Shown: positions 1 through 64,000 of the stretch, piece after piece
Layout of the letters: the number at the start of each line of letters is the position of its first letter
Position numbering within the stretch: the first letter of the stretch is position 1
Sequence record: NC_042081.1
Strand: one strand, 5' to 3'
DNA length: 64,000 nucleotides
Position numbers and translations under genes: made by a program
The notes under the pieces: model-generated
What the model was told of the DNA's origin: nothing
The model's input: only the letters and a program-made list of their open reading frames with translations
The model's database searches: none

Positions 1-757
1 CAGTTTCAGTAATCTCTACATCAGGTTCATCATTGGAACTTTTATCAGCAGTTGTCTGTTCAGCACCGGCTTCTTCCGGTGTCACATCATCATCGATACC
101 AGGAACTGCTTCGCTTACAACTTCACCAGCATCTAATACTTCATCCGGTAGTGTATCCATAGTAGATGACACGGGTTCATCACCAGTTGGGAGTTCTTCA
201 GACAGTGGTGCAGGAGGCGGAGTTTCGTCACCAAGTGGGGTTTCTTCAGTGGGAGTTAATTCCACTGCTGTTTCACCAGGTGCTTCTGCAACAGGCACTA
301 GTTCAGTATCATCAGCCGCATCTTGTGCAGCTTCAATAATTTCAGTGGTTGAATCTAAAACCTCTTTACCACCTTCAGAAATTGTACCGATTTCTTCAGC
401 GATTTCAGCTTCAGCAACTTTAACTGCTTCTTCGCCTTCTTCGACACTAGTAGTAGCTAGCGGTTCAGGAATACTTTCCTCAACAACAGTTTCTTCTGGT
501 ACAACTTCTTCAACAATTACTGCTGACTTATCAGCAGCATGTGCTGTTTCTTCATGTTCTTCAGCAGAGATAATATCAGTATCTGTTTTAACAGTTTCAT
601 TCTCAATAGTTGCAGATGCATCATTATCTTTCTTTAAATCTTGAACTAGTTCATGATCATCTTTAACAGATGTCTCGACTTTGGATACATCCTGTTCCAC
701 AGCCGTACCATCTTGGTTCTCAAGGCTGGCTACATATTTGTGAATATTTACCATCAT
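1..757 (-). CDS. Inner head (inner body) protein, phiKZ gp97-like; N-terminal part only, runs off the left edge
   Basis: Not in the ORF track because it is truncated. My translation from ATG 757, with SD-like GAAGGT upstream, gives MMVNIHKYVASLENQDGTAVEQ..., open to position 1. Very acidic E/D/T/P-rich propeptide with an S-L-E protease motif; follows the gp93-96-like genes. Confidence 0.8.
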   Translation of the reverse strand, partial: MMVNIHKYVASLENQDGTAVEQDVSKVETSVKDDHELVQDLKKDNDASATIENETVKTDTDIISAEEHEETAHAADKSAVIVEEVVPEETVVEESIPEPLATTSVEEGEEAVKVAEAEIAEEIGTISEGGKEVLDSTTEIIEAAQDAADDTELVPVAEAPGETAVELTPTEETPLGDETPPPAPLSEELPTGDEPVSSTMDTLPDEVLDAGEVVSEAVPGIDDDVTPEEAGAEQTTADKSSNDEPDVEITET

Positions 758-785
758 GTTAATATACCTTCTGTACAGAGTTTAT

Positions 786-815
786 GAGTTATGCTATTCG
801 TCTTAGTCATAACTC
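786..815 (-). promoter_or_regulatory. Inverted repeat GAGTTATG...CATAACTC containing a TATG late-promoter core upstream of the gp97-like gene
   Basis: 8-bp perfect arms at 786-793 and 808-815. TATG is the known phiKZ late-promoter core. Confidence 0.45.
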
Positions 816-856
816 CAAGCGACGAACGTTAACATTCAAAATATTGCGCTGGAATC

Positions 857-1972
857 TTACTTTAGATTTTCATCGCATACATTGAGTATGGCAGTCAAAT
901 TACGACATGTTAATTTAAATAGGTCGTGATAAGGAATAGCCAACCAATCAACATATGTTTCTACCAATGAAACAAGTTCTTGTATTTCTCTATCAGGTCG
1001 CCCTTCATTACGAGCACGTGTTAGTTCATCTCTAAACCTGATTAATGCACCTTTAAGAGTCCTTAACCGTTCATTTCGACGAGTACGCATTGATGCAGCA
1101 TTTGCACGATTGATCTTATCAACTACCTTAACAACTCGATCAATAATACTTTCAGTAACTTGATGGTTGAAATGTTCAAATTCTATTTCGACTGGTAGTG
1201 GTCTAGGGGTTTCTTCAGATGGAACTAACCGTGAAGAAATATCCCTACACTGATCATAAGCACTTGCATTCTTATCGGGATTATAGTTAATTACAATCTG
1301 ATGATTACCTAGCAAATGCAATGATACAAATCGATTACCTTGATCGCGATAAACAGATGGTGTGGTTATTTTAGTTGGGGCACTATTTAATAGTAGTTCT
1401 GCTAAAGCATCTGGACTAGCATTTGGATTCATATACGAAGGTATGATATTAGCTGGCCTTAGAATCACATTGTCTAATCCATTGATATACCCATCAACTA
1501 CTGTCTCCAATACGCGTAAGTGAGATAACAAATTAGCACTATTGGTAATAGGTTTATATCTAACACTTAGGTTCTGAATACGAGTTGTAATTAGGAATGT
1601 AGGATTCTTATTTTTACGAGTTCTAGCACGACTGTTAACTCGTAAGTTTTCTGCTCGAATTGCAACATATTCAGCTGTAGCTGCTAATACTACTCCACTA
1701 TCCATTAGTTTCTCAATAGTGGTGACAAATAGTTTAATAACTCGATCAATGACATGTTTAATAGTATCACTAATATCTTCAGTAGATACCACATCCTCTA
1801 ATTCTTTGATAACCCCTTGGATCTGATTATAATCTTCCATACCACCTAATAGATCCATCACTCGCCTAGCTAATGCTTCATCGCCTGATAATAAATCTGC
1901 AAGTCTTTTAGGTTCATCAAGATCAATAATCATTTCATCTGGTGTATCTTTATAAATATCAATTAATTCCAT
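857..1972 (-). CDS. Head protein, phiKZ gp96-like
   Basis: 371 aa. SD AGGAG, TATG upstream, S-T-E-D processing-type motif (VVSTEDIS); synteny. Confidence 0.7.
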   Translation of the reverse strand: MELIDIYKDTPDEMIIDLDEPKRLADLLSGDEALARRVMDLLGGMEDYNQIQGVIKELEDVVSTEDISDTIKHVIDRVIKLFVTTIEKLMDSGVVLAATAEYVAIRAENLRVNSRARTRKNKNPTFLITTRIQNLSVRYKPITNSANLLSHLRVLETVVDGYINGLDNVILRPANIIPSYMNPNASPDALAELLLNSAPTKITTPSVYRDQGNRFVSLHLLGNHQIVINYNPDKNASAYDQCRDISSRLVPSEETPRPLPVEIEFEHFNHQVTESIIDRVVKVVDKINRANAASMRTRRNERLRTLKGALIRFRDELTRARNEGRPDREIQELVSLVETYVDWLAIPYHDLFKLTCRNLTAILNVCDENLK

Positions 1973-1990
1973 TGCTAACTCCTAACATAA

Positions 1991-2014
1991 GACGGGACTC
2001 TTCCGAGCCCCGTC
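1991..2014. terminator. Intrinsic terminator-like hairpin flanked by CATAA and TATG
   Basis: GACGGG.CTC-TTCC-GAG.CCCGTC between the gp95- and gp96-like genes. Confidence 0.7.
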
Positions 2015-2033
2015 AATATGTCGTCACCTATCA

Positions 2034-3677
2034 TTATTCTGCTTGGAATTTAGTGTTAATTACACTATTATAAAGTCCAGTTGCAGTATTTGCGTAACGC
2101 ATTGCTTCACGAATAATGGAGTCATGTTTAGGTGCACTATCTGTAATAATAGATGCTACCTTACGTGATACTTCTTCGATCTGTTCTTTAGAAACATCGT
2201 CGATTTTATCACTCTCTAGTTTCCGTGAAAGTTGATCAACATCATCTTCAAGTTGCTTAATGGCTTTAACAATGTTCCGTCCGCCAGTGATAACATTAGC
2301 TGCATCATCAACCAGATTACGTAGAGCTACTGCTTCTTTCTTAGCTTGACTCTTATCAAAGTTCTTTAAAGTCACTTCAGCGCCAGGTTCTGCGGCTGTC
2401 TCATCATCCGTTAGATATACTTGAGTAGCAGTCGTAGTTACAAGCTTATTACCCGGTAAAGTGTTAGATGTACTAGCGTAGTGTTTGAGAGGCCCATCTT
2501 GAAGTTTGTCCATCTTCTCAACTAGTTCGCTAGCATCATTACGCTCTGGATCCCAAGCTTTAAGCACAGTGCCAATATTCGTTAGGTAGGTAGCATAGTC
2601 TTTTGCATATACAGATGCCATCCATTTAACAATAGGGCCATATCCAACGTTAGCTGAAGGCTGAATGAATTTACCATTAGCAAATACGGGTCCACCATTT
2701 TTAACAGGAACCGTTAATTCACTGGGTATATTTTCAAACTTAGCATTTTGGATAGCTAAAATGAGTTCATCAACTTTTACGCTCACACGCGGTACACTAT
2801 TCTTAAGACTATCCCATACGTGGCTAATAATTTCACGTAGTTTAGCAATAGCTTTCTTGATATAAGCAAGCGCCTTACGACTTAACTCTTTAATATCCTC
2901 AGTTGAAATCTTAACTGGATATAAATGACTTTTACCACCAGTCGTATAGTTTTCTAATGAGCTAGTTAAAGTATTATCACCAAGTACATGACGATGTGGT
3001 AAGAGTGCAGAATGAATAAATGCAGCTGTACTTTGACTGATACCATTAATACCAGCTTGTCGAACAAGAGCTTTAATCGACTCTAGGGCATATGCGGTAT
3101 TTAGACCTTGATTAATATCTTGCACTGCTGTAGTAACTACTTGTGCATTACCAATGTCCATGAAATCAGTAGGTTTATCCATATCCACTGCAACAGCGAT
3201 CTGTGGCACCACGCCATTATGCGCTAGTGGAATAGAACTATCTTTGGCAGCCTGATCAGCGATTTGCTGAGTTACTGTTTCACCACCTTGTGGTTCCTCT
3301 CCTTCGGCACCTGCTGGAATAACTGTTTCAACAGCAATATTAGGTTGTTCAGGAATAGGGGGTACTTCTGTTACTACATCTGTTTCAACTACGGTAACTG
3401 GTACAGCTGGTTGTTCAACTAGAGTAGCAGCTGGAGTCTCAACAATAACGCCATTATTAGGAGTATTAACAATAGTGGTATCTGCATCCACTGGTGCAGT
3501 TGGTGTTACACCAACATTATTGTCAGTCACATCTTGAATAGTATTTTCAGGTACAGCGTCTTCAGAAATACAATCGCCACTAGTCATGGCTGCTACTTTA
3601 TCAACTGCTGTTTCAGGAATAGGTACCTCAGTATAGTCTTCTAGACTATCTAGATACTCATTGAGTTTAAATGTCAT
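2034..3677 (-). CDS. Inner head protein, phiKZ gp95-like (internal-head-protein paralog family)
   Basis: 547 aa. Acidic propeptide, then a block shared with gp93/94 (LE..AG..GISQ.AAF.H..SLENY..ISTEDIKE). Confidence 0.8.
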   Translation of the reverse strand: MTFKLNEYLDSLEDYTEVPIPETAVDKVAAMTSGDCISEDAVPENTIQDVTDNNVGVTPTAPVDADTTIVNTPNNGVIVETPAATLVEQPAVPVTVVETDVVTEVPPIPEQPNIAVETVIPAGAEGEEPQGGETVTQQIADQAAKDSSIPLAHNGVVPQIAVAVDMDKPTDFMDIGNAQVVTTAVQDINQGLNTAYALESIKALVRQAGINGISQSTAAFIHSALLPHRHVLGDNTLTSSLENYTTGGKSHLYPVKISTEDIKELSRKALAYIKKAIAKLREIISHVWDSLKNSVPRVSVKVDELILAIQNAKFENIPSELTVPVKNGGPVFANGKFIQPSANVGYGPIVKWMASVYAKDYATYLTNIGTVLKAWDPERNDASELVEKMDKLQDGPLKHYASTSNTLPGNKLVTTTATQVYLTDDETAAEPGAEVTLKNFDKSQAKKEAVALRNLVDDAANVITGGRNIVKAIKQLEDDVDQLSRKLESDKIDDVSKEQIEEVSRKVASIITDSAPKHDSIIREAMRYANTATGLYNSVINTKFQAE

Positions 3678-3764
3678 GTTATTTCCTCAAGGAATTTCTT
3701 TGCGCGCGTTTAACAATAAACCATAGAATTAGGTACTTAGATAAAAATGAACACTTAGATATAT

Positions 3765-5297
3765 TTATTGGCCATATCTTTCTAATTCCATATTACAAAC
3801 AGCATTTCGTTGCTTTGCAATACGTAATAGGTAACTAATTAGTGTTGCGTATTCTGGTGACATATCGGTAATAAAGCCATTAACTAAAGATATAATCTCA
3901 TTTGCATCATCACGAGCACCTTTCCAAATAGCTTTAGACCTACGTAGCTCCATGTCCTCAATGCCCTGTGCAACCTTCTTCAGTTGTTCAAGGACATCTT
4001 TTTCAGCTTTAAATAGATCACCTAAACGACGAATAGCTTCTTTATTAACTTCTAATGTTTTACGCACTTCAACAGGCGGCCTTGGCTCGATCGTGATTGT
4101 ATCTGGACCATCACCATGTTTATCTTCACCAAGTCGTGGAGCATATTTATCTTTCTGGAATATAAGTTTACTATTACCAGGTAGAGAAGTATCTTTTACT
4201 TTATCTAACTGATTAGCTTCACCAATAAATTCAAAAGCCTCTTTAAACTTATCTAGTTCATTATCTTCTAAGTCGTAGTCTTTAATTAATTTAACTACTT
4301 TATCAATGTTTGATCTAGCTATATTTGGCCATTCTTTAGCTAGAAATTGACTAACTTTTGTTTCATTAGTTAAATCGTCTAAAACAAATTCATCACCAAT
4401 GAATAACATTTTAGGATTGTCAATTTTAATTGACATATCAAAATCAGGTGTTACCCTTTCATTTGATACAGTTGGCTTATTGATTAAACTTTTCGCTTTT
4501 TCAATTAACTCATCAGTTTTATCTTCAACTGATTTGATTCCAGTTAGTACACGCTGTGCCGCTACTTTAGCTTGTTCAATAACATGGACTATTAAAGCAA
4601 GTATCTTTTTACCTATACTTTCAATACGTTCTTTTATTTCTTCTTGAGAAATATTTACAAAACGCATAGCGCTGCTAGGGGTTGCATTAAAATCTTCAAT
4701 ACTAATCTTTTCAAAGCCGATAAGCTTATCAATTGATTCTAATGTAACGTGCATAAAAGCAGCTGATTGTTTAGTAATACCTCTATCACCAGCGGTATTT
4801 AATAAATCTATAAAACATTCTAAACTAGTACGCGCATGCAGTAATTGATTTAGCTGATATGTCATGTTTTGAGATGGAGGTGTATCATACGCAAAGATAT
4901 TTAAATGGTCATCATCACTATCTAAATCTTTACCATCCACTGGCGTAGGTCTATTATCAGGACTTTCTCGGGTATCATGGGGTGATGCTGGATATTCTTC
5001 TGATGCGACGTATGTTTTACCAAATGAATCAACTTCAGTAACTAAACCACGATCTGATTTCCAATGGATATTAGGTTTATGTGCTTCTTCAACATCTAAC
5101 CCATTATTAGTTGCTTTTACATCATTTGGTAATTCATCAATTAACTTGGCAGCTTCTTCTGGTTCTTTAGATATTTGCTTGTCATCTATAGCAGCATGCT
5201 TTAGTTTGGCTTTCGCGACTTTTTCTTTTACTTCAATAGTACCGTAAGCTTCTAAGCTATCAAGTAATTTATTTAAGTTCATTTTACAATCCCTCAA
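3765..5297 (-). CDS. Inner head protein, phiKZ gp94-like (true start probably 5282, MNLNK)
   Basis: Paralog block TSLE..AGDRGITKQSAAFMHVTLES..ISQEEIKE. Confidence 0.8.
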   Translation of the reverse strand: MRDCKMNLNKLLDSLEAYGTIEVKEKVAKAKLKHAAIDDKQISKEPEEAAKLIDELPNDVKATNNGLDVEEAHKPNIHWKSDRGLVTEVDSFGKTYVASEEYPASPHDTRESPDNRPTPVDGKDLDSDDDHLNIFAYDTPPSQNMTYQLNQLLHARTSLECFIDLLNTAGDRGITKQSAAFMHVTLESIDKLIGFEKISIEDFNATPSSAMRFVNISQEEIKERIESIGKKILALIVHVIEQAKVAAQRVLTGIKSVEDKTDELIEKAKSLINKPTVSNERVTPDFDMSIKIDNPKMLFIGDEFVLDDLTNETKVSQFLAKEWPNIARSNIDKVVKLIKDYDLEDNELDKFKEAFEFIGEANQLDKVKDTSLPGNSKLIFQKDKYAPRLGEDKHGDGPDTITIEPRPPVEVRKTLEVNKEAIRRLGDLFKAEKDVLEQLKKVAQGIEDMELRRSKAIWKGARDDANEIISLVNGFITDMSPEYATLISYLLRIAKQRNAVCNMELERYGQ

Positions 5298-5320
5298 GAA
5301 TATTTAATTACATAGCATAA

Positions 5321-5342
5321 GAGGAACCCCTGAGGGTTCCTC
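5321..5342. terminator. Intrinsic terminator-like hairpin
   Basis: GAGGAACCC-CTGA-GGGTTCCTC directly after the gp93-like stop. Confidence 0.75.
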
Positions 5343-5352
5343 GTTATATTTA

Positions 5353-6651
5353 TTACTTCTCGTCGTTCTCAGGGGCTTTTGAAGCTTCTTTACCATAAGC
5401 TGTAAGTTCATGCTTAACAATAAAGGTGTATTGCGCTGAGATACACTTAGCGATGTAATTAACTAGTTCGCTATTATCAATGGAACCAATGTTCAGAGCG
5501 TTACGTACGGCTTCTTTTGACATACCGCTCTTTTCAGGATCCCAGTCTTCTAGTGCTTTCTCAAGGTTCTCTGAAAGAGTATAGTCAAGATTATTAAAAT
5601 CGCGTAATTTAGTAATAAGACCTTTAAGAATATTGAGATGAGTTAGAATCTTACTTGGTTGACGTACTTCAACATTAATTTCATGTGCTTCAGTAGGTTT
5701 ATCGCTCTCAACAACTACCCATTTATTTACACCACTAGATGAGGCCTCAACCTCTAGCTTGATATCACCAGGTGCCTTCTCAACTGCCTTCTTAATCGAG
5801 TCAGCCATTTTCATATCGATATATTTATCTGCGTCAACCTCATCACCATTTTTAAGATGACGGATAGCAACTTCATTATACTTCTTAATAGCCGATACAT
5901 ACTGAGTTGAGAAAACAGTCATGAAGTCTGCAATTGTTTTTGGATTATTAGCAATAAAGCCATCACTAGACATCATGTACTTTGTGGGTGTAAACTTAAC
6001 TTCTTCTTTCTTAAGACTACTTGCTTTAACTGTCTTTACACCATCGATGGTTTTGTCGATGCGCATTTCTAGTGCTACTAGCTTTGGATTAAAATCTTTA
6101 ATCTTTTGCTTTAGCATAGCAATAATCTTTTTGATGATTTCTAAAGCCTTCTTACCTGCTTCCTTCAGTTTCTCTTTAATATCTTCAAGAGAGATAACTG
6201 CTGCTTTCTGGATAGCGCTACGTGGAGAAGCATCATAATTTTCAAGTGCCGCAGTTAACTCTGATTTCTCAATACCTAGAATACGGTCGATTGATTCCAT
6301 ACCGACATGCATGAAGGCTGCTGCTTGTCGAGAAATGCCATCCTCACCAGCTTGAAGTAAAAGACCTTGAAACTTTTCAAGTGCTTCTTTAGCGTTCTCA
6401 ATCTGACCTAGTTCGTCTTCAGCTTGGACAATGGTTACTTCAGTGTCTAGCGTATTGGGTTGAACAACATCATCTGGATCAAGGACTTCTTCTACAGGGT
6501 TATTTTCAATCTGATCAACTTCTGCTAATACAGACGACACGTCAGCAGAAGTTTCATTTTCAACGACTAATTCAACGTCACCATGAATCATAGTACCTTG
6601 ATCTTCAATTGATTCAAGTGATAGTTTGTCTAGCATTTTAAGTAGAGACAT
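5353..6651 (-). CDS. Inner head protein, phiKZ gp93-like
   Basis: 432 aa. Paralog block ALE..AGEDGISRQAAAFMHVGMES..ALENY..ISLEDIKE. Confidence 0.8.
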   Translation of the reverse strand: MSLLKMLDKLSLESIEDQGTMIHGDVELVVENETSADVSSVLAEVDQIENNPVEEVLDPDDVVQPNTLDTEVTIVQAEDELGQIENAKEALEKFQGLLLQAGEDGISRQAAAFMHVGMESIDRILGIEKSELTAALENYDASPRSAIQKAAVISLEDIKEKLKEAGKKALEIIKKIIAMLKQKIKDFNPKLVALEMRIDKTIDGVKTVKASSLKKEEVKFTPTKYMMSSDGFIANNPKTIADFMTVFSTQYVSAIKKYNEVAIRHLKNGDEVDADKYIDMKMADSIKKAVEKAPGDIKLEVEASSSGVNKWVVVESDKPTEAHEINVEVRQPSKILTHLNILKGLITKLRDFNNLDYTLSENLEKALEDWDPEKSGMSKEAVRNALNIGSIDNSELVNYIAKCISAQYTFIVKHELTAYGKEASKAPENDEK

Positions 6652-6656
6652 GTTAA

Positions 6657-7979
6657 TTACCTTACCTGGGAGGGATTATTTACTTGTTCTTGCGTAGGTC
6701 TTTGAATTGGACGCTGGTAAGCTTTTAATTCTAACTCGGTCACGAATACTAGTCGACCCATTACTCTGACTAAACCAGCAAGAGCATTACTAAAATCTGT
6801 TACAACGCGACTTACATTATTGATCATTAATGTAATTGAATTAATGATGTTTGAGATAGCAGGGATACCATCGGGGGCATCAGGATCTTGAACTTTTGCT
6901 TGACGATTTCGCATATTAGATTGCTGTGCCCGAATCCTACCAGCTTGTTGACGATTAGTTTCAGCTAACTGCATTAACCTACCAAATTCAAAATCTAGTT
7001 TAGTTGCATAATCTTTTCTAGCATCTACACGTTTAGCCATTTCGCTTAATAATACTAACCGTCTTCCAATTGAACTCGTATCATTAACCTTAAAGGTATT
7101 GTTACCTTCAGGTGCATCCTTCATAGTAGGAATAGTATAAAACTTAAAGGCAAAATCACGGACAGTGTTTACTAAAAAATCCCAATCCCTGATCTCTTCA
7201 GTCTGTGTTTCAGTTGGCCCTGCGCCAAATAAAGTTTTATTACCTTGAACTGGCATACTACGATAAACTGTAGAACTTACTCTAAATCTATCATCTTTCT
7301 TAATAGGTACTGCACCCTTCATCCAGTTCTTAACATTAAACTTACTAAAGTCTTGTGCAGCTCTATCAGTCCATTTTTCATCAAATGATAATTTCCTAAG
7401 GATATCAGCTACAGATTGGATATACAAGAGTAGGGATTTATCATAGAAAGCTATCAAGTTGTTAACTTGCATGAGTATCGGATCAACTGTAGTCGGTTCG
7501 AATTTACCATCAATACTAAATCGTTTAGTATTTTTAAATTTTAATTCTTGCTTAAATGGCTCATGCTTAATATTTTCAGCTCTTTCTAAAAGCATGTTTA
7601 TTCGTTCAAGAGTACGTTGATTACCTTGTGTAATAACACGTGCATACTCTTTTAACTCATCTCGATGCTTTGCTTGGGATTTTTTCATTTCATCCCAGGT
7701 ATTTCGTGCTGTCTTAGATAGATCTTCTAATGATACATTCTCAGTTTTTAGAATGTGTTCACTAACAACATCTTGGTTATCTGCATATTTTTGAAATAAG
7801 CCATCGGTATAGGTTTTAACTAAAATGTCTTTTTCAGTGCATTCTAATCTACTTTGAATATCTTCAATTGATGGCAATAATTCTTTTAGATATCCATCGC
7901 ATGTAGCGATCATATCGACGGGGCTGTCCCCGTCGATTGATTCAAGTAAGACCGAATGACTAAGTGAATTATTAGTCAT
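6657..7979 (-). CDS. Head protein, phiKZ gp92-like
   Basis: 440 aa. VSLEDLS processing-type motif; synteny. Confidence 0.65.
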   Translation of the reverse strand: MTNNSLSHSVLLESIDGDSPVDMIATCDGYLKELLPSIEDIQSRLECTEKDILVKTYTDGLFQKYADNQDVVSEHILKTENVSLEDLSKTARNTWDEMKKSQAKHRDELKEYARVITQGNQRTLERINMLLERAENIKHEPFKQELKFKNTKRFSIDGKFEPTTVDPILMQVNNLIAFYDKSLLLYIQSVADILRKLSFDEKWTDRAAQDFSKFNVKNWMKGAVPIKKDDRFRVSSTVYRSMPVQGNKTLFGAGPTETQTEEIRDWDFLVNTVRDFAFKFYTIPTMKDAPEGNNTFKVNDTSSIGRRLVLLSEMAKRVDARKDYATKLDFEFGRLMQLAETNRQQAGRIRAQQSNMRNRQAKVQDPDAPDGIPAISNIINSITLMINNVSRVVTDFSNALAGLVRVMGRLVFVTELELKAYQRPIQRPTQEQVNNPSQVR

Positions 7980-7988
7980 AGATAGTCC

Positions 7989-8534
7989 TCAGTCCTTATC
8001 TATTACTTCTACAGATCCAAATAGTAGATGTAGGGTATACATTAGATCATTCATACCGTTTTTGTGTTTAACCCAATTCTGGATCATTGAAACAGTATTT
8101 AGATCTAATTTTAACTCATTAAAGAGAGTAGCAATTTCAGCGCGCGGTTCAATGAGTTGTGCACCAGCATCTGGTTCAGTAGCTAGTAACATTGGCCATT
8201 GGGTAATTGAAATACGTCGATGACCCGTAGCAATGTATCGAACAGTATCTAATAGGAATTGATAATTATAACTATCGATATTACTATTATTGTCCTGTAG
8301 AATAAACCAATTATAGTTTCCGCTAAAAAGACGGATAGCACAAGCTAGGACTTTCTTATGGAATTCCCAATATGCCGTTTGTGCAGGAAAGTTGGTAAAG
8401 ATAAGATATAGTTCTTCAACTTGAGGATCACCGGGACGAGCAGTGAACCGTGAAATGGCCTGTTGTTGACCACCTGAGTAATTACGACCAAATGGGCGTA
8501 CAGCATTAGTTGCTGGCATATCAATGCCCTCCAT
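7989..8534 (-). CDS. Virion-associated protein, phiKZ gp91-like (start may be 8519)
   Basis: 181-aa ORF tightly coupled to its neighbours in the structural operon. Confidence 0.6.
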   Translation of the reverse strand: MEGIDMPATNAVRPFGRNYSGGQQQAISRFTARPGDPQVEELYLIFTNFPAQTAYWEFHKKVLACAIRLFSGNYNWFILQDNNSNIDSYNYQFLLDTVRYIATGHRRISITQWPMLLATEPDAGAQLIEPRAEIATLFNELKLDLNTVSMIQNWVKHKNGMNDLMYTLHLLFGSVEVIDKD

Positions 8535-9466
8535 TAGTGACCAAGAGATAGTAGATCACGATGGTTAGCAAAGAACTCAGATGCGCGATCTTGGATCATA
8601 CCTAGGCGATAGTTATAATCAGAGATACGAATTTCATACTCTTTAATAAGCTTCTGTAGGCGTGCATCCACTTTACCATTACTTTGCATTTCCCGCATTT
8701 CTTGTAAACGTAGCTGAAGTGCAAGGAATTCTTGCTCAGCTTCTTTAAAACGTTCAACCTGATACTCAGCTAAGAACTTGCCAAATAGCACGAACGGGTT
8801 CTGACGAGGTGAGAAGCCATCCATGTTAAGTGGATCACGTTGAGCTATAGAGAGAGCACTCACAGCTACATCATAAGTACCTTCATTGACTTCAGCACTA
8901 GATGCACGGCTTAAGCGTTGTTTCAGTTCATTAGTCTTAAGACTCATTGCTGGATACAGAGTAATGAATTGCGCCATATTAGTGTATAGCCATTCTTTCT
9001 CAGCACGAGATGATTTTAATTCAGTAGCCTTACCTAATTTCATTGCTTCTTGTGCAATTAGATTTAGTAGTAGTTTACGGCCATAACGAATATAGAAACT
9101 AAGACCATCAACAAAACGTAACATGTTTGCACGGTCAAAGGTTAGATTAGAGTTAGTAAACTGAATAGCAAATAAACGCCGGATTTCGCTTTCGATCATA
9201 TCAAAGCTACCACGAATATTTGAAAGAGTATCCAGTACTAGTTTAATCGGTTCAGTATTAAAACTAATCGCTCGCCGTAGTTCAGTAGATAACCGCATAC
9301 CTAAATCTGATTTAAGTTGCATATTACCAAATACTTCACCTACATCGTCAATAATTGGTGCGAGAGTTGCATCATATTCTTCACGTAATGAACGGATTTG
9401 ATTTAATAGTTCACGACGTTCAGTAACTGGTGCGAGTTCACGTACATAATCAATAATTCTCATCAC
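8534..9466 (-). CDS. Inner head protein, phiKZ gp90-like
   Basis: 310 aa, helical, with a coiled-coil-like C-terminus; synteny. Confidence 0.7.
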   Translation of the reverse strand: MMRIIDYVRELAPVTERRELLNQIRSLREEYDATLAPIIDDVGEVFGNMQLKSDLGMRLSTELRRAISFNTEPIKLVLDTLSNIRGSFDMIESEIRRLFAIQFTNSNLTFDRANMLRFVDGLSFYIRYGRKLLLNLIAQEAMKLGKATELKSSRAEKEWLYTNMAQFITLYPAMSLKTNELKQRLSRASSAEVNEGTYDVAVSALSIAQRDPLNMDGFSPRQNPFVLFGKFLAEYQVERFKEAEQEFLALQLRLQEMREMQSNGKVDARLQKLIKEYEIRISDYNYRLGMIQDRASEFFANHRDLLSLGH

Positions 9467-9473
9467 TCAGTCC

Positions 9474-10637
9474 TTAAATATTGGTAGACATGGTTTTATT
9501 CATCATTTTAAAGATCTCAGTGATATCCGGACCTTTATTCTTTTCAGCCATTTTAATTTCATCAAGTCGGTGAGATGTAGATAGATCAACCCCACGATGA
9601 TAAATAGTTACTCGCTCATAACGGTCATCAATAACAACAAGCATCATTAGATAGCTATTGTCAAAGATCTTTTGCCGAGTGGCGAAATCATCAATACGAC
9701 CATAAAGAGAATTAGAAGCAGCTTTAAGAGTTGAAGTTGATACAATCGCGATATTTGATGCATCTGCTAATGAAACCGTACCACTGCGAACTGATTGTTT
9801 CCAGTTGTTACGGCGGCGATCGGTGATTTGTTTATAAACACCTGATTTATCATTCATTAGAATGCGATAATGTTCATCGATCATATCTTGACCTAGAACG
9901 AAGTCACGCCAGAATTTAATTTGACCAGTTTTTACTAGAAATAGGCGATGTAGCCAAGTATCTCGTCCACCAGCACTAAAGATGTGCGCAATAATCTGAG
10001 GACTAACAGCGGCTGGAATTAAACGGATCATAACAGGAATTTTAGCTTTCTGCTTTCCTGATTTAACATCAACGTTAACCAGCTTACCAACGGCAAGGTT
10101 TTCAACTTCATAAATCTTTTGTGTATCACCACTAGAAATACTTTGTGCACTTGTACTTTCGTCATTCGCTTCCATTGAAGCTACCCAACGCTCATGTGAG
10201 TGTTCAGCGACGATATTTGGTAAATGCACAGGCTTCTCAAAAGACTCTAATGAAGGAAGACCATCAGAATACTCTTCGGCAGAGAATACACTAGTGCGAG
10301 TTACACCTGTACGGTTAGGATTAATAGTATCGAATACTTTTAAAGTATCAATCTTATCCACACCTAGAAGCATATTAACAGCTTGTAGATAATAACCAGT
10401 AAAAGACGATGAAACAAATTTCATAACGTCTTTCATGTAAGGTTGATCAACTAAGGTTTGGTCTACGATGACCAATGGTTCAACACGAGTTGGACGTGCT
10501 AGATCGGTTAGAGAAGAAATCTCTACACCATTTTTAGTGGCTTGTAGGACAGTCTGCATTAGACCACGTACACCTTGATCAGCAGCAACAGTCATCAGAG
10601 CAGAACTTACTGCTCCGGCGATTACAGGTAATGGCAT
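9474..10637 (-). CDS. Inner head protein, phiKZ gp89-like
   Basis: 387 aa. S-A-E, S-L-E and S-M-E motifs clustered at about aa 105-150; synteny. Confidence 0.7.
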   Translation of the reverse strand: MPLPVIAGAVSSALMTVAADQGVRGLMQTVLQATKNGVEISSLTDLARPTRVEPLVIVDQTLVDQPYMKDVMKFVSSSFTGYYLQAVNMLLGVDKIDTLKVFDTINPNRTGVTRTSVFSAEEYSDGLPSLESFEKPVHLPNIVAEHSHERWVASMEANDESTSAQSISSGDTQKIYEVENLAVGKLVNVDVKSGKQKAKIPVMIRLIPAAVSPQIIAHIFSAGGRDTWLHRLFLVKTGQIKFWRDFVLGQDMIDEHYRILMNDKSGVYKQITDRRRNNWKQSVRSGTVSLADASNIAIVSTSTLKAASNSLYGRIDDFATRQKIFDNSYLMMLVVIDDRYERVTIYHRGVDLSTSHRLDEIKMAEKNKGPDITEIFKMMNKTMSTNI

Positions 10638-10673
10638 TTTTCTCTTCCTATATGGGTTTGCAGAGAGTTATAA

Positions 10674-14645
<3,972 letters not shown>

Positions 14646-14653
14646 GGTCATAA

Positions 14654-14673
14654 GCCCTCCCCTAGGGGAGGGC
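14654..14673. terminator. Bidirectional terminator between the convergent gp87- and gp86-like genes
   Basis: GCCCTCCCC-TA-GGGGAGGGC flanked by CATAA and ATTATG. Confidence 0.8.
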
Positions 14674-14686
14674 ATTATGTTGTATT

Positions 14687-15976
14687 TTACATTGCATAAC
14701 CACGTTTAAAGTCATCGATGACTTTATCAAATCGACGCTGCCATTCGCGAATAGCATCATTGAAGCCATGGATCTTATAATCTTCACTAACTACTTGTGC
14801 ACACTTACCATAATAGTTAAGTACGCAACTAGCTGCTAGATATTGTGCTTGAGAATATTCAAACATCGTATCAGTAATACGACGCATACCTTCAAGGGAA
14901 GTGTTGATTAATTGAACAGACTCACCAATAGCATCAATAGTTTCTTGACTATAATTACGTGATAGTTGCTTTAACTTACGTAGAGTATCACTGCTATTGC
15001 GATATGCTTTTAACAAATCATCAAGTGGTGCGACAAAACGATCTTTTAACAGATGTGAGTTTTTCCAGAAATTCTTATCAGGGAAATCTGGAATGCTTGA
15101 ACGATCAGGATACACTGTAGATAGTTCATTGCACCGGGTAGCTAGTTTACCAATCTCACGGATATTAGCGATAGGCATAAGTGCACGATAATCATCACCA
15201 TTGTAATTAACATATTCAATGATAGTGCCAACTAGCTTTTCCATTGTACCTAGTTCAGTACGTGCTTCATTATTAATATTAATGATTTCTTTCTGGTAGT
15301 ATACACTACCAAATGCAGCAGCATATACACGACTAGCTAGGATTTTAGGATCATCAATGATTGATTGTGCAATTGCATCAAACTTTTCTAGTAGCGCATC
15401 CTTTCGATTACCTAATCGATTTTTAACTAGTAACTCTTGAAAGAGAGTACGTGCTTGATCAACTGCCCGGACAATCTTTCCATAACGAGTTGCTACAACA
15501 ACATCGCGCTTCTTAAAATCACTAATCCAACGCATCAGCTTAGCAAATAGTTCCATTAGTTTCTCAAACCAAGTCTTAAGAGTATTAATGATGGTAGCCA
15601 TCACTGCCTCTTGAGAAATAGTCACATTAAGAGTACTACGGGTTGGTGTAAACATAGAAGCATATTGCTCAAGTGAAGCTACTGCTTTCTTAGGAGCTTC
15701 AAACCCTTCAGTGCTCATGCGCTTAACTAATGCTCGAATACCATCAACATCTGGTTTTGATACGCCTTCAAGTTTAGTGATTGCATAAATATCAGATAGC
15801 TGATGAATCGCTTCGACAGCTACACACATCTTAGCTAAAATTTCAGGAGCCGAGGCACTTGAAACAGTCTCTTCTTCGCCTTCAACCATCTCTGGTTGGT
15901 TCTCATCAAAGAAAAGTTTTTCCTCTTCGACATCTACTTCTTTAACATGAGACATGGGTTTAACCTCACTCATCAA
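14687..15976 (-). CDS. Head protein, phiKZ gp86-like; distant member of the gp93-95 family
   Basis: 429 aa. ASLEQY..VTISQEAV..LKTWFEKL parallels the gp93-95 block. Confidence 0.65.
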   Translation of the reverse strand: MMSEVKPMSHVKEVDVEEEKLFFDENQPEMVEGEEETVSSASAPEILAKMCVAVEAIHQLSDIYAITKLEGVSKPDVDGIRALVKRMSTEGFEAPKKAVASLEQYASMFTPTRSTLNVTISQEAVMATIINTLKTWFEKLMELFAKLMRWISDFKKRDVVVATRYGKIVRAVDQARTLFQELLVKNRLGNRKDALLEKFDAIAQSIIDDPKILASRVYAAAFGSVYYQKEIININNEARTELGTMEKLVGTIIEYVNYNGDDYRALMPIANIREIGKLATRCNELSTVYPDRSSIPDFPDKNFWKNSHLLKDRFVAPLDDLLKAYRNSSDTLRKLKQLSRNYSQETIDAIGESVQLINTSLEGMRRITDTMFEYSQAQYLAASCVLNYYGKCAQVVSEDYKIHGFNDAIREWQRRFDKVIDDFKRGYAM

Positions 15977-16415
15977 TACTACCGATTAATTGATTTAATG
16001 CATTACCCATGTCTGCTTGGATACGGTTATAATCTGGGCCATTAACAACGGCAGAGACAATATTGATATCATCGACAGTTAGATAATCATTAGCGGTATC
16101 AGATGTCAGTACAGCTTTGACAAGACATGGATCAGTAATACCGTTGATAAGACTTTGGCGAATGCGAAGAATATTGTTAAAATATGTTACGGCTAGTTTA
16201 GTATCAACTGCAATATTCTCATTAACTTTACTTAAGATTTTCTTAAATTTAGCAACAGCTTTATCCTGTTGTTCATTGAAATCAAGTAAAATCTCAAATG
16301 GAATCTGTAATGCCACCGCATTAGCTAGGAGCATTGCGCGGGTTTTACGATCAGAACCACCTAAGTTAGGCAGTTGCTTTAAAATACGGGAAAGTTCAAA
16401 ACCTAATTGTTGCAT
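15966..16415 (-). CDS. Virion-associated protein, phiKZ gp85-like
   Basis: 149 aa; overlaps the start of the gp86-like gene. Confidence 0.6.
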   Translation of the reverse strand: MQQLGFELSRILKQLPNLGGSDRKTRAMLLANAVALQIPFEILLDFNEQQDKAVAKFKKILSKVNENIAVDTKLAVTYFNNILRIRQSLINGITDPCLVKAVLTSDTANDYLTVDDINIVSAVVNGPDYNRIQADMGNALNQLIGSIDE

Positions 16416-16426
16416 GATTTTTCTCT

Positions 16427-17668
16427 CTATTTAGTTAAGCGGTAGGCTCTTACAAATAAGTCATTATTTAATAGACTTTCTAAAGTATCTTCTAATTCAG
16501 TAGCCCGTTTATCTTTACGACGCTGGGGACTAAGGAAATCTAAAATTTTATCAAAAATGGTCCACTCATTAGCTAAATCATTTATCAATGAATCAATTAC
16601 TTTAATGTCATCATCAATTCCTGGTTTTAGTGATGAGTCCTTTACCCATTTAAGTTGTGCTACTAGATCTTGTTTAATTTTCATTAAACGTTGTCGTTGT
16701 TTGTCATAACGTGAACTAATTGGATCATATCCAACTTTTAAATTACCGGCAATGATACCTAGCGTAACAGGTAAACCAATGATCATAAATAGACCTTTGA
16801 ATACCTCAGCAGTAATATGGCTAGAAACAGATTTATATTCACGGTCATTATAATACCGACCTGATTTAGTTAATGCCGTTGCCAGTGGCCTTCCATAACC
16901 TAATCGAGTGGCGAATAAATCAGCTAATTGTTCATCGCGTTTACGTGATTGAACATCACCAGTTAAATGCGGACGTTGCGCTTTCTTAAATGATGATAGA
17001 ATGACTTTACGAATATTTCCTTCAGTCCTATCATTAGCAAACTTCTCATAATCGGCTGGATCAACGTTTTTCTTTAACCATGTTTCATCCAATAATTGAA
17101 TCTTATACTTATTAGCTTTCCTACCCTGTAAGATAAGTATACCTTCAGTAAGTGCATAGTTAAGATAGACGTAGTCACCCATTGTAGCCAGTGTTTCCCA
17201 ACAATGCCCAATTTCATGTAATGTAATGGCAGTAGCTTCTGCTATACTAACACGGTTAATAGCCGATAATAAACCAATAGATAAACCGACCTTGTATTTA
17301 AAAGTTGAAACAGCCTCACCCGTAACTTTTAAATTTGTTAAATCAATATTAATGAATGTATTGACACCTTGCTCAGTTGCTAAAGTAACTCGATTAATAT
17401 TGTCAAATTTACTACCAGTATGTCCAACTGTAAAGGATGTGTATGCACCACCCATTATACCCTGATCATCCAGGTGTGTAAACTCTATATTCATATTGAG
17501 GATCTTAGAAACATCATCACTCAGTGACCTAAAATCATTAATATCTATTCTCTGTTGATTATCTAATTTATCACGAATCTTGGTTAGATGTTCTTCGATC
17601 AATGGACCTAAGTCACGCTTAACATTCACATCTAACACTTCATTAGAGATTTCTATCGTATGTAGCAT
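16427..17668 (-). CDS. Virion-associated protein with zinc-metallopeptidase motif, phiKZ gp84-like
   Basis: HEIGH (HExxH) plus downstream EQLADLFA..LGYG..LA.AL, typical of M48/zincin peptidases. Confidence 0.65.
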   Translation of the reverse strand: MLHTIEISNEVLDVNVKRDLGPLIEEHLTKIRDKLDNQQRIDINDFRSLSDDVSKILNMNIEFTHLDDQGIMGGAYTSFTVGHTGSKFDNINRVTLATEQGVNTFINIDLTNLKVTGEAVSTFKYKVGLSIGLLSAINRVSIAEATAITLHEIGHCWETLATMGDYVYLNYALTEGILILQGRKANKYKIQLLDETWLKKNVDPADYEKFANDRTEGNIRKVILSSFKKAQRPHLTGDVQSRKRDEQLADLFATRLGYGRPLATALTKSGRYYNDREYKSVSSHITAEVFKGLFMIIGLPVTLGIIAGNLKVGYDPISSRYDKQRQRLMKIKQDLVAQLKWVKDSSLKPGIDDDIKVIDSLINDLANEWTIFDKILDFLSPQRRKDKRATELEDTLESLLNNDLFVRAYRLTK

Positions 17669-17769
17669 TTTATATCTCTACCAGTATTAATTTATAATCA
17701 TAAAGATAAGGCTGCGTTGTATAGAATTCAATCTTATGCACTACGTATTATAAAAGAGGCGCACACAAA

Positions 17770-19284
17770 ATGTTTGAGTTATTGTTGTCTTCTGGACTAA
17801 CAAATACGCCTATATATTCCGATCCTTATCCAGGTCCTAAAACACTGATAGCTGGGACAAGGGAATTAGGTTTGTATGGTGAAACAACATCTTCAGAATT
17901 ATTTGGTTATGATGATGCAGCTAAATTAGTTAATATGACATTTGGAACAGTAATCAATGATGGACAACCATGGTTAAAGTTCTCTAATAAAAATGTTACT
18001 TGTTACATACCAAAGAAACCAGCTCGTAAATCAATACAAAAATCACGGCTTAATAATGCCGGACTCCGTAATGGTGACTATGAAGTTAGATTTATGGGGA
18101 ACATTTATAAATTTGGTTTATTAACAATGGCTGGTGCCACATCAGAATGGCAAAGGTTACTTTATAATGTTCACGTATCTAATTTAAATGGTGCTAACTG
18201 GCCTTATAAATTTACAGATAATGACTTAGGTATTAACCAAGCGGTCGCTGGTGGTATTAGCACTGATGGTACTACTAACTGGGGAAGAGACCCAGGTAGT
18301 GATCCAGTTAATGACCAGCTCTATCGTGGCTACTATGCGATTGATATAACTAGCTCGTCAAGTAGTGAAACGGGTGCTGCAACCCAAGGTTGGCGTCCAG
18401 TGGTTTATGCTAGTGGTACATATCCATTCGTTAAAGATAATGTTATTAAACTTACTGATTTTGAAACTGATAACGAAATGGCAGCAGGTGCCCAAATAGG
18501 TAACTTAGTCTATTATTACGGTGGTAAGAATAATGCTAATACTGCTCTACGTACACTGAATTTAGTCACGGGTAAGTTAACAACATTACAACCAACTGGT
18601 ACGCCTATAGCAGTTAAACAATGCTCGGCTGTTGCATTTAATGGTAAAGTATATTTCTATGGTGGTGAAAGTGCCACAGATGGTGTACTTACTAAAGATA
18701 TGCAGTGTTATGATCCTGCAACTAATACATGGGAAATAAAATCACCAGGCACGATAGCTTGCCGGTATGCACGTGGAACTAGTCTTAATGGGTTAATCTA
18801 CATATTAGGTGCAGCTGATACAACTGCGACAAATAATCGTGGATTTACATTAATGTACAATCCAACTACAGATACATATACCAGTGGTGCAGCATTTAAT
18901 GATACTGGGGAATATACCCAAGATTATTCAGTGAGTATTTATAATAATAGCGTATGCGTTATTGGTGGTACGGTTGGTGCTGGTGTTAATACTGGAATCA
19001 TATCGTACAATCAAACCAACAATAATTGGTCCAAACCAATAACTACAGGTATACCTCTTGGTGCAGCTATTAATATACGCCCATCTGGTGAACTTTATGT
19101 AATCGCTGGTGAAAATCAAAATAACGCACCAATTAAGTATTATGAACCACGATTAGCACGATGGATAAATTTAGGTAATTTAGAAACTGGTTTAGTGGAT
19201 GCAGGTTTTGCCAATACGTTTAATAATGACGGTAAGATTTATGTTCTAAACGGTAATCAGAATTTAAAATACCAAATTAGTTAA
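17770..19284 (+). CDS. Kelch-repeat (beta-propeller) virion protein, phiKZ gp83-like
   Basis: C-terminal GG-containing repeats (YYGGKNN, YFYGGES..YDPATNTW, VIGGTVG, YVIAGE); N-terminal MFELLLSSG. Confidence 0.75.
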   Translation: MFELLLSSGLTNTPIYSDPYPGPKTLIAGTRELGLYGETTSSELFGYDDAAKLVNMTFGTVINDGQPWLKFSNKNVTCYIPKKPARKSIQKSRLNNAGLRNGDYEVRFMGNIYKFGLLTMAGATSEWQRLLYNVHVSNLNGANWPYKFTDNDLGINQAVAGGISTDGTTNWGRDPGSDPVNDQLYRGYYAIDITSSSSSETGAATQGWRPVVYASGTYPFVKDNVIKLTDFETDNEMAAGAQIGNLVYYYGGKNNANTALRTLNLVTGKLTTLQPTGTPIAVKQCSAVAFNGKVYFYGGESATDGVLTKDMQCYDPATNTWEIKSPGTIACRYARGTSLNGLIYILGAADTTATNNRGFTLMYNPTTDTYTSGAAFNDTGEYTQDYSVSIYNNSVCVIGGTVGAGVNTGIISYNQTNNNWSKPITTGIPLGAAINIRPSGELYVIAGENQNNAPIKYYEPRLARWINLGNLETGLVDAGFANTFNNDGKIYVLNGNQNLKYQIS

Positions 19285-19290
19285 CGAAAT

Positions 19291-19315
19291 AAACCCTCCC
19301 GTAATGGGAGGGTTT
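19291..19315. terminator. Bidirectional terminator
   Basis: AAACCCTCCC-GTAAT-GGGAGGGTTT followed by TATG. Confidence 0.8.
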
Positions 19316-19387
19316 TATGATGTGTCGAAGTTTATGTTAGCAGTAATGATCAATTGATAATATTTAATTAGGAATACCTTCCATTTT

Positions 19388-19756
19388 TTAATATCCTTCA
19401 TTAAGTAGTTCTGCTAGAGCACGTGCCTGTGAAATATCAGTAGAAGCAAAAACATCAGAAAGATAGTTATCATGTTCTTTTGCATTCTGACGCAATTCAT
19501 CCATTAGATGTTTATTAGATACCGCCCATACTTTCCACAGATTTTTATAATCATCATATTTGGGATTATACCCGTCTAGTGGTGGTTTTCCTTTACCAGC
19601 TTTCCAATGGTTGGAGTATATGCGATATCCTTTACAATCTAACTGCCAAGCTTCCTCAATTGTTCTGCCATCAGGAAGCCTTGCGTAAAGAGCCGAGAAT
19701 CTTTTGTCACCAACAGATGAACATTCATATCCTCCTCGGCGCTTCCACTGATATAT
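19388..19756 (-). CDS. Unannotated ~122-codon ORF with no ATG/GTG/TTG start (ATA start or -1 frameshift from the upstream gene); possibly NADAR-like
   Basis: My translation: IYQWKRRGGYECSSVGDKRFSALYARLPDGRTIEEAWQLDCKGY...SQARALAELLNEGY*. It fills the gap between the polymerase-exonuclease stop and the terminator. Confidence 0.7.
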   Translation of the reverse strand: MYQWKRRGGYECSSVGDKRFSALYARLPDGRTIEEAWQLDCKGYRIYSNHWKAGKGKPPLDGYNPKYDDYKNLWKVWAVSNKHLMDELRQNAKEHDNYLSDVFASTDISQARALAELLNEGY

Positions 19757-21672
19757 TACTTTGGGTTCTTATAGGTATTAATAAACTTCTCTAGCAGGGT
19801 GTCCATTTTAGGAGCACCCATGATCTTCTGTGTGATTTCAATAGCATTAACCCTACCACCTGTTAAGTTTACGCCAACTTCACGGCGATGGTGTTCACTA
19901 ATTCCTTCCATCATTGAGAATTCCATCACACATGTTTCACGTGCAATATTTAGAATCTGACTAACGTTAGGATATGTCGACACGATGTCAAGGTCGGCGA
20001 TATGACAGAAGATTAAGGTTTTATAATTCGGTAAATCTTTAACACACTGCAATCCATTTGGACCTGCCATGTATGATGGTAGTGTAACAATCCAATCATT
20101 ATGGCCAATAACATATTGATCAAGTTCATGCACCATCTGATCTGAACTTGAACCAATGACACATGGCTCTGGTCTATTCAAATACCAGAAGTGCATATCG
20201 TCACATAGTCGTTTTGGGTTAGAACTAAAGTTCTTATAGTCAGATGCCTTAGAGAATAGACTTATAGAGCGACCAAGGTCATTTACTTGTTCATCAAGTT
20301 GTTCTAGTCGAATGGAGTCGATGATGTTATAAAGACCATATTTGATTTTATGCTTAGTCTGCATCTCACGGTGCCAATCGATACCACCAAGATGTGCAGT
20401 TTCTTTAAAGGTTAACTTACCAAATTCCATTACATATCTAATAGAATCACCATAGGTAAAGTTATCATTTAATATAAAATCATCCACCGGTACCCATTCA
20501 TTACTACCTACATTTTTAATATATTTAGTAATAACGCCGCCTGGTCGGTCAACTAGTTGTTTATTAAAACCTTCAATAAAATCTTCTAAGTCCTTATCAT
20601 TTTTAATGGTCGTAGATTTATCGATGTTTAGTTCTTTTCTAAGAATAGACTCTAACCGATAGTTAGGATCACGTCCTTTAGCTAATCGAGTTACTCGATA
20701 AGTTGACATAGAATCGATGCATTGAAAACTAGCGGGTGCTGTAATCCAATGCCATTGATCCTCTGGTCCTTTAGATTTAGTGACCCCAGATGCAGTGGTG
20801 GTCATAGGCTCATCAATCTTAAAATGGAAATACCTATAATTCTTAGGTACCGATGGATCAGAAAAAATATCAGCTGGATTAACGCCATAGTGTTCTAATG
20901 TTTTTAAGATTCTGCCAATGTCGAAGCTAATATTCCAGAATGCGAAGAAATCTGGTTTCCAGGTATGTAGTCGTTTAAAACATTCAATAATAATATCTAC
21001 TGGTGTTTCAACAACCATTACTTCAATATCTAGACCACGTTCTTTAATTAGATGTGATAGTACCTCTTCTTTTTGTGCTTGTTCTAATGTCTCTTTCACT
21101 GGATCTTCAATATCACTAACCCATCGTTTTAAATAGGCTAGGAAAGCTTTGTTCTTATGTGTAACTGACATACAGATAATCTGACCATCGTTCTCAGCTT
21201 CATAAACGTTGGTTTCGATGTCACCGCCAGCAACAGTGTTTAGAGAGATTAGACCAGGATAACGTTCTTGATAATCATGCTTCAGATAACAGGTTGAACT
21301 AACATCACTGCCATATAGGTAAGGACTACGCGCTAGTTGACGAAGAGATCTAGCCGAATAGTCACCTAGGATTTTACTAATCTTACGTTTCATGTCAATT
21401 TGAGTTGACATGTATTTAACTAAGTTACGCTCATATTCGTAATCTTTCTTTTCTTTATGGTTACGCATTCCTTTTGCGGTAATCCAAAAAGGACGCTGGT
21501 AGTTTTCCCACATCCTTAAATTATTTGCAGTTGTACCATCTTCAAAATGAATTCGTTCTTTAACGAAATGTGCATCTGTAAACTTACCAAATTGATCAGT
21601 ACAATAAGTAATATGTTTGGCTTCAATGCCCTTAATCTTTTTCTTATTTGTAACCTGTTGTTCATTAGACAT
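19756..21672 (-). CDS. Family B DNA polymerase, N-terminal half (3'-5' exonuclease plus motif A), phiKZ gp82-like
   Basis: ExoI GDIET, ExoII WNISFD, ExoIII YNIIDS, and polymerase motif A DLDIVSTYPN. Confidence 0.9.
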   Translation of the reverse strand: MSNEQQVTNKKKIKGIEAKHITYCTDQFGKFTDAHFVKERIHFEDGTTANNLRMWENYQRPFWITAKGMRNHKEKKDYEYERNLVKYMSTQIDMKRKISKILGDYSARSLRQLARSPYLYGSDVSSTCYLKHDYQERYPGLISLNTVAGGDIETNVYEAENDGQIICMSVTHKNKAFLAYLKRWVSDIEDPVKETLEQAQKEEVLSHLIKERGLDIEVMVVETPVDIIIECFKRLHTWKPDFFAFWNISFDIGRILKTLEHYGVNPADIFSDPSVPKNYRYFHFKIDEPMTTTASGVTKSKGPEDQWHWITAPASFQCIDSMSTYRVTRLAKGRDPNYRLESILRKELNIDKSTTIKNDKDLEDFIEGFNKQLVDRPGGVITKYIKNVGSNEWVPVDDFILNDNFTYGDSIRYVMEFGKLTFKETAHLGGIDWHREMQTKHKIKYGLYNIIDSIRLEQLDEQVNDLGRSISLFSKASDYKNFSSNPKRLCDDMHFWYLNRPEPCVIGSSSDQMVHELDQYVIGHNDWIVTLPSYMAGPNGLQCVKDLPNYKTLIFCHIADLDIVSTYPNVSQILNIARETCVMEFSMMEGISEHHRREVGVNLTGGRVNAIEITQKIMGAPKMDTLLEKFINTYKNPK

Positions 21673-21748
21673 TGCTATAACCTCAGCACATATTGATATT
21701 TATCTACGTACTATATTAGTGCCTAGTAAAAGTAATAATCAGCATAAA

Positions 21749-21766
21749 GCCTCCCCTAGGGGAGGC
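21749..21766. terminator. Terminator hairpin
   Basis: GCCTCCCC-TA-GGGGAGGC flanked by CATAA and AATATG. Confidence 0.75.
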
Positions 21767-21773
21767 AATATGT

Positions 21774-23195
21774 TTACATACCAGCTTTCTGCCGGAAGAA
21801 GTGTAGAACGAGTTGCCGCTTACCTTCAGGGATGAAACGTGCAAGATAGTTAATATCTACCTGATAAAGCGCATCTGATACATCACTAGTAAATAGGCAG
21901 AATAAAGTAAGAAGATTAATGTGTGCTTCTTGACGGTTATTCTGAGTAGGTAGAGTAGCAACAAAGCGAAGTGCGTTAGATTCACTAAATAGAGTATTAC
22001 GATTTTTCTTAACGAAATCAAAGATAATATCCATGCCTGATTTAAAGCCTTCAATATCTTCGATTGTCATTACGTAGTTGAATACATCATCTAGTTTCTT
22101 TTGTGCATCGCCACCACGTTCGATAGTGATATAGTCACCAGGTTTAGCACCAGTGGCAAACTGCTCTAGACGAGATTCGATAAATACTTGGTTCATTTTG
22201 GTCATACCTTTACGAAGTACAGGTTCATTAGATGTTGATTCACTATTCAAGATTTTAACTTCCCCGGTTGGTTTAATATCATCTTTACCAGAGAATACTT
22301 TCCATTGTTCAACAATAGTTTCAATATCTTGACTAGTGGTAGGTAAGAATAAGCGATCGCGTAACTCAATAGCAATTTTAAAATCTTTTATCAGATTACT
22401 ATTTTTAATAAGTCCTTCAGCCCAGTCTTCAAGCTCTGCTGTCGTCCAATCGGTAGGTGGAGCATTATCACGAATAACACTATTGACCCAACTACCACGT
22501 AGTGTTTTTGGTGGAGTAATACCTTGTTTAACAAAATCAACCACTTCTTGGGTAGACCAATCTAGTGGAATATTACTAGTGTGAATACGCAGTTGCTTGA
22601 CTAATTCTTCAAGCTTGATACTGTCTTCAGTATTGCGAATATCTTGTTTCAGAGTATCTTCATTAACTACCGGTACAATTACTTCCTCAGTAGTCTCATT
22701 CTCTTTAGCCCGTTTAGTTAAAATATCATCAGCAATATCTGCGATATCATTAACTACACCAGTTAGACGATGGTTAGCAGCATCGATTAGTTCATCATCT
22801 GACCATTCATCATAAGGACGATATTTACGGGTTGGGTCAAATACAAAGCTACCGAGTTCAGTTTTACCTTTAGCAATGCCATCATTGGTAAACCATTCAA
22901 TGACATTTTCATCTGTCCATGTTTCAGGAATATCATAGCCAGTACGCAGTGCATCTACGTTAACTTTAGCTAATTCTGAAGTATCGTTAACTGCATTAAC
23001 TGATGAATTAATATCATCTGCTGTAGCATATACTTCCTCAGGAGATACTAATTCAATATTTGTTAATCCTCGACCAATTTCAGAAGTTGGCTTTTCTTCA
23101 GTTTCTTCTGATAAAACTTCGTCTTTGACAATGGGTTTTTCAGGTAAACGATTGAGTTGAGGAAACTTTCCAAATCGTTGATTCTTTTTAGACAT
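21774..23195 (-). CDS. Conserved hypothetical protein, phiKZ gp81-like, with a duplicated W-rich module
   Basis: 473 aa. IPETWTDENV..KT..G..V..R..WSDDEL and IPLDWSTQEV..KT..G.WV..R..WTTAEL. Confidence 0.65.
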   Translation of the reverse strand: MSKKNQRFGKFPQLNRLPEKPIVKDEVLSEETEEKPTSEIGRGLTNIELVSPEEVYATADDINSSVNAVNDTSELAKVNVDALRTGYDIPETWTDENVIEWFTNDGIAKGKTELGSFVFDPTRKYRPYDEWSDDELIDAANHRLTGVVNDIADIADDILTKRAKENETTEEVIVPVVNEDTLKQDIRNTEDSIKLEELVKQLRIHTSNIPLDWSTQEVVDFVKQGITPPKTLRGSWVNSVIRDNAPPTDWTTAELEDWAEGLIKNSNLIKDFKIAIELRDRLFLPTTSQDIETIVEQWKVFSGKDDIKPTGEVKILNSESTSNEPVLRKGMTKMNQVFIESRLEQFATGAKPGDYITIERGGDAQKKLDDVFNYVMTIEDIEGFKSGMDIIFDFVKKNRNTLFSESNALRFVATLPTQNNRQEAHINLLTLFCLFTSDVSDALYQVDINYLARFIPEGKRQLVLHFFRQKAGM

Positions 23196-23226
23196 TACTA
23201 GTTCCTTTCTGGTTATAATCTAAATA

Positions 23227-23252
23227 ATGGAGAAGCTGAGTAACTTCTCCAT
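23227..23252 (-). terminator. Terminator hairpin after the gp80-like gene
   Basis: ATGGAGAAG-N8-CTTCTCCAT. Confidence 0.65.
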
Positions 23253-23257
23253 CTATT

Positions 23258-24616
23258 TTAACTGATGCGATCGCGATAAGACCATTTAACAGTCTTAAGA
23301 ACAGCACTGTGCATTTTAGACATGAAGATGGATAGGAATCGACCACCAACACCTGCCGCTGCTGCTGGGATGCCATTAGGGTTCTCTGACATTTGTTTAC
23401 CCATACAGACAGCGCATACGTTCTTACCTCTACCTATTACACCATTAGCTGGATCACCACCGGCCTTACATGTCATTGGACCACGTAGTTCAATCTCAGT
23501 GCCAACTAGTTCATCAATGTTAGTTTCTTCAATAAGGATAGATTTCCCATTCTTAACATAAGACAAGCCAATGAAATCTTTCTTATTAAATTGATGAACA
23601 GTGGTTGGAATACCTATCCATGTGTTGCAGTCTTCCATAATAATCCTGACTGTACCAACCATTCGATAAATCGTTTTAGTTGACTCACCGCCAAGGGCTG
23701 TTTGTGCACCACGGTTATATGAGCCATAACGTAATGAGTTATTCATTACTGGCATATGGTCAGTGTCAATGCCTTCTTCCAATGATTTACCGATATATTC
23801 AACTGATGTACCATCTTGGAATGGCGCTTCCCCACCAAACATACCAAATACTTTCTTACGCACGCCACCAAATAATTTACTATGTTTAGTGTCATAGAAC
23901 TCATAAGAAGGATCGTCTTTTAGATAGTCCTCATCTAGCTTGATTAATGCATTACCCATCTCTGCAATAACAGCCGGATCATCTAACCGATCTTTATATT
24001 TCTCTTCTAGTTCTTTGCGTAACTTATCTCTGTCTGGTGCAGAGGTCATTGATTTCTCAGTAATGGATGTTACCAAGGTACTAGCATATGCTGGCAATGC
24101 TAAACAATGATCTGCAAACATCCGATATTGCCATACATATAACTTACCATCAGTTGCACGCGGTGGATTATCATCATCAATTGGATCATCGATCATGCGG
24201 TTAAGAATTTCTTTCTCAACTTTACCAATATCGAAATAACCAGATTGGAATGGGAACAGATCACCGAAAGGTAAACATAATACTAAATGGTTAACAAAAA
24301 CGTTACCATAAGTTGTTCTTAATGCACCTGGTCCTTTATAGTTTTCAATTTCACCAGGTTGTAAAATGAATTCATCTCGAAATGCTAATGGTTGTTTACC
24401 TTCAATATAATCGTCGATATAAACAACTTCATCATTAGAATCGCCTTCTTTATAGAAGAACATTTTACCATCTTTGAAATATGGCTTGTATAGATATTCA
24501 CCACCATCATTTGGGTTATAAACGATATTAAATAAAACGTTAACCCATGCTCGTTTCTTATCTAATCCAGCATTGATACCCATTAGAAAATAATCACGTA
24601 ATTTCATTAGTATCAC
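23258..24616 (-). CDS. rpoC: Virion RNA polymerase beta'-like subunit fragment, phiKZ gp80-like
   Basis: Bridge-helix-like GSYNRGAQTALGGESTKTIYR, Zn site EDC..RGPMTC..VCAVCMG, trigger-loop-like C-terminus. Confidence 0.85.
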   Translation of the reverse strand: MILMKLRDYFLMGINAGLDKKRAWVNVLFNIVYNPNDGGEYLYKPYFKDGKMFFYKEGDSNDEVVYIDDYIEGKQPLAFRDEFILQPGEIENYKGPGALRTTYGNVFVNHLVLCLPFGDLFPFQSGYFDIGKVEKEILNRMIDDPIDDDNPPRATDGKLYVWQYRMFADHCLALPAYASTLVTSITEKSMTSAPDRDKLRKELEEKYKDRLDDPAVIAEMGNALIKLDEDYLKDDPSYEFYDTKHSKLFGGVRKKVFGMFGGEAPFQDGTSVEYIGKSLEEGIDTDHMPVMNNSLRYGSYNRGAQTALGGESTKTIYRMVGTVRIIMEDCNTWIGIPTTVHQFNKKDFIGLSYVKNGKSILIEETNIDELVGTEIELRGPMTCKAGGDPANGVIGRGKNVCAVCMGKQMSENPNGIPAAAAGVGGRFLSIFMSKMHSAVLKTVKWSYRDRIS

Positions 24617-25484
24617 CTATGCTATTTAAAATCTTTTTAGCTTCATTTTCCATAATAGATCGTTCAATATTGTTAGATGTGAAATCATCTATAATACCCA
24701 TTACCGTTCTACTAATTTCATTCTGTTCAGTATTTGAAATTAATACCAATCCGACAATTTCTTTAGCAACTTCAATAGGCGTCATAGCATCTAATGGGCC
24801 AAATGAAATTTGTAATAGGTCATCAATATTCCTTTTACCAACACGTAATCCTGCATTAACTAGTTCCATAGCTAACTTAAATGATGCGCGCGTATGAATA
24901 CGAATAAGGCGATTAATTAAATTAATCCGTTCAACATTACTTACATTGCCATATGCTTGACCACGGGTAGTAAGTACTGACTGAATAAATGATGTAATAT
25001 TACTAATAAGTGTTGGCGATACACTTTCAATTAAGTCAATGATATTTAAGAAATCTACACTTGTATCAATAAGTTCTACCAGATGCGCTAATGTCTCTTC
25101 GGGTGAATATTCAGCTAACAGAATATCATTCACTTCATCTGGAATAATGTAATCTTCTAAACTAAGGAGTGTATTAACAACAGCTTGCCGCTCAGCCTGA
25201 GTTGCTTCATCACTAATTTTAATAAGATGCTCATTTAGAATTTCATCTTGTGCAATGCGAATGATATCATCAATGCGAGAAAGAAGCATTGCATTATCTG
25301 AGATACCTGATTGAATCTGACATACTGTATTTAGTTCATCTAGAGCTGCAACATAATTGATCTTTTCAAAAGATGCTACACAGTCTAGGATAACTTCTTT
25401 ACGCTCTTCATGTATAAGAGGCGTAAGATAACTATCAATGAAATCTTTCATGACGATATCCTTTTTATACGGAATTATTAACAT
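24594..25484 (-). CDS. Hypothetical/virion protein, phiKZ gp79-like (start perhaps 25451)
   Basis: 296-aa helical, acidic ORF coupled to gp80. Confidence 0.6.
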   Translation of the reverse strand: MLIIPYKKDIVMKDFIDSYLTPLIHEERKEVILDCVASFEKINYVAALDELNTVCQIQSGISDNAMLLSRIDDIIRIAQDEILNEHLIKISDEATQAERQAVVNTLLSLEDYIIPDEVNDILLAEYSPEETLAHLVELIDTSVDFLNIIDLIESVSPTLISNITSFIQSVLTTRGQAYGNVSNVERINLINRLIRIHTRASFKLAMELVNAGLRVGKRNIDDLLQISFGPLDAMTPIEVAKEIVGLVLISNTEQNEISRTVMGIIDDFTSNNIERSIMENEAKKILNSIGDTNEIT

Positions 25485-25622
25485 AGGGTTGGACAGATAG
25501 TTATTCTTTAATATAGTGTAAAATTACCAAATGTGTTAAATATATGTTGAACTAATCATTTTTTTCATTTGTCAATTTATATTGGCAAATATTAAATTAA
25601 GCCTCTATCGGAGTATAACAAG

Positions 25623-26117
25623 ATGTCAAATAAAGCTAAAGAACCAACTCTAACTAAAGAACAGGAAAAGACTCTACGTCTATTTGAACGTGCAGTTGGA
25701 GCATCAGCTGCGGCAGCTGATCATATTCTTAACCGTGATGGTTGGGATGTTGTCAATGTACTAGCAGGTTCCGTAGGTAAACGTATTCTACAAACTGAAG
25801 TATTCATTAATCCAGTTATCAATAAGATCAATGAAATCATTCCGACGTTATCTGATCCTACTGGATTCCAAAAGAACTTACAAACAGTTATTGCTGACCT
25901 TAATCGACTAACTAAAATTATCAGTGTCCTATATGTACAACATCAAGGTAAGGTTGGTCCAGCAAATAATGAAGATGAACTAAAACTCATCAGTGAACTT
26001 GTTACTAAATACACTGGTATTGAAGGTGCTATTGAACGCGGTATTGATGGTGTAATCCTAGCGATGATCGGCACTCTTCGAGAAGCTGGTTGGGACGAAA
26101 AACTAATTCAACAATAA
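25623..26117 (+). CDS. Hypothetical protein, phiKZ gp78-like
   Basis: 164 aa with SD GGAG. Confidence 0.6.
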   Translation: MSNKAKEPTLTKEQEKTLRLFERAVGASAAAADHILNRDGWDVVNVLAGSVGKRILQTEVFINPVINKINEIIPTLSDPTGFQKNLQTVIADLNRLTKIISVLYVQHQGKVGPANNEDELKLISELVTKYTGIEGAIERGIDGVILAMIGTLREAGWDEKLIQQ

Positions 26118-26128
26118 TGGAGTTTTAA

Positions 26129-27730
26129 ATGGCTACTGCTGACTTCGATAATGAGTACGATGATACTCCAGAAGAGAATTTACTAGATCAAATTGATGAG
26201 ATCAATGCGCAACACGATCCTGACTCTAGTATTGAAAATAATGACGAGGTGGAAACTCCACCTTTCGTTCCTGATCAAAAAGAAATTAAACTACGTATTC
26301 CACGTAATGCTAAAACTGGAAATATCCGGGATGCTTCTGAACCGGCTATTAAAGATAGTGCTAGCATTCTTACTTTGCTACGTGAGAACCCCCAGACTGT
26401 TTATGATTTCCTGGATCACAATAAAGAACTATTTAAAGCATTTGCTGATAATAAAGTAGATGACACTAGTGATGGTGTAAAGTGGACAGCTGCTATTCTG
26501 GAGGGCTTAGCTCACTCTATTGTTGAAGATTCGCCAATTGGTGCAACTGCCCGAGAAGGCTCTGAATGGTCTAGTGAAATTCCTTATGGTGAAAAGATCA
26601 TTCGACCTGGACGACCTGTATTTAATACCAGTGGTCGTAAAATGACCGATGATGAAACTCTAGTTTTCCTAACACGTAAAGCTAACATCGGTACGCCATA
26701 TGATACTTTCCTACCTCATTCAGGTATTTGGGTAAAACTACGTGCACCTACTGGTACTGAAGTAGCTGCCCTACAAGCACGTCTAGCACAATTAAAGATC
26801 CGGCTAGGCGCTGAATCAAAAGGTATGCTGTTCTCAAACATGGCAGCTGTGTTACTTAACATGGTTAGTAGTTTAGCACTTGCATGTGTTATTCAATCCA
26901 ACTATAAGTTCAACACCCCAACTGATCTAGAGCATGTTATCTCAGTAGCTGATGAGCCGTTCTTGCATCACGCACTAGCGGCGACTATGTATCCAGATGG
27001 ATTTAATTATAGTTATCCATGCATTGCAGATGCCAATACATGTAACCATATTGAAACAGCGAAACTTAATATGTCAACGCTTGTTCAATATGATCTACTG
27101 GCATTCTCAGAAGAACAAAAGAAATATATTGCACGTAAGTTTAATGCATGTACTGAATCTGATCTTAAGACTTATAAAGAAGGATTCCGTATTGAAACTC
27201 AAGTAACTGAAATGTTTGGTGACGTTGGTGTTGTTCTTGAGATGTGTACAATTGCTGATCGCCGAGAGTCTGGTGATAGTTGGATTAACTCAATTATCGA
27301 TATGACTCAAGGTAGTTTTAATGAACCAGTCGATGGTCCGCAACGTTCTCAGTATATTGCACGTTTACAAAAGATCTCTATTGCCCGTCAGTTCTCACAT
27401 TTTGTTAAAGAAATTAAAGTACGTGAAGATGACGATGGTGAAAGTTCTGAAGACAATATTCGTACTGCAACCACTAATCGTGAAACTATTGAAAAGTTCT
27501 TAACTAATATTCTATCCACACCGGAATATAATGACCGCTTTATTAATGCGGTGAGTAACTTCATTGATTCACAACTAATTGGAATGATTGCAATTACAAG
27601 TTGGAATTGTCCAGTATGTGAGTCACCTGCCGCTACTAAATTTAAAGAACGTTTCCCACACCTAATCCCTATTGACATGCTGTCAACTTTTTTTACTTTG
27701 GCGGCCTCGAAGTCAAACCGGATGGTGTAG
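26129..27730 (+). CDS. Conserved protein, phiKZ gp77-like; candidate tail/baseplate assembly chaperone (zero frame of a frameshift pair)
   Basis: 533 aa, SD GGAG, two Cys pairs (C..(6)..C and CPVC), U7 slippery run 10 codons before the stop. Confidence 0.7.
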   Translation: MATADFDNEYDDTPEENLLDQIDEINAQHDPDSSIENNDEVETPPFVPDQKEIKLRIPRNAKTGNIRDASEPAIKDSASILTLLRENPQTVYDFLDHNKELFKAFADNKVDDTSDGVKWTAAILEGLAHSIVEDSPIGATAREGSEWSSEIPYGEKIIRPGRPVFNTSGRKMTDDETLVFLTRKANIGTPYDTFLPHSGIWVKLRAPTGTEVAALQARLAQLKIRLGAESKGMLFSNMAAVLLNMVSSLALACVIQSNYKFNTPTDLEHVISVADEPFLHHALAATMYPDGFNYSYPCIADANTCNHIETAKLNMSTLVQYDLLAFSEEQKKYIARKFNACTESDLKTYKEGFRIETQVTEMFGDVGVVLEMCTIADRRESGDSWINSIIDMTQGSFNEPVDGPQRSQYIARLQKISIARQFSHFVKEIKVREDDDGESSEDNIRTATTNRETIEKFLTNILSTPEYNDRFINAVSNFIDSQLIGMIAITSWNCPVCESPAATKFKERFPHLIPIDMLSTFFTLAASKSNRMV

Positions 27731-28191
27731 TTAATGATCTGAGATATAGTCGTCTTGAGGCCACTTTCAAGGAAGATAGTGGTCACATCCTACATCCAAA
27801 CTTTGGTTATGATAAGTTAACTGAAGATGATACACACTTAGATAGACTATTATCGACAGTAGGGGCAGTAAGACCGTCTACAGCAGCACGTTTAACAAGA
27901 GAAGCATATCTACTTGATTACGATATCGGTTCACCAGAAAACGGACCCATGTGGTTAAATAAGGTAAATCCTAAAGAGGACTTTATCGAAGGTGGGTTGA
28001 GAAGGAGACTGACTAGAGATTTCTTCAAGTATAAAGTAGGTAGCTTATCTAATATGTCATTAACTGAATTCTTTGAATTAGCTTATTCTGAGGTAGAATA
28101 CATAATTGAATTATGTAGAAATATTACCCATAATGAAGCTGTTAATAACAATAACCAGTTAAATGAATTAAACAAGCCGTTAACTAAATAA
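27676..28191 (+). CDS. -1 frame extension of the gp77-like gene (ORF track reports only the last 80 aa from ATG 27949)
   Basis: Frame is open from 27676 to 28191 with no ATG/GTG/TTG for the first 91 codons; entered by a -1 slip at T TTT TTT 27688-27694. Confidence 0.7.
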   Translation, partial: HAVNFFYFGGLEVKPDGVVNDLRYSRLEATFKEDSGHILHPNFGYDKLTEDDTHLDRLLSTVGAVRPSTAARLTREAYLLDYDIGSPENGPMWLNKVNPKEDFIEGGLRRRLTRDFFKYKVGSLSNMSLTEFFELAYSEVEYIIELCRNITHNEAVNNNNQLNELNKPLTK

Positions 28192-28208
28192 AAAAAAATA
28201 AAGACAGG

Positions 28209-28230
28209 CCCCTCTCCATGTGGAGAGGGG
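28209..28230. terminator. Bidirectional terminator
   Basis: CCCCTCTCCA-TG-TGGAGAGGGG followed by TTTATGTCG, between convergent genes. Confidence 0.8.
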
Positions 28231-28241
28231 TTTATGTCGCC

Positions 28242-28385
28242 TTACTTACGTGCAAAGCTAGCTACAAGACCTTTGATAGCTAGAGCGACCATCCAGGCCG
28301 TTAACCCCTTCATTGGGCGGATATCAACCCGTTCTTCGATATCCAGATTGCCCTCACTATTGATTACCTCAATTCGTACTTGCAT
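28242..28385 (-). CDS. 47-aa microprotein with a hydrophobic C-terminal helix (below the ORF-track cutoff)
   Basis: SD AAGGAG then ATG; MQVRIEVINSEGNLDIEERVDIRPMKGLTAWMVALAIKGLVASFARK*. Confidence 0.7.
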   Translation of the reverse strand: MQVRIEVINSEGNLDIEERVDIRPMKGLTAWMVALAIKGLVASFARK

Positions 28386-28444
28386 GGTCTACTCCTTATC
28401 AGGGTGGGATATGATATTCAAAAGTCTTTTGATATAAAGATGGC

Positions 28445-28477
28445 ATATTACCCCACCAATAAAAGGCGGGGTAATAT
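28445..28477. terminator. Hairpin between the small membrane ORFs
   Basis: ATATTACCCC...GGGGTAATAT, 10-bp arms. Confidence 0.6.
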
Positions 28478-28480
28478 TTA

Positions 28481-28675
28481 TTAAACCATCAGATATCCTA
28501 ATGGGAATAAAGCAAAGAAGCCATATAAAACAACAAGCAGTGTCTTTTGGCGAACATACCGGGATTTAATACTATCTTTATCTAAGTCAAACTTGACATA
28601 AAGATAAATCTGATAACTTTTATATCCCATACTAGCCACAAGGGCTATTACTATAAGTTGACACAAAAAGACCAT
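28481..28675 (-). CDS. Small membrane protein (2 predicted TM helices)
   Basis: 64 aa with two hydrophobic stretches separated by a charged loop. Confidence 0.65.
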   Translation of the reverse strand: MVFLCQLIVIALVASMGYKSYQIYLYVKFDLDKDSIKSRYVRQKTLLVVLYGFFALFPLGYLMV

Positions 28676-28730
28676 AGTGGGATGCTCTTATTATTAGAGA
28701 ACAATGATCAATTGTTCTTACATAGCATGT

Positions 28731-28922
28731 CTATTTAATATGCATGATTATCATATTAAATAACCACAACCCTAACATAAGGGTAAACATACTGCAAATC
28801 AAGCCACTTACAATCATTGCTTTTTGTTTGATTGTTTTAGCAGCAGCAAGAAATATAATTGAAGTTATTAATCCACTAAATGCAATTAATAGTGGTACTA
28901 AAAATAACAATACCCGAGCCAT
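28731..28922 (-). CDS. Small membrane protein (2 predicted TM helices)
   Basis: 63 aa, almost entirely hydrophobic; SD GAGGT. Confidence 0.7.
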   Translation of the reverse strand: MARVLLFLVPLLIAFSGLITSIIFLAAAKTIKQKAMIVSGLICSMFTLMLGLWLFNMIIMHIK

Positions 28923-28934
28923 ATAGACACCTCA

Positions 28935-29192
28935 TCAAAATAGATAAGTTGTACATGTCAGTGAATAGTTAGTCCAGCAACTAACAATAGTACTTACCCA
29001 TATGGTAACTAATACAATGCTTACGGAGAGAAAAAGCATAGCGTACTGGCATGCACTTTTATTAAAGATATCTTTAAACTCAAGATATGTTTTAATAATA
29101 AATATCAGCATGCATGTTAGAAGAATATCAACTAAGATCAAAGTACTGACTAGAAGCCATGTTGCACCAAAGATCTGATCAACTGTATACAT
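28935..29192 (-). CDS. Small membrane protein (2 predicted TM helices); likely start MYTVDQ at 29192
   Basis: ATG overlaps the upstream stop as TAATG; the ORF track extends it to 29207. Confidence 0.7.
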   Translation of the reverse strand: MYTVDQIFGATWLLVSTLILVDILLTCMLIFIIKTYLEFKDIFNKSACQYAMLFLSVSIVLVTIWVSTIVSCWTNYSLTCTTYLF

Positions 29193-29257
29193 TATTTCCA
29201 CTCCCATAGTTTATAAGCTATAACTACAATTGTAATCATAATCAATTTTTTCTTCAT
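29192..29257 (-). CDS. 21-aa single-pass membrane micropeptide
   Basis: MKKKLIMITIVVIAYKLWEWK*, SD-like AGGG, first ORF after the early-type promoter, stop overlaps the next ATG. Confidence 0.55.
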   Translation of the reverse strand: MKKKLIMITIVVIAYKLWEWK

Positions 29258-29286
29258 TGTAAATACCCTATAGTTTTATCACATTT

Positions 29287-29303
29287 GTGATATACTGTTT
29301 AAA
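29287..29303 (-). promoter_or_regulatory. Early-type promoter (TTTAAACAGTATATCAC)
   Basis: Matches the known phiKZ early TATATTAC core with an upstream TTTAA element. Confidence 0.6.
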
Positions 29304-29338
29304 ATGCTTTAAATACAAAAAATAAAAAAAAAAGCATA

Positions 29339-29362
29339 ATCCCTCCCAACTAAGGGAGGGAT
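29339..29362. terminator. Terminator after the helicase gene
   Basis: ATCCCTCCC-AACTAA-GGGAGGGAT flanked by CATA and TTTATGCC. Confidence 0.75.
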
Positions 29363-29377
29363 CATTTATGCCATTTA

Positions 29378-30991
29378 CTATAAACGCATCATGCGCATAC
29401 TTTTAGTTTTACCCATGAAATGATTTTCTTTATTTCTAGCGTATCTGCAATGATGAGGTATGTTATTACAAACCATGAATGTTAACCTTGGTATTACATC
29501 AGGCCAGTTCTTCAATGGTCTTAGTCGTCCAAGAATTTGGATGCTGTCCTTTTTAGAGTCAGTTGCTTGTAATAGAATAACTTCCCTTAAATTCCTAATA
29601 TCAACACCAGTACCAGATGATTTAATAGTTGATACAGTGATGTCATTAGTCATTAATCTATCATACGGACTACCCGAAACATGTCTATTAATCTGAAGAT
29701 CTGGATATTGTTTCTTAAGATAATCTGTCAGTACATCGATAAAGTTTACAGTCGCGCATAATAGCAAACATTTCTGACCTTCAATACGATCCTTTATATA
29801 AACACCATCTACAATACGTTTAACCATCTTTAGATAGAAGTCTAGTCGCCTAGGGTTCTTCATCATTACTGTTTCATAACGAGCATGGTTATATGTATTT
29901 TTAAATGGAGTTAAATAGTCCTTAGGTTTAATAGTTGGTTCACTATATAACAAGCCAATAACATTGATGTATGAGTCATATGCAGGTAACCTACACTTTG
30001 TAGTAGCAGGTAGCATGACATCAATCATTTTAGTAACAAACTGATTACCAGTGTATGGAGTAGCTGATAAATAGATTTGTTTATTGACATTGGTATATAG
30101 ATCAGTACGAAATACTAATCCTGGATCTTCTTGAATCTCATCATTGATCTGCCAACCTGCTCCAATAACCTCATGGAATCTAGGTGGCGGTACATTAAAT
30201 CCAACTACATCGATTTTTTCACCTAATCGTTCAAAAGTATCGATATATGCACGGTATGTTGTAGAACTAATGAGAATAATTTCAACACCTTCTAAATCAT
30301 TCTCTAGTCCGCGATTAATTAGATTCTGTAACTCAGCAGATCCAGATACTTTTAAATATTTTATACCTAGCTGATCTTCATAACCAACAAATGTTTCTTT
30401 TAATGCTTTCTCCCAAATACCGAAATATTTAGGTGGAATCATAACAACACCACGTTCTTTCATTACTGCAACTGAAGCTAAACTAGTTAAGGTTTTACCT
30501 TTACCAGTCTGTAAGTCAACACGGGCTGAATGTAAATGTGGTCTTAGAATATCTTCGCGGATGGTTTCCTGATAATCCCTTAGAACATAATGTTCAAATA
30601 AAGTATAGTCTACTTTAACAGCTGTTGGTACAGGAATATCTACAATTTCAATTCTAGTAGATGGTATATTCTTATCGGCTAGATAATTAATAAGTTCTTG
30701 AAGACATTCACGATGGATGAATACGGATTTACCATCTTCTGTTTCACCATAATATTTTTTCTTTATTTCCATTATGGTGCGCTGGCCAGGTATCTTCTTA
30801 GGTTCTTTTAAAACCAGTTTATTAAGATATCCAGTCATCTTTAAGTATGTTTCCCGATCGTAACCGGATAAACGAACACCATGGGTGTATCGTTCTGCTG
30901 TAAGAATCGGTTTCATAAAAAAATCAACGATCGGTAAGGGGAGCAGTGCTCCCCAAACCTCACGTCCTCCACGTCTATCGCAGTTTACCAC
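29378..30991 (-). CDS. SF2 DNA/RNA helicase, phiKZ gp75-like (start perhaps 30916)
   Basis: Walker A QTGKGKT, DEIQ box, SAT motif III, QILGRLR motif VI. Confidence 0.9.
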   Translation of the reverse strand: MVNCDRRGGREVWGALLPLPIVDFFMKPILTAERYTHGVRLSGYDRETYLKMTGYLNKLVLKEPKKIPGQRTIMEIKKKYYGETEDGKSVFIHRECLQELINYLADKNIPSTRIEIVDIPVPTAVKVDYTLFEHYVLRDYQETIREDILRPHLHSARVDLQTGKGKTLTSLASVAVMKERGVVMIPPKYFGIWEKALKETFVGYEDQLGIKYLKVSGSAELQNLINRGLENDLEGVEIILISSTTYRAYIDTFERLGEKIDVVGFNVPPPRFHEVIGAGWQINDEIQEDPGLVFRTDLYTNVNKQIYLSATPYTGNQFVTKMIDVMLPATTKCRLPAYDSYINVIGLLYSEPTIKPKDYLTPFKNTYNHARYETVMMKNPRRLDFYLKMVKRIVDGVYIKDRIEGQKCLLLCATVNFIDVLTDYLKKQYPDLQINRHVSGSPYDRLMTNDITVSTIKSSGTGVDIRNLREVILLQATDSKKDSIQILGRLRPLKNWPDVIPRLTFMVCNNIPHHCRYARNKENHFMGKTKSMRMMRL

Positions 30992-33008
30992 CTTTAACTA
31001 GTAAGTCATATGGATGGTCATTCCTCATCTTGTTAAGGAAACTGCCTGGGTTATTTAGTGGCTCATGCTGCTTTTCGAAAGCCATCGCACCACCTAAACT
31101 ACGACATTGCATTAGCCTATTATATTTTTCAAATTGGCCATTAATACCGGGTTTAGGTAAGCGATAGTCTCGATATTGAGCTGAACGGATCATCATAGCG
31201 TATATCAAGATCTCACAATGGGAAATATTAAGGCTAATCTTTTCATTAGCCATTGTTGCAAATACAGGTAGTGCTTCAATTGGTGACTTGTAGTTTTTAA
31301 GATACGTTTTAGACGTATATCCAACTTTCTCAGTGCTTAGTTTACCTGCCTCAGCTGAGTCACTACCAGAATGTAAGAAACTTTGGAATCGTTTCATTAC
31401 TTCATACATGTTCACGTGCTTATTTGGTAGCGTCAAGAATGGTAGGTTAAAATCAAAACCACGAAGACTAATGACGATATTGTCTCGCTGATCTAGTTCC
31501 CAACGGACCATCTTAATATGCTTTAGCATTTCAATAGATAGACTAGCCCTACGGTTATACAGTGATACTGTCAGAACATCGCCACACTCACCATTCACCT
31601 CGTCGTCATAGACTAGGGCCAGGCTGGTTAGTTCAGTAGCTGAAGTAGCTGGATATGCAGTAAGGTCATCAATCATTAAAATGTCAGCAAGGTTTTCTGC
31701 CTCTGACCGTGCGATTACTAAACGATAATCCTTCTGAGTAAGTTCTTTCTTTAGGTATAGTGTCTCTGGGATTTCACCTGTTCTTAAATAATTGCTTTCA
31801 ATTTTACCAAGTTTATATTGTTCTACAGCAGAAGATGCATCGGTGTGTTTAGTAGATAATACTGCTGAAGTAATTTTATCCCCCATCGATACAGCTGCAA
31901 CCTGACCGATATTAGTTCCTTTTGGAATATTGATACCTAGTCGGCCATAACAAGTCATACAGATACCCTGACTATCTGGATGATTACATCCAAATACAGA
32001 CCTGAATTTCTGTTTAGTTCCAATTAGGTGTGTTTCATTTCCACGGATCCAGTCTAGTTTACCATCTTCTTTTTGATAATATTTTCCTTTGAATGCTTTT
32101 AAAGTTAACTTAGTTACAGGATACTCAGCTAAGATTGTAGTCTTACAATCACCAGGATGTAGCCTTTGGACATATTGTGCAATAAGTTGAGATTTCCGGT
32201 TAAAGTATTCAGTTACTCGTAGTAGTTCTTTGTTATATAGTAGTGCTTTAGTACCTGAACGAGATTCAATCATATTCTCATACAGATTCCAAATACCATC
32301 AATATAGCCAGTCGTTACCGGATATTTAAAGATGTCTGAGTTAATATCAGTTGGAAAGCCCCGCCAAGCAAATGCCTGTAGAAGCTGTTCAGTTTTCTGA
32401 GTACCAGAACGAAGACCTTCAATGATGCTATTACCAATGAATTGGGTAGGATCATTAAATACTTCTTTGACTTTACCATAACTAATTTTTTCGATACCAT
32501 AAGTAGTTGGTTCGATATTATGGTTAGCCTCACGTACTTTGGGATGATTATATACTTCAGCAATATCAAACATTGACAAGGTCGCTAGATATTCAGACAG
32601 TTTCACAGTGGTCTGATTATACAGCCAGTTCTTACCTTCAATAGCCAGTTTAGATAATACTTCAGGATCTACTGTTTCACCTGACCAATCATAGATATTC
32701 CAAATAGCCTTATTTAAATGCTTGACCATGGCTTTAGATGTTACTCGGCCACCTTCAACATTTAGATAATCTTTAGGGTTATCAGTTAAGATGCGATTGA
32801 AATCGATATGGTGATCAGATGGAATTGGGCAATCTTTATAATGTTTAAGAGGATACCAACACAGAACGGATAATTTGGTGATACGGTCAACTGACACAAC
32901 CGTTTTTCCATCATCAAATTCGATTAGATGCCATTCTGAAGGGAGTGACCATAAATCATCATAACTTAGATTTAGAAGATCACGCGCTTTATAACGATTA
33001 AGATTCAT
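30975..33008 (-). CDS. rpoC: Non-virion RNA polymerase beta'-like C-terminal subunit, phiKZ gp74-like
   Basis: Bridge-helix region, Zn site DC..RSVFGC..CMTCYG, trigger loop NIGQVAAVSMGDKITSAVLSTKH. Confidence 0.9.
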   Translation of the reverse strand: MNLNRYKARDLLNLSYDDLWSLPSEWHLIEFDDGKTVVSVDRITKLSVLCWYPLKHYKDCPIPSDHHIDFNRILTDNPKDYLNVEGGRVTSKAMVKHLNKAIWNIYDWSGETVDPEVLSKLAIEGKNWLYNQTTVKLSEYLATLSMFDIAEVYNHPKVREANHNIEPTTYGIEKISYGKVKEVFNDPTQFIGNSIIEGLRSGTQKTEQLLQAFAWRGFPTDINSDIFKYPVTTGYIDGIWNLYENMIESRSGTKALLYNKELLRVTEYFNRKSQLIAQYVQRLHPGDCKTTILAEYPVTKLTLKAFKGKYYQKEDGKLDWIRGNETHLIGTKQKFRSVFGCNHPDSQGICMTCYGRLGINIPKGTNIGQVAAVSMGDKITSAVLSTKHTDASSAVEQYKLGKIESNYLRTGEIPETLYLKKELTQKDYRLVIARSEAENLADILMIDDLTAYPATSATELTSLALVYDDEVNGECGDVLTVSLYNRRASLSIEMLKHIKMVRWELDQRDNIVISLRGFDFNLPFLTLPNKHVNMYEVMKRFQSFLHSGSDSAEAGKLSTEKVGYTSKTYLKNYKSPIEALPVFATMANEKISLNISHCEILIYAMMIRSAQYRDYRLPKPGINGQFEKYNRLMQCRSLGGAMAFEKQHEPLNNPGSFLNKMRNDHPYDLLVKGGKLR

Positions 33009-33038
33009 TATTTACCTCTTGTATTATTAAACCCCTGA

Positions 33039-35448
33039 TCAATGATCAGGGGCATATTCTAATGCAATACCACTACATTCAAGCAGGTGATCAAACATAG
33101 CTACTGGACGAGATCCACCAAATGGGATCTTTTCACGATCAACTGCAACTGGCACAGATGAAGGTTTTTCTGCTGTTAGCCAAGACTCAATAACCGCAGC
33201 ATGCGCCAATGGGTTATTAGTTTGGTCTAAGATTTCAGCAGTCGGACCTGGACCAACTGTACAGTTATATGACCGAGTTTCAGATTCACCGAATGACCGG
33301 ATAGCTGTTTCTCGACCAGGAGTGCTAGCCCTATCAGCGTTGTTTAACTTAGAAGGTAGACCAAATGGTTGTGTTTTTACAGATGCTGCTGCTGACCAGT
33401 CTTCACCAATCTTTTCTAGTAGCATCATGTAAAGTGGACCCATTAAGACATTGTCTTTAGTTGTTACCCACTTACCAGCTTGATCTCGATAAGATACCTT
33501 TCCATAGTGTGGTCGATATTTATCGCTATTAATTAATTTGTTGACTGCTGCCATTAGATCCACTGGATCATCAACTGGTGCGTAGATATATGGGAATCCA
33601 TCCATTAGTACTGTTTTAACATGTTCTGCTGGATTTGGGTGTTCCATCATTTTACTATGCATTGTTGGAGCAATGATCTCATAGAAACCTAATAGTTCTT
33701 TAAATGCATAATCAACCCATTGTGTGTTACCCATTACACTATTTAGTTGTTGCTGGGTTGGTTTGGCATGTCGATCTAGTCCAGCTTCAACGCGTAGGCG
33801 TTGAGCTAGATCCCGTGCAGCTGCACCAAAACCATGTTCATAAATTCGACCATAGTTTGAACGACGCATGGTTGAACCACCAAAGATAATTAGATCTGCC
33901 CTATTACCATTTTCGTCAATAGGCATATCTTCATCTTCCATTACCTTACAGATGACGCCCTTCGTTATGTTCAGGTAAGTTCGCTACGCTTACCCCGCCT
34001 CTCGTATTGCAGGCAGCTGCATGTCACCATGCAGACCAGACTATATCTTAACCTTCACCCTAGGTGGTCAGGTCCCTCCCATTTCCACTCGCTTGAGTGT
34101 ACTCCGCGTAACCGGATAGTCGTTGAACGTTCAATCCATTTCTGGAAAGCTTCGCTGCTGATTGTCTCATTGAGATGTCCCAGCAATTAGAGAGGATTTA
34201 CTTGACTCTTTCGAGATCAAGCAGGCAATTTGACAATATCCATTCCTGAGAGATGGATGGATATTAATTACCACCATGAAAATCAGTCATCTTGAAAGCA
34301 CCAGCAGGCATCTTTTGGGCTTTGTAAGTTACTTCGACTCGCCATTCATCTAGTGGGTCTAGTCGATAGAATCGAGATAGTTTACGGACATTATCAGGTT
34401 GAGGTAGGAACATCTGTGCAGTTACAATAAGACGTTCAAATTCCTCAGTGATGTGTAGATCATCTTTACGACGTGCTAATAGACCACGATAGATCTTTAA
34501 TAGTTCTCGATAATAACTGCTAAGATGAGTATGATATTTAACTAGTTGTGCATCCATTCCTGTTGGGGTAGGTGATGGATTTACACGCTCATCACGCCAG
34601 ATATCAATATCAATAACCTTTGCACCAGGCGTGCCAATAACAGCTCTGTCGAAAGTCCTATCTAGTGTACGAAGTGCCCTAGGAGTCATCTCGGCAGGAG
34701 CTAGATCATCATCATGGTCACGGATGGCGAAGATTACACCATCTGGTCGGATAACATCACCAATGTCTGGAAATGGTTTATAGATCTTATCATCGCCATA
34801 CATGTTTAAGAAGAAAGCTTTCCTACCAGCATTAGCTACAGCCGTGCTATAACTAGTTGGCATCATTCGTTTAAGGAAATTCTTATTAGCTACGAATCCA
34901 TCTTCAATGGTACCTGCGGCAGATAGGAATACAACATTAGCATTAACACCCATCCCTAAAGTACCATCTTTCTTAACTGCACCAGACTGTGCAATTACTG
35001 TGTCTTTAGAGAACATTTCATTTGGAGCAATGGTTTCCCACACTTCTCGGTTCTTTACAAGTTCATAACCAAAGTCTTGGTGATGGCTCATGTATTCGGG
35101 AACATGTAAGACACCAATGGTTTTATATTTGTCAAAATAGTTTTCGTAGATAATAGTTGTTACCGGGTTAGATCTAATACTGTCTTTACCAATACCCGTT
35201 GGATATTTTCTAAGAACGTGTAGTACACGACAATCCTCAGGAAAACGAACATCATGTGTATACTTGGCATACTCTAATTCAGCACCCGTTAGGAAATAAC
35301 GCGATTCATTTCCATTTACTTCCGGTGCTTGTCCAATGTGTGTTACAAACATAGCACCCCGTGCAGATGAGGTAGTGCCATACCAAGGATCTAAACCAGT
35401 ATGTCCTAATAGGGTTAGATCAATTTCACGTTTACCTAGCTCAGCCAT
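33039..35448 (-). CDS. rpoB: Non-virion RNA polymerase beta-like C-terminal subunit, phiKZ gp71-73-like; spliced join(35448..34267,33962..33039), about 701 aa
   Basis: Splicing restores the beta motif TDFHGGN|KGVICKV. Also NANVVFL..GTIEDG, GPLYMMLLEK and FGESE motifs. Confidence 0.92.
33963..34266 (-). mobile_element. Group I intron (304 nt, no ORF) in the nvRNAP beta gene
   Basis: Exon ends in U and intron ends in G. P AATTGCTGGGA, Q AATCAGCAGC, R GTTCAACGACTA, S AAGATATAGTCT; reading frame restored. Confidence 0.92.
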
Positions 35449-35560
35449 TTTGTTTATCACCATTAATTAGACAAGATGCAGTACTACTATATTTCTTATT
35501 TGCACTGTTTTTAGCTATAACCTTTTGTGAGACTTCAATGTCTGGTATCACCAATTTCAT
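35441..35560 (-). CDS. 39-aa upstream ORF overlapping the nvRNAP beta start
   Basis: Perfect SD AGGAGGT then ATG; MKLVIPDIEVSQKVIAKNSANKKYSSTASCLINGDKQNG*; TGA lies 5 nt inside the MAELG frame. Confidence 0.55.
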   Translation of the reverse strand: MKLVIPDIEVSQKVIAKNSANKKYSSTASCLINGDKQNG

Positions 35561-35586
35561 ACCTCCTGTTTACTAATTACAAATCA

Positions 35587-35603
35587 ATGATATAGATCTT
35601 AAA
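35587..35603 (-). promoter_or_regulatory. Early-type promoter (TTTAAGATCTATATCAT)
   Basis: Same 17-mer family recurs about 8 times upstream of minus-strand operons. Confidence 0.7.
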
Positions 35604-35612
35604 TAAAATTTA

Positions 35613-35987
35613 TTGGAATTTATTATGGCATTCACACTGTTAGCTAATCAGCCAGATTCAGGTGAATCTGTTTATTATGAACCAGGGTTCAGATTAATTA
35701 TTGAGACTCATTTGAATATCTTACGTAATGTCAGATCCACACGTATTCAGATTCCACCTGAATTGTATTACCAGTTCGAAGGAAACTTTTATGGATACAT
35801 GGCAGAACGCCGTGTCAATCCTGATATGTGGTGGATTCAAATGCGTGTTAATGGTTTAGTTAGCCCTTATGATTTTGGTAAAGTTCTAAGGGATCCTTCA
35901 GCTAATGATTACACCAGCTATTTAATCATACCGAATAACGACATGATTCAGCACCTCGTTAGCTTATATCAAACTAAAAAGTTTTAA
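35613..35987 (+). CDS. Small protein with a LysM/T4 gp53-like signature (possible baseplate component)
   Basis: FEGNFYGYM..PDMWWIQMRVNGLVSP resembles the WW.I..NG...P pattern; fold call is inference. Confidence 0.5.
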   Translation: MEFIMAFTLLANQPDSGESVYYEPGFRLIIETHLNILRNVRSTRIQIPPELYYQFEGNFYGYMAERRVNPDMWWIQMRVNGLVSPYDFGKVLRDPSANDYTSYLIIPNNDMIQHLVSLYQTKKF

Positions 35988-35990
35988 AGC

Positions 35991-36019
35991 AAGCCAGGGG
36001 ACCCTTAGGCCCCCTGGTT
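35991..36019. terminator. Bidirectional terminator
   Basis: AAGCCAGGGG..CCCCTGGTTT followed by ATGCCG, between convergent genes. Confidence 0.75.
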
Positions 36020-36028
36020 TATGCCGTA

Positions 36029-37420
36029 TTACAGTAGACGCCCCATCATTTGGTTTCCACCTAGATTCATCATCGCAGTGTTACCATTACCAGCTAGAGC
36101 GGGGTTCAGTGCTTGTGCAAATCCACCACCCATCGGCATTTGATTGCCCATGAGTTGCATCATTTGCGGATGCATATTAGCCATCATTGGTTGCTGTAGC
36201 TGCATCATCCCAGGCATTGCAAAGTTATTGTTCATCATAACAGGTTGTTGCATCATTCCTGGTTGAGCAAATTGGTTTTTCTGCCCAGCGTTTAGAAGAT
36301 CTTGGATAGATGCTTTATTGCTAGTTTGAACTTGTTGTGCGGGACGTTGAGGTGCCTGAGTCATTGCTACAGCCTGACTCATGGATGGATTAACATTCAC
36401 AGTTGTGCCTACTGGTACACGTGTAGAAGTAGTTTGTTCTTTAGCAGTATTACCCACTTTAACTACACTATCCTTTTTCTGGACAGGAATTTGGGCAACT
36501 GGGTTTACAGTTTCAGAAGCTTCTTCTTCTACTTCATTGCTGACTCCTTCATTACCATCAAGAGAGGGGATCTCACGTTGCATCTTTGCAAAATCAGCAA
36601 TCACCTTCTCATCAACTTTTGAATAAGGTTGAATAGCATCATCGAAGATCAGGCGATACTTATCAATAACACTATTTAGTTGAGTAGTGATTTTGTTAAA
36701 TGCCTGGATAAGACATACAAAATAAGGCGCTACCCGCTCAACAGTTCCTGCTGAATATTCAGTTGGTGAATCACCAAATGGTACAACTAGTTTAAATAGT
36801 TCGATTAGAACAGGCCGCTGTTTCTTAGGTACATTTACTCCAAGGATATCATCTTTAGAATAAAGATCCTCTACGATAGGGAACCGAATAACGCAGATAC
36901 GGTTAACTGTCTTCCCATCAAATTTACCATTTGCTTTTAGATATACGCTTACAAAACGTGAGCGTTTTTCAGCAGCTTTGACAACCTTATTAAACCACTC
37001 AATGGTATCTGGCTTAGCACCGGATAGTTTCTTTAGGAAGTCTGAACATTCTGGCGGAATGTCTTTATGCAGAGTGGAGTCGGCAGCTACTTCTAAAATA
37101 CGTGAAGTAAGATACTTCACAGTGAACATTAGATTAGCCTTAACTTGACGCTGCATGTGCTGTAGTACTTGAGAAGTACCTAGTCGAGAGATCTTTTCAG
37201 ATAGCGGGTGGAAGGCGATGTAATCATCGCCAAGCCCTTTACGAAGCCAATCTTTAGTAGGTACTACTAGTCGCTTACCATCTACCTTTGCAGGTGCAGG
37301 TCGACCAAGTGGATCGAGAATACTGATCATATCCTCTTCACCTACTTTGTATCGGAAAGCAGGTAGTACTTGATCACTATAGAACTTGGAAAGAGAAATC
37401 GTAGGCATTGTTATCACCAA
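36029..37420 (-). CDS. Conserved nucleus-forming-phage core protein, phiKZ gp70-like, with a Q/M/N/G-rich tail
   Basis: 463 aa; synteny between gp69 and gp71. Confidence 0.7.
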   Translation of the reverse strand: MVITMPTISLSKFYSDQVLPAFRYKVGEEDMISILDPLGRPAPAKVDGKRLVVPTKDWLRKGLGDDYIAFHPLSEKISRLGTSQVLQHMQRQVKANLMFTVKYLTSRILEVAADSTLHKDIPPECSDFLKKLSGAKPDTIEWFNKVVKAAEKRSRFVSVYLKANGKFDGKTVNRICVIRFPIVEDLYSKDDILGVNVPKKQRPVLIELFKLVVPFGDSPTEYSAGTVERVAPYFVCLIQAFNKITTQLNSVIDKYRLIFDDAIQPYSKVDEKVIADFAKMQREIPSLDGNEGVSNEVEEEASETVNPVAQIPVQKKDSVVKVGNTAKEQTTSTRVPVGTTVNVNPSMSQAVAMTQAPQRPAQQVQTSNKASIQDLLNAGQKNQFAQPGMMQQPVMMNNNFAMPGMMQLQQPMMANMHPQMMQLMGNQMPMGGGFAQALNPALAGNGNTAMMNLGGNQMMGRLL

Positions 37421-39050
37421 ATTTAGGATTGATTTGAGCAGGTTGAGCTACAGGGTGCTGATACGGCTGCATGTTAACCGGCTGACCACTACTGTTTAGA
37501 ATGTTTTGTTGAGTCTTAGTGGGGATAACATTCTTAACAAGATAGGTAAGGTCATTGGAGATCATTGCTGGTGCAGAAGCATCCCGAGTAATAACTGGAC
37601 TGAACAGACTATCAATGAAAGTCGGTGCAATAAATCGTTCTACCGATTCATGATTTAGACTGATATCAATAACAGTATCACCAGCTAAGTCAGAGTGCAT
37701 GGAGATTTTAAACGGAATCTGGTTACCATAAGAGATACTGTTAATCGCATCGGTAATAAGACGACGTTCAAAGTCATTGATCTGTGGAGTCATATCAATT
37801 CCATCCATGATACTCCTGGTACCATTTGGATGCATTTCGAATAGATAGTTATTCGCTCCATGTCCATTTGTAATTGCAAAGGAGGTTACCCGGAAATAGT
37901 TATCCATCATGATTGCTGGAACTACTTGTGCAAGTAGAGATGCTGCAACAGTGTGATGATCTGCGCCACCCCAATGCATGGAATGCTCTGCTCGGTTAAC
38001 GAAGCGTTGAGAATTACCATTATCCATACCGGCTTTAACTACACCATCAACCAGTAGTTCAGGGAATACTCGTTGTAGGTCAGCCAGTGTAACAAAGCCA
38101 CGTTCCATGTAATTGCAGCGTTCTTTTAGAATGCGCATGAACATATTGGAATGGATATCTTGATTTCGAAGTACAGCAGATGCATCACCTAGCATCACTT
38201 CATCAGAGACACCTCCAAAGATATTATCGTTATCATTATTAGCCATCTCAGCTTCTTTAACAGAATGCTGCCATGCATTAAGAGTACTAGATAGATAACG
38301 AGTAGGAGAAGTATCGCGGCGATTTGAATATTGGAAAGTACCTGCTTCACCAACACTGGAGCGTTGATCAATGATCCGGTCAAATACGCCTTGATGTAGT
38401 CCAGTTGATTCAATGCGTTTAGCTACTTGCATCGTTTGCTGAATTTGGAAAACATCTTCTGGTCGTTGGAGATATGATGAAGTTCCAGTATACATGCTAA
38501 ACCCGTTCTGAGGGATAGTAATATCACTCATGATATCGACGGGTGCAAGGATCTGGTTAGAACCTAGGATATGTGCTTGTTTGACTACACCGAACTCAGT
38601 TGGTCGTTGGCGCTCTACAATAACAGTTTCACTATTAAAATAGATACGCATGTTAGGATCTAGACTATTGCTAAGCGGACTAATAGAGCAATGGTCAGAG
38701 CAACCAAATAGAATCCGGCAAGTACGGGTATTACCAAAGAAACGGTTATTCTCCCATACTTTCATCATGAACCTAAACCGGCGCTCACCCCAACCATTGA
38801 CGATAGGGACTTCACCTTGAGTTTGAGCACGTGGTGCAATCACATCAGCTGCAATTTGCTGCACAGCTGCAACACCTAGATTACGACCATCATTAGTTGC
38901 TTCTTTTAAACGTTCAATAGAGTTCTCAGTTACCTCTACCGTAAATGGTCGAACATGCTCAGGTTGATAAGTACCAGTCTGTACTAGAATGAATGATTCA
39001 ATCTGTACTTCAGTATTACCACCCATTGCTGAATTATTAAAACCTAACAT
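37377..39050 (-). CDS. picA: Phage-nucleus protein import factor PicA/Imp1, phiKZ gp69-like
   Basis: 557 aa directly downstream of gp68 in the conserved gp68-69-70-71 block. Assignment is by synteny and recall, not by motif. Confidence 0.75.
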   Translation of the reverse strand: MLGFNNSAMGGNTEVQIESFILVQTGTYQPEHVRPFTVEVTENSIERLKEATNDGRNLGVAAVQQIAADVIAPRAQTQGEVPIVNGWGERRFRFMMKVWENNRFFGNTRTCRILFGCSDHCSISPLSNSLDPNMRIYFNSETVIVERQRPTEFGVVKQAHILGSNQILAPVDIMSDITIPQNGFSMYTGTSSYLQRPEDVFQIQQTMQVAKRIESTGLHQGVFDRIIDQRSSVGEAGTFQYSNRRDTSPTRYLSSTLNAWQHSVKEAEMANNDNDNIFGGVSDEVMLGDASAVLRNQDIHSNMFMRILKERCNYMERGFVTLADLQRVFPELLVDGVVKAGMDNGNSQRFVNRAEHSMHWGGADHHTVAASLLAQVVPAIMMDNYFRVTSFAITNGHGANNYLFEMHPNGTRSIMDGIDMTPQINDFERRLITDAINSISYGNQIPFKISMHSDLAGDTVIDISLNHESVERFIAPTFIDSLFSPVITRDASAPAMISNDLTYLVKNVIPTKTQQNILNSSGQPVNMQPYQHPVAQPAQINPKFGDNNAYDFSFQVL

Positions 39051-39066
39051 AGAACTACCTCAATTA

Positions 39067-40650
39067 TTACTGATTAAGTTTACCCAGATGAATTACCAGT
39101 TCGGTGATCACCGACTTAATTGTGGCCGGTACAACAAGGACTTTATTCTGAGTTACCTGTTCTGCTTCTTTGAATAAACGATCGGGTCCATGATAGATCC
39201 AGTTACTAGATCTAATGGATGCATGTGCAGATTGCACAGCAATGCCCGCAATATTTACAGGTGCTACTGGAACACCGTTAATAGCTCGTTGTTGTCGTTG
39301 ATGTGGATAAAGCTCATCCATTACGTCCTTATATTTAATTTGAATACGTGTACTATTGCGTGGTTGAATGGACATTGCATGTTCACCACTATAATACAAC
39401 TCTACTTGCATAAATACAGCAACTTGTTGGAAACCCCAATGCCACATTAGTGACTGAGCTGCTGCCAACAAATGGTTAACTGCATTTTTATTAATGTGGC
39501 TGAATGCTCGTGCAGGGAAAGCTTTGTGCATCACCCATTGTGCAAGTAATATCTGGTGTGGATAGATATCTTTAGTAGCTGTAACTGCAACGCAATCTAG
39601 ACATTCCTGAATTAACTCTACTGGGACAGTGTCATCGATTTTGTGAACCAGTTTAACTACATCAAGAGCATCTAAGTTATAAGCTACGATATCACCAGGA
39701 GTAACTCGCTGTTTAGTTTTATGCGATTCGATAAATGATGTTTTATCATCATCATCAATACCACCTTTATCTGGCCGTTTATCATTAACCCGGTCAGCAG
39801 TTGATCGTTCCGCAGGGTTTAGATTTGACTTAACATATCTAAACATATTTGAAACGATGGAATGTGAGGTGGCATCGTTTAATGGTAGGATGGTTAATCG
39901 CCTAACCATAACTTTAGCCTGTAAGATATCCGGCACTTCAGCTGAACTCATGCCCCTATAAAGGTTGGCTAAGGTGGGTGCTTCATCTTCTACACAAAAC
40001 TTAACATATGCACTTAGCTTATCATAAGCTGTTTCTACTGGAGTTCCATCGATTGATATTTCATCAACAGGCCAATGGTTAACCTCACAATCCGAGATGA
40101 GACTAATTACTTCACACTCTTTATGCATTTCCTGAGAAGTGCCCTGATCAATAAACTCGCCCCAAATAGGTACTAAAGGACGAAGAGCTAGTGATACAGA
40201 TGCAAGGTTAATATAGTCATGTTTCAGATATGTTTGATCTGGTCGATTATATCGTGAATCATCAGTGATAACTTCTTCAATATCTACTGGAATATAAAGT
40301 TTACCAATAGTTAGTAGCCATCGCCGAAAACTATTCATCGGCATGGCTTTATACATCTCTTTGATGTAATAGGATAGACTCATTGCAATCCTCATCGGAT
40401 CCATAGCCATATCCATGATCTTACGAATTTCTACATAACAATTCCAGATATGTTGTTGTGTCTCAGCACTTAGGCCACTCCAATAATCATTGATTTCTTG
40501 GAATACTCGTTGTTGATCTTGTACACGGATTTTACTATAAGCCGTAGTTGTCCAAGTTAAACGTTTACCATTGTGCTCTGTAGCCACTTCAGTAAAACCA
40601 GTACCTTGAACTCCTGTAACGATGATTTGCATTTTAACCTCTTTTACCAA
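39067..40650 (-). CDS. Non-virion RNAP promoter-specificity subunit, phiKZ gp68-like (start probably 40632, MQIIV)
   Basis: About 521 aa from MQIIV; synteny; early promoter upstream. Confidence 0.8.
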   Translation of the reverse strand: MVKEVKMQIIVTGVQGTGFTEVATEHNGKRLTWTTTAYSKIRVQDQQRVFQEINDYWSGLSAETQQHIWNCYVEIRKIMDMAMDPMRIAMSLSYYIKEMYKAMPMNSFRRWLLTIGKLYIPVDIEEVITDDSRYNRPDQTYLKHDYINLASVSLALRPLVPIWGEFIDQGTSQEMHKECEVISLISDCEVNHWPVDEISIDGTPVETAYDKLSAYVKFCVEDEAPTLANLYRGMSSAEVPDILQAKVMVRRLTILPLNDATSHSIVSNMFRYVKSNLNPAERSTADRVNDKRPDKGGIDDDDKTSFIESHKTKQRVTPGDIVAYNLDALDVVKLVHKIDDTVPVELIQECLDCVAVTATKDIYPHQILLAQWVMHKAFPARAFSHINKNAVNHLLAAAQSLMWHWGFQQVAVFMQVELYYSGEHAMSIQPRNSTRIQIKYKDVMDELYPHQRQQRAINGVPVAPVNIAGIAVQSAHASIRSSNWIYHGPDRLFKEAEQVTQNKVLVVPATIKSVITELVIHLGKLNQ

Positions 40651-40665
40651 TGTAGATACATGTTA

Positions 40666-40682
40666 GTAATATAGATCTCAAA
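40666..40682 (-). promoter_or_regulatory. Early promoter (TTTGAGATCTATATTAC)
   Basis: Exact TATATTAC core. Confidence 0.8.
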
Positions 40683-40720
40683 TTTTTTTTAGTATAACGG
40701 CATTTAGTACTGAGGGCATA

Positions 40721-40749
40721 TCGGTGCCTACTTCGAGAGTAAGCACCGA
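40721..40749 (-). terminator. Terminator hairpin after the gp67-like gene
   Basis: TCGGTGC..TAC-TTCGAGA-GTA..GCACCGA flanked by CATA and TATG. Confidence 0.7.
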
Positions 40750-40757
40750 AATATGTT

Positions 40758-41498
40758 TTAGAAGGAAGGCATATCCTCATCAAAAGCTGAGTCATTATAA
40801 CTATTATTAGCCGGCTTAGCATAACTATTATTGCCGCCGTTGTTATAGTTATTGCGCTGACCACCGTTATTGTAACCGCCGCTATTACCATTACCCTGAT
40901 TGAAATTAGCAGGGTTAGATACACCTTTAGCATCTGGATCGAATTCAGTTACTAGAAGATGCATTACTAGTTTATATGCGGGGTCTAGGAAACCGTATGC
41001 ATAAGCATCGGACATTTCCTTAGGTGATAGTTGACTACCATCTGCTTTGCGGATATCATGGAATTGGGATGGGCCAAAGAAGAATTTGATCTTTGGACGA
41101 TCAGGTTGAGTGCTTAGCACTGCGATGTAAATTCGACCATCTTGTGCACGGCCAACATGTAGCTTAGAAAGCTCAATAAAATTATCACGCTTCTTACCAG
41201 CTACGAAGTTATTGCGGTAAACAAAGACACGTTCAGTATCTTCAGTTTTACCTTCAATTAAGTCCATTGCAAACTTAATGAAACATGCAAAGGTTGCTAG
41301 GTCAGTATTGAACTCAATTTTACCATGGTCTTTATCACCAGGTACATTAGTACGAACAGTAACCCGTGGTTGGTTTTTAAACAGACCAAAACGCAGCGTC
41401 GGTCGTTTTTGAGAACCCTCACATGGTTTGGCATGTAGCCAAGTATTCATTACATTAAAAGGGTTAACTACGGGTGCATTAGACTGCTGTTGTGACAT
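40758..41498 (-). CDS. chmC: Nucleus-associated nucleic-acid-binding protein ChmC/Imp6-like, phiKZ gp67-like
   Basis: Beta-rich core plus an N/G-rich disordered tail with an acidic tip (NNGGQRNNYNNGGNN..FDEDMPSF); position two genes before picA. Name is from recall. Confidence 0.6.
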   Translation of the reverse strand: MSQQQSNAPVVNPFNVMNTWLHAKPCEGSQKRPTLRFGLFKNQPRVTVRTNVPGDKDHGKIEFNTDLATFACFIKFAMDLIEGKTEDTERVFVYRNNFVAGKKRDNFIELSKLHVGRAQDGRIYIAVLSTQPDRPKIKFFFGPSQFHDIRKADGSQLSPKEMSDAYAYGFLDPAYKLVMHLLVTEFDPDAKGVSNPANFNQGNGNSGGYNNGGQRNNYNNGGNNSYAKPANNSYNDSAFDEDMPSF

Positions 41499-41585
41499 GA
41501 TGTGATAACTCCAAATTAAAACTAGATTCTTTTTAACTAGATGGGAAATGATTTCTACGTAATATTATCGCAACAAGTATTTCTT

Positions 41586-42416
41586 CTATTTGAATTTCTT
41601 GTATGCTTCTTTTAACTCTTTAGAACCATAAGCAGTAATGTCATGATGAACTTTATCTGGTGTTGTTAATCCTGTCCATTTTCTAGATTGTGCCAATTGT
41701 TTTAACTGTGCACGAATAGCTTTGTCTTGTGGTTCAAGTAATTGTTTATCGCCAAATATCTGTATAGCAAATGATGTAAAAGGAAATGGAGTATCTTCTT
41801 TTAAACCATTTAGTTTAGTATACCACATGTTGTATGTCTTTATTTTGCCCGTATGGGATTCCAATAAAAGAAGTCTATTAAAATGGGGTTTCCATAATAA
41901 TTCATGTGGGAAATGGGTTAATAGTAAAACAGTACCTTCAACCTTTGGAGGTTTATTAGATATTTCCATTGTAATTAAATCTGTATCTTTTAACTTCTGA
42001 TATAGTTCAATTGATACAAATCGTTCATAAACATCATAAGCTAATTGTTGCGGTGTTCGTGATACTTTAAATGTAGCTTTAGGGAATAACCACTTCACTG
42101 CATCTCGACCAGTAATGTAATATTTTACAGTTGCTTTTATCCCCGATTGCCGTAAAGCAACCGGGATTGTTTGTGCTTCTTGAAATAAAACATCGACTGC
42201 TGCAACCAAGTTAATATTAGTTTGTTGTTCAGACTTCATAGCCTGCCACATATTTCTTGCAAGAGTACGGACATTAATCCATATTTCTTTAATAGACTTA
42301 ACATCAGTTGGTTGTCTAGGCTTTTGTGGATGTGTTCCTATAAGCCCTTCGAGAGCAAAAGAAGTTCCAATGCTAATTGGAATATTAGCACCTACATCTC
42401 TCTCGATAATATCCAT
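41586..42416 (-). CDS. Conserved core protein, phiKZ gp66-like
   Basis: 276 aa; possible degenerate 5'-nuclease fold (see findings). Confidence 0.65.
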   Translation of the reverse strand: MDIIERDVGANIPISIGTSFALEGLIGTHPQKPRQPTDVKSIKEIWINVRTLARNMWQAMKSEQQTNINLVAAVDVLFQEAQTIPVALRQSGIKATVKYYITGRDAVKWLFPKATFKVSRTPQQLAYDVYERFVSIELYQKLKDTDLITMEISNKPPKVEGTVLLLTHFPHELLWKPHFNRLLLLESHTGKIKTYNMWYTKLNGLKEDTPFPFTSFAIQIFGDKQLLEPQDKAIRAQLKQLAQSRKWTGLTTPDKVHHDITAYGSKELKEAYKKFK

Positions 42417-42428
42417 TATTATTGCCTT

Positions 42429-43595
42429 TTATTTGAACTCTGTCAATAATCCCAATACCCGTTGGATCTGAGCAGCGTCCGCTGTAAATTTTTCAATATC
42501 TGGAATAATTAAATCAGAAATACTTTCTGGAGTTATATCCAAAAATTCTGATAAATCAAAATTCTTTAGGCTATCTGACACAGTATTTTTCTTTGTAGTA
42601 ACTTTTTCAATTAAGATACTCCATGAAAAATTAGGATATTCATTTTGAAATGTATCGAGATCACCAGTAGCTACATCACCTGGATTACATCTTAACCTAA
42701 TTGCAGAGTTAGTTGGTAGTGTCTTGATATGTTCTTTAACAGTGTAATTAAGTTGCTTAGTATCCATTCCATGGACATTCAAAGTATCGTATCTACGCGC
42801 ACCCTTATTCTCAAGGAATGTAGCAGTCCATTCGCCATTTTCTTTCACCACAACATCAAATAATCCTTTTGGAATTTCATCGTTGTGACTTAATCGATCA
42901 AATCCACCGGCAGCTAAAATGCGTTCATAGATAGACATCTCATGAACATGTCCACCATTGATCATATATTTAGTTAATGCTAAATATTCGTCTGGATCAT
43001 GTGTTGGCTCTTCCACAATACTTGGTAGCTGATGTTTAAATGCCCCATGTAAAATAGTAAAGTCAACTTGAGATATACCTTTCTTATGCATTAAATCTTT
43101 TACTTGATTTAAAGTCTCTGATGTGGATGGATTCCATTTATCAGGGACATAAAGGAAATATGCATCTAGTTTCTCAATATACTCAATATCGAGAATCTTT
43201 GAATAATGCAAATCAACTTTAATATTTGCATTATTTTTTTGTTCTACGAAAAACTGCATTTGCCCACGGTCATGTGATGGGGTCCCTTCAACAATACGGA
43301 TCATTACATTATACATTTCACATTTGTAGAGAAGTATTGTAATAAATCTATCAATTGCGTATGCAGCTGGATCGCCATTGTTTAATTGACGATCAAATAA
43401 ATCCCCTGTAATAATCAACATATCAATATCTTTTAAAATTGTATCAGGGACAGTTTTCCAAAAGTTATTGATGATTAATTCAGTAGGGGTTTGGCGATGC
43501 CCCATATGGACATCGCCTACTGTTAAATATCGAAATATGCCAGGTTTCTTTGTTTTATCAGTCTTCATATTCGTCACCGTAAACACATTCATCAT
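42429..43595 (-). CDS. sbcD: SbcD/Mre11-like metallophosphoesterase nuclease, phiKZ gp65-like
   Basis: GDVHMG, ITGDLFD, GTPSHD (GNHD variant), LHG and GHVH motifs. Confidence 0.9.
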   Translation of the reverse strand: MMNVFTVTNMKTDKTKKPGIFRYLTVGDVHMGHRQTPTELIINNFWKTVPDTILKDIDMLIITGDLFDRQLNNGDPAAYAIDRFITILLYKCEMYNVMIRIVEGTPSHDRGQMQFFVEQKNNANIKVDLHYSKILDIEYIEKLDAYFLYVPDKWNPSTSETLNQVKDLMHKKGISQVDFTILHGAFKHQLPSIVEEPTHDPDEYLALTKYMINGGHVHEMSIYERILAAGGFDRLSHNDEIPKGLFDVVVKENGEWTATFLENKGARRYDTLNVHGMDTKQLNYTVKEHIKTLPTNSAIRLRCNPGDVATGDLDTFQNEYPNFSWSILIEKVTTKKNTVSDSLKNFDLSEFLDITPESISDLIIPDIEKFTADAAQIQRVLGLLTEFK

Positions 43596-44190
43596 TCTCA
43601 GGTGTATCTACTTGCACACCTCCAGATTTAGATGAAGATGTATTCGGTAACTCATATAACGGAGTACCATCAGTATTTTTTAATACCCGACCATATGCTG
43701 CTAAGATTTGGATTAACACTTGTAAAAGTTGTTTTTCCAATGGTTCATTATAAATACACCGCTCTAAGAATTGAGCTGCTTCTTTAGCAAACCCACCACG
43801 TGGATTGCGGTTATGTTCTTTATTATAATAATCCATTACGTTAGAAATGCTAGCAACATTCTCACCAGATGAGATTGCAACACTTGGACGAGGATAAAGT
43901 GCTGGAACTGTAAAAAGCACAACCGCTTCTTTGGTATTGACACTTGCTACGCGTAACGGATTTGATAGCTCACGAACATATTTACGATATTCATCTAATG
44001 CACCAGGTGCCCACGGGCATTCAAGTAATGGTAATATATTCTTTACAAAAACGTCCTCATGAACAATAGGTGTCTCTTTCTGATGAATGCTAACCATGGC
44101 TTGCATTGCATCCATGATCATGTTATCGCTATCTGTAACTCTAGTGTTCGGTTCCGGAGTTGCCATCTTCTTTACCCATAACTTGTTCAA
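43558..44190 (-). CDS. Conserved hypothetical protein, phiKZ gp64-like (start perhaps 44166)
   Basis: 210-aa ORF overlapping its neighbours in the operon. Confidence 0.6.
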   Translation of the reverse strand: MNKLWVKKMATPEPNTRVTDSDNMIMDAMQAMVSIHQKETPIVHEDVFVKNILPLLECPWAPGALDEYRKYVRELSNPLRVASVNTKEAVVLFTVPALYPRPSVAISSGENVASISNVMDYYNKEHNRNPRGGFAKEAAQFLERCIYNEPLEKQLLQVLIQILAAYGRVLKNTDGTPLYELPNTSSSKSGGVQVDTPENDECVYGDEYED

Positions 44191-44698
44191 TCTGTTGTTT
44201 AGTCAGAGTAGTGATGATATTAAAACGAGCTTCTTCTTTGTTTTCCATTAGTTGAGGATTACTATTTAGGTAATCAATCAACGCATCGCAGTTTTCAGTA
44301 GTGAACTTATTAGGCGTTCCAACAGTAGCAAACATATAACCTTTATCACCGCCCTTACGAACAATGACTGATTCCATATGTTCTTTCTGATTAACCCCAT
44401 CTACTTCAGCTAGTGCGAATACTGGTTTAGTATCACCATGGATAGCTCGCATTGCGTCATCAACTTCATGCCGAATACTTTCACCCATATTGCAAAGAAT
44501 ATCTGCAAGAACTCGACTAACGCGAATATTAAATGTTGCAGTTTCTTCAGCTTTAGCTTTTACTAATTGTTGGAAAGCTTCATCTACAACATTAGCATGT
44601 TTCGTTAGATTCCTAACTGTTACTTCTAGCATATGAATTCGTTTTAATAGCATGGAGTTCATAGCTTCGCTTTCATTTTTCTCAACTTCACTAGTCAT
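44141..44698 (-). CDS. Hypothetical protein with a coiled-coil N-terminus, phiKZ gp63-like
   Basis: 185 aa. Confidence 0.6.
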   Translation of the reverse strand: MTSEVEKNESEAMNSMLLKRIHMLEVTVRNLTKHANVVDEAFQQLVKAKAEETATFNIRVSRVLADILCNMGESIRHEVDDAMRAIHGDTKPVFALAEVDGVNQKEHMESVIVRKGGDKGYMFATVGTPNKFTTENCDALIDYLNSNPQLMENKEEARFNIITTLTKQQIEQVMGKEDGNSGTEH

Positions 44699-45136
<438 letters not shown>

Positions 45137-45148
45137 TTAAGTTAAGAT

Positions 45149-45166
45149 GGGAGCCAAATGGCTCCC
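45149..45166. terminator. Terminator hairpin
   Basis: GGGAGCCA-AA-TGGCTCCC. Confidence 0.7.
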
Positions 45167-45202
45167 TTTATATTGCTTGATACATACAGTTAAATACTTA
45201 CA

Positions 45203-45727
45203 TTAACTAGCATATAAATATTTACTTGCAATTAATTCAATGTGGTATACGATGACAGCACCTTCTTTTTTCTTGAGTGTACTTGTTAAAACGATATCGT
45301 GTTCAGTAACACATGCATGTACACTAATGGGTTTGGCAGTAATTTCACTACTTGTCCCTGAAAAATGAGTTGTAGCTACATATAACTGGGTATTATCAAC
45401 TAGCCCATTTGGATCCCTACCAACATGTACAAATGGTGGCCTGCTAGATACATTAGGATGGTCGTCTTTAATAACAAGATGACCATCTTCAGATGGGTAA
45501 GCATAGTCATATCCAGTTACATAGATACGTAGAGCGCCATTCTTAAATGCTTCTTTAAGATAAGAATATTCTTCAAAATTAAAACGAATTGAATCAACCA
45601 CAGCAGTAGTTAATTTAATAATAGGGTGTAGTGGTTTTGATGAGTTATTATTCTTAAGTAATAGCATCGGTATTTTCCTTAACGTAAAAAGCAATATGTG
45701 GATGGTTCCACAATGGGCTCTCATCAC
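45203..45727 (-). CDS. Hypothetical protein (likely start 45667, MLLLK)
   Basis: Beta-rich ORF overlapping the upstream gene's stop. Confidence 0.55.
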   Translation of the reverse strand: MMRAHCGTIHILLFTLRKIPMLLLKNNNSSKPLHPIIKLTTAVVDSIRFNFEEYSYLKEAFKNGALRIYVTGYDYAYPSEDGHLVIKDDHPNVSSRPPFVHVGRDPNGLVDNTQLYVATTHFSGTSSEITAKPISVHACVTEHDIVLTSTLKKKEGAVIVYHIELIASKYLYAS

Positions 45728-45989
45728 AAAAACTATAACTATGTATTTCCTCGCCAGTATCTAATTTAATAGAGACCACTTCACCTTCAATGACTGTGAA
45801 AATAAATTTAGTATCAGGTGAAACATAATCACCAGTTACATAGTCATTATCAGGAAGATACAATAGTCGTGTTTGATTATCGTATTTAAGTTCTATCCCA
45901 TCTGTACTATTAAAGTACATATATCCCGTACCATCTGGACTTTTTTGAAACATCTTTAGTTTATTTGGTACGAGTAGATCAATTGACAT
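45654..45989 (-). CDS. Hypothetical protein
   Basis: 111 aa, SD AGGAG. Confidence 0.6.
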   Translation of the reverse strand: MSIDLLVPNKLKMFQKSPDGTGYMYFNSTDGIELKYDNQTRLLYLPDNDYVTGDYVSPDTKFIFTVIEGEVVSIKLDTGEEIHSYSFCDESPLWNHPHIAFYVKENTDAIT

Positions 45990-46011
45990 AGATCTCTCCT
46001 AAACGATAGAA

Positions 46012-46034
46012 GAGAGCCCCATGTAGGGACTCTC
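46012..46034. terminator. Terminator hairpin
   Basis: GAGAG.CCC-ATGTA-GGG.CTCTC. Confidence 0.6.
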
Positions 46035-46040
46035 ATTTAT

Positions 46041-46652
46041 TTAACCTAGAAGATTACCTACGACTGAAGTTGGATCTTCTTCACCTGCGTCCAGATGCCC
46101 ATCAATAGCATTCCACATACGGATAATGTCAACTTTCTCGTGCAGACTAAGTTTACGATCGCTCTTGATATCTTCGTGATAGTTTTTATAACCGAATTCT
46201 TTCTTATCGGTATACATAACTCCATCCATCACGCGACGATAATCAAACTGTCGTTCACCTACAGCATCACCTTGGATGTTATTATAAGAACCACCATATC
46301 CATCAACTTCATTATTAAGATACATAGTTCTTAGACGCTCATGCGCCATAACCCAACGTTGCATAATCGGACCAGCTGTTTGTAGTTCAGCTAATGTCTC
46401 AAGATACACAATGTTGTTAGACTGCCATAAATTATCTTTCTTTGTGGTTAGATTCCGCAGTGCTTGAACAGCAGCTGATTCACTAATCATACTGTACATA
46501 TTTTGTGCAGTATTGAAAAAGCTAGCAGCAGCAGTTGACATAGTTGAACGCAATGCCTGGCTACGCTCACCCAACCATTGAGTTGTTTGCTGTGTAAGAT
46601 GGCCACCTGCACAGATGTCCAAGAGGTCTACACCATGTGCATCTACAATCAT
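46041..46652 (-). CDS. Conserved core protein, phiKZ gp59-like (reported as import cofactor Imp3)
   Basis: 203 aa, SD GAGGT. Number is from synteny counting, so uncertain. Confidence 0.55.
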   Translation of the reverse strand: MIVDAHGVDLLDICAGGHLTQQTTQWLGERSQALRSTMSTAAASFFNTAQNMYSMISESAAVQALRNLTTKKDNLWQSNNIVYLETLAELQTAGPIMQRWVMAHERLRTMYLNNEVDGYGGSYNNIQGDAVGERQFDYRRVMDGVMYTDKKEFGYKNYHEDIKSDRKLSLHEKVDIIRMWNAIDGHLDAGEEDPTSVVGNLLG

Positions 46653-46721
46653 TATTCACCTCAGATACTGTACTCATATACCCAGCATAGATTAAATTGA
46701 TGTTGCATAATAGATTACCCC

Positions 46722-46904
46722 TTAAAGCTTAGAGATCATTTCGACATATGCATCGACAAACCTACTGTTTACCACTACATCACCATTCCCACGAGTAATA
46801 TATCTCCCAGTTATCATGGCTACCGATCTGGCTTCACGTTCATCTCGTTCAGCTTGTGATAAACATTCCGGGTTACGTCGAATAATTTCACGAATATTAG
46901 ACAT
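46722..46904 (-). CDS. Small early hypothetical protein
   Basis: 60 aa, SD AAGGGG, directly behind an early promoter. Confidence 0.65.
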   Translation of the reverse strand: MSNIREIIRRNPECLSQAERDEREARSVAMITGRYITRGNGDVVVNSRFVDAYVEMISKL

Positions 46905-46935
46905 TGGGTATTCCCCTTATCACTATTGCACCTTA

Positions 46936-46952
46936 GTAATATAAATCTGAAA
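46936..46952 (-). promoter_or_regulatory. Early promoter (TTTCAGATTTATATTAC)
   Basis: Exact TATATTAC core. Confidence 0.75.
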
Positions 46953-47026
46953 TTGAATTCAGTATAACTTCACGGCGCAACTGTCCAATAGGTCCACACC
47001 ATGAGTATCTATAACCATTATACACT

Positions 47027-47452
47027 TCAGTTATTGGCCGTATATGACCAACATAGATTAAACGGATGTTGTATAGGTAGGTTAAATGTGTCTAGTTCCT
47101 GACCGATCCAATTGATAGCTTTTGTAACACCTTCAACAGTTACAGTTAATTCAACATGGATGTCATGTTCAGGTGCAGTCACCACAATAGTGATTGGATC
47201 ATCATGTTTAATACGGAATCCAAACTTAGGATGATGGAATCCCGTATACTCACCTTTAGTATTTTCTAGAATACATTCAAATAGATTAGTTTCTTTATTA
47301 AGTTTAAATGTAACTAGTTTATCTGAATCTTTAAGTAAACCATTATCCCCAAATACATTGAACCGATAATGCTTATGGCAGATACCAAGTGTTTTTGGTA
47401 CATCGTGGGAATTATCGATTTGCTTAGTACATTCATTACATTTACTATTCAT
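47027..47452 (-). CDS. Hypothetical protein
   Basis: 141 aa, SD AAGGA. Confidence 0.6.
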   Translation of the reverse strand: MNSKCNECTKQIDNSHDVPKTLGICHKHYRFNVFGDNGLLKDSDKLVTFKLNKETNLFECILENTKGEYTGFHHPKFGFRIKHDDPITIVVTAPEHDIHVELTVTVEGVTKAINWIGQELDTFNLPIQHPFNLCWSYTANN

Positions 47453-47464
47453 CCTTATTTACCT

Positions 47465-47848
47465 TTAATAAATTTGCTTATCAAAAGAGCAATTAATTGG
47501 GATAGTGATAACTTCATTAGTAACTACATGTTTGCCTGTCTTTTTAAAGAATTGGGCAAATTTTGAAGTAGCTGGAATTACAAAGGTATCATCCCGATCA
47601 TTATTTGACATATTGTACAGAGTAAATTTACCGTCTAAATCAAACCTAATTTGCCATTCAATATCACGTACTTTGAAATCTATACCAAACCTTAAGTGAT
47701 CATCAATTAATTCAGAACCACCGTACTCATAAGCTCCGGTGAAATTCCAATTAATTTCTGCGAATTGGAAAGTTACAGGATGTTCGCCATGTTCATCTTG
47801 TATGTAGTAACCATCATGAGCTTTCCAATAGATGACTAAATCATGCAT
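47465..47848 (-). CDS. Hypothetical protein
   Basis: 127 aa, SD GAGG. Confidence 0.6.
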   Translation of the reverse strand: MHDLVIYWKAHDGYYIQDEHGEHPVTFQFAEINWNFTGAYEYGGSELIDDHLRFGIDFKVRDIEWQIRFDLDGKFTLYNMSNNDRDDTFVIPATSKFAQFFKKTGKHVVTNEVITIPINCSFDKQIY

Positions 47849-47868
47849 GCTACCAGCCTCAAAGAAAT

Positions 47869-47893
47869 AATAGGGGAGTCTAACTCCCCTATT
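47869..47893 (-). terminator. Terminator after the nvRNAP beta' gene
   Basis: AATAGGGGAGT-CTA-ACTCCCCTATT. Confidence 0.8.
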
Positions 47894-47896
47894 AAT

Positions 47897-50800
47897 TTAT
47901 TTTGCTTTTAGCCATTCTTCTAATGGCGGTAAATACTTCTCATGTGCCCAGTTAATAATTGTTTCTACAACAGGACCCTGTAATTCAAGGTTACCTGAGA
48001 TTTCATGTGGTTCATCAATAGATAGAACCCATGTATGTGGTGCAATGCGTTCAGTTGCTTTAGTTAGATACACATCAGGCATTAACGTAAGATTCAATTG
48101 ATCGCCGTCAAAGTCAGCCGTATTGTTCAGTATCAGTCGTTAATTGATACCCGCACCATTACGTGCAGCTCTAGCTTTCACTAGAAGACCAGACTATATC
48201 TTCACCCTTCCTTTCGGAGTGGGGTGTCTCCCATTTCGAGTCACTTGACCCTACATCCTATTTCTAGGACCGGTGCACCTGATACCGTAATAGTCGTTGA
48301 ACCTTCTCCTATTCCTAAATGGAATGTTACGGAGCTTGGCTGCTGATTGGCCCTACCTAATCTTTTTCAAACCTTGGCTTTGTCTTTCGACTCGCAGTGG
48401 TAGATTAGTTTAACAGGATATCCCAGCAATTAGAGAGAACTCACCCCAATGATTACTCACTGGGGGAACTAGACTTGATTAACTTAATAAGGTATTTATC
48501 AAGCACTTCATATTCAATTTTAAATGAAGCCGGATCAAAGACGGACACTACTCCGTTTTGTTCCATTGTTTTTACCCTTATTTAGTTATTCAATTGTCCA
48601 TTAGGCGCTTTCAAGCATAATACTGACATGCTGATAGAATTATCATTAATGTCATCTTTTACTTTGGTAATAAAGAACTGCTGTGTGGATCCACGTTGAA
48701 GCGTTGGCAATATCTTCAGTTAGTTCGTTAGGCTAACCCGCACCATTACGTGCAGCTCTAGCTCTCGCTAGACGTTGAGACTATATCTTCACCTTTGGCT
48801 TTACCCAGTAAGGTGCTTCCCACTTCGAGTCCACTTGGACCCTACGTGCCAATGCACTAGTCGTTGAACTTTATCCATACCTTTCGGGTTAGGATCTTAG
48901 CTGCTGATTGACTCTATTCAGTTATTCTTAAGCATTCATAGAACCTTTCGGAACTATTGTAGCTAACTGACCTAACGAGTTGTTCCAGCAATTCAAGAAG
49001 TTTTGTCGAGTATCATTTCTGATACAAGGAAACCCATATTAAGTTAAGTCGCTACACTAATTGCTTAGGTGGTATGTAGCTTCTCTCTACGCGCTTTGTA
49101 TCTATTGTAATCATCAATGGATTTGTTAACCATTTCTTGGGTTAGGTTAGAAACGTATTCGAATAGCCGTTCCTTATCATCGACCCTACAGATAACAACA
49201 CCGTTGAATAATCTTAGATCTGGTTTCTTTAAAATGTCCTGCACTGACCCTTTAATTAACCCGGTTCTAAGTTGTAACTGCGTTAGGTTTACATATCGTC
49301 CAAAGGTGTTGGTCTTGAAGTCTATGCAATAAACTTCAATTGCATTCTTACGCTTCTGTGGGTGATAATCCCCACTTACTTCGAATACATATTTACCTCT
49401 GAATGGTTTAACTAAATGACCCAATACGACATGTAACCCTTTATTGTGACCAAGCTCTAGGAACTCGGCTACTTCTTTCATCGAGATGAAGTTATTTACT
49501 TCACCAGTCAGAATGTTTGTACATTTAACAGCGAGTGCATGTTTATTGGCACCGGTTATAAATGCATGCTTAACATTACCGCTACGAGTTTCCCACTCTA
49601 GGTTAAGGTAATGATTATTATGCTTAATGGTATCTTTGTGGTTAACGTCCAACTCATTAAAGTTTTCAGGTAACCCATGAAACGCCATGCACACAAAACG
49701 ATGAACATAACGAATCTTTCTAATACTGTCATCATTGTGGATGTTAACGGTAAGGTAAGTACCTTTAGTTGTCTTATTCTCGTGTTGTGAGATTAATTCG
49801 CCTTTAAGGTTCCTAACTTGACCATGATCACTGACTTCGTAATTATTGAAACCAGGTATTTTACGCCATCTTATTTCTTCATTCATAATTCCTCATTAGA
49901 GATTCCTGGTTACCACACCCAGAATCTGTAGCGCTTTAACTTAATAGATTAATTTCGGTGAAAAGTACAACCCATCCCTTTATAAGGGGCTGCTTCTGCA
50001 ATTAGCTCTTTAAATAGATCTGCAATGATTTGGTTATATTGAAGTACATTCTCATATACAAATGAGAATGCTTCACGAGTTGTCATGTTAAACTTTGCTT
50101 TTAGTTTATTGGTTAGATGATACTTTAATAATTGACAACCTACCCCCCAAGGGATATGTAGTTCATCATAATCATGCGGGTCACTAATAGAAGTGATTAC
50201 TGCACGTGCCGTAGCGTTGAGACGAGCACCAAACATGTGACGCCGAGCAAGACCAGGCTTTTGAGCAATTCGTGATTTTGCGTAGATCTCGTAGAACTGG
50301 CCATATAGTCTTAGTCCTCGCATAGTCCTATTCTGAGCTTTAATTGGACTAAGTGGTACAGATGATGCATCAATACTAGCGAAGGTTAAGGTAGCATCAA
50401 TTGCTGCTTCAATTGGTTTATCTAAGTAAGTACCAGATGTGGTTGATTCTGCTACGAAACAGAGTTTAGAAGGAACTGGTAAATATTTAGGGAATAACTT
50501 ATCTTTATTCTGAGCAACGAATTGAGCGAATTCGGATTTATTATTAGAGATAATATTTGCATCTAGTAGGAATTGGAAGATCTCATTGAAATTATCAATG
50601 AAGTGATTTAATCCTCTTTCAAATCCTCGATGCAGTAGCCTATCTACTTTCCTGCGTGTTTCTTTAGAGGCAATGGATTCTACGTCGTATCGATAAGAAG
50701 TATCGGTTAGATATGCTAAGAAATCGAATTCTTTAGTTACTAGATATCCAGTTAGCATAATGATTAAACGTGGGTTAATTAGACTACGTACATGTTTTGG

Positions 50801-51088
50801 TGTACGAACCCACATTGATGGTTCGATAGGGCGGCTAGAAGTATTGACAACTGGAGTATTACAAATATCACAGATTACTCCGAGTTTATGTGCGTCTTCG
50901 ATTGCTCGACAATCACAACTTACGCTACTTTCAATTGCTTCTGAATCTTGGAAATGAGAATAGAAATGCCTATCAAATTCTTCTTTCTCATCTGAGTTAC
51001 TCGTATTGTAATCATTGGCATAAATACGTTTACCCGTAAATTGATCATGTACTTCATCATGATCAACAACTTTGGCATAAAGACCCAT
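47897..51088 (-). CDS. rpoC: Non-virion RNAP beta'-like N-terminal subunit, phiKZ gp55(-56.1)-like; three exons join(51088..49952,48707..48600,48118..47897), 488 aa
   Basis: Splicing restores FHRN|PTLQRG and the catalytic APN|ADFDGDQ. Also an N-terminal Zn ribbon (CDC..CDIC) and RRHMFGARLN.TARAVI. Confidence 0.93.
48119..48599 (-). mobile_element. Group I intron (481 nt) splitting the NADFDGD motif; carries a 37-codon mini-ORF
   Basis: U| and G| boundaries; P/Q/R/S elements AATTGCTGGGA, AATCAGCAGC, GTTCAACGACTA, AAGATATAGTCT; GNRA-capped CCCCAGTGA-GTAA-TCATTGGGG hairpin. Confidence 0.92.
48453..48566 (-). CDS. Intron-internal mini-ORF (37 aa), possible homing-endonuclease remnant
   Basis: SD-like TAAGGGT upstream; MEQNGVVSVFDPASFKIEYEVLDKYLIKLIKSSSPSE*. 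Confidence 0.4.
   Translation of the reverse strand: MEQNGVVSVFDPASFKIEYEVLDKYLIKLIKSSSPSE
48708..49951 (-). mobile_element. Group I intron (1244 nt) carrying an HNH homing endonuclease
   Basis: P/Q/R/S elements lie after the ORF. The 5' arm TTAAGTTAAAGCGCTACA pairs with TGTAGCGACTTAACTTAA after the ORF; GTTTC pairs with exon GAAAU (U.G at the splice site). Confidence 0.93.
49065..49886 (-). CDS. NUMOD4-HNH homing endonuclease, phiKZ gp56-like
   Basis: WRKIPGFNNYEVSDHGQVRN (NUMOD4); VHRFV..F..VNHKD..KHNN..NLEW (HNH); C-terminal NUMOD1-like repeats. Confidence 0.92.
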   Translation of the reverse strand: MNEEIRWRKIPGFNNYEVSDHGQVRNLKGELISQHENKTTKGTYLTVNIHNDDSIRKIRYVHRFVCMAFHGLPENFNELDVNHKDTIKHNNHYLNLEWETRSGNVKHAFITGANKHALAVKCTNILTGEVNNFISMKEVAEFLELGHNKGLHVVLGHLVKPFRGKYVFEVSGDYHPQKRKNAIEVYCIDFKTNTFGRYVNLTQLQLRTGLIKGSVQDILKKPDLRLFNGVVICRVDDKERLFEYVSNLTQEMVNKSIDDYNRYKARREKLHTT

Positions 51089-51123
51089 ACCAAACTCCTA
51101 TTTATCGATTAACAAAAAAAGGA

Positions 51124-51156
51124 GATATAAGCGGCCCCCGAAGGAGCCGCTATATC
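51124..51156 (-). terminator. Terminator closing the chmA transcript and structured RNA
   Basis: GC-rich stem with a UUCG-containing loop on the minus strand, followed by a T-rich run. Confidence 0.75.
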
Positions 51157-51162
51157 AGTTTT

Positions 51163-51460
51163 TACAATGGACCACCAACGGAGCCTGGCCCGATCCTAGC
51201 GTCGTCTACAAAGCTTAACCTCCGCTCTTCTCTGTAGCGCTCTGGCACTAGGACCTTTTACCATCCATTGTAGTTTTGATCACACGTCACCTTTTGAGTA
51301 ACTCCTTTCGGTTAAGTGATCTATCATCCTCGTGTAGTGATAGGTCGACCTAGACTAAGTCCACTAGTCGATTACTTCACGGAACCTACTCCTAACCGTT
51401 ATCACCGAAGTGAAACAGGGTCGCAGTATTAGAATCGGGATGTTACTTATTTAACATCCC
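51163..51460 (-). ncRNA. Candidate highly structured non-coding RNA / chmA 3' UTR element of unknown family
   Basis: No ORF; at least 7 helices, including two perfect 9-bp stems; UUCG and GAAA tetraloops and a G.U pair on the minus strand. Confidence 0.6.
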
Positions 51461-51481
51461 TATCTACCGAGGTATTTCCTA

Positions 51482-53362
51482 TTAGTACCAGGTACCCGGT
51501 GCATTATAGGAAGGAGCGCCGTAAGTTTGACCCATGCTGCCAGCCATACCAACTTGTGCACTACCAGAAACAGCCATGTTACCCATACCGGTGTAACCAG
51601 CGAAGCGCTGTTGACCGAAGTTGGTAATTAGGTTTTCCATGGTTACAGTTACACCAGCTGCTGCTGCTGCGGCATCCATTGCGGTGATGAATTTCGGGTT
51701 AAAGGTTAGACGACGAGCACGACCAGTATAGGTAACGTTACCTAGGTACATCTTGTCGAAGCCTTTACTGTTATTCATACGACGCACAATGTGGTCATTA
51801 CCTACTTGAGTAGCATACCAGGTCTTCCACTCTTGATCATTACCTTCAGACATGTTCATGGCGCCTAGAACGTCAAGATCACGACGGTCGCTTAGTTCAC
51901 CATGCTCATCAGTGTAGTGACCGAGGTCTACTTCATGATGGTTGTCAAAGATAATCGGACCAGCTTCAGCTAGGTTATAGAACTGACGGAAATCAGTGCC
52001 ATATAGGTTAGTTAGAGCTTGGAAGATCAGGCTAACTGCACGAGCTTGGTTTACGCCACCAGCTGCATCTAGGACTACCTGCTCAAGAGCAGAGTTGTCA
52101 CCCATCGGATCGATATCGATCTGGAATGCAGGGTTCTGGTTAACCATCTTGTTCATTAGCATTACGAAGTTGCTATCGTCTGCCATGAATGCTTCGGTGC
52201 GAGTTTCAATCGCTTTACCTAGTTCTGAGTAATAACCAAGTGCACCAATATCACGCATCTTGCTAGTAGCAATCTTCGGCATTAGGGTACGAGCCCATGC
52301 CTGAGATGCAGTTGCACGATACGCATTACCAAGTGTGAACAGCCACATTTCTAGAGTCCATGCTTGGATCCAGGATGCCTTACGAACGTCAGTGATAACG
52401 ATGTAAGGAGTGAACTGCGGAGGTAGAACTGCACCAGGTAGAGTTACGCCAAACATACCTTGTTGCTGGCCAGTGGTCGGAGTCCAATGTAGATCTACGA
52501 ATAGACTAACTTGGTTTAGCTGGCTATCGGTATCATAGAACTCGTTCTCAGGTACGTTGGTTTTCTTACCACGGCTAGTGGAAATAACCAGGTCGGAACG
52601 AATCGGATTACCACAGCTATCTTTAACCGGAATACCATTGTAGTCTAGGTTGCAGGTAAGCTGTTCGTTTTCTGCTTTGATGTGGGTTGCAATAGAGAAC
52701 GGAGTCTCATTGTTACGACGGGCAATAGCATCTTCACAGATATTAACAGATTCAACTAGTAGGTTCTTAACAGCTAGTTCATCTTTGAAGTCGAAGTCAG
52801 CATACACTGCACGGGGACCAGCGGATAGTACTTCTAGACCAGGGATGTTGTAACGGTTCCGTAGGAACTCGCCGATCTTGCTCCAGTACTGAGCAGTGAA
52901 TACATCACGCGGTAGTACCTTCTCTTCAATGATGTCATCAGTTAGACCATTGTTGATTTTGTGGGTACGGGGACGGATGCGAGTACCAGGTAGGTTATCG
53001 AGTACTAGAGTACGAACGAATGCCTTCATGGAACCGTTGATATCTTTAGCTAGTTTAACAATGAGTAGACCAGCCATACCAACTTGTTGCGCATCGCGAT
53101 CGAAACGATGGATATCGAAGTCATCAGGTAGGTCCTGATGGCGGATTGCTTCTTCTTTTACTTTAGTGAATACTTGTAGGGCATCTGCTGAACGAGCATC
53201 AGATCCATCTAGCCGCCCAGAGCGACGCATTAGATGGTTAATGCCAGTGGTTGACCCAGGTGCGCCAGCAGGACGTTGAGCTTGACGCTGTGCAGTGGGT
53301 TGCGGAGCCGGAGCGGTTGCTTGAGTTTGAACGGTGCCGATTTCGTTTTCGTTAACAGCCAT
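51482..53362 (-). CDS. chmA: Chimallin, major phage nuclear shell protein (ChmA/PhuN), phiKZ gp54-like
   Basis: 626 aa. Q/A/P-rich N-terminal arm, [59 protein letters not shown] and GQQRF motifs match chimallin as I recall it; directly upstream of nvRNAP beta'. Confidence 0.93.
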
Positions 53363-53434
53363 TTTAAATACCTTTACGATTATGGTTTCTTGATCAAGAA
53401 GAACCTAAGTACTTAGTATACTAGATTCAATTTA

Positions 53435-53451
53435 GTAATATAAATCTCAAT
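53435..53451 (-). promoter_or_regulatory. Early promoter of chmA (ATTGAGATTTATATTAC)
   Basis: Exact TATATTAC core about 70 nt upstream of the ATG. Confidence 0.8.
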
Positions 53452-53674
53452 TTTTTTTCATTGCAACATAGACGCTATAATCTGCTATCAGCAGATCGTA
53501 ACGAACACTATGTTCACTACATATTATTACAATCTGAGTATTATTTATTTTTCATTTTACAATTTCCATATCTTCTTTTTTTGAGTTTATGGGTATAAAG
53601 TTTGAATCCAGAAACTAATTTACGTCAGTCCTGTATTAAATAATAACTATCAGTATTTTTATAAAATGCAGTTA

Positions 53675-54040
53675 TCATTTACTTCGCATGTACTTACGAA
53701 CTGTTCCAAAAAGAGAATGGTACAGTTTGTATAGTTTACTAACTGGATCAACTTTATTATTATCGGTTGTGTCAAATTTAGCAATAAATGGTGAATGTGC
53801 TGAAGCAGATGTTTCATTTACTTTAATCACACTACCAAATCGATATGCGACTAATAGCTTAATTAATTCCTCATGGAGTTTAGTAGCAGTTGCTAATGGA
53901 TTGGGATCATTAGGATCTATCTTAATCCTACGCTCTACATTGAAAAAGTTAACTACAATTTCTTTGCTAGTCATGTATACGGTAAGATCTTTGTTATTAC
54001 CTAAATATAGTGGCGGGTCTTCAACATTATTTTTAGCCAT
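53675..54040 (-). CDS. Early hypothetical protein, phiKZ gp53-like
   Basis: 121 aa, SD AGGA, early promoter upstream. Confidence 0.65.
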   Translation of the reverse strand: MAKNNVEDPPLYLGNNKDLTVYMTSKEIVVNFFNVERRIKIDPNDPNPLATATKLHEELIKLLVAYRFGSVIKVNETSASAHSPFIAKFDTTDNNKVDPVSKLYKLYHSLFGTVRKYMRSK

Positions 54041-54081
54041 TGTATATTCCTATTTGTAATTACTACTGTTGTTACCAAACT

Positions 54082-54098
54082 ATGATATAGATCTCAAT
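54082..54098 (-). promoter_or_regulatory. Early-type promoter (ATTGAGATCTATATCAT)
   Basis: Member of the recurring 17-mer family. Confidence 0.7.
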
Positions 54099-54121
54099 TA
54101 ATTTTTAATCGGATAATAACC

Positions 54122-55213
54122 ATGTATAATTTATTTAAGAATGCTCCGTCACGTAAATTGGGGCAGGTGGTTGATCCTAACATCCATTATATCCGACGAA
54201 TCTACGCTGAGCAAATTAGGGACGTTAAAAGTTATTATAGACGGGCACCGAAGTATGTTGAATCTAAAAATATATTAGCACAAATGATTCGACATTTTAA
54301 CGTAGAGTTACTAAGTGATGATGCTACTTTTATAAAGAACGTGGACGATCGTTCACGTGCTATTATTCGTTCATTTGGTATTACATCATCTTTAAATAAA
54401 GGTAAGGTTCATGTAGGTGGTGTTACACTTGGCCCTCAGACTGAAGAAGTTTTAGTATCCACATCAGAGAGCTTTGATCTAAAAGATCTAAATAAAACAT
54501 GGTATAAACTTTCCCCTGTTACGTATCTGTATCATACACGTACTGATACTAATTTACCTATCATGAACAATACCACACAGGGTAGAGGCTATGGTGTAAC
54601 TCTAGTAAATATACCAATGCTTCTTGTGATGTACCGTTACTGGTATCGATGGCAAGTTGAGAAGAATCCTGATGAAGTAGAAGACACTTATAGGTTTATA
54701 GGATCATTTGTATTGCCAAATATGGTTGACTCTTATTTAGATATTTCTTTCTTTAATAGGTTAGCAAGGAATGCTTTAGATATTAAAAATCCAACATTCC
54801 CTATACCGCATCCATTTTACATCACTGATATGAATCCACGTATTGATAAACTATGTACAACTATCAATAGAGAATCCATATTAAAAGGTGTAGACATGGA
54901 AGGTTTATCATGGATAACACCAGCTATCGTACAATCTAATTTGTTCGATATGATGCGGCTCCCACGAGAACCTATTAACAGGAATAATGAATGGGCTTAT
55001 GTATTGGCTCGCACACCCTTCATTAAGTATCTTGTAGGGCAGCTTTTAAAGAATACTGGTTATGATCAATCTTCTGTTAACACTGTATTAATTGATCTTA
55101 TAGAAGCATCTAATGATCAAGCATTTAAGCAACAAGCAAATAGTGAGTTTGTAAAAGCTCAACAGGCACAAGTTGATTGGATGATAGATGCACTTAAAAG
55201 AAAAGAAATGTGA
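54122..55213 (+). CDS. Conserved virion/head-associated protein, phiKZ gp52-like
   Basis: 363 aa; synteny. Confidence 0.65.
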   Translation: MYNLFKNAPSRKLGQVVDPNIHYIRRIYAEQIRDVKSYYRRAPKYVESKNILAQMIRHFNVELLSDDATFIKNVDDRSRAIIRSFGITSSLNKGKVHVGGVTLGPQTEEVLVSTSESFDLKDLNKTWYKLSPVTYLYHTRTDTNLPIMNNTTQGRGYGVTLVNIPMLLVMYRYWYRWQVEKNPDEVEDTYRFIGSFVLPNMVDSYLDISFFNRLARNALDIKNPTFPIPHPFYITDMNPRIDKLCTTINRESILKGVDMEGLSWITPAIVQSNLFDMMRLPREPINRNNEWAYVLARTPFIKYLVGQLLKNTGYDQSSVNTVLIDLIEASNDQAFKQQANSEFVKAQQAQVDWMIDALKRKEM

Positions 55214-55217
55214 CATA

Positions 55218-55243
55218 AACCCCCTCCTAAATTGGAGGGGGTT
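55218..55243. terminator. Bidirectional terminator
   Basis: AACCCCCTCC-TAAATT-GGAGGGGGTT flanked by GACATA and ATATGCCG. Confidence 0.8.
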
Positions 55244-55256
55244 ATATGCCGTTTTA

Positions 55257-55979
55257 TTAGAAATTACCTTTCTTCATTTTAGAAAGTAATTTTCTACGTT
55301 CAGCTCGGTTAATTCCTGGGATAGCTGGTAATAGCATTTTATTACTAAACTTACCTGGCTTGCGGTCATGATTTAGTAATTGATCAACTACAGCTTGGTC
55401 ACTGCTTTTAACTCCATTATCCATTTCATCTAATGGGTCCATAATAGCTTTAGCAGTCAATCTTAGATGAGTAACTAGTTCATCAAATGAACTATCGGTA
55501 TTAATAAGTTGTTTATCAACACCTTCTTTAAGAGCTTGTTTAATAGTTACGTCTTTTACCAGGATATTATCACATTCCCAAAGAGTTGTATGATGGGTAT
55601 TTAACATTAATTCAAGTGAGACATTATTGTAATCGTTGTCAGCACTTGAGTGCCAATTGAATTCATCAATATAGTCATTTAGACTCATTAACTTTGGTGG
55701 TTCGTTACTAGAGGTAATTAAACCAATTGGTTGAACATCATCTAGTGAACTTTTATCACTAGTAATTGCAGTTGTTTCAGTAGTAACATCAACTTCTTTT
55801 AATTCGTTGGTATAAGTTACATATACTAATTCTTCACTACCGTCATCTAAAAGAACATAGGCTGTTGCTTTGGTGGAATCATCAGGTGCTAATCCATGGA
55901 TCCTAATACGATTATCATTTACTAATTTACTATAATCATTCCAGGTAATTACGCGGACTTCTTTATTCTCTTTCATCAT
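55257..55979 (-). CDS. Hypothetical protein, phiKZ gp51-like
   Basis: 240 aa, SD GAGGT. Confidence 0.6.
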   Translation of the reverse strand: MMKENKEVRVITWNDYSKLVNDNRIRIHGLAPDDSTKATAYVLLDDGSEELVYVTYTNELKEVDVTTETTAITSDKSSLDDVQPIGLITSSNEPPKLMSLNDYIDEFNWHSSADNDYNNVSLELMLNTHHTTLWECDNILVKDVTIKQALKEGVDKQLINTDSSFDELVTHLRLTAKAIMDPLDEMDNGVKSSDQAVVDQLLNHDRKPGKFSNKMLLPAIPGINRAERRKLLSKMKKGNF

Positions 55980-56139
55980 TAGTTACCTCTTTTAATTTGT
56001 CTTTAATATAACTTCGGATAAATGCTCGTTTTTCTTCACGAGTTAACCCAGGTGGAGCGGTTGGTAATGTGATAGTACCACTGTTAATTGCCTTCTTCAT
56101 CCGATCTAAGTCAAAATTAAATTCGGTATGATTTGTCAT
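55963..56139 (-). CDS. Small early hypothetical protein (start MTNHTEF; track extends it to 56172)
   Basis: Downstream of an early-promoter variant; the track's TTG start lies within a few nt of that promoter. Confidence 0.55.
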   Translation of the reverse strand: MTNHTEFNFDLDRMKKAINSGTITLPTAPPGLTREEKRAFIRSYIKDKLKEVTNDERE

Positions 56140-56176
56140 TATATTGAACCATATTAAGTTAGTAATTGGCAATCAG

Positions 56177-56193
56177 ACTATATAAATCTTAAT
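56177..56193 (-). promoter_or_regulatory. Early-promoter variant (ATTAAGATTTATATAGT)
   Basis: Matches the family except for the last bases. Confidence 0.5.
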
Positions 56194-56209
56194 TATTTTT
56201 TAGTATATA

Positions 56210-56230
56210 AGCCTCCCACTAGGGGAGGCT
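56210..56230 (-). terminator. Terminator after the polymerase gene
   Basis: AGCCTCCC-ACTAG-GGGAGGCT. Confidence 0.75.
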
Positions 56231-56237
56231 ATATTTC

Positions 56238-58433
56238 TTAATAGAAGTCAGAGATGAGTCGATCGTTATTTTTATCAATAAGGAAAATACCTAGGGACTC
56301 TAAGGTTAGATAGAATACACCCATAGTGTTTCCAATGATTGTTCTAACGTCAGCAACACGCGTAATAACTTCTGGAATACGACCAGTTTCTACTACTGTA
56401 CTAGGGATATGGAAATCACCAATACTGGTTTTATTTTCTTCAGTAACCCATGCTTGAATACGAGCAGCTAATTTCTTATCTTCGATACCATCAATCCATT
56501 CTTTGATCGCAGTTTTATTATTAAGAGTAACTGAGATCTTTACATGTGAATAAGGTGGATCACCAGCTTCACCAAATGATGGAGCAAATACAGTCTTCCA
56601 CACCAATCCCTTTTTATGAGTTGAGTTATCTTCAGATTTATAAGATTCAGGTCGTTTAGTTTGACCACTTGTCAGATACTCGGCTTTACCACTTCTAACA
56701 GACTCAATAATTTCTCTTTCGATATCACCGGCTTCTTTTAGAATTGAAGCTAAGTCGATTTTCTCTTCAGCCTTTACCGTCTTAATAATATCTTCCATGA
56801 GTTTTTTAGCACGACTATTAATCTTCTTAGGTACTTTACTATCCCTTAGCCCCACGCCTTTAATCTCCATCCGAGATTCATTAAACATCACCCCTTCTTG
56901 GGCATCCTGTGATGCAAAGTAATGTTTAGAACGAGTAGTTAAGGCCAGTACTGCGAAATAATATTCGTTCTTCATTGCAAATAGACGAAGCTTATCTTTA
57001 GATACGCCCATATTAGCGGATTGAATCGCTAAGATATGCATAACTACTTCAGATACTAGAAACACTAGTGCAAATACTAGTCGTTTAGCTTCATTGCTAA
57101 AAGTTACTTTACCAAAGAATTCCTCAACCCACCATTGTAATGTAAACATAGTGGAGTCAGTATCTGAAATAACAGCAGCTCGCCTATATACCGTTGGAAA
57201 AGCATGAATACTTGATGGTACACATTTAGTCAAGAAGAAAGCTTCAATCAATAGACGATATTCATTAAGAGTTTCAGCGATATTTCGACCAGTTGCAAAA
57301 ATTTGATTCAGTGTATCTGGATCAGATTCTTTTAGTTTAGCTTTAGATCGACCTTTAACAGTATCAAAGCAAATAAAGCTAGCCAAAAGATCCATATCAC
57401 CATCATAAGTTGAATATTCTTCTTCAGTGATGATTTGTTCTTTTGTTCCAACCTGGCTTAATTTAATTAGAAAGCTCTTGATTAATTCTTTATTGTATTT
57501 ATATAAGTGATATAGATCACCTACATACATAACTGCTGCTCGTTCGACTGGTGTCATCCCAGTAGCTAGTTTTAAAATCTGTGCCGTGTAATACTTATTT
57601 TGCCAATAGTGTTTAGTTGAATAAAGAACCATATCAACTACTTCTTCTGGCGTTGGGCAATGTAGATTAAAATTAGTTACTGCTTTTTGAATTAACTCCA
57701 TATCAGCTACATTAATAATATTTACTAAATTAGCTTTTGTGATTTCCGGAGTATAATAATGCCTATTACCCATAATGAATTTTTCATTATTTGAGTTAGC
57801 ATAAGAGGTACCAGTTCTACAAGTAGATGTTAAACTAGAGTGTGTGGACTTATAATAAAGAATAGTGGCAGCAGATACCGTACCTCCTGAATATGAGTTA
57901 TTGTTAATTTTGAAGTTTTCTTGTTCACCTTTACGTACTTGTGCAAGTTCTGTTTTAATTTGTGAATTCTCTTTATCGCCGGCCTGTAGGAAAGCAGCTG
58001 CTTCACGTTCAGCCTGCATCTGCTCACCTTTAACACGCTTACGGTTTTTCACACCTTCAGCAATATAGATGGAGTGCGTCGACTGTCTAACAGACTCTGG
58101 TAAATATGCGGTCATTGATGGAGATAATAATAGATTCTGTTTCTTAACACGGTTAAGGAAAGCCATAAATGAAACAGTCTTTAATTCCCTATCACCAAAC
58201 TTATTTTTATCTAGGATAGTTGCTACTGGGTTACGAAGTGCATATTCGCCATTTTGACGTAATTGTTCTTTAACAAATTCTTTACATTCTTCTAAACTAA
58301 TATTTAATTCATCTTTTGTCATTAATTGAAGATATTTGGCATTATCATCAAGACATGCATTAATGATATCAATATCACGATGGTAATCATTGACATCTTT
58401 TAAAAACGGATTTGGTTGGGCAAATGCGGTCAT
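56238..58433 (-). CDS. Family B DNA polymerase, catalytic half (motifs B and C), phiKZ gp50-like
   Basis: Motif B KINNNSYSG, motif C ISDTDS, KNEY..K.Y and IKGVGL. Confidence 0.9.
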   Translation of the reverse strand: MTAFAQPNPFLKDVNDYHRDIDIINACLDDNAKYLQLMTKDELNISLEECKEFVKEQLRQNGEYALRNPVATILDKNKFGDRELKTVSFMAFLNRVKKQNLLLSPSMTAYLPESVRQSTHSIYIAEGVKNRKRVKGEQMQAEREAAAFLQAGDKENSQIKTELAQVRKGEQENFKINNNSYSGGTVSAATILYYKSTHSSLTSTCRTGTSYANSNNEKFIMGNRHYYTPEITKANLVNIINVADMELIQKAVTNFNLHCPTPEEVVDMVLYSTKHYWQNKYYTAQILKLATGMTPVERAAVMYVGDLYHLYKYNKELIKSFLIKLSQVGTKEQIITEEEYSTYDGDMDLLASFICFDTVKGRSKAKLKESDPDTLNQIFATGRNIAETLNEYRLLIEAFFLTKCVPSSIHAFPTVYRRAAVISDTDSTMFTLQWWVEEFFGKVTFSNEAKRLVFALVFLVSEVVMHILAIQSANMGVSKDKLRLFAMKNEYYFAVLALTTRSKHYFASQDAQEGVMFNESRMEIKGVGLRDSKVPKKINSRAKKLMEDIIKTVKAEEKIDLASILKEAGDIEREIIESVRSGKAEYLTSGQTKRPESYKSEDNSTHKKGLVWKTVFAPSFGEAGDPPYSHVKISVTLNNKTAIKEWIDGIEDKKLAARIQAWVTEENKTSIGDFHIPSTVVETGRIPEVITRVADVRTIIGNTMGVFYLTLESLGIFLIDKNNDRLISDFY

Positions 58434-58606
58434 TTCACATATCTCTCAGTATACTTATTTTTAATTATAGTGAATGATTTCTCTCTCTTTAACTAAAAAA
58501 GAAAAGGAAAGAATGGGTACCCTATACGGGCACCCTAAATTGAGAGGTAGCACATCAACTTACATTCACATTAGATGATGTAAGCAAGTAAAAATAATAC
58601 AACATA

Positions 58607-58629
58607 AAAGGAGCCATTATGGCTCCTTT
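58607..58629 (-). terminator. Terminator after the 138-aa gene
   Basis: AAAGGAGCCA-TTA-TGGCTCCTTT. Confidence 0.75.
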
Positions 58630-58633
58630 ATAG

Positions 58634-59084
<451 letters not shown>

Positions 59085-59088
<4 letters not shown>

Positions 59089-59468
59089 TCATCTAGTAAT
59101 ACAACTACACCAAACAGACCTTTTGTATCCATTGGCACTGTAATTAATACATGTCCATTTGGATATTTTTCTTTAAAGCTATTGATAAAGTCGGTACAAT
59201 ATTCAATAACATATCCTTTAGTAGAATAATTCTCTAACTCAATATCTTCGTCAGGATCATCAAATGAGTCATGTCCATACATCAGCATATGGATATATAT
59301 GTCATTATTAAGCGTATCCATATAACTTAACTTACGTGATTCTTCAAATAAATCAAGTGGTGTTGGACAATCTGGATATATCATTCGTTTTGTATATTCA
59401 CGAAGCAAATGTTGCGAATATATTTCTGACTCTTTAGATTTAAATACGATAAATACTCGTTTTTCCAT
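59085..59468 (-). CDS. Hypothetical protein (small-ORF array)
   Basis: 127 aa. Confidence 0.6.
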
Positions 59469-59480
59469 ATCGGTTCCTAG

Positions 59481-59513
59481 TAGGAAGCCTATGTGAACCG
59501 ATAGGCTTTCCTA
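59481..59513. terminator. Hairpin, terminator-like
   Basis: TAGGAAGCCTAT-N8-ATAGGCTTTCCTA. Confidence 0.55.
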
Positions 59514-59540
59514 TTTACGTCAATTGTTAATATGTGTCAC

Positions 59541-60077
59541 TTAATCCACATCATTGTAGCAGTCCATACCAAAGTCTTCACCTTCTAGAATATAACCTTG
59601 ATTATGTTGATCAACTGCTATTGATTGGATTCTTTCTACACCATATCCATTCTGATAAAGATACGCTATTTCAGATTGTAGTTTACTAGCCAGTGTTTTA
59701 CACACAGCTGCAAACCACATATTAAGAATACTCAATGCATATTTATCTTGCATAATCACAGGTGCTACCGATGGAAAGTATTCTTGTAAATAATAGTCAA
59801 CCCCTATAATTGGTTGAGTAGGCTGTTGCGCTAGAAATTCAATATATGAATTAATTGCCTGATACCATAATTGTTCTATAGACTGGTGTTCAGTATATGG
59901 GTAAGGGGTATTGTAAGATTTATTGACAACTACATCAGCCATTTTATTAACAATGGGCCAGATATCACTGATGTTAATAACTACGAAACTCGTCATTCCT
60001 TGTTGACCTGGAGTTATGTTATTAGCATCATTTATCCGCTGCATTTCTTGTTGTCTATAAAGAAGTGGATGCATCAT
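59541..60077 (-). CDS. Hypothetical protein (small-ORF array)
   Basis: 178 aa; ATGA overlap with the upstream stop. Confidence 0.6.
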   Translation of the reverse strand: MMHPLLYRQQEMQRINDANNITPGQQGMTSFVVINISDIWPIVNKMADVVVNKSYNTPYPYTEHQSIEQLWYQAINSYIEFLAQQPTQPIIGVDYYLQEYFPSVAPVIMQDKYALSILNMWFAAVCKTLASKLQSEIAYLYQNGYGVERIQSIAVDQHNQGYILEGEDFGMDCYNDVD

Positions 60078-60508
60078 GTTTGAGACCTCATAACTAATTT
60101 AGTTACCATCTTATATTTATCTACTTCTATACATTTAAGACTAGTAATAAGATTACCTGCTTGAATAACTTGTTTTTGGATTATCTCTAGGAAATCAGTT
60201 CCAAATAAATCCAATACCCTTTCGATAATCTCAGCAGATCTTAAGTGCCAATTGATAGTATTAGGATTTCCCTGATGATCAAATACCATCATGCTCATCG
60301 GTCTATCTGGTTCTATATAGGTATCGCTTAAGTAATCTTCTAACCATTGCTCTAAAAAGGTAGGCCAATCTAATCTCTGCCAGTGGTTAAAGTATTCTAC
60401 ATATGCTGCTAGAAGTCTATTAATACACCATAGTACAAAATCAGTCGGCTCACCTACACCTAGCTCTTCCGTAAAAGAACGCGGTTTCAAAATTAGCAAC
60501 AATTGCAT
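60074..60508 (-). CDS. Hypothetical protein (small-ORF array)
   Basis: 144 aa. Confidence 0.6.
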   Translation of the reverse strand: MQLLLILKPRSFTEELGVGEPTDFVLWCINRLLAAYVEYFNHWQRLDWPTFLEQWLEDYLSDTYIEPDRPMSMMVFDHQGNPNTINWHLRSAEIIERVLDLFGTDFLEIIQKQVIQAGNLITSLKCIEVDKYKMVTKLVMRSQT

Positions 60509-60965
60509 ATTGACTCCACTCTTTACCAGTGACTATAGTTAATAGAACAACTTTATTATCTATTACTCTAATGAACTTATAGTCTATTAAATTCTTCGGT
60601 GTTCTATGTAGTAATTGGATTCCAGTTGTATAGAACAAATTAATGAACTCATCCCAATCTGGACCATTTCCTAGTTGTATTGATATATCCACAAAAGGAA
60701 TAACCGTATTATCCTGTTGTAATTTAGACATCATCTTAATAACCCATTGAGTTAATAAGACGATGACTGTAGCTTCATCTTTATTTGTTAGGTAAGTAAA
60801 TTTCTTTATCAATGTGATTAATTGTGGGAATACCACTTCGATTGGCAATACATATACCAGACGTTGTACTTCCTCCGATGTACAATCCATCTCGTGCTTC
60901 TGTTTCATACCACAGTTCCTTAGTATTTGTTGGAATGAGGTGCATGATCTGCTCAGCACCCTCAT
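60450..60965 (-). CDS. Hypothetical protein (small-ORF array); true start probably later (MKQK or MDCT)
   Basis: 171-aa track ORF with a long overlap with the upstream gene. Confidence 0.55.
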   Translation of the reverse strand: MRVLSRSCTSFQQILRNCGMKQKHEMDCTSEEVQRLVYVLPIEVVFPQLITLIKKFTYLTNKDEATVIVLLTQWVIKMMSKLQQDNTVIPFVDISIQLGNGPDWDEFINLFYTTGIQLLHRTPKNLIDYKFIRVIDNKVVLLTIVTGKEWSQYAIVANFETAFFYGRARCR

Positions 60966-61233
60966 CGAGAAGTTCTATTAGTTTATGCATGAAATGAATG
61001 TCTTTAGCATATTCATAGAACATTTCTTCTTTAACGACCATTTGCATAAGCTTCTGTTCTGCCAATGCAACAAGCAAATGCATTGCTTCGATATAACTAA
61101 TATCTAAAAAGTCCAATACAAATCTTAGATAGTTATCATCTTTAATAAGTTTACTTTTAGTCGCTCTTAGTAAAAAACGAGGTTGTGGTGTGGGTAATGG
61201 TGACGTATAGATCTTCTGGTTTCTCAGTATCAT
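60781..61233 (-). CDS. Hypothetical protein (small-ORF array)
   Basis: 150 aa, SD AGGT. Confidence 0.55.
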   Translation of the reverse strand: MILRNQKIYTSPLPTPQPRFLLRATKSKLIKDDNYLRFVLDFLDISYIEAMHLLVALAEQKLMQMVVKEEMFYEYAKDIHFMHKLIELLDEGAEQIMHLIPTNTKELWYETEARDGLYIGGSTTSGICIANRSGIPTINHIDKEIYLPNK

Positions 61234-61582
61234 AAATAACCCTATTTAACTGGATGTTACCAGCTGATGGTAGAACTACCCGGTTAGAACAATTATACAG
61301 ATAAGTTGTTAAATCAATATCACAAATATCCCTATAACCCAGCATCTGATTAATTAGTTCTATGACATCATTAGATGTACCACCTGATGCTCTCTCAGAC
61401 GCTGCTGCCAATACAATTGTTAATGCATATTCTGCACCAATACTATTTTTTATAGATTTCCAAATATCAGAATGTTGGTCTTGTACAAAAGATCTTACTT
61501 CCATTCTGATACACATTGATGTGTCTTTATCATTAGATATGTTCATTATAAAAACCTTATAATCGGTATAAAGCCCCCCCAT
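61157..61582 (-). CDS. Hypothetical protein (small-ORF array); true start probably 61546
   Basis: SD AAGGT upstream of MNISND. Confidence 0.55.
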   Translation of the reverse strand: MGGLYTDYKVFIMNISNDKDTSMCIRMEVRSFVQDQHSDIWKSIKNSIGAEYALTIVLAAASERASGGTSNDVIELINQMLGYRDICDIDLTTYLYNCSNRVVLPSAGNIQLNRVIYDTEKPEDLYVTITHTTTSFFTKSD

Positions 61583-61594
61583 AAGGAGGGCTTT
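61570..61594 (-). terminator. Terminator after the 357-aa gene
   Basis: AAAGCCC..CC-ATAA-GG.GGGCTTT. Confidence 0.65.
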
Positions 61595-61596
61595 AT

Positions 61597-62670
61597 TTAG
61601 TATAGATTATTTTCTAAAATGTATCGCTCAGCTTGCGCTCGCTGATCATCAGGTAAATAATCACCACGTTGATATTCAAATACTAATTTCTCAATAGGAT
61701 AAGTTGCATTCTTATTCTTGTATACAGAAATTACATAGCTATGATACTCTAGTTCATACTTAACGTCATGCTCAATTCTGGTTGAAAAATATGCCATATT
61801 AATAGAACTAACTAGAGGGCTAATATATTTCTCTTCAAATAGAATTAAATTATCAAGTCCTAAATTTGCAAAGAAATCATGGTTAACCTTAGGTATTAGA
61901 TAAGATACTTTAATATTACTATATTGTTTAACAATTACACCAATAAGTAATGCAGTTAACTGTTCTTGAATATATTCTACTGCGATGTTATATGCATGGT
62001 TAGTAGTGATGTGGTCTTTATTTAAAGTATAGCTACTGGCACTAGTAGTAGATAGCTGAGTTTTACGCCTAGATTCATAGATGCTATAACCTAGTGTTTG
62101 TAAATTAATTTTGTCAAAGCCATGGAAGAATGTACGGAGAAATTCACTAAATAAATAGTTTAATGGGTTCAGTAGGTTAAGTGATACCACTGCATGATCA
62201 TCACCATTATCAATCCCATGGATACGATCATATTCCGCGATTCGATAATCTTTACCACTGATTAAAGTTATAACTGAACCAGCTTTAACTACATCCCATT
62301 GGATCCATGTACCACTATCGATATATTTAGCTACTTGTTTATAGATATCTAGATAGATAGTTTCTAGATAAGGTAGTTTCATTAGATTTTCTACCCAAGC
62401 AACTTTATTACTATCTACGTCAGTTACAGCACAATTAAAAATAGCTGCTGCCATCTTAAGATTGGTGTACTGGTCTTTGGCTGTTTTATATGAAACTAAA
62501 CTCTCTACTATATTTTCAACCATTAGATGTAAAAACTGTTGAGCCACATCTTTACTCAATTTCACCCCAATCGCTTCATCAATTGAAGCTGAAGCTGTAA
62601 GCTGACCTAGTAAATCGTATATTGCTTTTTCTTGGTGGCGTGTATCAAGTACAATGAGCTTATTCGACAT
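61597..62670 (-). CDS. Hypothetical protein
   Basis: 357 aa, SD GGAG. Confidence 0.65.
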   Translation of the reverse strand: MSNKLIVLDTRHQEKAIYDLLGQLTASASIDEAIGVKLSKDVAQQFLHLMVENIVESLVSYKTAKDQYTNLKMAAAIFNCAVTDVDSNKVAWVENLMKLPYLETIYLDIYKQVAKYIDSGTWIQWDVVKAGSVITLISGKDYRIAEYDRIHGIDNGDDHAVVSLNLLNPLNYLFSEFLRTFFHGFDKINLQTLGYSIYESRRKTQLSTTSASSYTLNKDHITTNHAYNIAVEYIQEQLTALLIGVIVKQYSNIKVSYLIPKVNHDFFANLGLDNLILFEEKYISPLVSSINMAYFSTRIEHDVKYELEYHSYVISVYKNKNATYPIEKLVFEYQRGDYLPDDQRAQAERYILENNLY

Positions 62671-62683
62671 TATATTTCTCCAA

Positions 62684-63112
62684 TTAATTTTTTGGAATAG
62701 CGATCCAAACTGTGTTCTTTAACCGATAGAATATTACAAACTTACCTGCATTTACTCTAGGTATAATTTTTAATATATCCCAAAGATCAGATGCGGCTTC
62801 ATGATTATCATGAAACCATTGGATTTCTTGAGGGGTATTGTTTATTGGGCTATATCCAGTAGTATACATGAATTCAAAAGAGTCAATAGAGTATTTAAAG
62901 AAGTCATCAATTAAGCTGTCCTCTACTGATTTAAATATATGCCCTAATGTACCATAGTCATCTGGATGTATTCCAAAGCTTTGGCACCTAATTGCTAAAC
63001 GCGCATTTATTAGCTCTTTTGGTGATCTTGGTACTAACTTGGCTATTACCCTCGTTACATCTATTACATACAGGTCAGCTACTTGGGGAGTAGTCACAGT
63101 ACAATCTCTCAT
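62684..63112 (-). CDS. Early hypothetical protein
   Basis: 142 aa, directly behind an early promoter. Confidence 0.6.
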   Translation of the reverse strand: MRDCTVTTPQVADLYVIDVTRVIAKLVPRSPKELINARLAIRCQSFGIHPDDYGTLGHIFKSVEDSLIDDFFKYSIDSFEFMYTTGYSPINNTPQEIQWFHDNHEAASDLWDILKIIPRVNAGKFVIFYRLKNTVWIAIPKN

Positions 63113-63127
63113 TAAATGTTCAGGAAC

Positions 63128-63144
63128 ATGATATAGATCTAAAA
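63128..63144 (-). promoter_or_regulatory. Early-type promoter (TTTTAGATCTATATCAT)
   Basis: Member of the recurring 17-mer family. Confidence 0.7.
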
Positions 63145-63239
63145 ATATTTTTAGTCAAATCTGTTCGTGGTAAGCCGATGTATATTATACCTTAGTTGGG
63201 TATTATCTCCATCGAAAAAACGCGTACAGCGCATTATAG

Positions 63240-64000
<761 letters not shown>

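What the first reader, a model, noticed from the sequence alone, without database searches (positions are those of the whole stretch)
19388..19765. Hidden start-less gene behind the polymerase-exonuclease subunit: -1 frameshift at C CCA AAG or ATA start; NADAR-like
Seen: the gp82-like gene ends AAC CCA AAG TAA. C CCA AAG (19765-19759) is an X XXY YYZ heptamer directly before the stop. The -1 frame (CCC AAA GTA ATA TAT CAG TGG...) is open to 19388 and has no early ATG/GTG/TTG. Its ATA sits exactly where a TAATG coupled start would be. Established: AAG-ending heptamers slip in bacteria (dnaX). Inference: either a polymerase isoform with a ~120-aa C-terminal domain or a non-canonical start. FSAL..DG.T.EEAWQ..K and the terminal QARALAELLN loosely resemble NADAR domains, which remove ADP-ribose from guanine and could counter DarT-type defence at the replisome. 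I found no stimulatory hairpin 5-9 nt downstream.
Basis: partly seen in the sequence, partly recalled or inferred. Interest (0 to 1): 0.75.

Follow-up and report, generated by a model that had tools for sequence, protein, structure and literature searches.

The report
Frameshift-extended jumbo-phage DNA polymerase subunit
The "start-less" gene behind the phiKZ-type DNA polymerase N-subunit is almost certainly read by ribosomes that slip back one base at C CCA AAG just before the stop codon. This makes a second, longer polymerase isoform carrying an uncharacterised, loosely NADAR-like enzyme domain.

Summary
The window is a Phikzvirus. The gp82 (DNAP-N) gene ends AAC CCA AAG TAA. The -1 frame is open from one codon before the heptamer down to 19388 and encodes an intact, strongly conserved 122-aa domain (phrog_9995). 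ATA sits where relatives have ATG or GTG.

Forty distinct polymerase/domain junctions from related jumbo phages settle how it is expressed:
- All 25 junctions with the domain in the -1 frame carry an in-register C CCA AAG, G GGA AAG or A AAA AAG. These are the three best bacterial -1 frameshift heptamers.
- The "start" position is not conserved (ATA, GTA, ACA, ACT, GTT, or none).
- Synonymous sites of the heptamer are frozen, and the domain is under purifying selection (dN/dS 0.03-0.2).
- Other lineages have the same domain fused in frame to the polymerase, separated from it by an in-frame TAG, or fused to Rhc, the polymerase's third subunit.

Programmed -1 frameshifting is therefore strongly supported. 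An ATA start or a dead gene is not.

NADAR membership is not shown: Pfam and profile-profile comparisons fail. The best, non-significant fold matches are NADAR proteins, and the fusion partners are those typical of NADAR and Macro domains. No paper found mentions this isoform.

The parts
19756..21672 (-). Gene for the N-terminal subunit of the split B-family DNA polymerase (DNAP-N, phiKZ gp82 homologue). It is 638 aa and is the zero-frame product.
   Evidence: ORF list. phrog_3011 DNA polymerase, E 4.5e-242. The region tested is 100% identical to PA7/KTN4/SL2. gp82 = DNAP-N, 638 residues, in preprint 10.64898/2026.09.30.755723.
19759..19765 (-). Slippery heptamer C CCA AAG in the polymerase zero frame; the proposed -1 frameshift site.
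   Evidence: Sequence. Present in register in 14 distinct related junctions, and replaced by G GGA AAG or A AAA AAG in 11 others. CCA, AAG and the preceding third-position C are invariant in 12/12 lineages although the preceding amino acid varies. It is one of the three most efficient E. coli -1 motifs (PMC4066793).
19756..19758 (-). Zero-frame stop TAA directly after the heptamer. It ends the 638-aa product and is the likely pause that favours slippage.
   Evidence: Sequence. A stop directly follows the heptamer in 14 of the 15 C CCA AAG / G GGA AAG junctions.
19769..19771 (-). Stop codon (TAA) in the -1 frame one codon upstream of the heptamer. It limits any productive shift to the heptamer.
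   Evidence: Sequence. The -1 frame is open from codon -4 only.
19388..19765 (-). -1-frame reading CCC AAA GTA followed by 122 codons and the stop. Together with the polymerase it gives a predicted 761-aa trans-frame isoform with junction ..NPK-VIYQWK..
   Evidence: Sequence and translation. There is no canonical start before codon 85.
19391..19756 (-). phrog_9995 domain (122 aa), a compact alpha/beta module of unknown function with many invariant charged residues.
   Evidence: phrog_9995, E 1.6e-55, over the full profile. 500+ homologues, mostly about 122-130 aa with their own Met. AlphaFold model pLDDT 96. dN/dS 0.03-0.2.
19754..19756 (-). ATA at the position where stand-alone family members and PhiPA3 have the start codon. 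Here it is most likely just an internal Ile codon of the fusion.
   Evidence: Alignment of junctions. The position is ATG, GTG, GTA, ACA, ACT, GTT or missing in relatives.
19291..19315 (-). Intrinsic terminator closing the polymerase + extension transcription unit.
   Evidence: 10-bp G+C-rich stem followed by a T-rich tail. No terminator lies between the polymerase stop and the ORF.
21749..21766 (.). Palindromic terminator-like hairpin just upstream of the polymerase gene (it scores on both strands). It marks the other end of the unit.
19388..19504 (-). The 38-aa 'PHIKZ082.1'-type ORF annotated in public records. It is only the C-terminal third of the hidden ORF.
   Evidence: Annotations of phiKZ, KEN19 and ANB1. 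phrog_33573 consists of such fragments.
19639..19728 (-). A 29-aa ORF called in some records, in the polymerase zero frame after its stop. It is probably spurious.
   Evidence: Annotations. It overlaps the conserved -1-frame domain.

Best explanation
The polymerase N-subunit gene and the 'hidden' ORF form one recoded gene.

Most ribosomes stop at TAA (19758-19756) and make the 638-aa DNAP-N. A fraction slip back one base at C CCA AAG: tRNA-Pro moves from CCA to CCC and tRNA-Lys from AAG to AAA. The adjacent stop codon in the A site probably helps. These ribosomes continue in the -1 frame through GTA ATA TAT... and make a 761-aa isoform, DNAP-N with a C-terminal phrog_9995 domain.

Shown by comparison:
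- the signal is conserved and interchangeable;
- the domain is under selection without a start codon;
- the same domain is fused in frame to this polymerase, or to its partner Rhc, in other phages.

Inferred:
- the efficiency is modest, because the motif has no RNA stimulator here;
- the domain is an enzyme of the NADAR-like functional niche, processing an ADP-ribose-type or N-glycosidic adduct or nucleotide derivative;
- fusion tethers the domain to the replisome, and possibly carries it into the phage nucleus, so that it acts on the DNA being copied.
For: 1. Heptamers. All 25 distinct junctions with the ORF in the -1 frame have an in-register V_VVA_AAG heptamer from which the ORF is open: C CCA AAG x14, G GGA AAG x1, A AAA AAG x10. 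These are exactly the three most efficient E. coli -1 motifs (PMC4066793).
2. Start codons. Only 6 of the 25 have a canonical start at codon 1 or -1. The rest have ATA, GTA, ACA, ACT, GTT or no counterpart. In A AAA AAG lineages the polymerase stop lies 4-79 nt downstream of codon 1, so reinitiation is implausible.
3. Synonymous sites. CCA 12/12, AAG 12/12, and the preceding codon's third base is C in 12/12 although the amino acid is N, P, S, L, A or V. Background third-position C is 0.19, and the other invariant Pro column uses three codons.
4. Selection. dN/dS is 0.03-0.2 in start-less lineages and all family-invariant residues are kept.
5. Natural in-frame fusions:
- P0226/L074, 698 aa, phrog_3011 + phrog_9995, next to a PhiKZ_MCP gene, seen on 2 contigs.
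- L045.
- L031, which differs from 201phi2-1 by one C and encodes exactly the predicted trans-frame junction.
6. Rhc. The same domain is fused to the N-terminus of Rhc-like RNase H-clamp proteins (P0214, P0216). Rhc is the third polymerase subunit (preprint).
7. Shift window. The -1 frame is closed one codon upstream of the heptamer.
8. Transcription unit. A single unit is bounded by terminators.
Against: - There is no direct protein or ribosome-profiling evidence. No paper found reports a longer gp82, and recombinant gp82 (638 aa) + gp50 is active and structurally complete.
- No stimulatory RNA structure or upstream SD-like element is present in this window. Bare motifs give only about 0.3% (up to about 4%) in E. 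coli.
- Six relatives do have ATG or GTG, so a free protein may also be made there.
- One clade (D6/Psa21) has the ORF in the +1/-2 frame, where simple -1 slippage cannot apply.
- The tRNA-Lys repertoire of the host was not examined.
Confidence: 0.82

Rival explanations
1. The ORF is an independent gene. It is translated from the non-canonical ATA, or by termination-reinitiation at TAA-TA, and gives a free 122-aa protein.
For: - ATA sits exactly where PhiPA3 has TAATG, and stand-alone homologues start there.
- Six related junctions have ATG or GTG there.
- Most family members are free-standing small proteins.
Against: - The position is GTA, ACA, ACT or GTT, or has no counterpart, in 19 of 25 -1-frame lineages with intact ORFs. 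Several of these are two mismatches from AUG.
- No SD-like sequence precedes ATA.
- In A AAA AAG lineages the polymerase stop lies 4-79 nt downstream of the domain's start position.
- This model does not explain the frozen synonymous sites of the heptamer.
Confidence: 0.1
2. The ORF is a recently inactivated gene (ATG to ATA mutation) decaying in the phiKZ lineage.
For: A single-base difference from PhiPA3's ATG. Annotators call only fragments.
Against: - The region tested is identical or near-identical in 47 Phikzvirus records with no disruption.
- dN/dS against phiKZ is 0.027 and against PhiPA3 0.026.
- All invariant residues are retained.
- Start-less intact ORFs occur in many deep lineages.
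Confidence: 0.02
3. The frame change happens at the RNA level (transcriptional slippage or editing) rather than on the ribosome.
For: The A AAA AAG lineages contain runs of six A. dnaX-like genes in some bacteria use transcriptional slippage (PMC5009743).
Against: C CCA AAG and G GGA AAG have only three-base runs, far below the roughly 9 A/T needed for efficient slippage. The register-specific X_XXA_AAG pattern is the signature of tandem tRNA slippage.
Confidence: 0.03

Closest known systems
E. coli dnaX tau/gamma (-1 frameshift at A AAA AAG)
   Same: A replisome component is made in two isoforms from one gene by -1 slippage on an X_XXA_AAG heptamer. Related organisms reach the same outcome by different means (PMC5009743), as seen here with three heptamers, fusions and an in-frame TAG.
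   Different: In dnaX the shift truncates the protein and is boosted by an upstream SD-like element and a downstream hairpin. Here the shift extends the protein by a whole domain. It occurs at the last two codons next to the stop, with no detectable RNA stimulator in this window.
Phage tail assembly chaperone G/GT-type frameshifts and T7 capsid 10A/10B (from memory)
   Same: Phage genes in which a minority of ribosomes shift -1 near the end of an ORF to add a C-terminal extension. Lambda uses G GGA AAG (recalled, not checked here), the heptamer found in locus L027.
   Different: Those cases are structural or assembly proteins. This one is the catalytic N-subunit of the replicative DNA polymerase, and the extension looks like an enzyme.
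IS3/IS911 OrfAB frameshifts
   Same: They use the same heptamer class. C_CCA_AAG, G_GGA_AAG and A_AAA_AAG were the top motifs when tested in the IS3/IS911 context.
   Different: IS elements rely on pseudoknots or hairpins. None is conserved here.
NADAR / YbiA (PF08719)
   Same: - The best TM-scores of the AlphaFold model are to YbiA 2b3w (TMq 0.53) and Phytophthora NADAR 8bau (0.43).
- Weak BFVD hits are dominated by NADAR and DUF4326 proteins.
- A similar motif order is visible: FS.. / DG+ / T.E..YQ..K.
- The domain has the same fusion partners as viral NADAR and Macro domains: DUF4326 and SLOG (PMC9503650).
   Different: - No Pfam hit, no PDB sequence hit, hhalign probability 0.1%.
- Foldseek E-values are above 0.5.
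- The domain is about 40 residues shorter than NADAR.
- Equivalence of catalytic residues was not established.
Split chimallivirus DNA polymerase DNAP-N/DNAP-C/Rhc (bioRxiv 10.64898/2026.09.30.755723)
   Same: This is the same gene. gp82 residues 589-638 form part of the palm-insertion domain, to whose last residue the extension would be attached.
   Different: The published complex was made from the 638-aa product only. No longer isoform or downstream ORF is mentioned.

Membership tests
Programmed -1 ribosomal frameshift site (bacterial X_XXZ_ZZN type) | Slippery heptamer in register with the upstream zero frame | tested here: met
   C CCA AAG at 19765-19759 with CCA and AAG as zero-frame codons. 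25/25 related -1-frame junctions have V_VVA_AAG in register.
Programmed -1 ribosomal frameshift site (bacterial X_XXZ_ZZN type) | Downstream ORF open in the -1 frame from the shift site and lacking its own conserved start | tested here: met
   Open from 19768 to 19391. The first canonical start is codon 85. The start position is not conserved in relatives.
Programmed -1 ribosomal frameshift site (bacterial X_XXZ_ZZN type) | Conservation of the heptamer beyond what the encoded amino acids require | tested here: met
   CCA 12/12, AAG 12/12 and preceding wobble C 12/12 with variable amino acid. 28 of 33 invariant-residue columns use several codons.
Programmed -1 ribosomal frameshift site (bacterial X_XXZ_ZZN type) | Stimulatory element (downstream structure, upstream SD-like sequence, or adjacent stop) | tested here: inconclusive
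   A stop codon directly follows the heptamer. There is no significant downstream fold (z -0.7) and no SD-like sequence upstream in this window. Some relatives have GAGG or AAGG 7-11 nt upstream.
Programmed -1 ribosomal frameshift site (bacterial X_XXZ_ZZN type) | Trans-frame protein actually made | not testable with these tools
   No proteomic or Ribo-seq data on this ORF were found.
NADAR (PF08719) | Match to the family profile | tested here: not met
   No Pfam hit at E<=1. hhalign against a YbiA-family alignment: probability 0.1%, E 0.47, 13 columns. That YbiA profile was shallow (>=61% identity).
NADAR (PF08719) | NADAR fold | tested here: inconclusive
   The model (pLDDT 96) has its best TM-scores to YbiA (0.53) and NADAR 8bau (0.43), but with Foldseek E about 4.5-4.8. 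Best viral NADAR hit: E 0.52, probability 0.41.
NADAR (PF08719) | Catalytic residues and hydrolysis of ADP-ribosyl-guanine or other N-glycosides | not testable with these tools
   Only a motif resemblance was seen. No superposition or assay was possible.
phrog_9995 (uncharacterised phage protein family) | Full-length match to the family profile | tested here: met
   E 1.6e-55, residues 2-122 on profile positions 2-123 of 124.
Non-AUG (ATA) initiated gene | Near-cognate start conserved in relatives and preceded by a ribosome-binding site | tested here: not met
   The position varies (ATA, GTA, ACA, ACT, GTT, absent). No SD-like sequence upstream.

The most novel reading that the evidence does not exclude
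Pseudomonas-infecting nucleus-forming jumbo phages use translational recoding to bolt a previously unrecognised, NADAR-like de-modifying enzyme onto their replicative polymerase or its Rhc partner. The recoding takes several forms: -1 frameshifting at three different heptamers, probably -2 frameshifting, stop read-through, or outright fusion. The replisome would then itself remove ADP-ribose-type adducts from template DNA inside the phage nucleus. This would be a replisome-coupled counter-defence against DNA-ADP-ribosylating systems such as DarT.
Probability: 0.2. Interest if true: 0.9.

Novelty: new member of a known kind. Interest (0 to 1): 0.74.

Why it matters
- phiKZ is the model nucleus-forming jumbo phage, and its polymerase structure was only just reported from the 638-aa product. 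A second, longer isoform carrying an enzyme-like domain would change the parts list of that replisome.
- It would explain a gene that every public annotation breaks into meaningless fragments. A spurious PHROG family made of those fragments would also be explained.
- It would be a clean natural example of a frameshift next to a stop codon without an RNA stimulator.
- The interchange of three heptamers, in-frame fusions, an in-frame TAG and a +1/-2 arrangement in one gene family is a compact natural experiment in how recoding signals evolve.
- The domain family is large: more than 500 clusters. It also occurs in giant multi-domain proteins, where it is fused to DUF4326, SLOG, RNase H, helicase and AlkB-like modules. 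Assigning its chemistry would annotate many phage and mobile-element proteins.

Tried and rejected
- **Sequence libraries for the domain:** Pfam, NCBIfam and PADLOC scans gave nothing. PDB sequence searches with the single sequence and with a profile gave only noise such as uL3 and mS48.
- **Profile-profile comparison:** hhalign against a YbiA-family alignment was not significant.
- **RNA features:** folding downstream of the heptamer in the window and in 25 relatives showed no conserved stimulator. A GGAGGA/UCCUCC hairpin exists only in the PhiPA3/Pawinskivirus-like subgroup and starts 17 nt away. Rfam gave only sub-threshold terminator look-alikes.
- **Structure of a fusion:** AlphaFold of the natural fusion P0226 gave low confidence for the polymerase part (pTM 0.39). 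The domain is well folded after a disordered linker, so there is no docking information.
- **Literature and supplements:** searches for a gp82 frameshift, PHIKZ082.1 or Ribo-seq of phiKZ found nothing.
- **tRNAs:** there are no tRNA genes in the window.
- **Within-window significance:** the heptamer is not significant on its own.
- **TAG reassignment:** I considered this for loci L040 and L044. No in-frame TAG occurs inside their polymerase ORFs, so read-through or another route is more likely.
- **Link to the LF domain:** I considered that the polymerase's 'little finger' insertion co-occurs with the domain. Several loci with the domain match the polymerase query only from residue 77 onward, so no strict link is evident. 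This was not tested properly.
Full report
**What is in the window**

The window is a Phikzvirus. Bases 19300-19900 are 100% identical to phages PA7, KTN4, SL2 and about 30 others, and 95-99% identical to 13 further Phikzvirus records, 47 records in all.

On the minus strand a 638-aa ORF (21672..19756) is the N-terminal subunit of the split B-family DNA polymerase (phrog_3011, E 4.5e-242). It corresponds to gp82 = DNAP-N of the recent cryo-EM preprint 10.64898/2026.09.30.755723.

The gene ends AAC CCA AAG TAA:
- The heptamer C CCA AAG is 19765-19759 and the stop is 19758-19756.
- The -1 frame reads CCC AAA GTA ATA TAT CAG TGG... and is open to the stop at 19390-19388.
- It has no ATG, GTG or TTG before 19504.
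- The -1 frame is closed by its own TAA one codon upstream of the heptamer (19771-19769). A productive shift can therefore only occur at the heptamer.

Public records annotate only a 29-aa ORF and a 38-aa ORF ('PHIKZ082.1') in this stretch.

**The hidden ORF is a real, conserved domain**

Counted from ATA (19756-19754), the 122 codons match phrog_9995 over the whole profile (E 1.6e-55). The protein database holds more than 500 clusters of homologues. Most are 120-130 aa with their own Met at exactly this position.

All 25 family-invariant residues are present in the window's copy. dN/dS is 0.027 against phiKZ, 0.026 against PhiPA3, and 0.05-0.2 between other start-less lineages. It is not a pseudogene.

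**How it is expressed: comparative evidence**

I collected loci around the 3' end of the polymerase gene from annotated phages, IMG/VR and metagenomes. I then analysed 40 distinct junctions.

In every one the phrog_9995 ORF directly follows or overlaps the polymerase 3' end. The junctions fall into these classes:

| Class | Junctions | Arrangement |
|---|---|---|
| a | 14 | ORF in -1 frame; C CCA AAG, followed at once by a stop (in 201phi2-1, one codon later) |
| b | 1 (L027) | ORF in -1 frame; G GGA AAG TAG |
| c | 10 (Noxifer and relatives) | ORF in -1 frame; A AAA AAG lies 3-39 nt before the domain, and the polymerase zero frame runs on, stopping 4-79 nt past the domain's first codon |
| d | 11 (D6/Psa21 clade) | ORF in +1/-2 frame; invariant GAA AAG AAG |
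| e | 2 (L040, L044) | ORF in frame, separated only by TAG |
| f | 2 (L031, L045) | ORF fused in frame |

A third, independent in-frame fusion came from the protein library. P0226/L074 is 698 aa, with phrog_3011 at residues 29-541 and phrog_9995 at 560-677. It lies next to a PhiKZ_MCP gene and was seen on two contigs.

All 25 junctions of classes a-c thus have an in-register V_VVA_AAG heptamer from which the ORF is open.

The codon at the 'start' position is ATA, ATG, GTG, GTA, ACA, ACT, GTT or has no counterpart. Only 6 of the 25 have a canonical start there.

Sharma et al. 2014 (PMC4066793) measured all 64 heptamers in E. coli. C_CCA_AAG, G_GGA_AAG and A_AAA_AAG were the three most efficient: up to 54% with a pseudoknot and about 0.3% bare. 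The three heptamers found here are exactly those three.

Locus L031 differs from 201phi2-1 by one extra C in the C-run. It encodes in frame the very junction that a -1 shift would give in 201phi2-1. This may be a real constitutive fusion or a homopolymer sequencing error.

**Synonymous-site test**

I compared 12 C CCA AAG lineages whose synonymous sites are otherwise largely saturated:
- Pro is always CCA. The only other invariant Pro column uses CCT, CCG and CCA.
- Lys is always AAG.
- The codon before CCA encodes N, P, S, L, A or V but always ends in C, against a background third-position C frequency of 0.19.
- Of 33 invariant-residue columns, only 5 use a single codon, and two of those five are the heptamer.

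This is the signature of selection on the nucleotide sequence itself.

**Stimulators**

In the window I found no significant downstream structure (z = -0.7) and no SD-like sequence upstream.

A hairpin formed by GGAGGA/UCCUCC exists in the PhiPA3/Pawinskivirus-like subgroup only, and it starts 17 nt from the heptamer.

The adjacent stop codon is the only candidate stimulator. 'Shifty stop' frameshifting is an established concept (PMC5009743), but it was not tested here. Efficiency may therefore be low, which would suit a sub-stoichiometric isoform.

Terminators flank the polymerase + ORF unit and none lies between them.

**Rivals**

- *ATA start or reinitiation.* This cannot explain the lineages with ACA, ACT, GTT or no counterpart. 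It also cannot explain polymerase stops lying up to 79 nt downstream of the domain start, or the frozen heptamer. It may contribute where ATG or GTG exists.
- *Pseudogene.* Excluded by the selection analysis.
- *Transcriptional slippage.* Unlikely for three-base runs.

I put programmed -1 frameshifting at about 0.8.

**What the domain may do**

AlphaFold with a 56-sequence alignment gives a confident compact alpha/beta model (pLDDT 96.4, pTM 0.89).

Fold comparisons:
- Foldseek finds no significant PDB match.
- The two highest TM-scores are E. coli YbiA (2b3w, TMq 0.53) and a Phytophthora NADAR bound to ADP-ribose (8bau, 0.43).
- Against viral models, the hits after true family members are dominated by NADAR and DUF4326 proteins. 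The best NADAR hit has E 0.52 and probability 0.41.

Sequence methods do not support membership:
- There is no Pfam hit.
- hhalign against a YbiA-family alignment gives probability 0.1%.

Context is more telling. The domain occurs inside many 2,000-6,000-aa proteins. One of these has a weak match, below Pfam's cut-off, to the polyvalent-protein ADP-ribosyltransferase domain.

Among 74 mid-sized multi-domain relatives, the partner domains are:

| Partner domain | Relatives |
|---|---|
| DUF4326 | 16 |
| SLOG (YAcAr, cpYpsA) | 4 |
| RNase H | 2 |
| DUF488-N3a | 1 |
| AlkB-type 2OG oxygenase | 1 |
| Guanylate kinase | 1 |

A larger relative (1,110 aa) carries a PIF1-like helicase, and another carries RNase H.

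Iyer et al. [quoted passage not shown] This domain therefore sits in the architectural slot that NADAR and Macro occupy.

Two representatives (P0214, P0216) are Rhc-like RNase H-clamp proteins with the domain at their N-terminus. Rhc is the third subunit of this same polymerase. Fusion to two different subunits of one machine argues that the domain works at the replisome.

My reading is inference, at about 0.35-0.4. The domain is an enzyme that removes an ADP-ribose-type or other N-glycosidic adduct, or processes such a nucleotide derivative. It is tethered to the polymerase, and fusion possibly also carries it into the phage nucleus.

In an N4-like Achromobacter phage the free-standing homologue is the third gene from the left end. 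I recall the left end of N4-type genomes as the early region, so this may point to a host-conflict role.

**Comparison with what is known, and novelty**

- The mechanism is classical bacterial -1 programmed frameshifting, as in dnaX, IS3/IS911 and phage tail chaperones.
- It is unusual in sitting on the last two codons next to the stop, without an RNA stimulator, and in extending a catalytic polymerase subunit by an enzyme-like domain.
- dnaX is the closest parallel. It too gives a replisome protein in two isoforms, reached by different routes in different organisms.
- The full-text searches returned no paper describing this isoform. The two 2026 preprints on this polymerase and the 2025 phiKZ antisense screen, which I read in part, do not mention it.
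- I classify it as a new member of a known kind, involving an uncharacterised domain family.

**Limits**

- All evidence is comparative or predictive. No product has been observed.
- L031 and L045 come from metagenome assemblies and may contain errors (L045 has a frame break further upstream in the polymerase gene). P0226/L074 is clean.
- The NADAR profile I could build was shallow.
- The host's tRNA-Lys set was not examined.

Noticed in passing
L010, L011, L016, L018, L020, L024, L032, L034, L035, L036, L059 (D6/Psa21-like phages), about 10-20 nt before the polymerase stop: In this clade the same domain ORF lies in the +1 (= -2) frame of the polymerase gene. All 11 distinct junctions keep GAA AAG AAG at the nucleotide level. 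The codon at the start position is GTG, TTG, CTG, ACG, CGG or TCG. A -2 slip of tRNA-Lys from AAG onto the AAA two bases back would enter the ORF frame; own initiation is possible in only some lineages. Unexplained.
   Followed up: partly
L040:2266-2268 and L044:2266-2268: In two divergent lineages the polymerase ORF and the domain ORF are in the same frame, separated only by TAG followed by C (TAG CTA / TAG CTG). There is no canonical start. No other in-frame TAG occurs in their polymerase ORFs, so stop read-through (or CTG initiation in L044) is suggested rather than TAG reassignment.
   Followed up: partly
P0214 and P0216 (L075:4001-5812): Proteins of about 600 aa have the phrog_9995 domain fused to the N-terminus of an RNase H plus C-terminal region. 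This region matches the phiKZ-type 'ribonuclease H' (Rhc-like, 24.5% identity over 78% of the query). The domain is therefore attached to a different subunit of the same polymerase complex.
   Followed up: partly
L004 (PhiPA3) about 930-1300 and L009 (HPP-Temi) 1-1160: The polymerase N-subunit gene of PhiPA3 and HPP-Temi is interrupted just before the motif-A segment IVSTYPNVSQ by an insertion. In HPP-Temi the insertion is annotated as an HNH endonuclease. In PhiPA3 the 3' part of the polymerase gene is left unannotated. It looks like an intron or homing element in the catalytic motif.
   Followed up: no
window 19388-19504 and 19639-19728 (minus strand); phrog_33573: Public annotations of Phikzvirus genomes split the hidden ORF into a 38-aa ORF ('PHIKZ082.1') and an out-of-frame 29-aa ORF. 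PHROG family 33573 (38-aa profile) appears to consist only of such C-terminal fragments.
   Followed up: yes
L004, L008, L009, L019, L023, L057, L061, 17-55 nt after the heptamer: A stable hairpin pairs GGAGGA (Gly-Gly codons) with UCCUCC (Ser-Ser codons). It is conserved in the PhiPA3/Pawinskivirus-like subgroup (about -18 to -21 kcal/mol, z down to -2.8) but weak in phiKZ. It is too far from the heptamer for a classical stimulator, and its role is unknown.
   Followed up: partly
window 16427-17668 (minus strand): The 413-aa ORF next to the virion protein gene contains an HEIGH (HExxH-type) motif, suggesting a zinc metalloprotease. Not examined further.
   Followed up: no
window 21749-21766: A perfect palindromic G+C-rich hairpin (GCCTCCCC TAGG GGGAGGC) between the gp81-like gene and the polymerase gene scores as a terminator on both strands.
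   Followed up: no
PMC12571901: Antisense knock-down of phiKZ gp82 was reported to induce the host Pf4 prophage. The oligomer would silence both isoforms, so any role of the extension is not separated from that of the polymerase.
   Followed up: no

What the first reader, a model, noticed from the sequence alone, without database searches (positions are those of the whole stretch)
26129..28191. Candidate programmed -1 frameshift giving a G/GT-type chaperone pair in a jumbo phage
Seen: near its end the 533-aa gene reads ACT TTT TTT ACT, a T TTT TTT heptamer (27688-27694). The -1 frame is open from 27676 to 28191 and has no ATG/GTG/TTG for 91 codons, so slippage is the natural way in; it gives a ~687-aa fusion (..STFF|YFGGLEVKPDG..). 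After a 6-nt spacer, GCGGCCTCGAAG (27701-27712) can pair with CTTGAGGCCAC (27754-27764), a candidate stimulator. Established: a -1 frameshift between two overlapping tail-assembly chaperone ORFs (lambda G/GT) is widespread in long-tailed phages. Inference: the Cys pairs and the tail MSLTEFFELAYSEVEYIIEL recall T4-type gp26/gp51 hub-chaperone pairs, so this may be the giant-tail chaperone system. No tape-measure gene is adjacent in this window. I do not recall this being described for phiKZ.
Basis: partly seen in the sequence, partly recalled or inferred. Interest (0 to 1): 0.88.

Follow-up and report, generated by a model that had tools for sequence, protein, structure and literature searches.

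The report
Conserved -1 frameshift in jumbo-phage core gene
A core gene of unknown function, present in the phiKZ-like nucleus-forming jumbo phages sampled here, carries a run of T's where ribosomes most likely slip back one base, making a second, longer protein that no inspected genome annotation or searched paper records.

Summary
The window is Pseudomonas phage SL2, a phiKZ-like phage. The 533-aa gene is the ortholog of phiKZ gp77, chimallivirus core gene cg18, annotated as hypothetical.

ACT TTT TTT ACT lies in frame at 27688-27694. The -1 frame is open from 27676 to 28191, and its first ATG/GTG/TTG comes 91 codons in.

I compared 39 distinct loci forming about 25 clades: Pseudomonas, Ralstonia, Erwinia, Salmonella, Serratia, Klebsiella, Vibrio and Aeromonas phages, and Goslar.
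- A homologous ORF of 151-181 codons always follows in the -1 frame.
- That frame opens just before a conserved Phe-Phe site.
- Five T's at the site are invariant, including a synonymous position, against each gene's own codon usage (P about 1e-13).
- The start-less stretch is under purifying selection (dN/dS 0.1-0.3).
- No start codon is conserved, and no in-frame fusion exists among 1.84 billion representative proteins.

Best explanation: -1 ribosomal frameshifting at U_UUY, giving gp77 plus a roughly 687-aa extended form.

Membership in the lambda G/GT chaperone family is not met. A medium-confidence model does resemble T4-like baseplate hub assembly proteins, a lead only. No searched paper and none of about 22 inspected annotations records the shift.

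The parts
25520..25527 (+). Middle-promoter-like motif upstream of the gp78 ortholog (the published P78M promoter of phiKZ). It is the likely start of the gp78-gp77 transcription unit.
   Evidence: Pattern match. The motif and the P78M promoter are described in PMC4666361. This is a motif match only and was not tested here.
25623..26117 (+). Ortholog of phiKZ gp78 (164 aa), the first gene of the unit. Function unknown.
   Evidence: (phrog_14050).
26129..27730 (+). Zero-frame ORF, 533 aa. It is the ortholog of phiKZ gp77, chimallivirus core gene cg18. Two conserved Cys pairs lie at C298/C305 and C494/C497.
   Evidence: (phrog_4585, E 1e-195); core-gene table.
27688..27694 (+). Slippery heptamer T_TTT_TTT, read ACT TTT TTT ACT in frame 0. 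Bases 27689-27693 are the family-wide invariant T_TTY core.
27676..27730 (+). Overlap zone where frame 0 and frame -1 are both open. The -1 frame opens 4 codons before the Phe-Phe site, and frame 0 stops 13 codons after it.
27676..28191 (+). The -1 frame ORF of 171 codons plus stop. About 165 codons (27694-28188) would be decoded after the shift as a C-terminal extension. It has no canonical start for 91 codons.
   Evidence: (phrog_12109).
27949..28191 (+). The stretch annotated in phiKZ as PHIKZ076.4 (80 aa, from the first ATG). SL2's own record annotates only 28054-28191. Both start inside the conserved domain.
27701..27764 (+). It is present but neither significant nor conserved.
   Evidence: (z -0.85).
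28209..28230 (.). G+C-rich hairpin flanked by T runs on both strands. It is a bidirectional intrinsic-terminator-like site ending the unit 18 bases after the -1 ORF stop.

Best explanation
The gp77 gene (26129-27730) and the start-less ORF that overlaps its end in the -1 frame (to 28191) form one recoded gene.

Most ribosomes read frame 0 to the stop at 27728-27730 and make the 533-aa protein. A fraction slip back one base on the run of T's at 27688-27694. At that moment tRNA-Phe occupies the A site, and in SL2 also the P site, so it can re-pair with UUU in the new frame. Those ribosomes continue in the -1 frame and make a protein of about 687 aa with the same first 522 residues and a 165-residue C-terminal extension.

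What is shown:
- the site;
- the open, start-less -1 frame;
- its conservation, and purifying selection on it, across the clades sampled.

What is inferred:
- that the ribosome rather than the RNA polymerase slips;
- that the shifted product is the minor one, since U_UUY motifs without a stimulator are weak in E. coli (PMC4066793);
- that the two isoforms act together at a set ratio.

The protein's function is unknown. My best guess, from fold resemblance alone, is a non-virion assembly factor of the T4 baseplate-hub-assembly type.
For: 1. Layout. In 39 distinct loci (about 25 clades below 60% identity) the ORF after the gp77 homolog is always in the -1 frame. It stays open 151-181 codons past a conserved Phe-Phe site. 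The +1 frame closes within 3-55 codons.

2. Nucleotide-level selection.
- The five bases TTTTT are 100% conserved in 24 clade representatives, while flanking positions are 33-75% conserved.
- The first Phe codon is TTT in 24 of 24 clades, although TTT is the minority Phe codon in most of these genes (product P about 1e-13).
- The wobble base before it is T in 17 of 24 clades despite different amino acids (P 4e-5).
- In the G+C-rich RSF1 clade the other Phe-Phe in the same gene is TTC TTC, but the site is GTT TTT TTT.

3. Frame opening pinned to the site. The -1 frame carries stops at 1.5-19% of codons in the 400 codons upstream. It has none in the 473 codons between the site and the frame-0 stop, summed over 25 clades (product P about 1e-18, an overstatement since clades are related). 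In many loci it opens only 1-4 codons before the site.

4. The start-less stretch is coding. Between the frame-0 stop and the first canonical start, pN is far below pS in the -1 frame (dN/dS 0.1-0.3), as in the rest of the ORF. The domain aligns across all clades sampled.

5. No conserved start.
- The first ATG/GTG/TTG falls 10-87 codons after the site and maps to scattered alignment columns. In SL2/phiKZ, Ea35-70 and L033 it falls after the most conserved motif.
- 7 of 25 clades have not even a near-cognate start near the frame-0 stop.
- Annotators chose ATG, TTG, GTG and even CTG.

6. No lineage has an in-frame fusion or a stand-alone full-length copy. All 38 hits among 1.84 billion representatives are 45-175 aa, with N-termini at query residues 5-89.

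7. Not an artefact. There is no indel in 46 phiKZ-like genomes.

8. Motif competence. U_UUC and U_UUU are the second and third most shift-prone tetramers in E. coli. H_HHU_UUY is among the best heptamers, and U_UUU_UUC is used by IS elements (PMC4066793).

9. One transcription unit. A middle-promoter motif lies upstream of gp78 and a terminator hairpin lies right after the -1 ORF.
Against: - There is no direct evidence of the shifted protein. I could reach no Ribo-seq data and no junction-spanning peptide.
- No stimulator is conserved across the clades sampled. Downstream folding energies are ordinary (z -1.4 to +1.3; percentiles uniform, KS p about 0.6), and no upstream Shine-Dalgarno-like motif is conserved. 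Without one, published efficiencies for these motifs in E. coli are low.
- In 7 of 24 clades the base before the two Phe codons is not T, so only the A-site tRNA re-pairs perfectly. One locus (L026) has Val-Phe with five T's.
- In phiKZ, published RNA-seq shows 5-6 times more RNA (RPKM) over the last 243 nt (PHIKZ076.4) than over gp77. This could mean an internal promoter and separate expression of a short product.
- Several lineages do have a start codon soon after the frame-0 stop: 201phi2-1 has a TTG overlapping the stop, RSF1 a GTG, PCH45 an ATG. Independent initiation may coexist there.
- The clade-product probabilities treat clades as independent and therefore overstate significance.
Confidence: 0.75

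Rival explanations
1. Transcriptional slippage. The phage RNA polymerase stutters on the T run, so a share of the mRNAs carries a run of a different length. Standard translation of those mRNAs then gives the same extended protein.
For: - The run is 7 T's in SL2 and 7-8 in 15 of 24 clades.
- Runs of seven U are under-represented in bacterial genes in all frames, partly because of transcriptional slippage (PMC4066793).
- These phages use their own non-canonical RNA polymerases, whose slippage behaviour is unknown (PMC4666361).
- The absence of any conserved translational stimulator fits a mechanism that needs none.
Against: - The invariant core is only five T's. Two of 24 clades plus L026 have 5, and seven have 6. 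From what I recall, that is shorter than runs known to give appreciable slippage with bacterial polymerases.
- What is conserved is the register in the reading frame: TTT then TTY, with wobble T before. That matters for tRNA re-pairing and not for a polymerase.
Confidence: 0.12
2. Two separate genes. The downstream ORF is translated on its own: from a non-canonical or downstream start after termination-reinitiation, or, in phiKZ, from an internal transcript using ATG 27949. The T run is then only the footprint of a conserved Phe-Phe.
For: - Every inspected genome annotates two genes.
- RNA over PHIKZ076.4 is 5-6 times higher than over gp77.
- A TATG 4-mer, the late-promoter core motif, lies near 27808.
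- Some lineages have a start codon at or just after the frame-0 stop.
- Phe-Phe-x-Leu is invariant at the protein level, so part of the T richness is explained by the amino acids.
Against: This reading does not explain several findings:
- why TTT rather than TTC is fixed at a synonymous position in 24 of 24 clades, and why the preceding wobble is T in 17 of 24;
- why the -1 frame is free of stops from the site to the frame-0 stop in every clade, up to 46 codons;
- why the ORF is in the -1 frame in all 39 loci;
- why the start-less stretch is under purifying selection;
- why the first start falls inside the conserved domain in SL2, Ea35-70, L033 and L050.

ATG 27949 has no good Shine-Dalgarno sequence upstream. 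Extra RNA at a 3' end next to a terminator hairpin is also what decay intermediates give.
Confidence: 0.1
3. Artefact or decay: a homopolymer sequencing error, or a recent frameshift mutation that broke one longer gene.
For: The two frames meet at a homopolymer run, the commonest place for sequencing errors and indel mutations.
Against: - The run length is identical in 46 independently sequenced phiKZ-like genomes.
- The same two-frame layout holds in about 25 clades that share only 20-55% protein identity.
- No unbroken version exists among 1.84 billion representative proteins.
Confidence: 0.01

Closest known systems
Lambda G/GT-type tail assembly chaperone frameshift (conserved in long-tailed phages)
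   Same: - A -1 shift near the 3' end of an upstream ORF gives a C-terminally extended second product sharing the N-terminal part.
- The arrangement is kept across very divergent phages.
- The downstream frame has no start of its own.
- Both products are presumably needed at a set ratio.
   Different: - The upstream protein is 533 aa, not roughly 140 (from memory).
- It is not next to a tape-measure gene; the neighbours are RNA polymerase subunits, a helicase and a head protein.
- It hits no tail-assembly-chaperone family in Pfam, PHROGs or NCBIfam.
- The slippery motif is a Phe-Phe U run.
T4-like baseplate hub assembly proteins (the gp26 type, as I recall the family behind the names returned)
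   Same: - Eight predicted viral structures carrying these names match the gp77 model (E 6e-5 to 1.5e-3, TM 0.44-0.54 normalised to the target).
- gp77 is not mentioned in the phiKZ virion structural atlas that identifies 40 constituent proteins, as expected of an assembly factor.
- From memory, and unverified here: T4 gene 26 also yields two products.
   Different: - There is no sequence-profile match and no solved structure to compare with.
- The model is only medium confidence (pLDDT 60).
- The matched proteins are 226-312 aa against 533 aa here.
- No frameshift is known in that family.
- No hub genes are adjacent in this window.
T7 gene 10A/10B capsid frameshift
   Same: From memory: a phage -1 shift near the end of a gene, on a tRNA-Phe codon in a U run, giving a minor C-terminally extended isoform.
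   Different: - It occurs in a capsid protein and extends it by a short tail rather than a conserved domain of about 165 residues.
- It is not conserved across a whole virus family.
- Not tested here; no letters are quoted.
IS3/IS1-family transposase OrfA-OrfAB frameshift
   Same: - Two overlapping ORFs in frames 0 and -1, with the fusion made by -1 slippage.
- U_UUU_UUC and the U_UUY tetramers are among the motifs actually used.
- Low-efficiency motifs are common (PMC4066793).
   Different: - It belongs to a mobile element and encodes a transposase.
- It is usually accompanied by a pseudoknot or hairpin, and none is conserved here.
E. coli dnaX tau/gamma frameshift
   Same: It is a -1 frameshift that sets the ratio of two isoforms of one protein in a conserved gene.
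   Different: - The shift gives a truncated product rather than an extended one.
- It uses a Lys-codon heptamer with an upstream Shine-Dalgarno-like element and a downstream stem-loop (PMC5009743). Neither element is found here.

Membership tests
Programmed -1 ribosomal frameshift cassette | A slippery X_XXY_YYZ heptamer (or Y_YYZ tetramer) in the zero frame | tested here: met
   SL2 has T_TTT_TTT at 27688-27694 in register. The T_TTY core is invariant in 24 of 24 clades. A full heptamer with X = T is present in 17 of 24.
Programmed -1 ribosomal frameshift cassette | The -1 ORF is open through the site, long, and lacks a conserved start of its own | tested here: met
   It is open 151-181 codons in all loci. 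The first canonical start lies 10-87 codons after the site, with no conserved column.
Programmed -1 ribosomal frameshift cassette | The -1 ORF is under purifying selection as protein, including the start-less part | tested here: met
   dN/dS is 0.1-0.3 in the stretch between the frame-0 stop and the first start. The alignment spans all clades sampled.
Programmed -1 ribosomal frameshift cassette | Selection on the site beyond what the encoded amino acids need | tested here: met
   The synonymous third base of the first Phe codon is fixed as T against codon usage (P about 1e-13). The preceding wobble T is enriched (P 4e-5).
Programmed -1 ribosomal frameshift cassette | A stimulatory element: a downstream hairpin or pseudoknot 5-9 nt away, or an upstream Shine-Dalgarno-like sequence | tested here: inconclusive
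   No element is conserved across the clades sampled. Goslar, PCH45 and L015 have unusually stable local hairpins. Pseudoknots and trans-acting factors were not tested.
Programmed -1 ribosomal frameshift cassette | The trans-frame protein is actually made | not testable with these tools
   No Ribo-seq data or peptide-level proteomics could be reached.
Lambda G/GT-type tail assembly chaperone pair | The overlapping ORF pair lies immediately upstream of the tape-measure gene in the tail module | tested here: not met
   The neighbours are gp78 (unknown function), gp79 (head protein), RNA polymerase subunits, a helicase and small ORFs.
Lambda G/GT-type tail assembly chaperone pair | The proteins belong to a tail-assembly-chaperone family | tested here: not met
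   Pfam, PHROGs and NCBIfam give no such family for either piece. In the BFVD fold search, entries named tail assembly chaperone appear only at E > 0.2.
Lambda G/GT-type tail assembly chaperone pair | A -1 frameshift near the end of the first ORF gives an extended second product | tested here: met
   See the frameshift cassette rows above. The evidence is comparative only.
T4-like baseplate hub assembly protein | A match to the family's sequence profile | tested here: not met
   No Pfam hit for any of the 26 family members at E up to 1. No annotated PHROG was hit.
T4-like baseplate hub assembly protein | A shared fold | tested here: inconclusive
   Eight BFVD entries with these names match at E 6e-5 to 1.5e-3 and TM about 0.5 over the target. 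The query model has pLDDT 60, the targets are themselves predictions with automatic names, and the PDB gives nothing.
T4-like baseplate hub assembly protein | Required for hub assembly and absent from the finished virion | not testable with these tools
   Indirect evidence only: gp77 is not mentioned in the phiKZ virion atlas, and the 201phi2-1 record marks gp138 and gp139, but not gp135 or gp136, as found by mass spectrometry.
Transcriptional slippage site | A homopolymer run long enough for polymerase slippage (about 8-9 or more for bacterial enzymes, from memory) | tested here: not met
   The run is 7 in SL2. It is 5-8 in the clades sampled, and only 5-6 in 9 of 24 clades. The threshold for the phage polymerases is unknown.

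The most novel reading that the evidence does not exclude
The shift is an obligatory, deeply conserved recoding event of the Chimalliviridae that works without any cis-acting RNA stimulator. Its efficiency would instead be set in trans, for example by the phage's ribosome-binding proteins or by Phe-tRNA supply during infection. It would fix the ratio of two isoforms of a T4 gp26-like, non-virion hub or tail assembly factor. That would be a functional counterpart of G/GT that arose independently in giant phages.
Probability: 0.15. Interest if true: 0.85.

Novelty: new member of a known kind. Interest (0 to 1): 0.7.

Why it matters
- A new protein. cg18 is one of the 68-72 published core genes of the nucleus-forming jumbo phages (the figure differs between papers) and has no assigned function. 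If the shift is real, every sampled clade makes a protein of about 690 aa that none of the roughly 22 inspected genome annotations contains.
- A missed core domain. The C-terminal domain is present in all 39 loci sampled but absent from the published core-gene list. It is annotated with arbitrary, truncated starts (45 aa in SL2, 80 aa in phiKZ).
- Better annotation and screens. Correcting this would improve annotation of hundreds of jumbo-phage genomes. It would also change how knock-down and transposon screens of gp77 and PHIKZ076.4 are read.
- A clean natural recoding example. It is a U_UUY frameshift kept over very deep divergence without an obvious stimulator.
- A testable lead. The fold resemblance to T4-type hub assembly proteins gives a first hypothesis for the function of cg18.

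Tried and rejected
- Downstream RNA stimulator. I folded 80 nt after the site in 22 loci against shuffles and 40- and 60-nt windows against same-gene controls in 24 clades. Nothing is conserved across the clades.
- Upstream Shine-Dalgarno-like stimulator: not conserved.
- An in-frame fused homolog as proof that the two pieces are one protein. There is none among 1.84 billion representatives, and all gp77 homologs found stop at the frame-0 stop.
- Solved structures by sequence: nothing. Fold search against the PDB: nothing.
- Structure of the -1 piece from a single sequence: pLDDT 39, unusable.
- Pfam, NCBIfam and PHROGs annotation for either piece: only unnamed PHROGs.
- Related-locus scans. 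The scan with the broad alignment failed. Single-protein scans gave few loci.
- Literature. No paper links phiKZ, jumbo phages or Chimalliviridae with frameshifting at this gene. Transcription-start tables of the phiKZ and 201phi2-1 studies are not held. The 2014 phiKZ transcriptome paper could not be fetched.
- Antisense knock-down of PHIKZ077. Both oligomers are flagged toxic in the published table, so they give no phenotype.
- Sequencing error: rejected.
Full report
**Identity of the window.** The 2063 bases of the finding are 100% identical to Pseudomonas phage SL2 (MF805716, 212129-214191) and 95-100% identical to 46 other phiKZ-like records. In phiKZ the 533-aa gene is PHIKZ077. The end of the -1 frame is annotated as PHIKZ076.4, starting at the first ATG. 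SL2's own record annotates only the last 45 codons. The neighbours are:
- gp78, of unknown function;
- gp79, a structural head protein;
- RNA polymerase subunits;
- the gp75 helicase;
- several small ORFs on the other strand.

This is not a tail module.

**Check of the observation.** Frame 0 reads ACT TTT TTT ACT, with the seven T's at 27688-27694.
- The -1 frame is open from 27676 to the stop at 28189-28191, and its first ATG/GTG/TTG is at 27949, 91 codons in.
- A shift on the heptamer would give 522 + 165 = 687 residues.
They pair in the MFE of an 80-nt segment, but with z = -0.85 against shuffles. They are not in the MFE of a 90-nt segment and have no counterpart in the closest non-identical relative, L050.
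- The 81 bases around the site align without any indel in 46 phiKZ-like genomes, so the run length is real.

**Relatives.** A tblastn search with the -1 piece hit PS119XW, PhiPA3, 201phi2-1, Psa21, Phabio, Noxifer and others at 34-40% identity. Those alignments begin at query residues 1-6, which is at the T run and upstream of the starts annotated in those genomes. A tblastn search with gp77 found homologs in 226 phage records. These are Pseudomonas, Erwinia, Salmonella, Serratia, Ralstonia, Klebsiella, Vibrio, Aeromonas, Burkholderia and Escherichia phages. The published core-genome study lists gp77 as cg18, 'hypothetical protein' (Goslar gp081, RAY gp267). It does not list the downstream ORF.

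I fetched 20 annotated regions, 29 IMG/VR loci and one Logan contig. These gave 39 distinct loci, grouped into about 25 clades at 60% identity of the gp77 homolog.

**Layout in every locus.**
- The small ORF after the gp77 homolog is in the -1 frame. It is open 151-181 codons past a conserved Phe-Phe site.
- Frame 0 stops 10-46 codons after that site, and the +1 frame closes within 3-55 codons.
- In the 400 codons upstream, the -1 frame carries stops at 1.5-19% of codons. It has none in the 473 codons between the site and the frame-0 stop, summed over 25 clades. The product of the per-clade chances is about 1e-18. This overstates the case because clades are related.
- In many loci the -1 frame opens only 1-4 codons before the site.

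The window in which a change of frame could occur is therefore pinned to the Phe-Phe site.

**The site itself.** Phe-Phe-x-Leu is invariant in the protein alignment, but conservation goes beyond the amino acids.
- Bases 1-5 of the two Phe codons are T in all 24 clade representatives, while flanking positions are 33-75% conserved.
- The first Phe codon is TTT in 24 of 24 clades. TTT makes up 0-50% of the other Phe codons in most of these genes (up to about 0.6 in Eowyn and L050). The product P is about 1e-13.
- The second codon is TTT or TTC.
- The wobble base of the preceding codon is T in 17 of 24 clades, although that codon encodes Thr, Leu, Ala, Val, Gly or Tyr (P 4e-5).
- In the G+C-rich RSF1 clade 0-2 of the 16-18 other Phe codons are TTT, and another Phe-Phe in the same gene is TTC TTC. 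The site nevertheless reads GTT TTT TTT.
- One locus, L026, has Val-Phe and still has five T's in the same register.

The invariant core is therefore T_TTY. In E. coli U_UUC and U_UUU are the second and third most shift-prone tetramers. H_HHU_UUY heptamers are among the most efficient, and U_UUU_UUC is used by IS elements (PMC4066793).

**The -1 ORF encodes a protein from the site onwards.**
- Its translation, read as it stands, aligns across all clades, with several columns shared by 60-92% of loci.
- The first canonical start falls 10-87 codons after the site. Mapped onto SL2 numbering, it lies anywhere between residues 11 and 88. In SL2/phiKZ, Ea35-70 and L033 it comes after the most conserved motif. 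In L050 and L029 it also lies deep in the domain, 68-70 codons in.
- In the stretch between the frame-0 stop and the first start, differences concentrate at third positions of the -1 frame, and dN/dS is 0.1-0.3, as in the rest of the ORF.
- Seven of 25 clades have no canonical or near-cognate start within -3 to +8 codons of the frame-0 stop.
- Annotators chose ATG, TTG, GTG or CTG at unrelated positions.
- Against 1.84 billion representative proteins, the piece finds only 38 short called ORFs of 45-175 aa, whose N-termini map to query residues 5-89. None is a long in-frame fusion.

So no lineage has merged the frames, and none has given the small ORF a conserved start.

**Stimulators.**
- No downstream structure is conserved across the clades sampled. 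z-scores run from -1.4 to +1.3. The percentile of the folding energy against same-gene windows is uniform (KS p about 0.6), with unusually stable hairpins only in Goslar, PCH45 and L015.
- No upstream Shine-Dalgarno-like element is conserved.
- Pseudoknots and trans factors were not examined.

By the E. coli data, the shifted product would then be a minor one.

**Transcription.**
- The published middle-promoter motif of P78M lies at 25520-25527, upstream of gp78.
- A bidirectional terminator-like hairpin lies at 28209-28230, right after the -1 ORF.
- No middle-promoter motif lies between 27700 and 27949.
- Published RNA-seq at 15 min after infection gives RPKM of about 1400 for gp78, 1290 for gp77 and 7990 for PHIKZ076.4. 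The three fall together in knock-downs that block the middle and late programme.

The 5-6-fold excess is unexplained. It could come from terminator-protected decay fragments or from an internal late promoter; a TATG 4-mer lies near 27808. This is the main observation in favour of some separate expression in phiKZ.

**What the protein may be.**
- Sequence libraries give only unnamed PHROGs (phrog_4585, phrog_8054 and phrog_12109) and nothing in Pfam, NCBIfam or the PDB.
- An AlphaFold model of gp77 from 18 homologs has pLDDT 60 and pTM 0.63 and finds nothing in the PDB.
- Against BFVD it finds its orthologs and then eight entries of 226-312 aa named baseplate hub subunit, baseplate protein or 'baseplate hub assembly protein, bacteriophage T4-like'. 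These score E 6e-5 to 1.5e-3 with TM 0.44-0.54 over the target.
- gp77 is not mentioned in the phiKZ virion atlas of 40 proteins. The 201phi2-1 record marks its neighbours gp138 and gp139, but not gp135 or gp136, as detected by mass spectrometry.

It rests on a medium-confidence model and automatically named predictions. The model of the -1 piece alone was unusable (pLDDT 39).

**Comparison with the known.** The mechanism is an ordinary kind: a -1 frameshift producing a C-terminally extended isoform, as in lambda G/GT, T7 gene 10, IS3 OrfAB and dnaX.
- Membership in the G/GT chaperone family fails on gene context, size and family assignment.
- Membership in the T4 hub-assembly family is unconfirmed.
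- The new points are the gene family, the depth of conservation across the nucleus-forming jumbo phages, and the apparent lack of a cis stimulator.

None of about 22 annotated records I inspected carries a joined CDS here. No paper in the searchable library links these phages with frameshifting.

**Verdict.** I put ribosomal -1 slippage at 0.75 and transcriptional slippage at 0.12. Purely separate translation gets 0.10 and artefact 0.01. It is a new member of a known kind, of good interest to phage and recoding specialists, and it can be tested with data that largely exist already.

Noticed in passing
window 27949-28191 (phiKZ 71442-71684): Published RNA-seq gives 5-6 times higher RPKM for PHIKZ076.4 than for gp77 and gp78 on the same strand, yet all three fall together in knock-downs (PMC12571901 suppl. 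7). The cause could be 3' decay fragments protected by the terminator or an internal promoter; it is unresolved.
   Followed up: partly
window 27676-28191 and the equivalent ORF in L003-L050: The small ORF after cg18 is present in all 39 loci examined, but it is missing from the published chimallivirus core-gene list. Its annotated lengths are unrelated (45-153 aa) and its annotated start codons include TTG, GTG and CTG.
   Followed up: yes
L007 (Goslar) about 3400-3440; also L011 (PCH45) and L015: These three lineages have an unusually stable hairpin starting a few bases after their slippery run (energy percentile 0.00-0.01 against same-gene windows). The other 21 clades do not. These may be lineage-specific stimulators.
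   Followed up: partly
window 26129-27730 (gp77 model md74d11afaa46): The predicted fold resembles BFVD entries named T4-like baseplate hub assembly protein or baseplate hub subunit (E 6e-5 to 1.5e-3), with no sequence-profile support. This is a first functional lead for core gene cg18.
   Followed up: partly
window 27020-27043 and 27608-27619 (residues C298, C305, C494, C497): Two Cys pairs far apart in the sequence are at least 90% conserved across the gp77 family. This suggests a four-Cys metal site and was not examined further.
   Followed up: no
window 28209-28230: A G+C-rich hairpin with T runs on both strands sits between the convergent gp78-gp77 unit and the small ORFs 76-76.3 on the other strand. 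It is a bidirectional terminator-like site and is conserved in L050.
   Followed up: partly
L008, L039, L040 (RSF1 clade): In these G+C-rich phages almost every Phe codon in the gene is TTC, including another Phe-Phe pair. The shift site alone is GTT TTT TTT, eight T's in a row.
   Followed up: yes
protein P0021: A 96-aa partial protein 90% identical to the -1 piece is filed in NCBI under Klebsiella pneumoniae, on a 288-base contig. It is probably phage DNA in a bacterial assembly or a mislabelled sample.
   Followed up: no
phiKZ PHIKZ077 (PMC12571901 suppl. 5 and 8): Both antisense oligomers designed against the PHIKZ077 start are flagged 'tox' in the published screen. That screen therefore gives no phenotype for this gene.
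   Followed up: no

Follow-up and report, generated by a model that had tools for sequence, protein, structure and literature searches.

In nucleus-forming phages, chmA ranks as the first and most critical gene; in Pseudomonas phage SL2, 393 nt separate it from the gene that follows. What does this spacer hold, and in what form would it act? We addressed this question in a 64,000-nt stretch of the sequence record NC_042081.1 (hereafter “the window”), whose source is phage SL2, a phiKZ-type phage. The spacer (51089-51481) shares 100% identity with phage SL2 and 96% with positions 47,529-47,922 of phiKZ. On the minus strand, the order is chmA (gp54), the spacer and then gp55, which encodes the nvRNAP beta' subunit and starts at 51088. 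The chmA product is 100% identical to that of phage SL2 and 99% identical to PHIKZ054 of phiKZ, annotated as “nuclear shell protein,” and the gene is terminated by tandem stops (UAA UAG). Because alignments of ChmA to the homologues of Psa21, 201phi2-1 and Phabio, which are phages without the element described below, extend to residue 626, the spacer is not needed to complete the protein and the ORF is complete.

The initial annotation of the window placed a densely folded RNA without any ORF between the chmA stop codon and a terminator. We confirmed the location of the element between these two landmarks (Table 1) and found no coding potential in the spacer, as stops occur throughout all six frames in SL2, phiKZ, PA1C, phiPA3, phiHQ and HPP-Temi. 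In SL2, no sense frame stays open for more than 31 codons, and the indels that separate the elements of different phages are not multiples of three. Two small hypothetical proteins are annotated on the element in GenBank records, for example those of HPP-Temi, HHBS36_1, ANB1 and KEN phages (at 574-681 and 827-1015 in locus L011, at 574-681 and 826-1014 in locus L013, and in many other records). Given that all frames are filled with stops across the relatives, these small ORFs are very likely artefacts.

Table 1. Features of the chmA-gp55 region and of the inserts found at related loci; positions are those of the window unless a locus of another phage is named.
Feature	Coordinates	Strand	Description or basis
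chmA (gp54, chimallin) ORF	51482..53362	-	626 aa; stop 51482-51484; ORF list
A-rich short linker	51472..51481	-	opens with second in-frame stop UAG 51479-51481; diverged between phage groups
Domain 1, four-way junction	51329..51471	-	consensus fold
Domain 1 closing helix	CUCG 51468-51471 with CGAG 51329-51332	-	consensus fold
Domain 1 arm 1	51430-51466	-	9-bp hairpin GGGAUGUUA/UAACAUCCC
Domain 1 arm 2	51387-51428	-	UUCG-capped
Domain 1 arm 3	51337-51380	-	consensus fold
Domain 2, three-way junction	51278..51321	-	GAUCAC/GUGAUC, CC-GAAA-GG mini-hairpin, GUUAC/GUGAC hairpin
Domain 3, long branched stem	51165..51270	-	apical GGAG loop and side hairpin; consensus fold
Intrinsic-terminator-like hairpin	51114..51156	-	8-bp GC stem, UUCG loop, AU-stem extension, then UCC and U7
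gp55 Shine-Dalgarno AGGAG and ATG	51086..51099	-	sequence, ORF list, phiKZ annotation PHIKZ055
Module B, pseudoknotted RNA of ~150-300 nt	L010 (phiHQ) 1194-1498; L004 (Psa21) ~4410-4554; L021 (RP13) ~2930-3097
201phi2-1/Phabio insert	L005 (201phi2-1) 4259-4420; L006 (Phabio) 4253-4500		followed by small ORFs gp106 and gp83

The minus strand of positions 51165-51471 specifies a three-domain structured non-coding RNA of about 320 nt that is conserved and covarying. Compared with dinucleotide shuffles, the minus strand folded with a z-score of -5.5 when the terminator was included and -3.8 when it was left out, and the plus strand with -3.0. Scored separately, domain 1 reached -4.2 in the sense and -3.7 in the antisense orientation, and domains 2 and 3 together reached -3.7 and -1.3, respectively. 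An RNAalifold consensus computed from eight sequences (four phiKZ-type and four PA1C-type) contains 97 pairs in 15 helices. Standard pairs occupy 99.4% of the cells of this alignment at the predicted positions, as opposed to 30-42% when the 3′ partners are slid by one to three columns.

The fold is also supported by compensatory substitutions, in an alignment set of low diversity that amounts effectively to three lineages. In the eight-sequence alignment, eight pairs changed on both sides, a number matched by one of 500 shuffles, and the covariation score of 0.120 (0.074 for shuffles) was matched by none of the 500. Covariation among the chmA-gp55 spacers of relatives had been proposed as a check in the initial annotation, and in a wider alignment of 14 sequences, with six phiKZ-type genomes added, ten pairs show double-sided changes. 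Independent double changes occurred inside the phiKZ group at 51368/51348, 51253/51194 and 51240/51204, and in HPP-Temi at 51299/51289. Among the 14 sequences, columns are variable at about twice the rate in unpaired positions (42/137) as in paired positions (32/194). The compensatory substitutions imply that the fold is still under selection.

Read in the chmA sense, eleven of the consensus pairs are G.U, whereas the opposite strand would have C.A in their place, and we conclude that the minus (chmA) strand is the RNA strand, as first suggested by the tetraloops and wobble pairs. Eight of the nine helices originally proposed from the sequence are kept in the consensus. The exception is CTATCA/TGATAG (51321-26 / 51339-44), which we rejected after finding that PA1C-type phages pair only four to five of its six positions. 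The mutually exclusive helices, i.e., the base of arm 3 (GUGAAG/CUAUCAC) and the closing helix CUCG/CGAG, pair at 10/10 positions everywhere and include two compensatory pairs.

We considered whether the spacer could act at the level of DNA, as a promoter cluster, an origin or a protein-binding site, or could hold a small protein gene that was missed. The two small hypothetical proteins annotated in several GenBank records would agree with the latter. The stop-filled frames and the indels that are not multiples of three speak against a gene, no sigma-70-like promoter was found inside the element, and the eleven G.U pairs confined to one strand, together with the compensatory changes, indicate RNA. 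We thus regard these explanations as very improbable.

Within domain 1, compensatory pairs are found at 51470/51330, 51465/51431, 51453/51444, 51379/51338 and 51368/51348. The strands that join its helices are almost invariant between phiKZ and phiPA3 (e.g., GGUAGAUAGGG, CCCGAUUCUAAU, GUAGGUUCCG and CUACACG). In general, the invariant blocks common to these two phages include several unpaired junction strands, despite a ChmA identity of just 48%. In domain 2, the change at 51299/51289 in HPP-Temi is from A-U to G-C. The stem of domain 3 consists, in order, of CAAUGGAU/GUCCAUUG, GGUCCUAGUG/CGCUAGGAUC and CUACAGAG/CUUUGUAG, with compensatory pairs at 51269/51166, 51254/51193, 51253/51194 and 51240/51204. 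The RNA most likely forms a compact tertiary structure with nearly invariant junction nucleotides.

The spacer between gp53 (chmA) and gp54 of phiPA3 is homologous to that of the window and has domain 1, domain 2 and the terminator in common with it. When folded alone, domain 1 of phiPA3 forms the same four-way junction as that of SL2. Arm 1 is compensated (from UUA/UAA to UAC/GUA), and arm 2 is entirely re-sequenced, with a GAAA cap in place of UUCG. Arm 3 is ~165 nt long, compared to 44 nt in SL2, and it is this net insertion of ~130 nt that prevents alignment of the phiPA3 domain 1 by MAFFT or by a covariance model. The domain 2 junction is kept, with GAACCAC/GUGGUUC as its closing stem. 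Domain 3 of phiPA3 is poorly alignable and was not convincingly recovered by folding alone.

Does the element belong to a known class of RNA? The initial annotation had noted the lack of group I and hammerhead cores and had proposed a comparison with Rfam. We searched 50900-51700 (801 nt) with the 4227 models of Rfam 15 and found nothing near a gathering threshold (best scores 10-19 bits). No group I, hammerhead or other Rfam family matched the element at E ≤ 10, and no family matched the phiPA3, PA1C, phiHQ, Psa21, 201phi2-1, Phabio and Viktualia loci at E ≤ 1. The group I result carries weight because the same library recovered three true group I introns in this window, at 75.8-87.5 bits (RF00028, gathering score 50). 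A group I intron was rejected on three grounds: there is no RF00028 match, no ORF is interrupted, and the insert lies 3′ of the chmA stop. Neither is there sequence similarity between the element and the introns of the window. ARAGORN detected no tRNA or tmRNA in the window or the homologous loci. Complementarity of the element to the translation-initiation regions of chmA and gp55 does not exceed that of shuffled controls (z -1.8 to +1.7).

Two of the group I introns interrupt gp55 (47906-51088, minus strand), which comprises three exons (51088-49940, 48707-48588 and 48118-47906); the Rfam matches are at 48756-49051 (87.5 bits) and 48169-48490 (75.8 bits). An ORF at 49065-49886, within the first gp55 intron, is at the position of phiKZ gp56, an annotated HNH endonuclease. 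In PA1C and phiPA3, gp55 is uninterrupted (476-488 aa). The third intron is canonical (34017-34245, minus strand, 84.2 bits) and, by position, is probably in another nvRNAP subunit gene.

We searched for further copies of the element with covariance models over the window and 13 loci. The domain 2 model (R1) matched SL2, PA1C, phiHQ and phiPA3 only, at 55-73 bits, and the domain 1 model (R2) matched phiKZ-, PA1C- and phiPA3-type phages only, so both recovered the known homologues and no second copies. A weak match at 12710-12771 was dismissed, as it lies inside a 971-aa ORF, and visual inspection suggested a domain 2-like motif in Psa21 and in the 5′ part of phiHQ, which the covariance model did not confirm. 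A blastn-short comparison of all modules with the masked window returned chance words only.

By blastn, the element is present in 57 phage records, all of P. aeruginosa phages, with 95-100% identity in phiKZ-type phages and 86-87% in PA1C, PS119XW and HPP-Temi. Partial matches were detected in phiHQ (the 3′ half only) and in phiPA3 (conserved blocks only). Scans of IMG/VR, JGI metagenomes and GTDB with conserved motifs identified PA7, phiPA3 and Psa21 only, plus four chance matches inside ORFs, and the tested motifs gave no indication of a host origin, being absent from the 185,579 species genomes of GTDB. As judged from these searches, the element occurs only in P. aeruginosa chimalliviruses of the phiKZ, PA1C and phiPA3 types.

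The terminator has a wider distribution. A domain 3-to-terminator gap of 8-14 nt separates the element from the terminator stem, and 36-38 of 38 terminator positions are identical in phiKZ, PA1C and phiPA3. A simple terminator scan missed this hairpin because the U run begins 3 nt past the stem. The same type of hairpin with a U tract is found 3′ of chmA in D6, Noxifer, 201phi2-1 and Psa21, and a GC-rich hairpin and U tract, a predicted terminator, follows chmA in all seven related genera inspected. In D6 and Noxifer, only ~30 nt separate the chmA stop from the same terminator type. Thus, the ancestral feature is the terminator, to which the RNA was added by insertion. As this spacing is so short in D6 and Noxifer, and others have unrelated sequence at the site, a role essential to nucleus formation is unlikely; since the two phages lack any insert, the element is dispensable or host-specific in function.

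The insertion is mosaic. The flanking genes of PA1C resemble those of phiPA3 more than those of phiKZ (ChmA 65% vs 49%, gp55 85% vs 66-67%). For the whole spacer this is reversed, with 85-87% identity between PA1C and phiKZ and 70% between PA1C and phiPA3. Arm 1 follows the species tree (SL2/PA1C 31/44, PA1C/phiPA3 36/44), while arm 2 (SL2/PA1C 51/53) and domain 3 depart from it, and for domain 3 SL2 is closer to PA1C (107/113) than to phiKZ (102/113). Neutral spacers are saturated (6/14 and 11/24). In the 5′ half of domain 3 (51215-51277, minus strand), a cluster of nine positions, among them several compensatory changes, sets phiKZ and PA02 apart from SL2 and PA7. That SL2 is nearer to PA1C, a phage of a different genus, in this patch suggests a recombination tract. 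We read the mosaic identity as probable recombination between co-infecting P. aeruginosa jumbo phages, superimposed on structural constraint; a wholly vertical descent, in which the phiPA3 lineage evolved fast, is less probable.

The arrangement of the region raises the possibility that the element regulates gp55. A structured RNA directly upstream of a strong terminator and of gp55 has the geometry of a riboswitch or attenuator, and the element could be a cis-acting attenuator or antiterminator leader, in which the fold, with or without a ligand or protein, sets the frequency of read-through by the phage RNA polymerase into the essential nvRNAP gene (as in riboswitches, T-boxes or put-type polymerase-modifying RNAs). 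Only 25 nt lie between the terminator U tract and the gp55 start codon, which leaves no room for a separate promoter. chmA and the downstream nvRNAP cistron have been treated as co-transcribed (Gerovac et al., 2025; PMC12571901), so at least some transcripts pass the terminator. Moreover, GGCUCC in the side hairpin of domain 3 repeats the 5′ arm of the terminator and could in principle compete for the 3′ arm, and an alternative domain 1 hairpin (CUAUCA/UGAUAG) is possible. However, the GGCUCC repeat is missing from phiPA3, the alternative hairpin decays in PA1C-type phages, and no riboswitch or T-box model matched. Neither the element nor the terminator is disrupted in the minimum-free-energy fold, and read-through of the ancestral terminator takes place in D6 and Noxifer without an upstream element. 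In combination, these observations make a gp55 leader rather unlikely. The element also shares the intrinsic terminator of the mRNA, with its U tail, a feature of sRNAs derived from 3′ UTRs.

Other phages carry different sequences at the same site. In 201phi2-1 and Phabio, the chmA 3′ UTR includes another structured stretch (z -5.1 and -3.4, respectively), the first 34 nt of which are 91% identical between the two phages and include a GAAA-capped hairpin (UGGGAUC-GAAA-GGUCCCA). The insert in the Psa21 spacer is ~370 nt long and different again (z -1.6). The presence of unrelated structured inserts in 201phi2-1 and Phabio suggests that structure as such is favored at this site, and the element could simply be a passive stabilizer or insulator of the chmA mRNA, which protects it from RNase E or 3′ exonucleases or separates translation of chmA from that of the next cistron and has no specific partner. 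The element lies at the 3′ end of an mRNA that is abundant in the early and middle stages, which is compatible with this. On the other hand, single-stranded junctions conserved across phages whose ChmA proteins are 48% identical would be superfluous in a mere barrier, the terminator hairpin already shields the 3′ end, and the Psa21 insert is not unusually stable. We consider passive stabilization unlikely.

A further type of insert was revealed by phiHQ. The gp55 of this phage is 100% identical to that of PA1C, yet its domain 1 has been exchanged for ~300 nt of different sequence. The replacement shares 73% identity with the Psa21 chmA-gp55 spacer and 82% with an unannotated stretch of Ralstonia phage RP13 that ends 10 nt before a tRNA-Leu gene. 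We refer to this sequence as module B and predict that it forms a pseudoknotted RNA. As read from the sequences of the three copies, pseudoknot 1 shows a compensatory change from AGGUC/GACCU to UAGUC/GACUA, and pseudoknot 2 pairs the loop UACGGU with a downstream ACCGUA. Module B has no Rfam match, and pattern scans found no further relatives. The descriptions of RP13 that we found place it only among phages with T-modified genomes. The modules of phiHQ, Psa21 and RP13 may therefore function in contexts unrelated to chmA, with RP13 judged from its tRNA-Leu neighbourhood, and such contexts argue that the folded RNAs are autonomous and not tailored to the message of chmA.

In Psa21, an annotated minus-strand ORF of 80 aa (gp057, L004 4341-4583) overlaps module B in the chmA 3′ UTR and is probably spurious. 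Apparent repeats of the module in RP13 were rejected, since only the first 30-50 nt recur, as an intergenic motif rather than as the module. This motif of ~30-50 nt is found at 8255, 16694, 17569, 20621, 21806 and 45761 of RP13 (L025), where it precedes several transcription units, including the unit of module B and tRNA-Leu, and it is probably a promoter or terminator element.

The patchy distribution, the mosaic identity and the module swap in phiHQ are all features that might be expected of a selfish or decayed mobile RNA, such as the remnant of an intron or other ribozyme, kept by recombination between co-infecting phages without benefit to them. The adjoining gp55, with its two group I introns and HNH ORF, marks the region as prone to mobile elements. 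We nevertheless hold this origin to be decidedly improbable. The element has no group I match at E ≤ 10, where the true introns score 76-88 bits, it interrupts no ORF and it does not resemble the introns of the window. No further copies turned up in the rest of the window, in IMG/VR, in metagenomes or among GTDB genomes, and the compensatory substitutions indicate a fold that is still selected.

Evidence for expression comes from the phiPA3 counterpart. An eCLIP analysis of the phage-nucleus RNA-binding protein ChmC in phiPA3 gave high-coverage peaks in the interval from chmA (gp53) to gp54; the authors interpreted these as small regulatory RNAs (Enustun et al., 2024; PMC11077065). Both expression and ChmC cross-linking are thus documented in the literature for the counterpart in phiPA3. 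The initial annotation had proposed ChmC binding as one role of the element, beside localisation, export and shell nucleation as further candidate roles, and these peaks in the homologous spacer agree in part with the proposal of ChmC binding; according to the same paper, ChmC discriminates little among phage RNAs or sequences (PMC11077065). Given this low specificity for phage mRNAs, the peaks could stem simply from the abundance or the structure of the RNA. Unexplained ChmC eCLIP peaks in phiPA3 have been reported at one other site, the gp203-gp204 spacer (L026 25482-25610), in which a GC-rich hairpin of 14 bp precedes a second hairpin (z -3.7) and which does not resemble the chmA element. 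Two manual screens of phiKZ for ncRNAs, by Grad-seq and dRNA-seq, do not mention the region, the RNA is not listed in the texts of Gerovac (2021; PMC8545117) and Putzeys (2024; PMC10914365), and reviews up to 2026 contain no description of the element. We found no RNA family or paper that describes it, consistent with its initial designation as an undescribed ncRNA.

We tentatively favor, with somewhat less than even confidence, the explanation that the element is an accessory, transcribed, protein-binding folded RNA in the chmA 3′ UTR that probably accumulates as a 3′-UTR-derived species. This explanation builds on the position of the element, its lack of coding capacity, its covarying structure, its strand and its restricted, mosaic distribution. 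The initial view of a conserved non-coding minus-strand RNA ahead of the terminator is retained with the correction of one helix, and the modularity and mosaicism of the element, as well as the ancestral status of the terminator and not of the RNA, are additions to that view.

Under this favored explanation, an accessory RNA module would have been placed behind the chmA stop, ahead of a conserved intercistronic terminator that predates it, and would now serve as the intercistronic stretch and 3′ UTR of the chmA transcript. Transcription would start from the strong early and middle chmA promoters, and the 3′ end would be set by the terminator, or the element would be retained in chmA-gp55 read-through transcripts. 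The RNA would then fold into a compact tertiary structure with nearly invariant junctions and act as a folded, protein-binding RNA, for which ChmC is the sole partner with experimental support. It would probably accumulate as a stable species derived from the 3′ UTR; its processing, its stability and the action of the ribonucleoprotein are the conjectural parts of this scheme. The element does not appear to be an sRNA that acts by base pairing, nor an intron or a ligand-responsive switch.

A broader and unlikely scenario is that a new class of large, modular, horizontally exchanged structured RNAs uses the chmA 3′ UTR of Pseudomonas chimalliviruses as a docking site. This class would comprise the phiKZ/PA1C/phiPA3 element, module B of phiHQ, Psa21 and RP13, and the 201phi2-1/Phabio element. 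Its members would operate autonomously, as ribonucleoproteins or as catalytic RNAs, either in the biology of the phage nucleus (e.g., the handling or export of RNA in dependence on ChmC) or against host defences that target RNA.

An RNA on the chmA transcript bears on the question of how phage RNAs are handled, exported and protected, and the element is a concrete, deletable object for probing RNA-level control in phiKZ. Its accessory, mosaic and host-restricted spread resembles that of an anti-defence or fitness cassette more than that of a core part, which would be new for a jumbo-phage RNA. The element family could join Rfam, and it bears on annotation, given the many GenBank records that carry spurious small ORFs on the element.

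Several known systems resemble the element in part. Group I introns (RF00028) are likewise phage-borne, with GNRA or UUCG tetraloops and multi-way junctions, and two are present in the adjacent gp55, but the chmA element has no covariance-model match, interrupted ORF or similarity to these neighbours. Terminator-coupled leaders (riboswitches, T-boxes and the HK022 put RNA) are also folded RNAs located directly before a terminator in an operon. The chmA element differs from them in having neither a clearly conserved antiterminator alternative nor a family match, and relatives of SL2 use the same terminator leaderless.

ROOL and GOLLD are large, multi-domain ncRNAs with conserved junctions that are carried by phages, often beside tRNA genes, and we take both to be among the Rfam models. 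The chmA element is similarly multi-domain with conserved junctions, and module B of RP13 also adjoins a tRNA gene. However, the chmA element is about half their size, is located within an mRNA 3′ UTR and has no Rfam match.

The closest parallels are candidate phage ncRNAs derived from UTRs, such as 3'UTR_PHIKZ298 and 5'UTR_gp40 of phiKZ and ncRNA1 and ncRNA2 of PAK_P3 (Gerovac, 2021, PMC8545117; Putzeys, 2024, PMC10914365). Like the chmA element, these are located in mRNA UTRs, bounded by terminators and conserved within a genus. They are 70-210 nt long with simple folds, whereas the chmA element is ~320 nt long, has three multi-helix domains with conserved junctions and spans three genera. 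The ChmC-bound peaks of phiPA3 (PMC11077065) are at the same locus and in homologous sequence, and were reported as coverage peaks only, without boundaries, structure, conservation or the definition of a family. Thus, a phage ncRNA embedded in a UTR is a known kind of object, and the chmA element, which was not described before as a family, is an unusually large and complex one that occurs in three genera, is modular and is part of the chimallin transcript.
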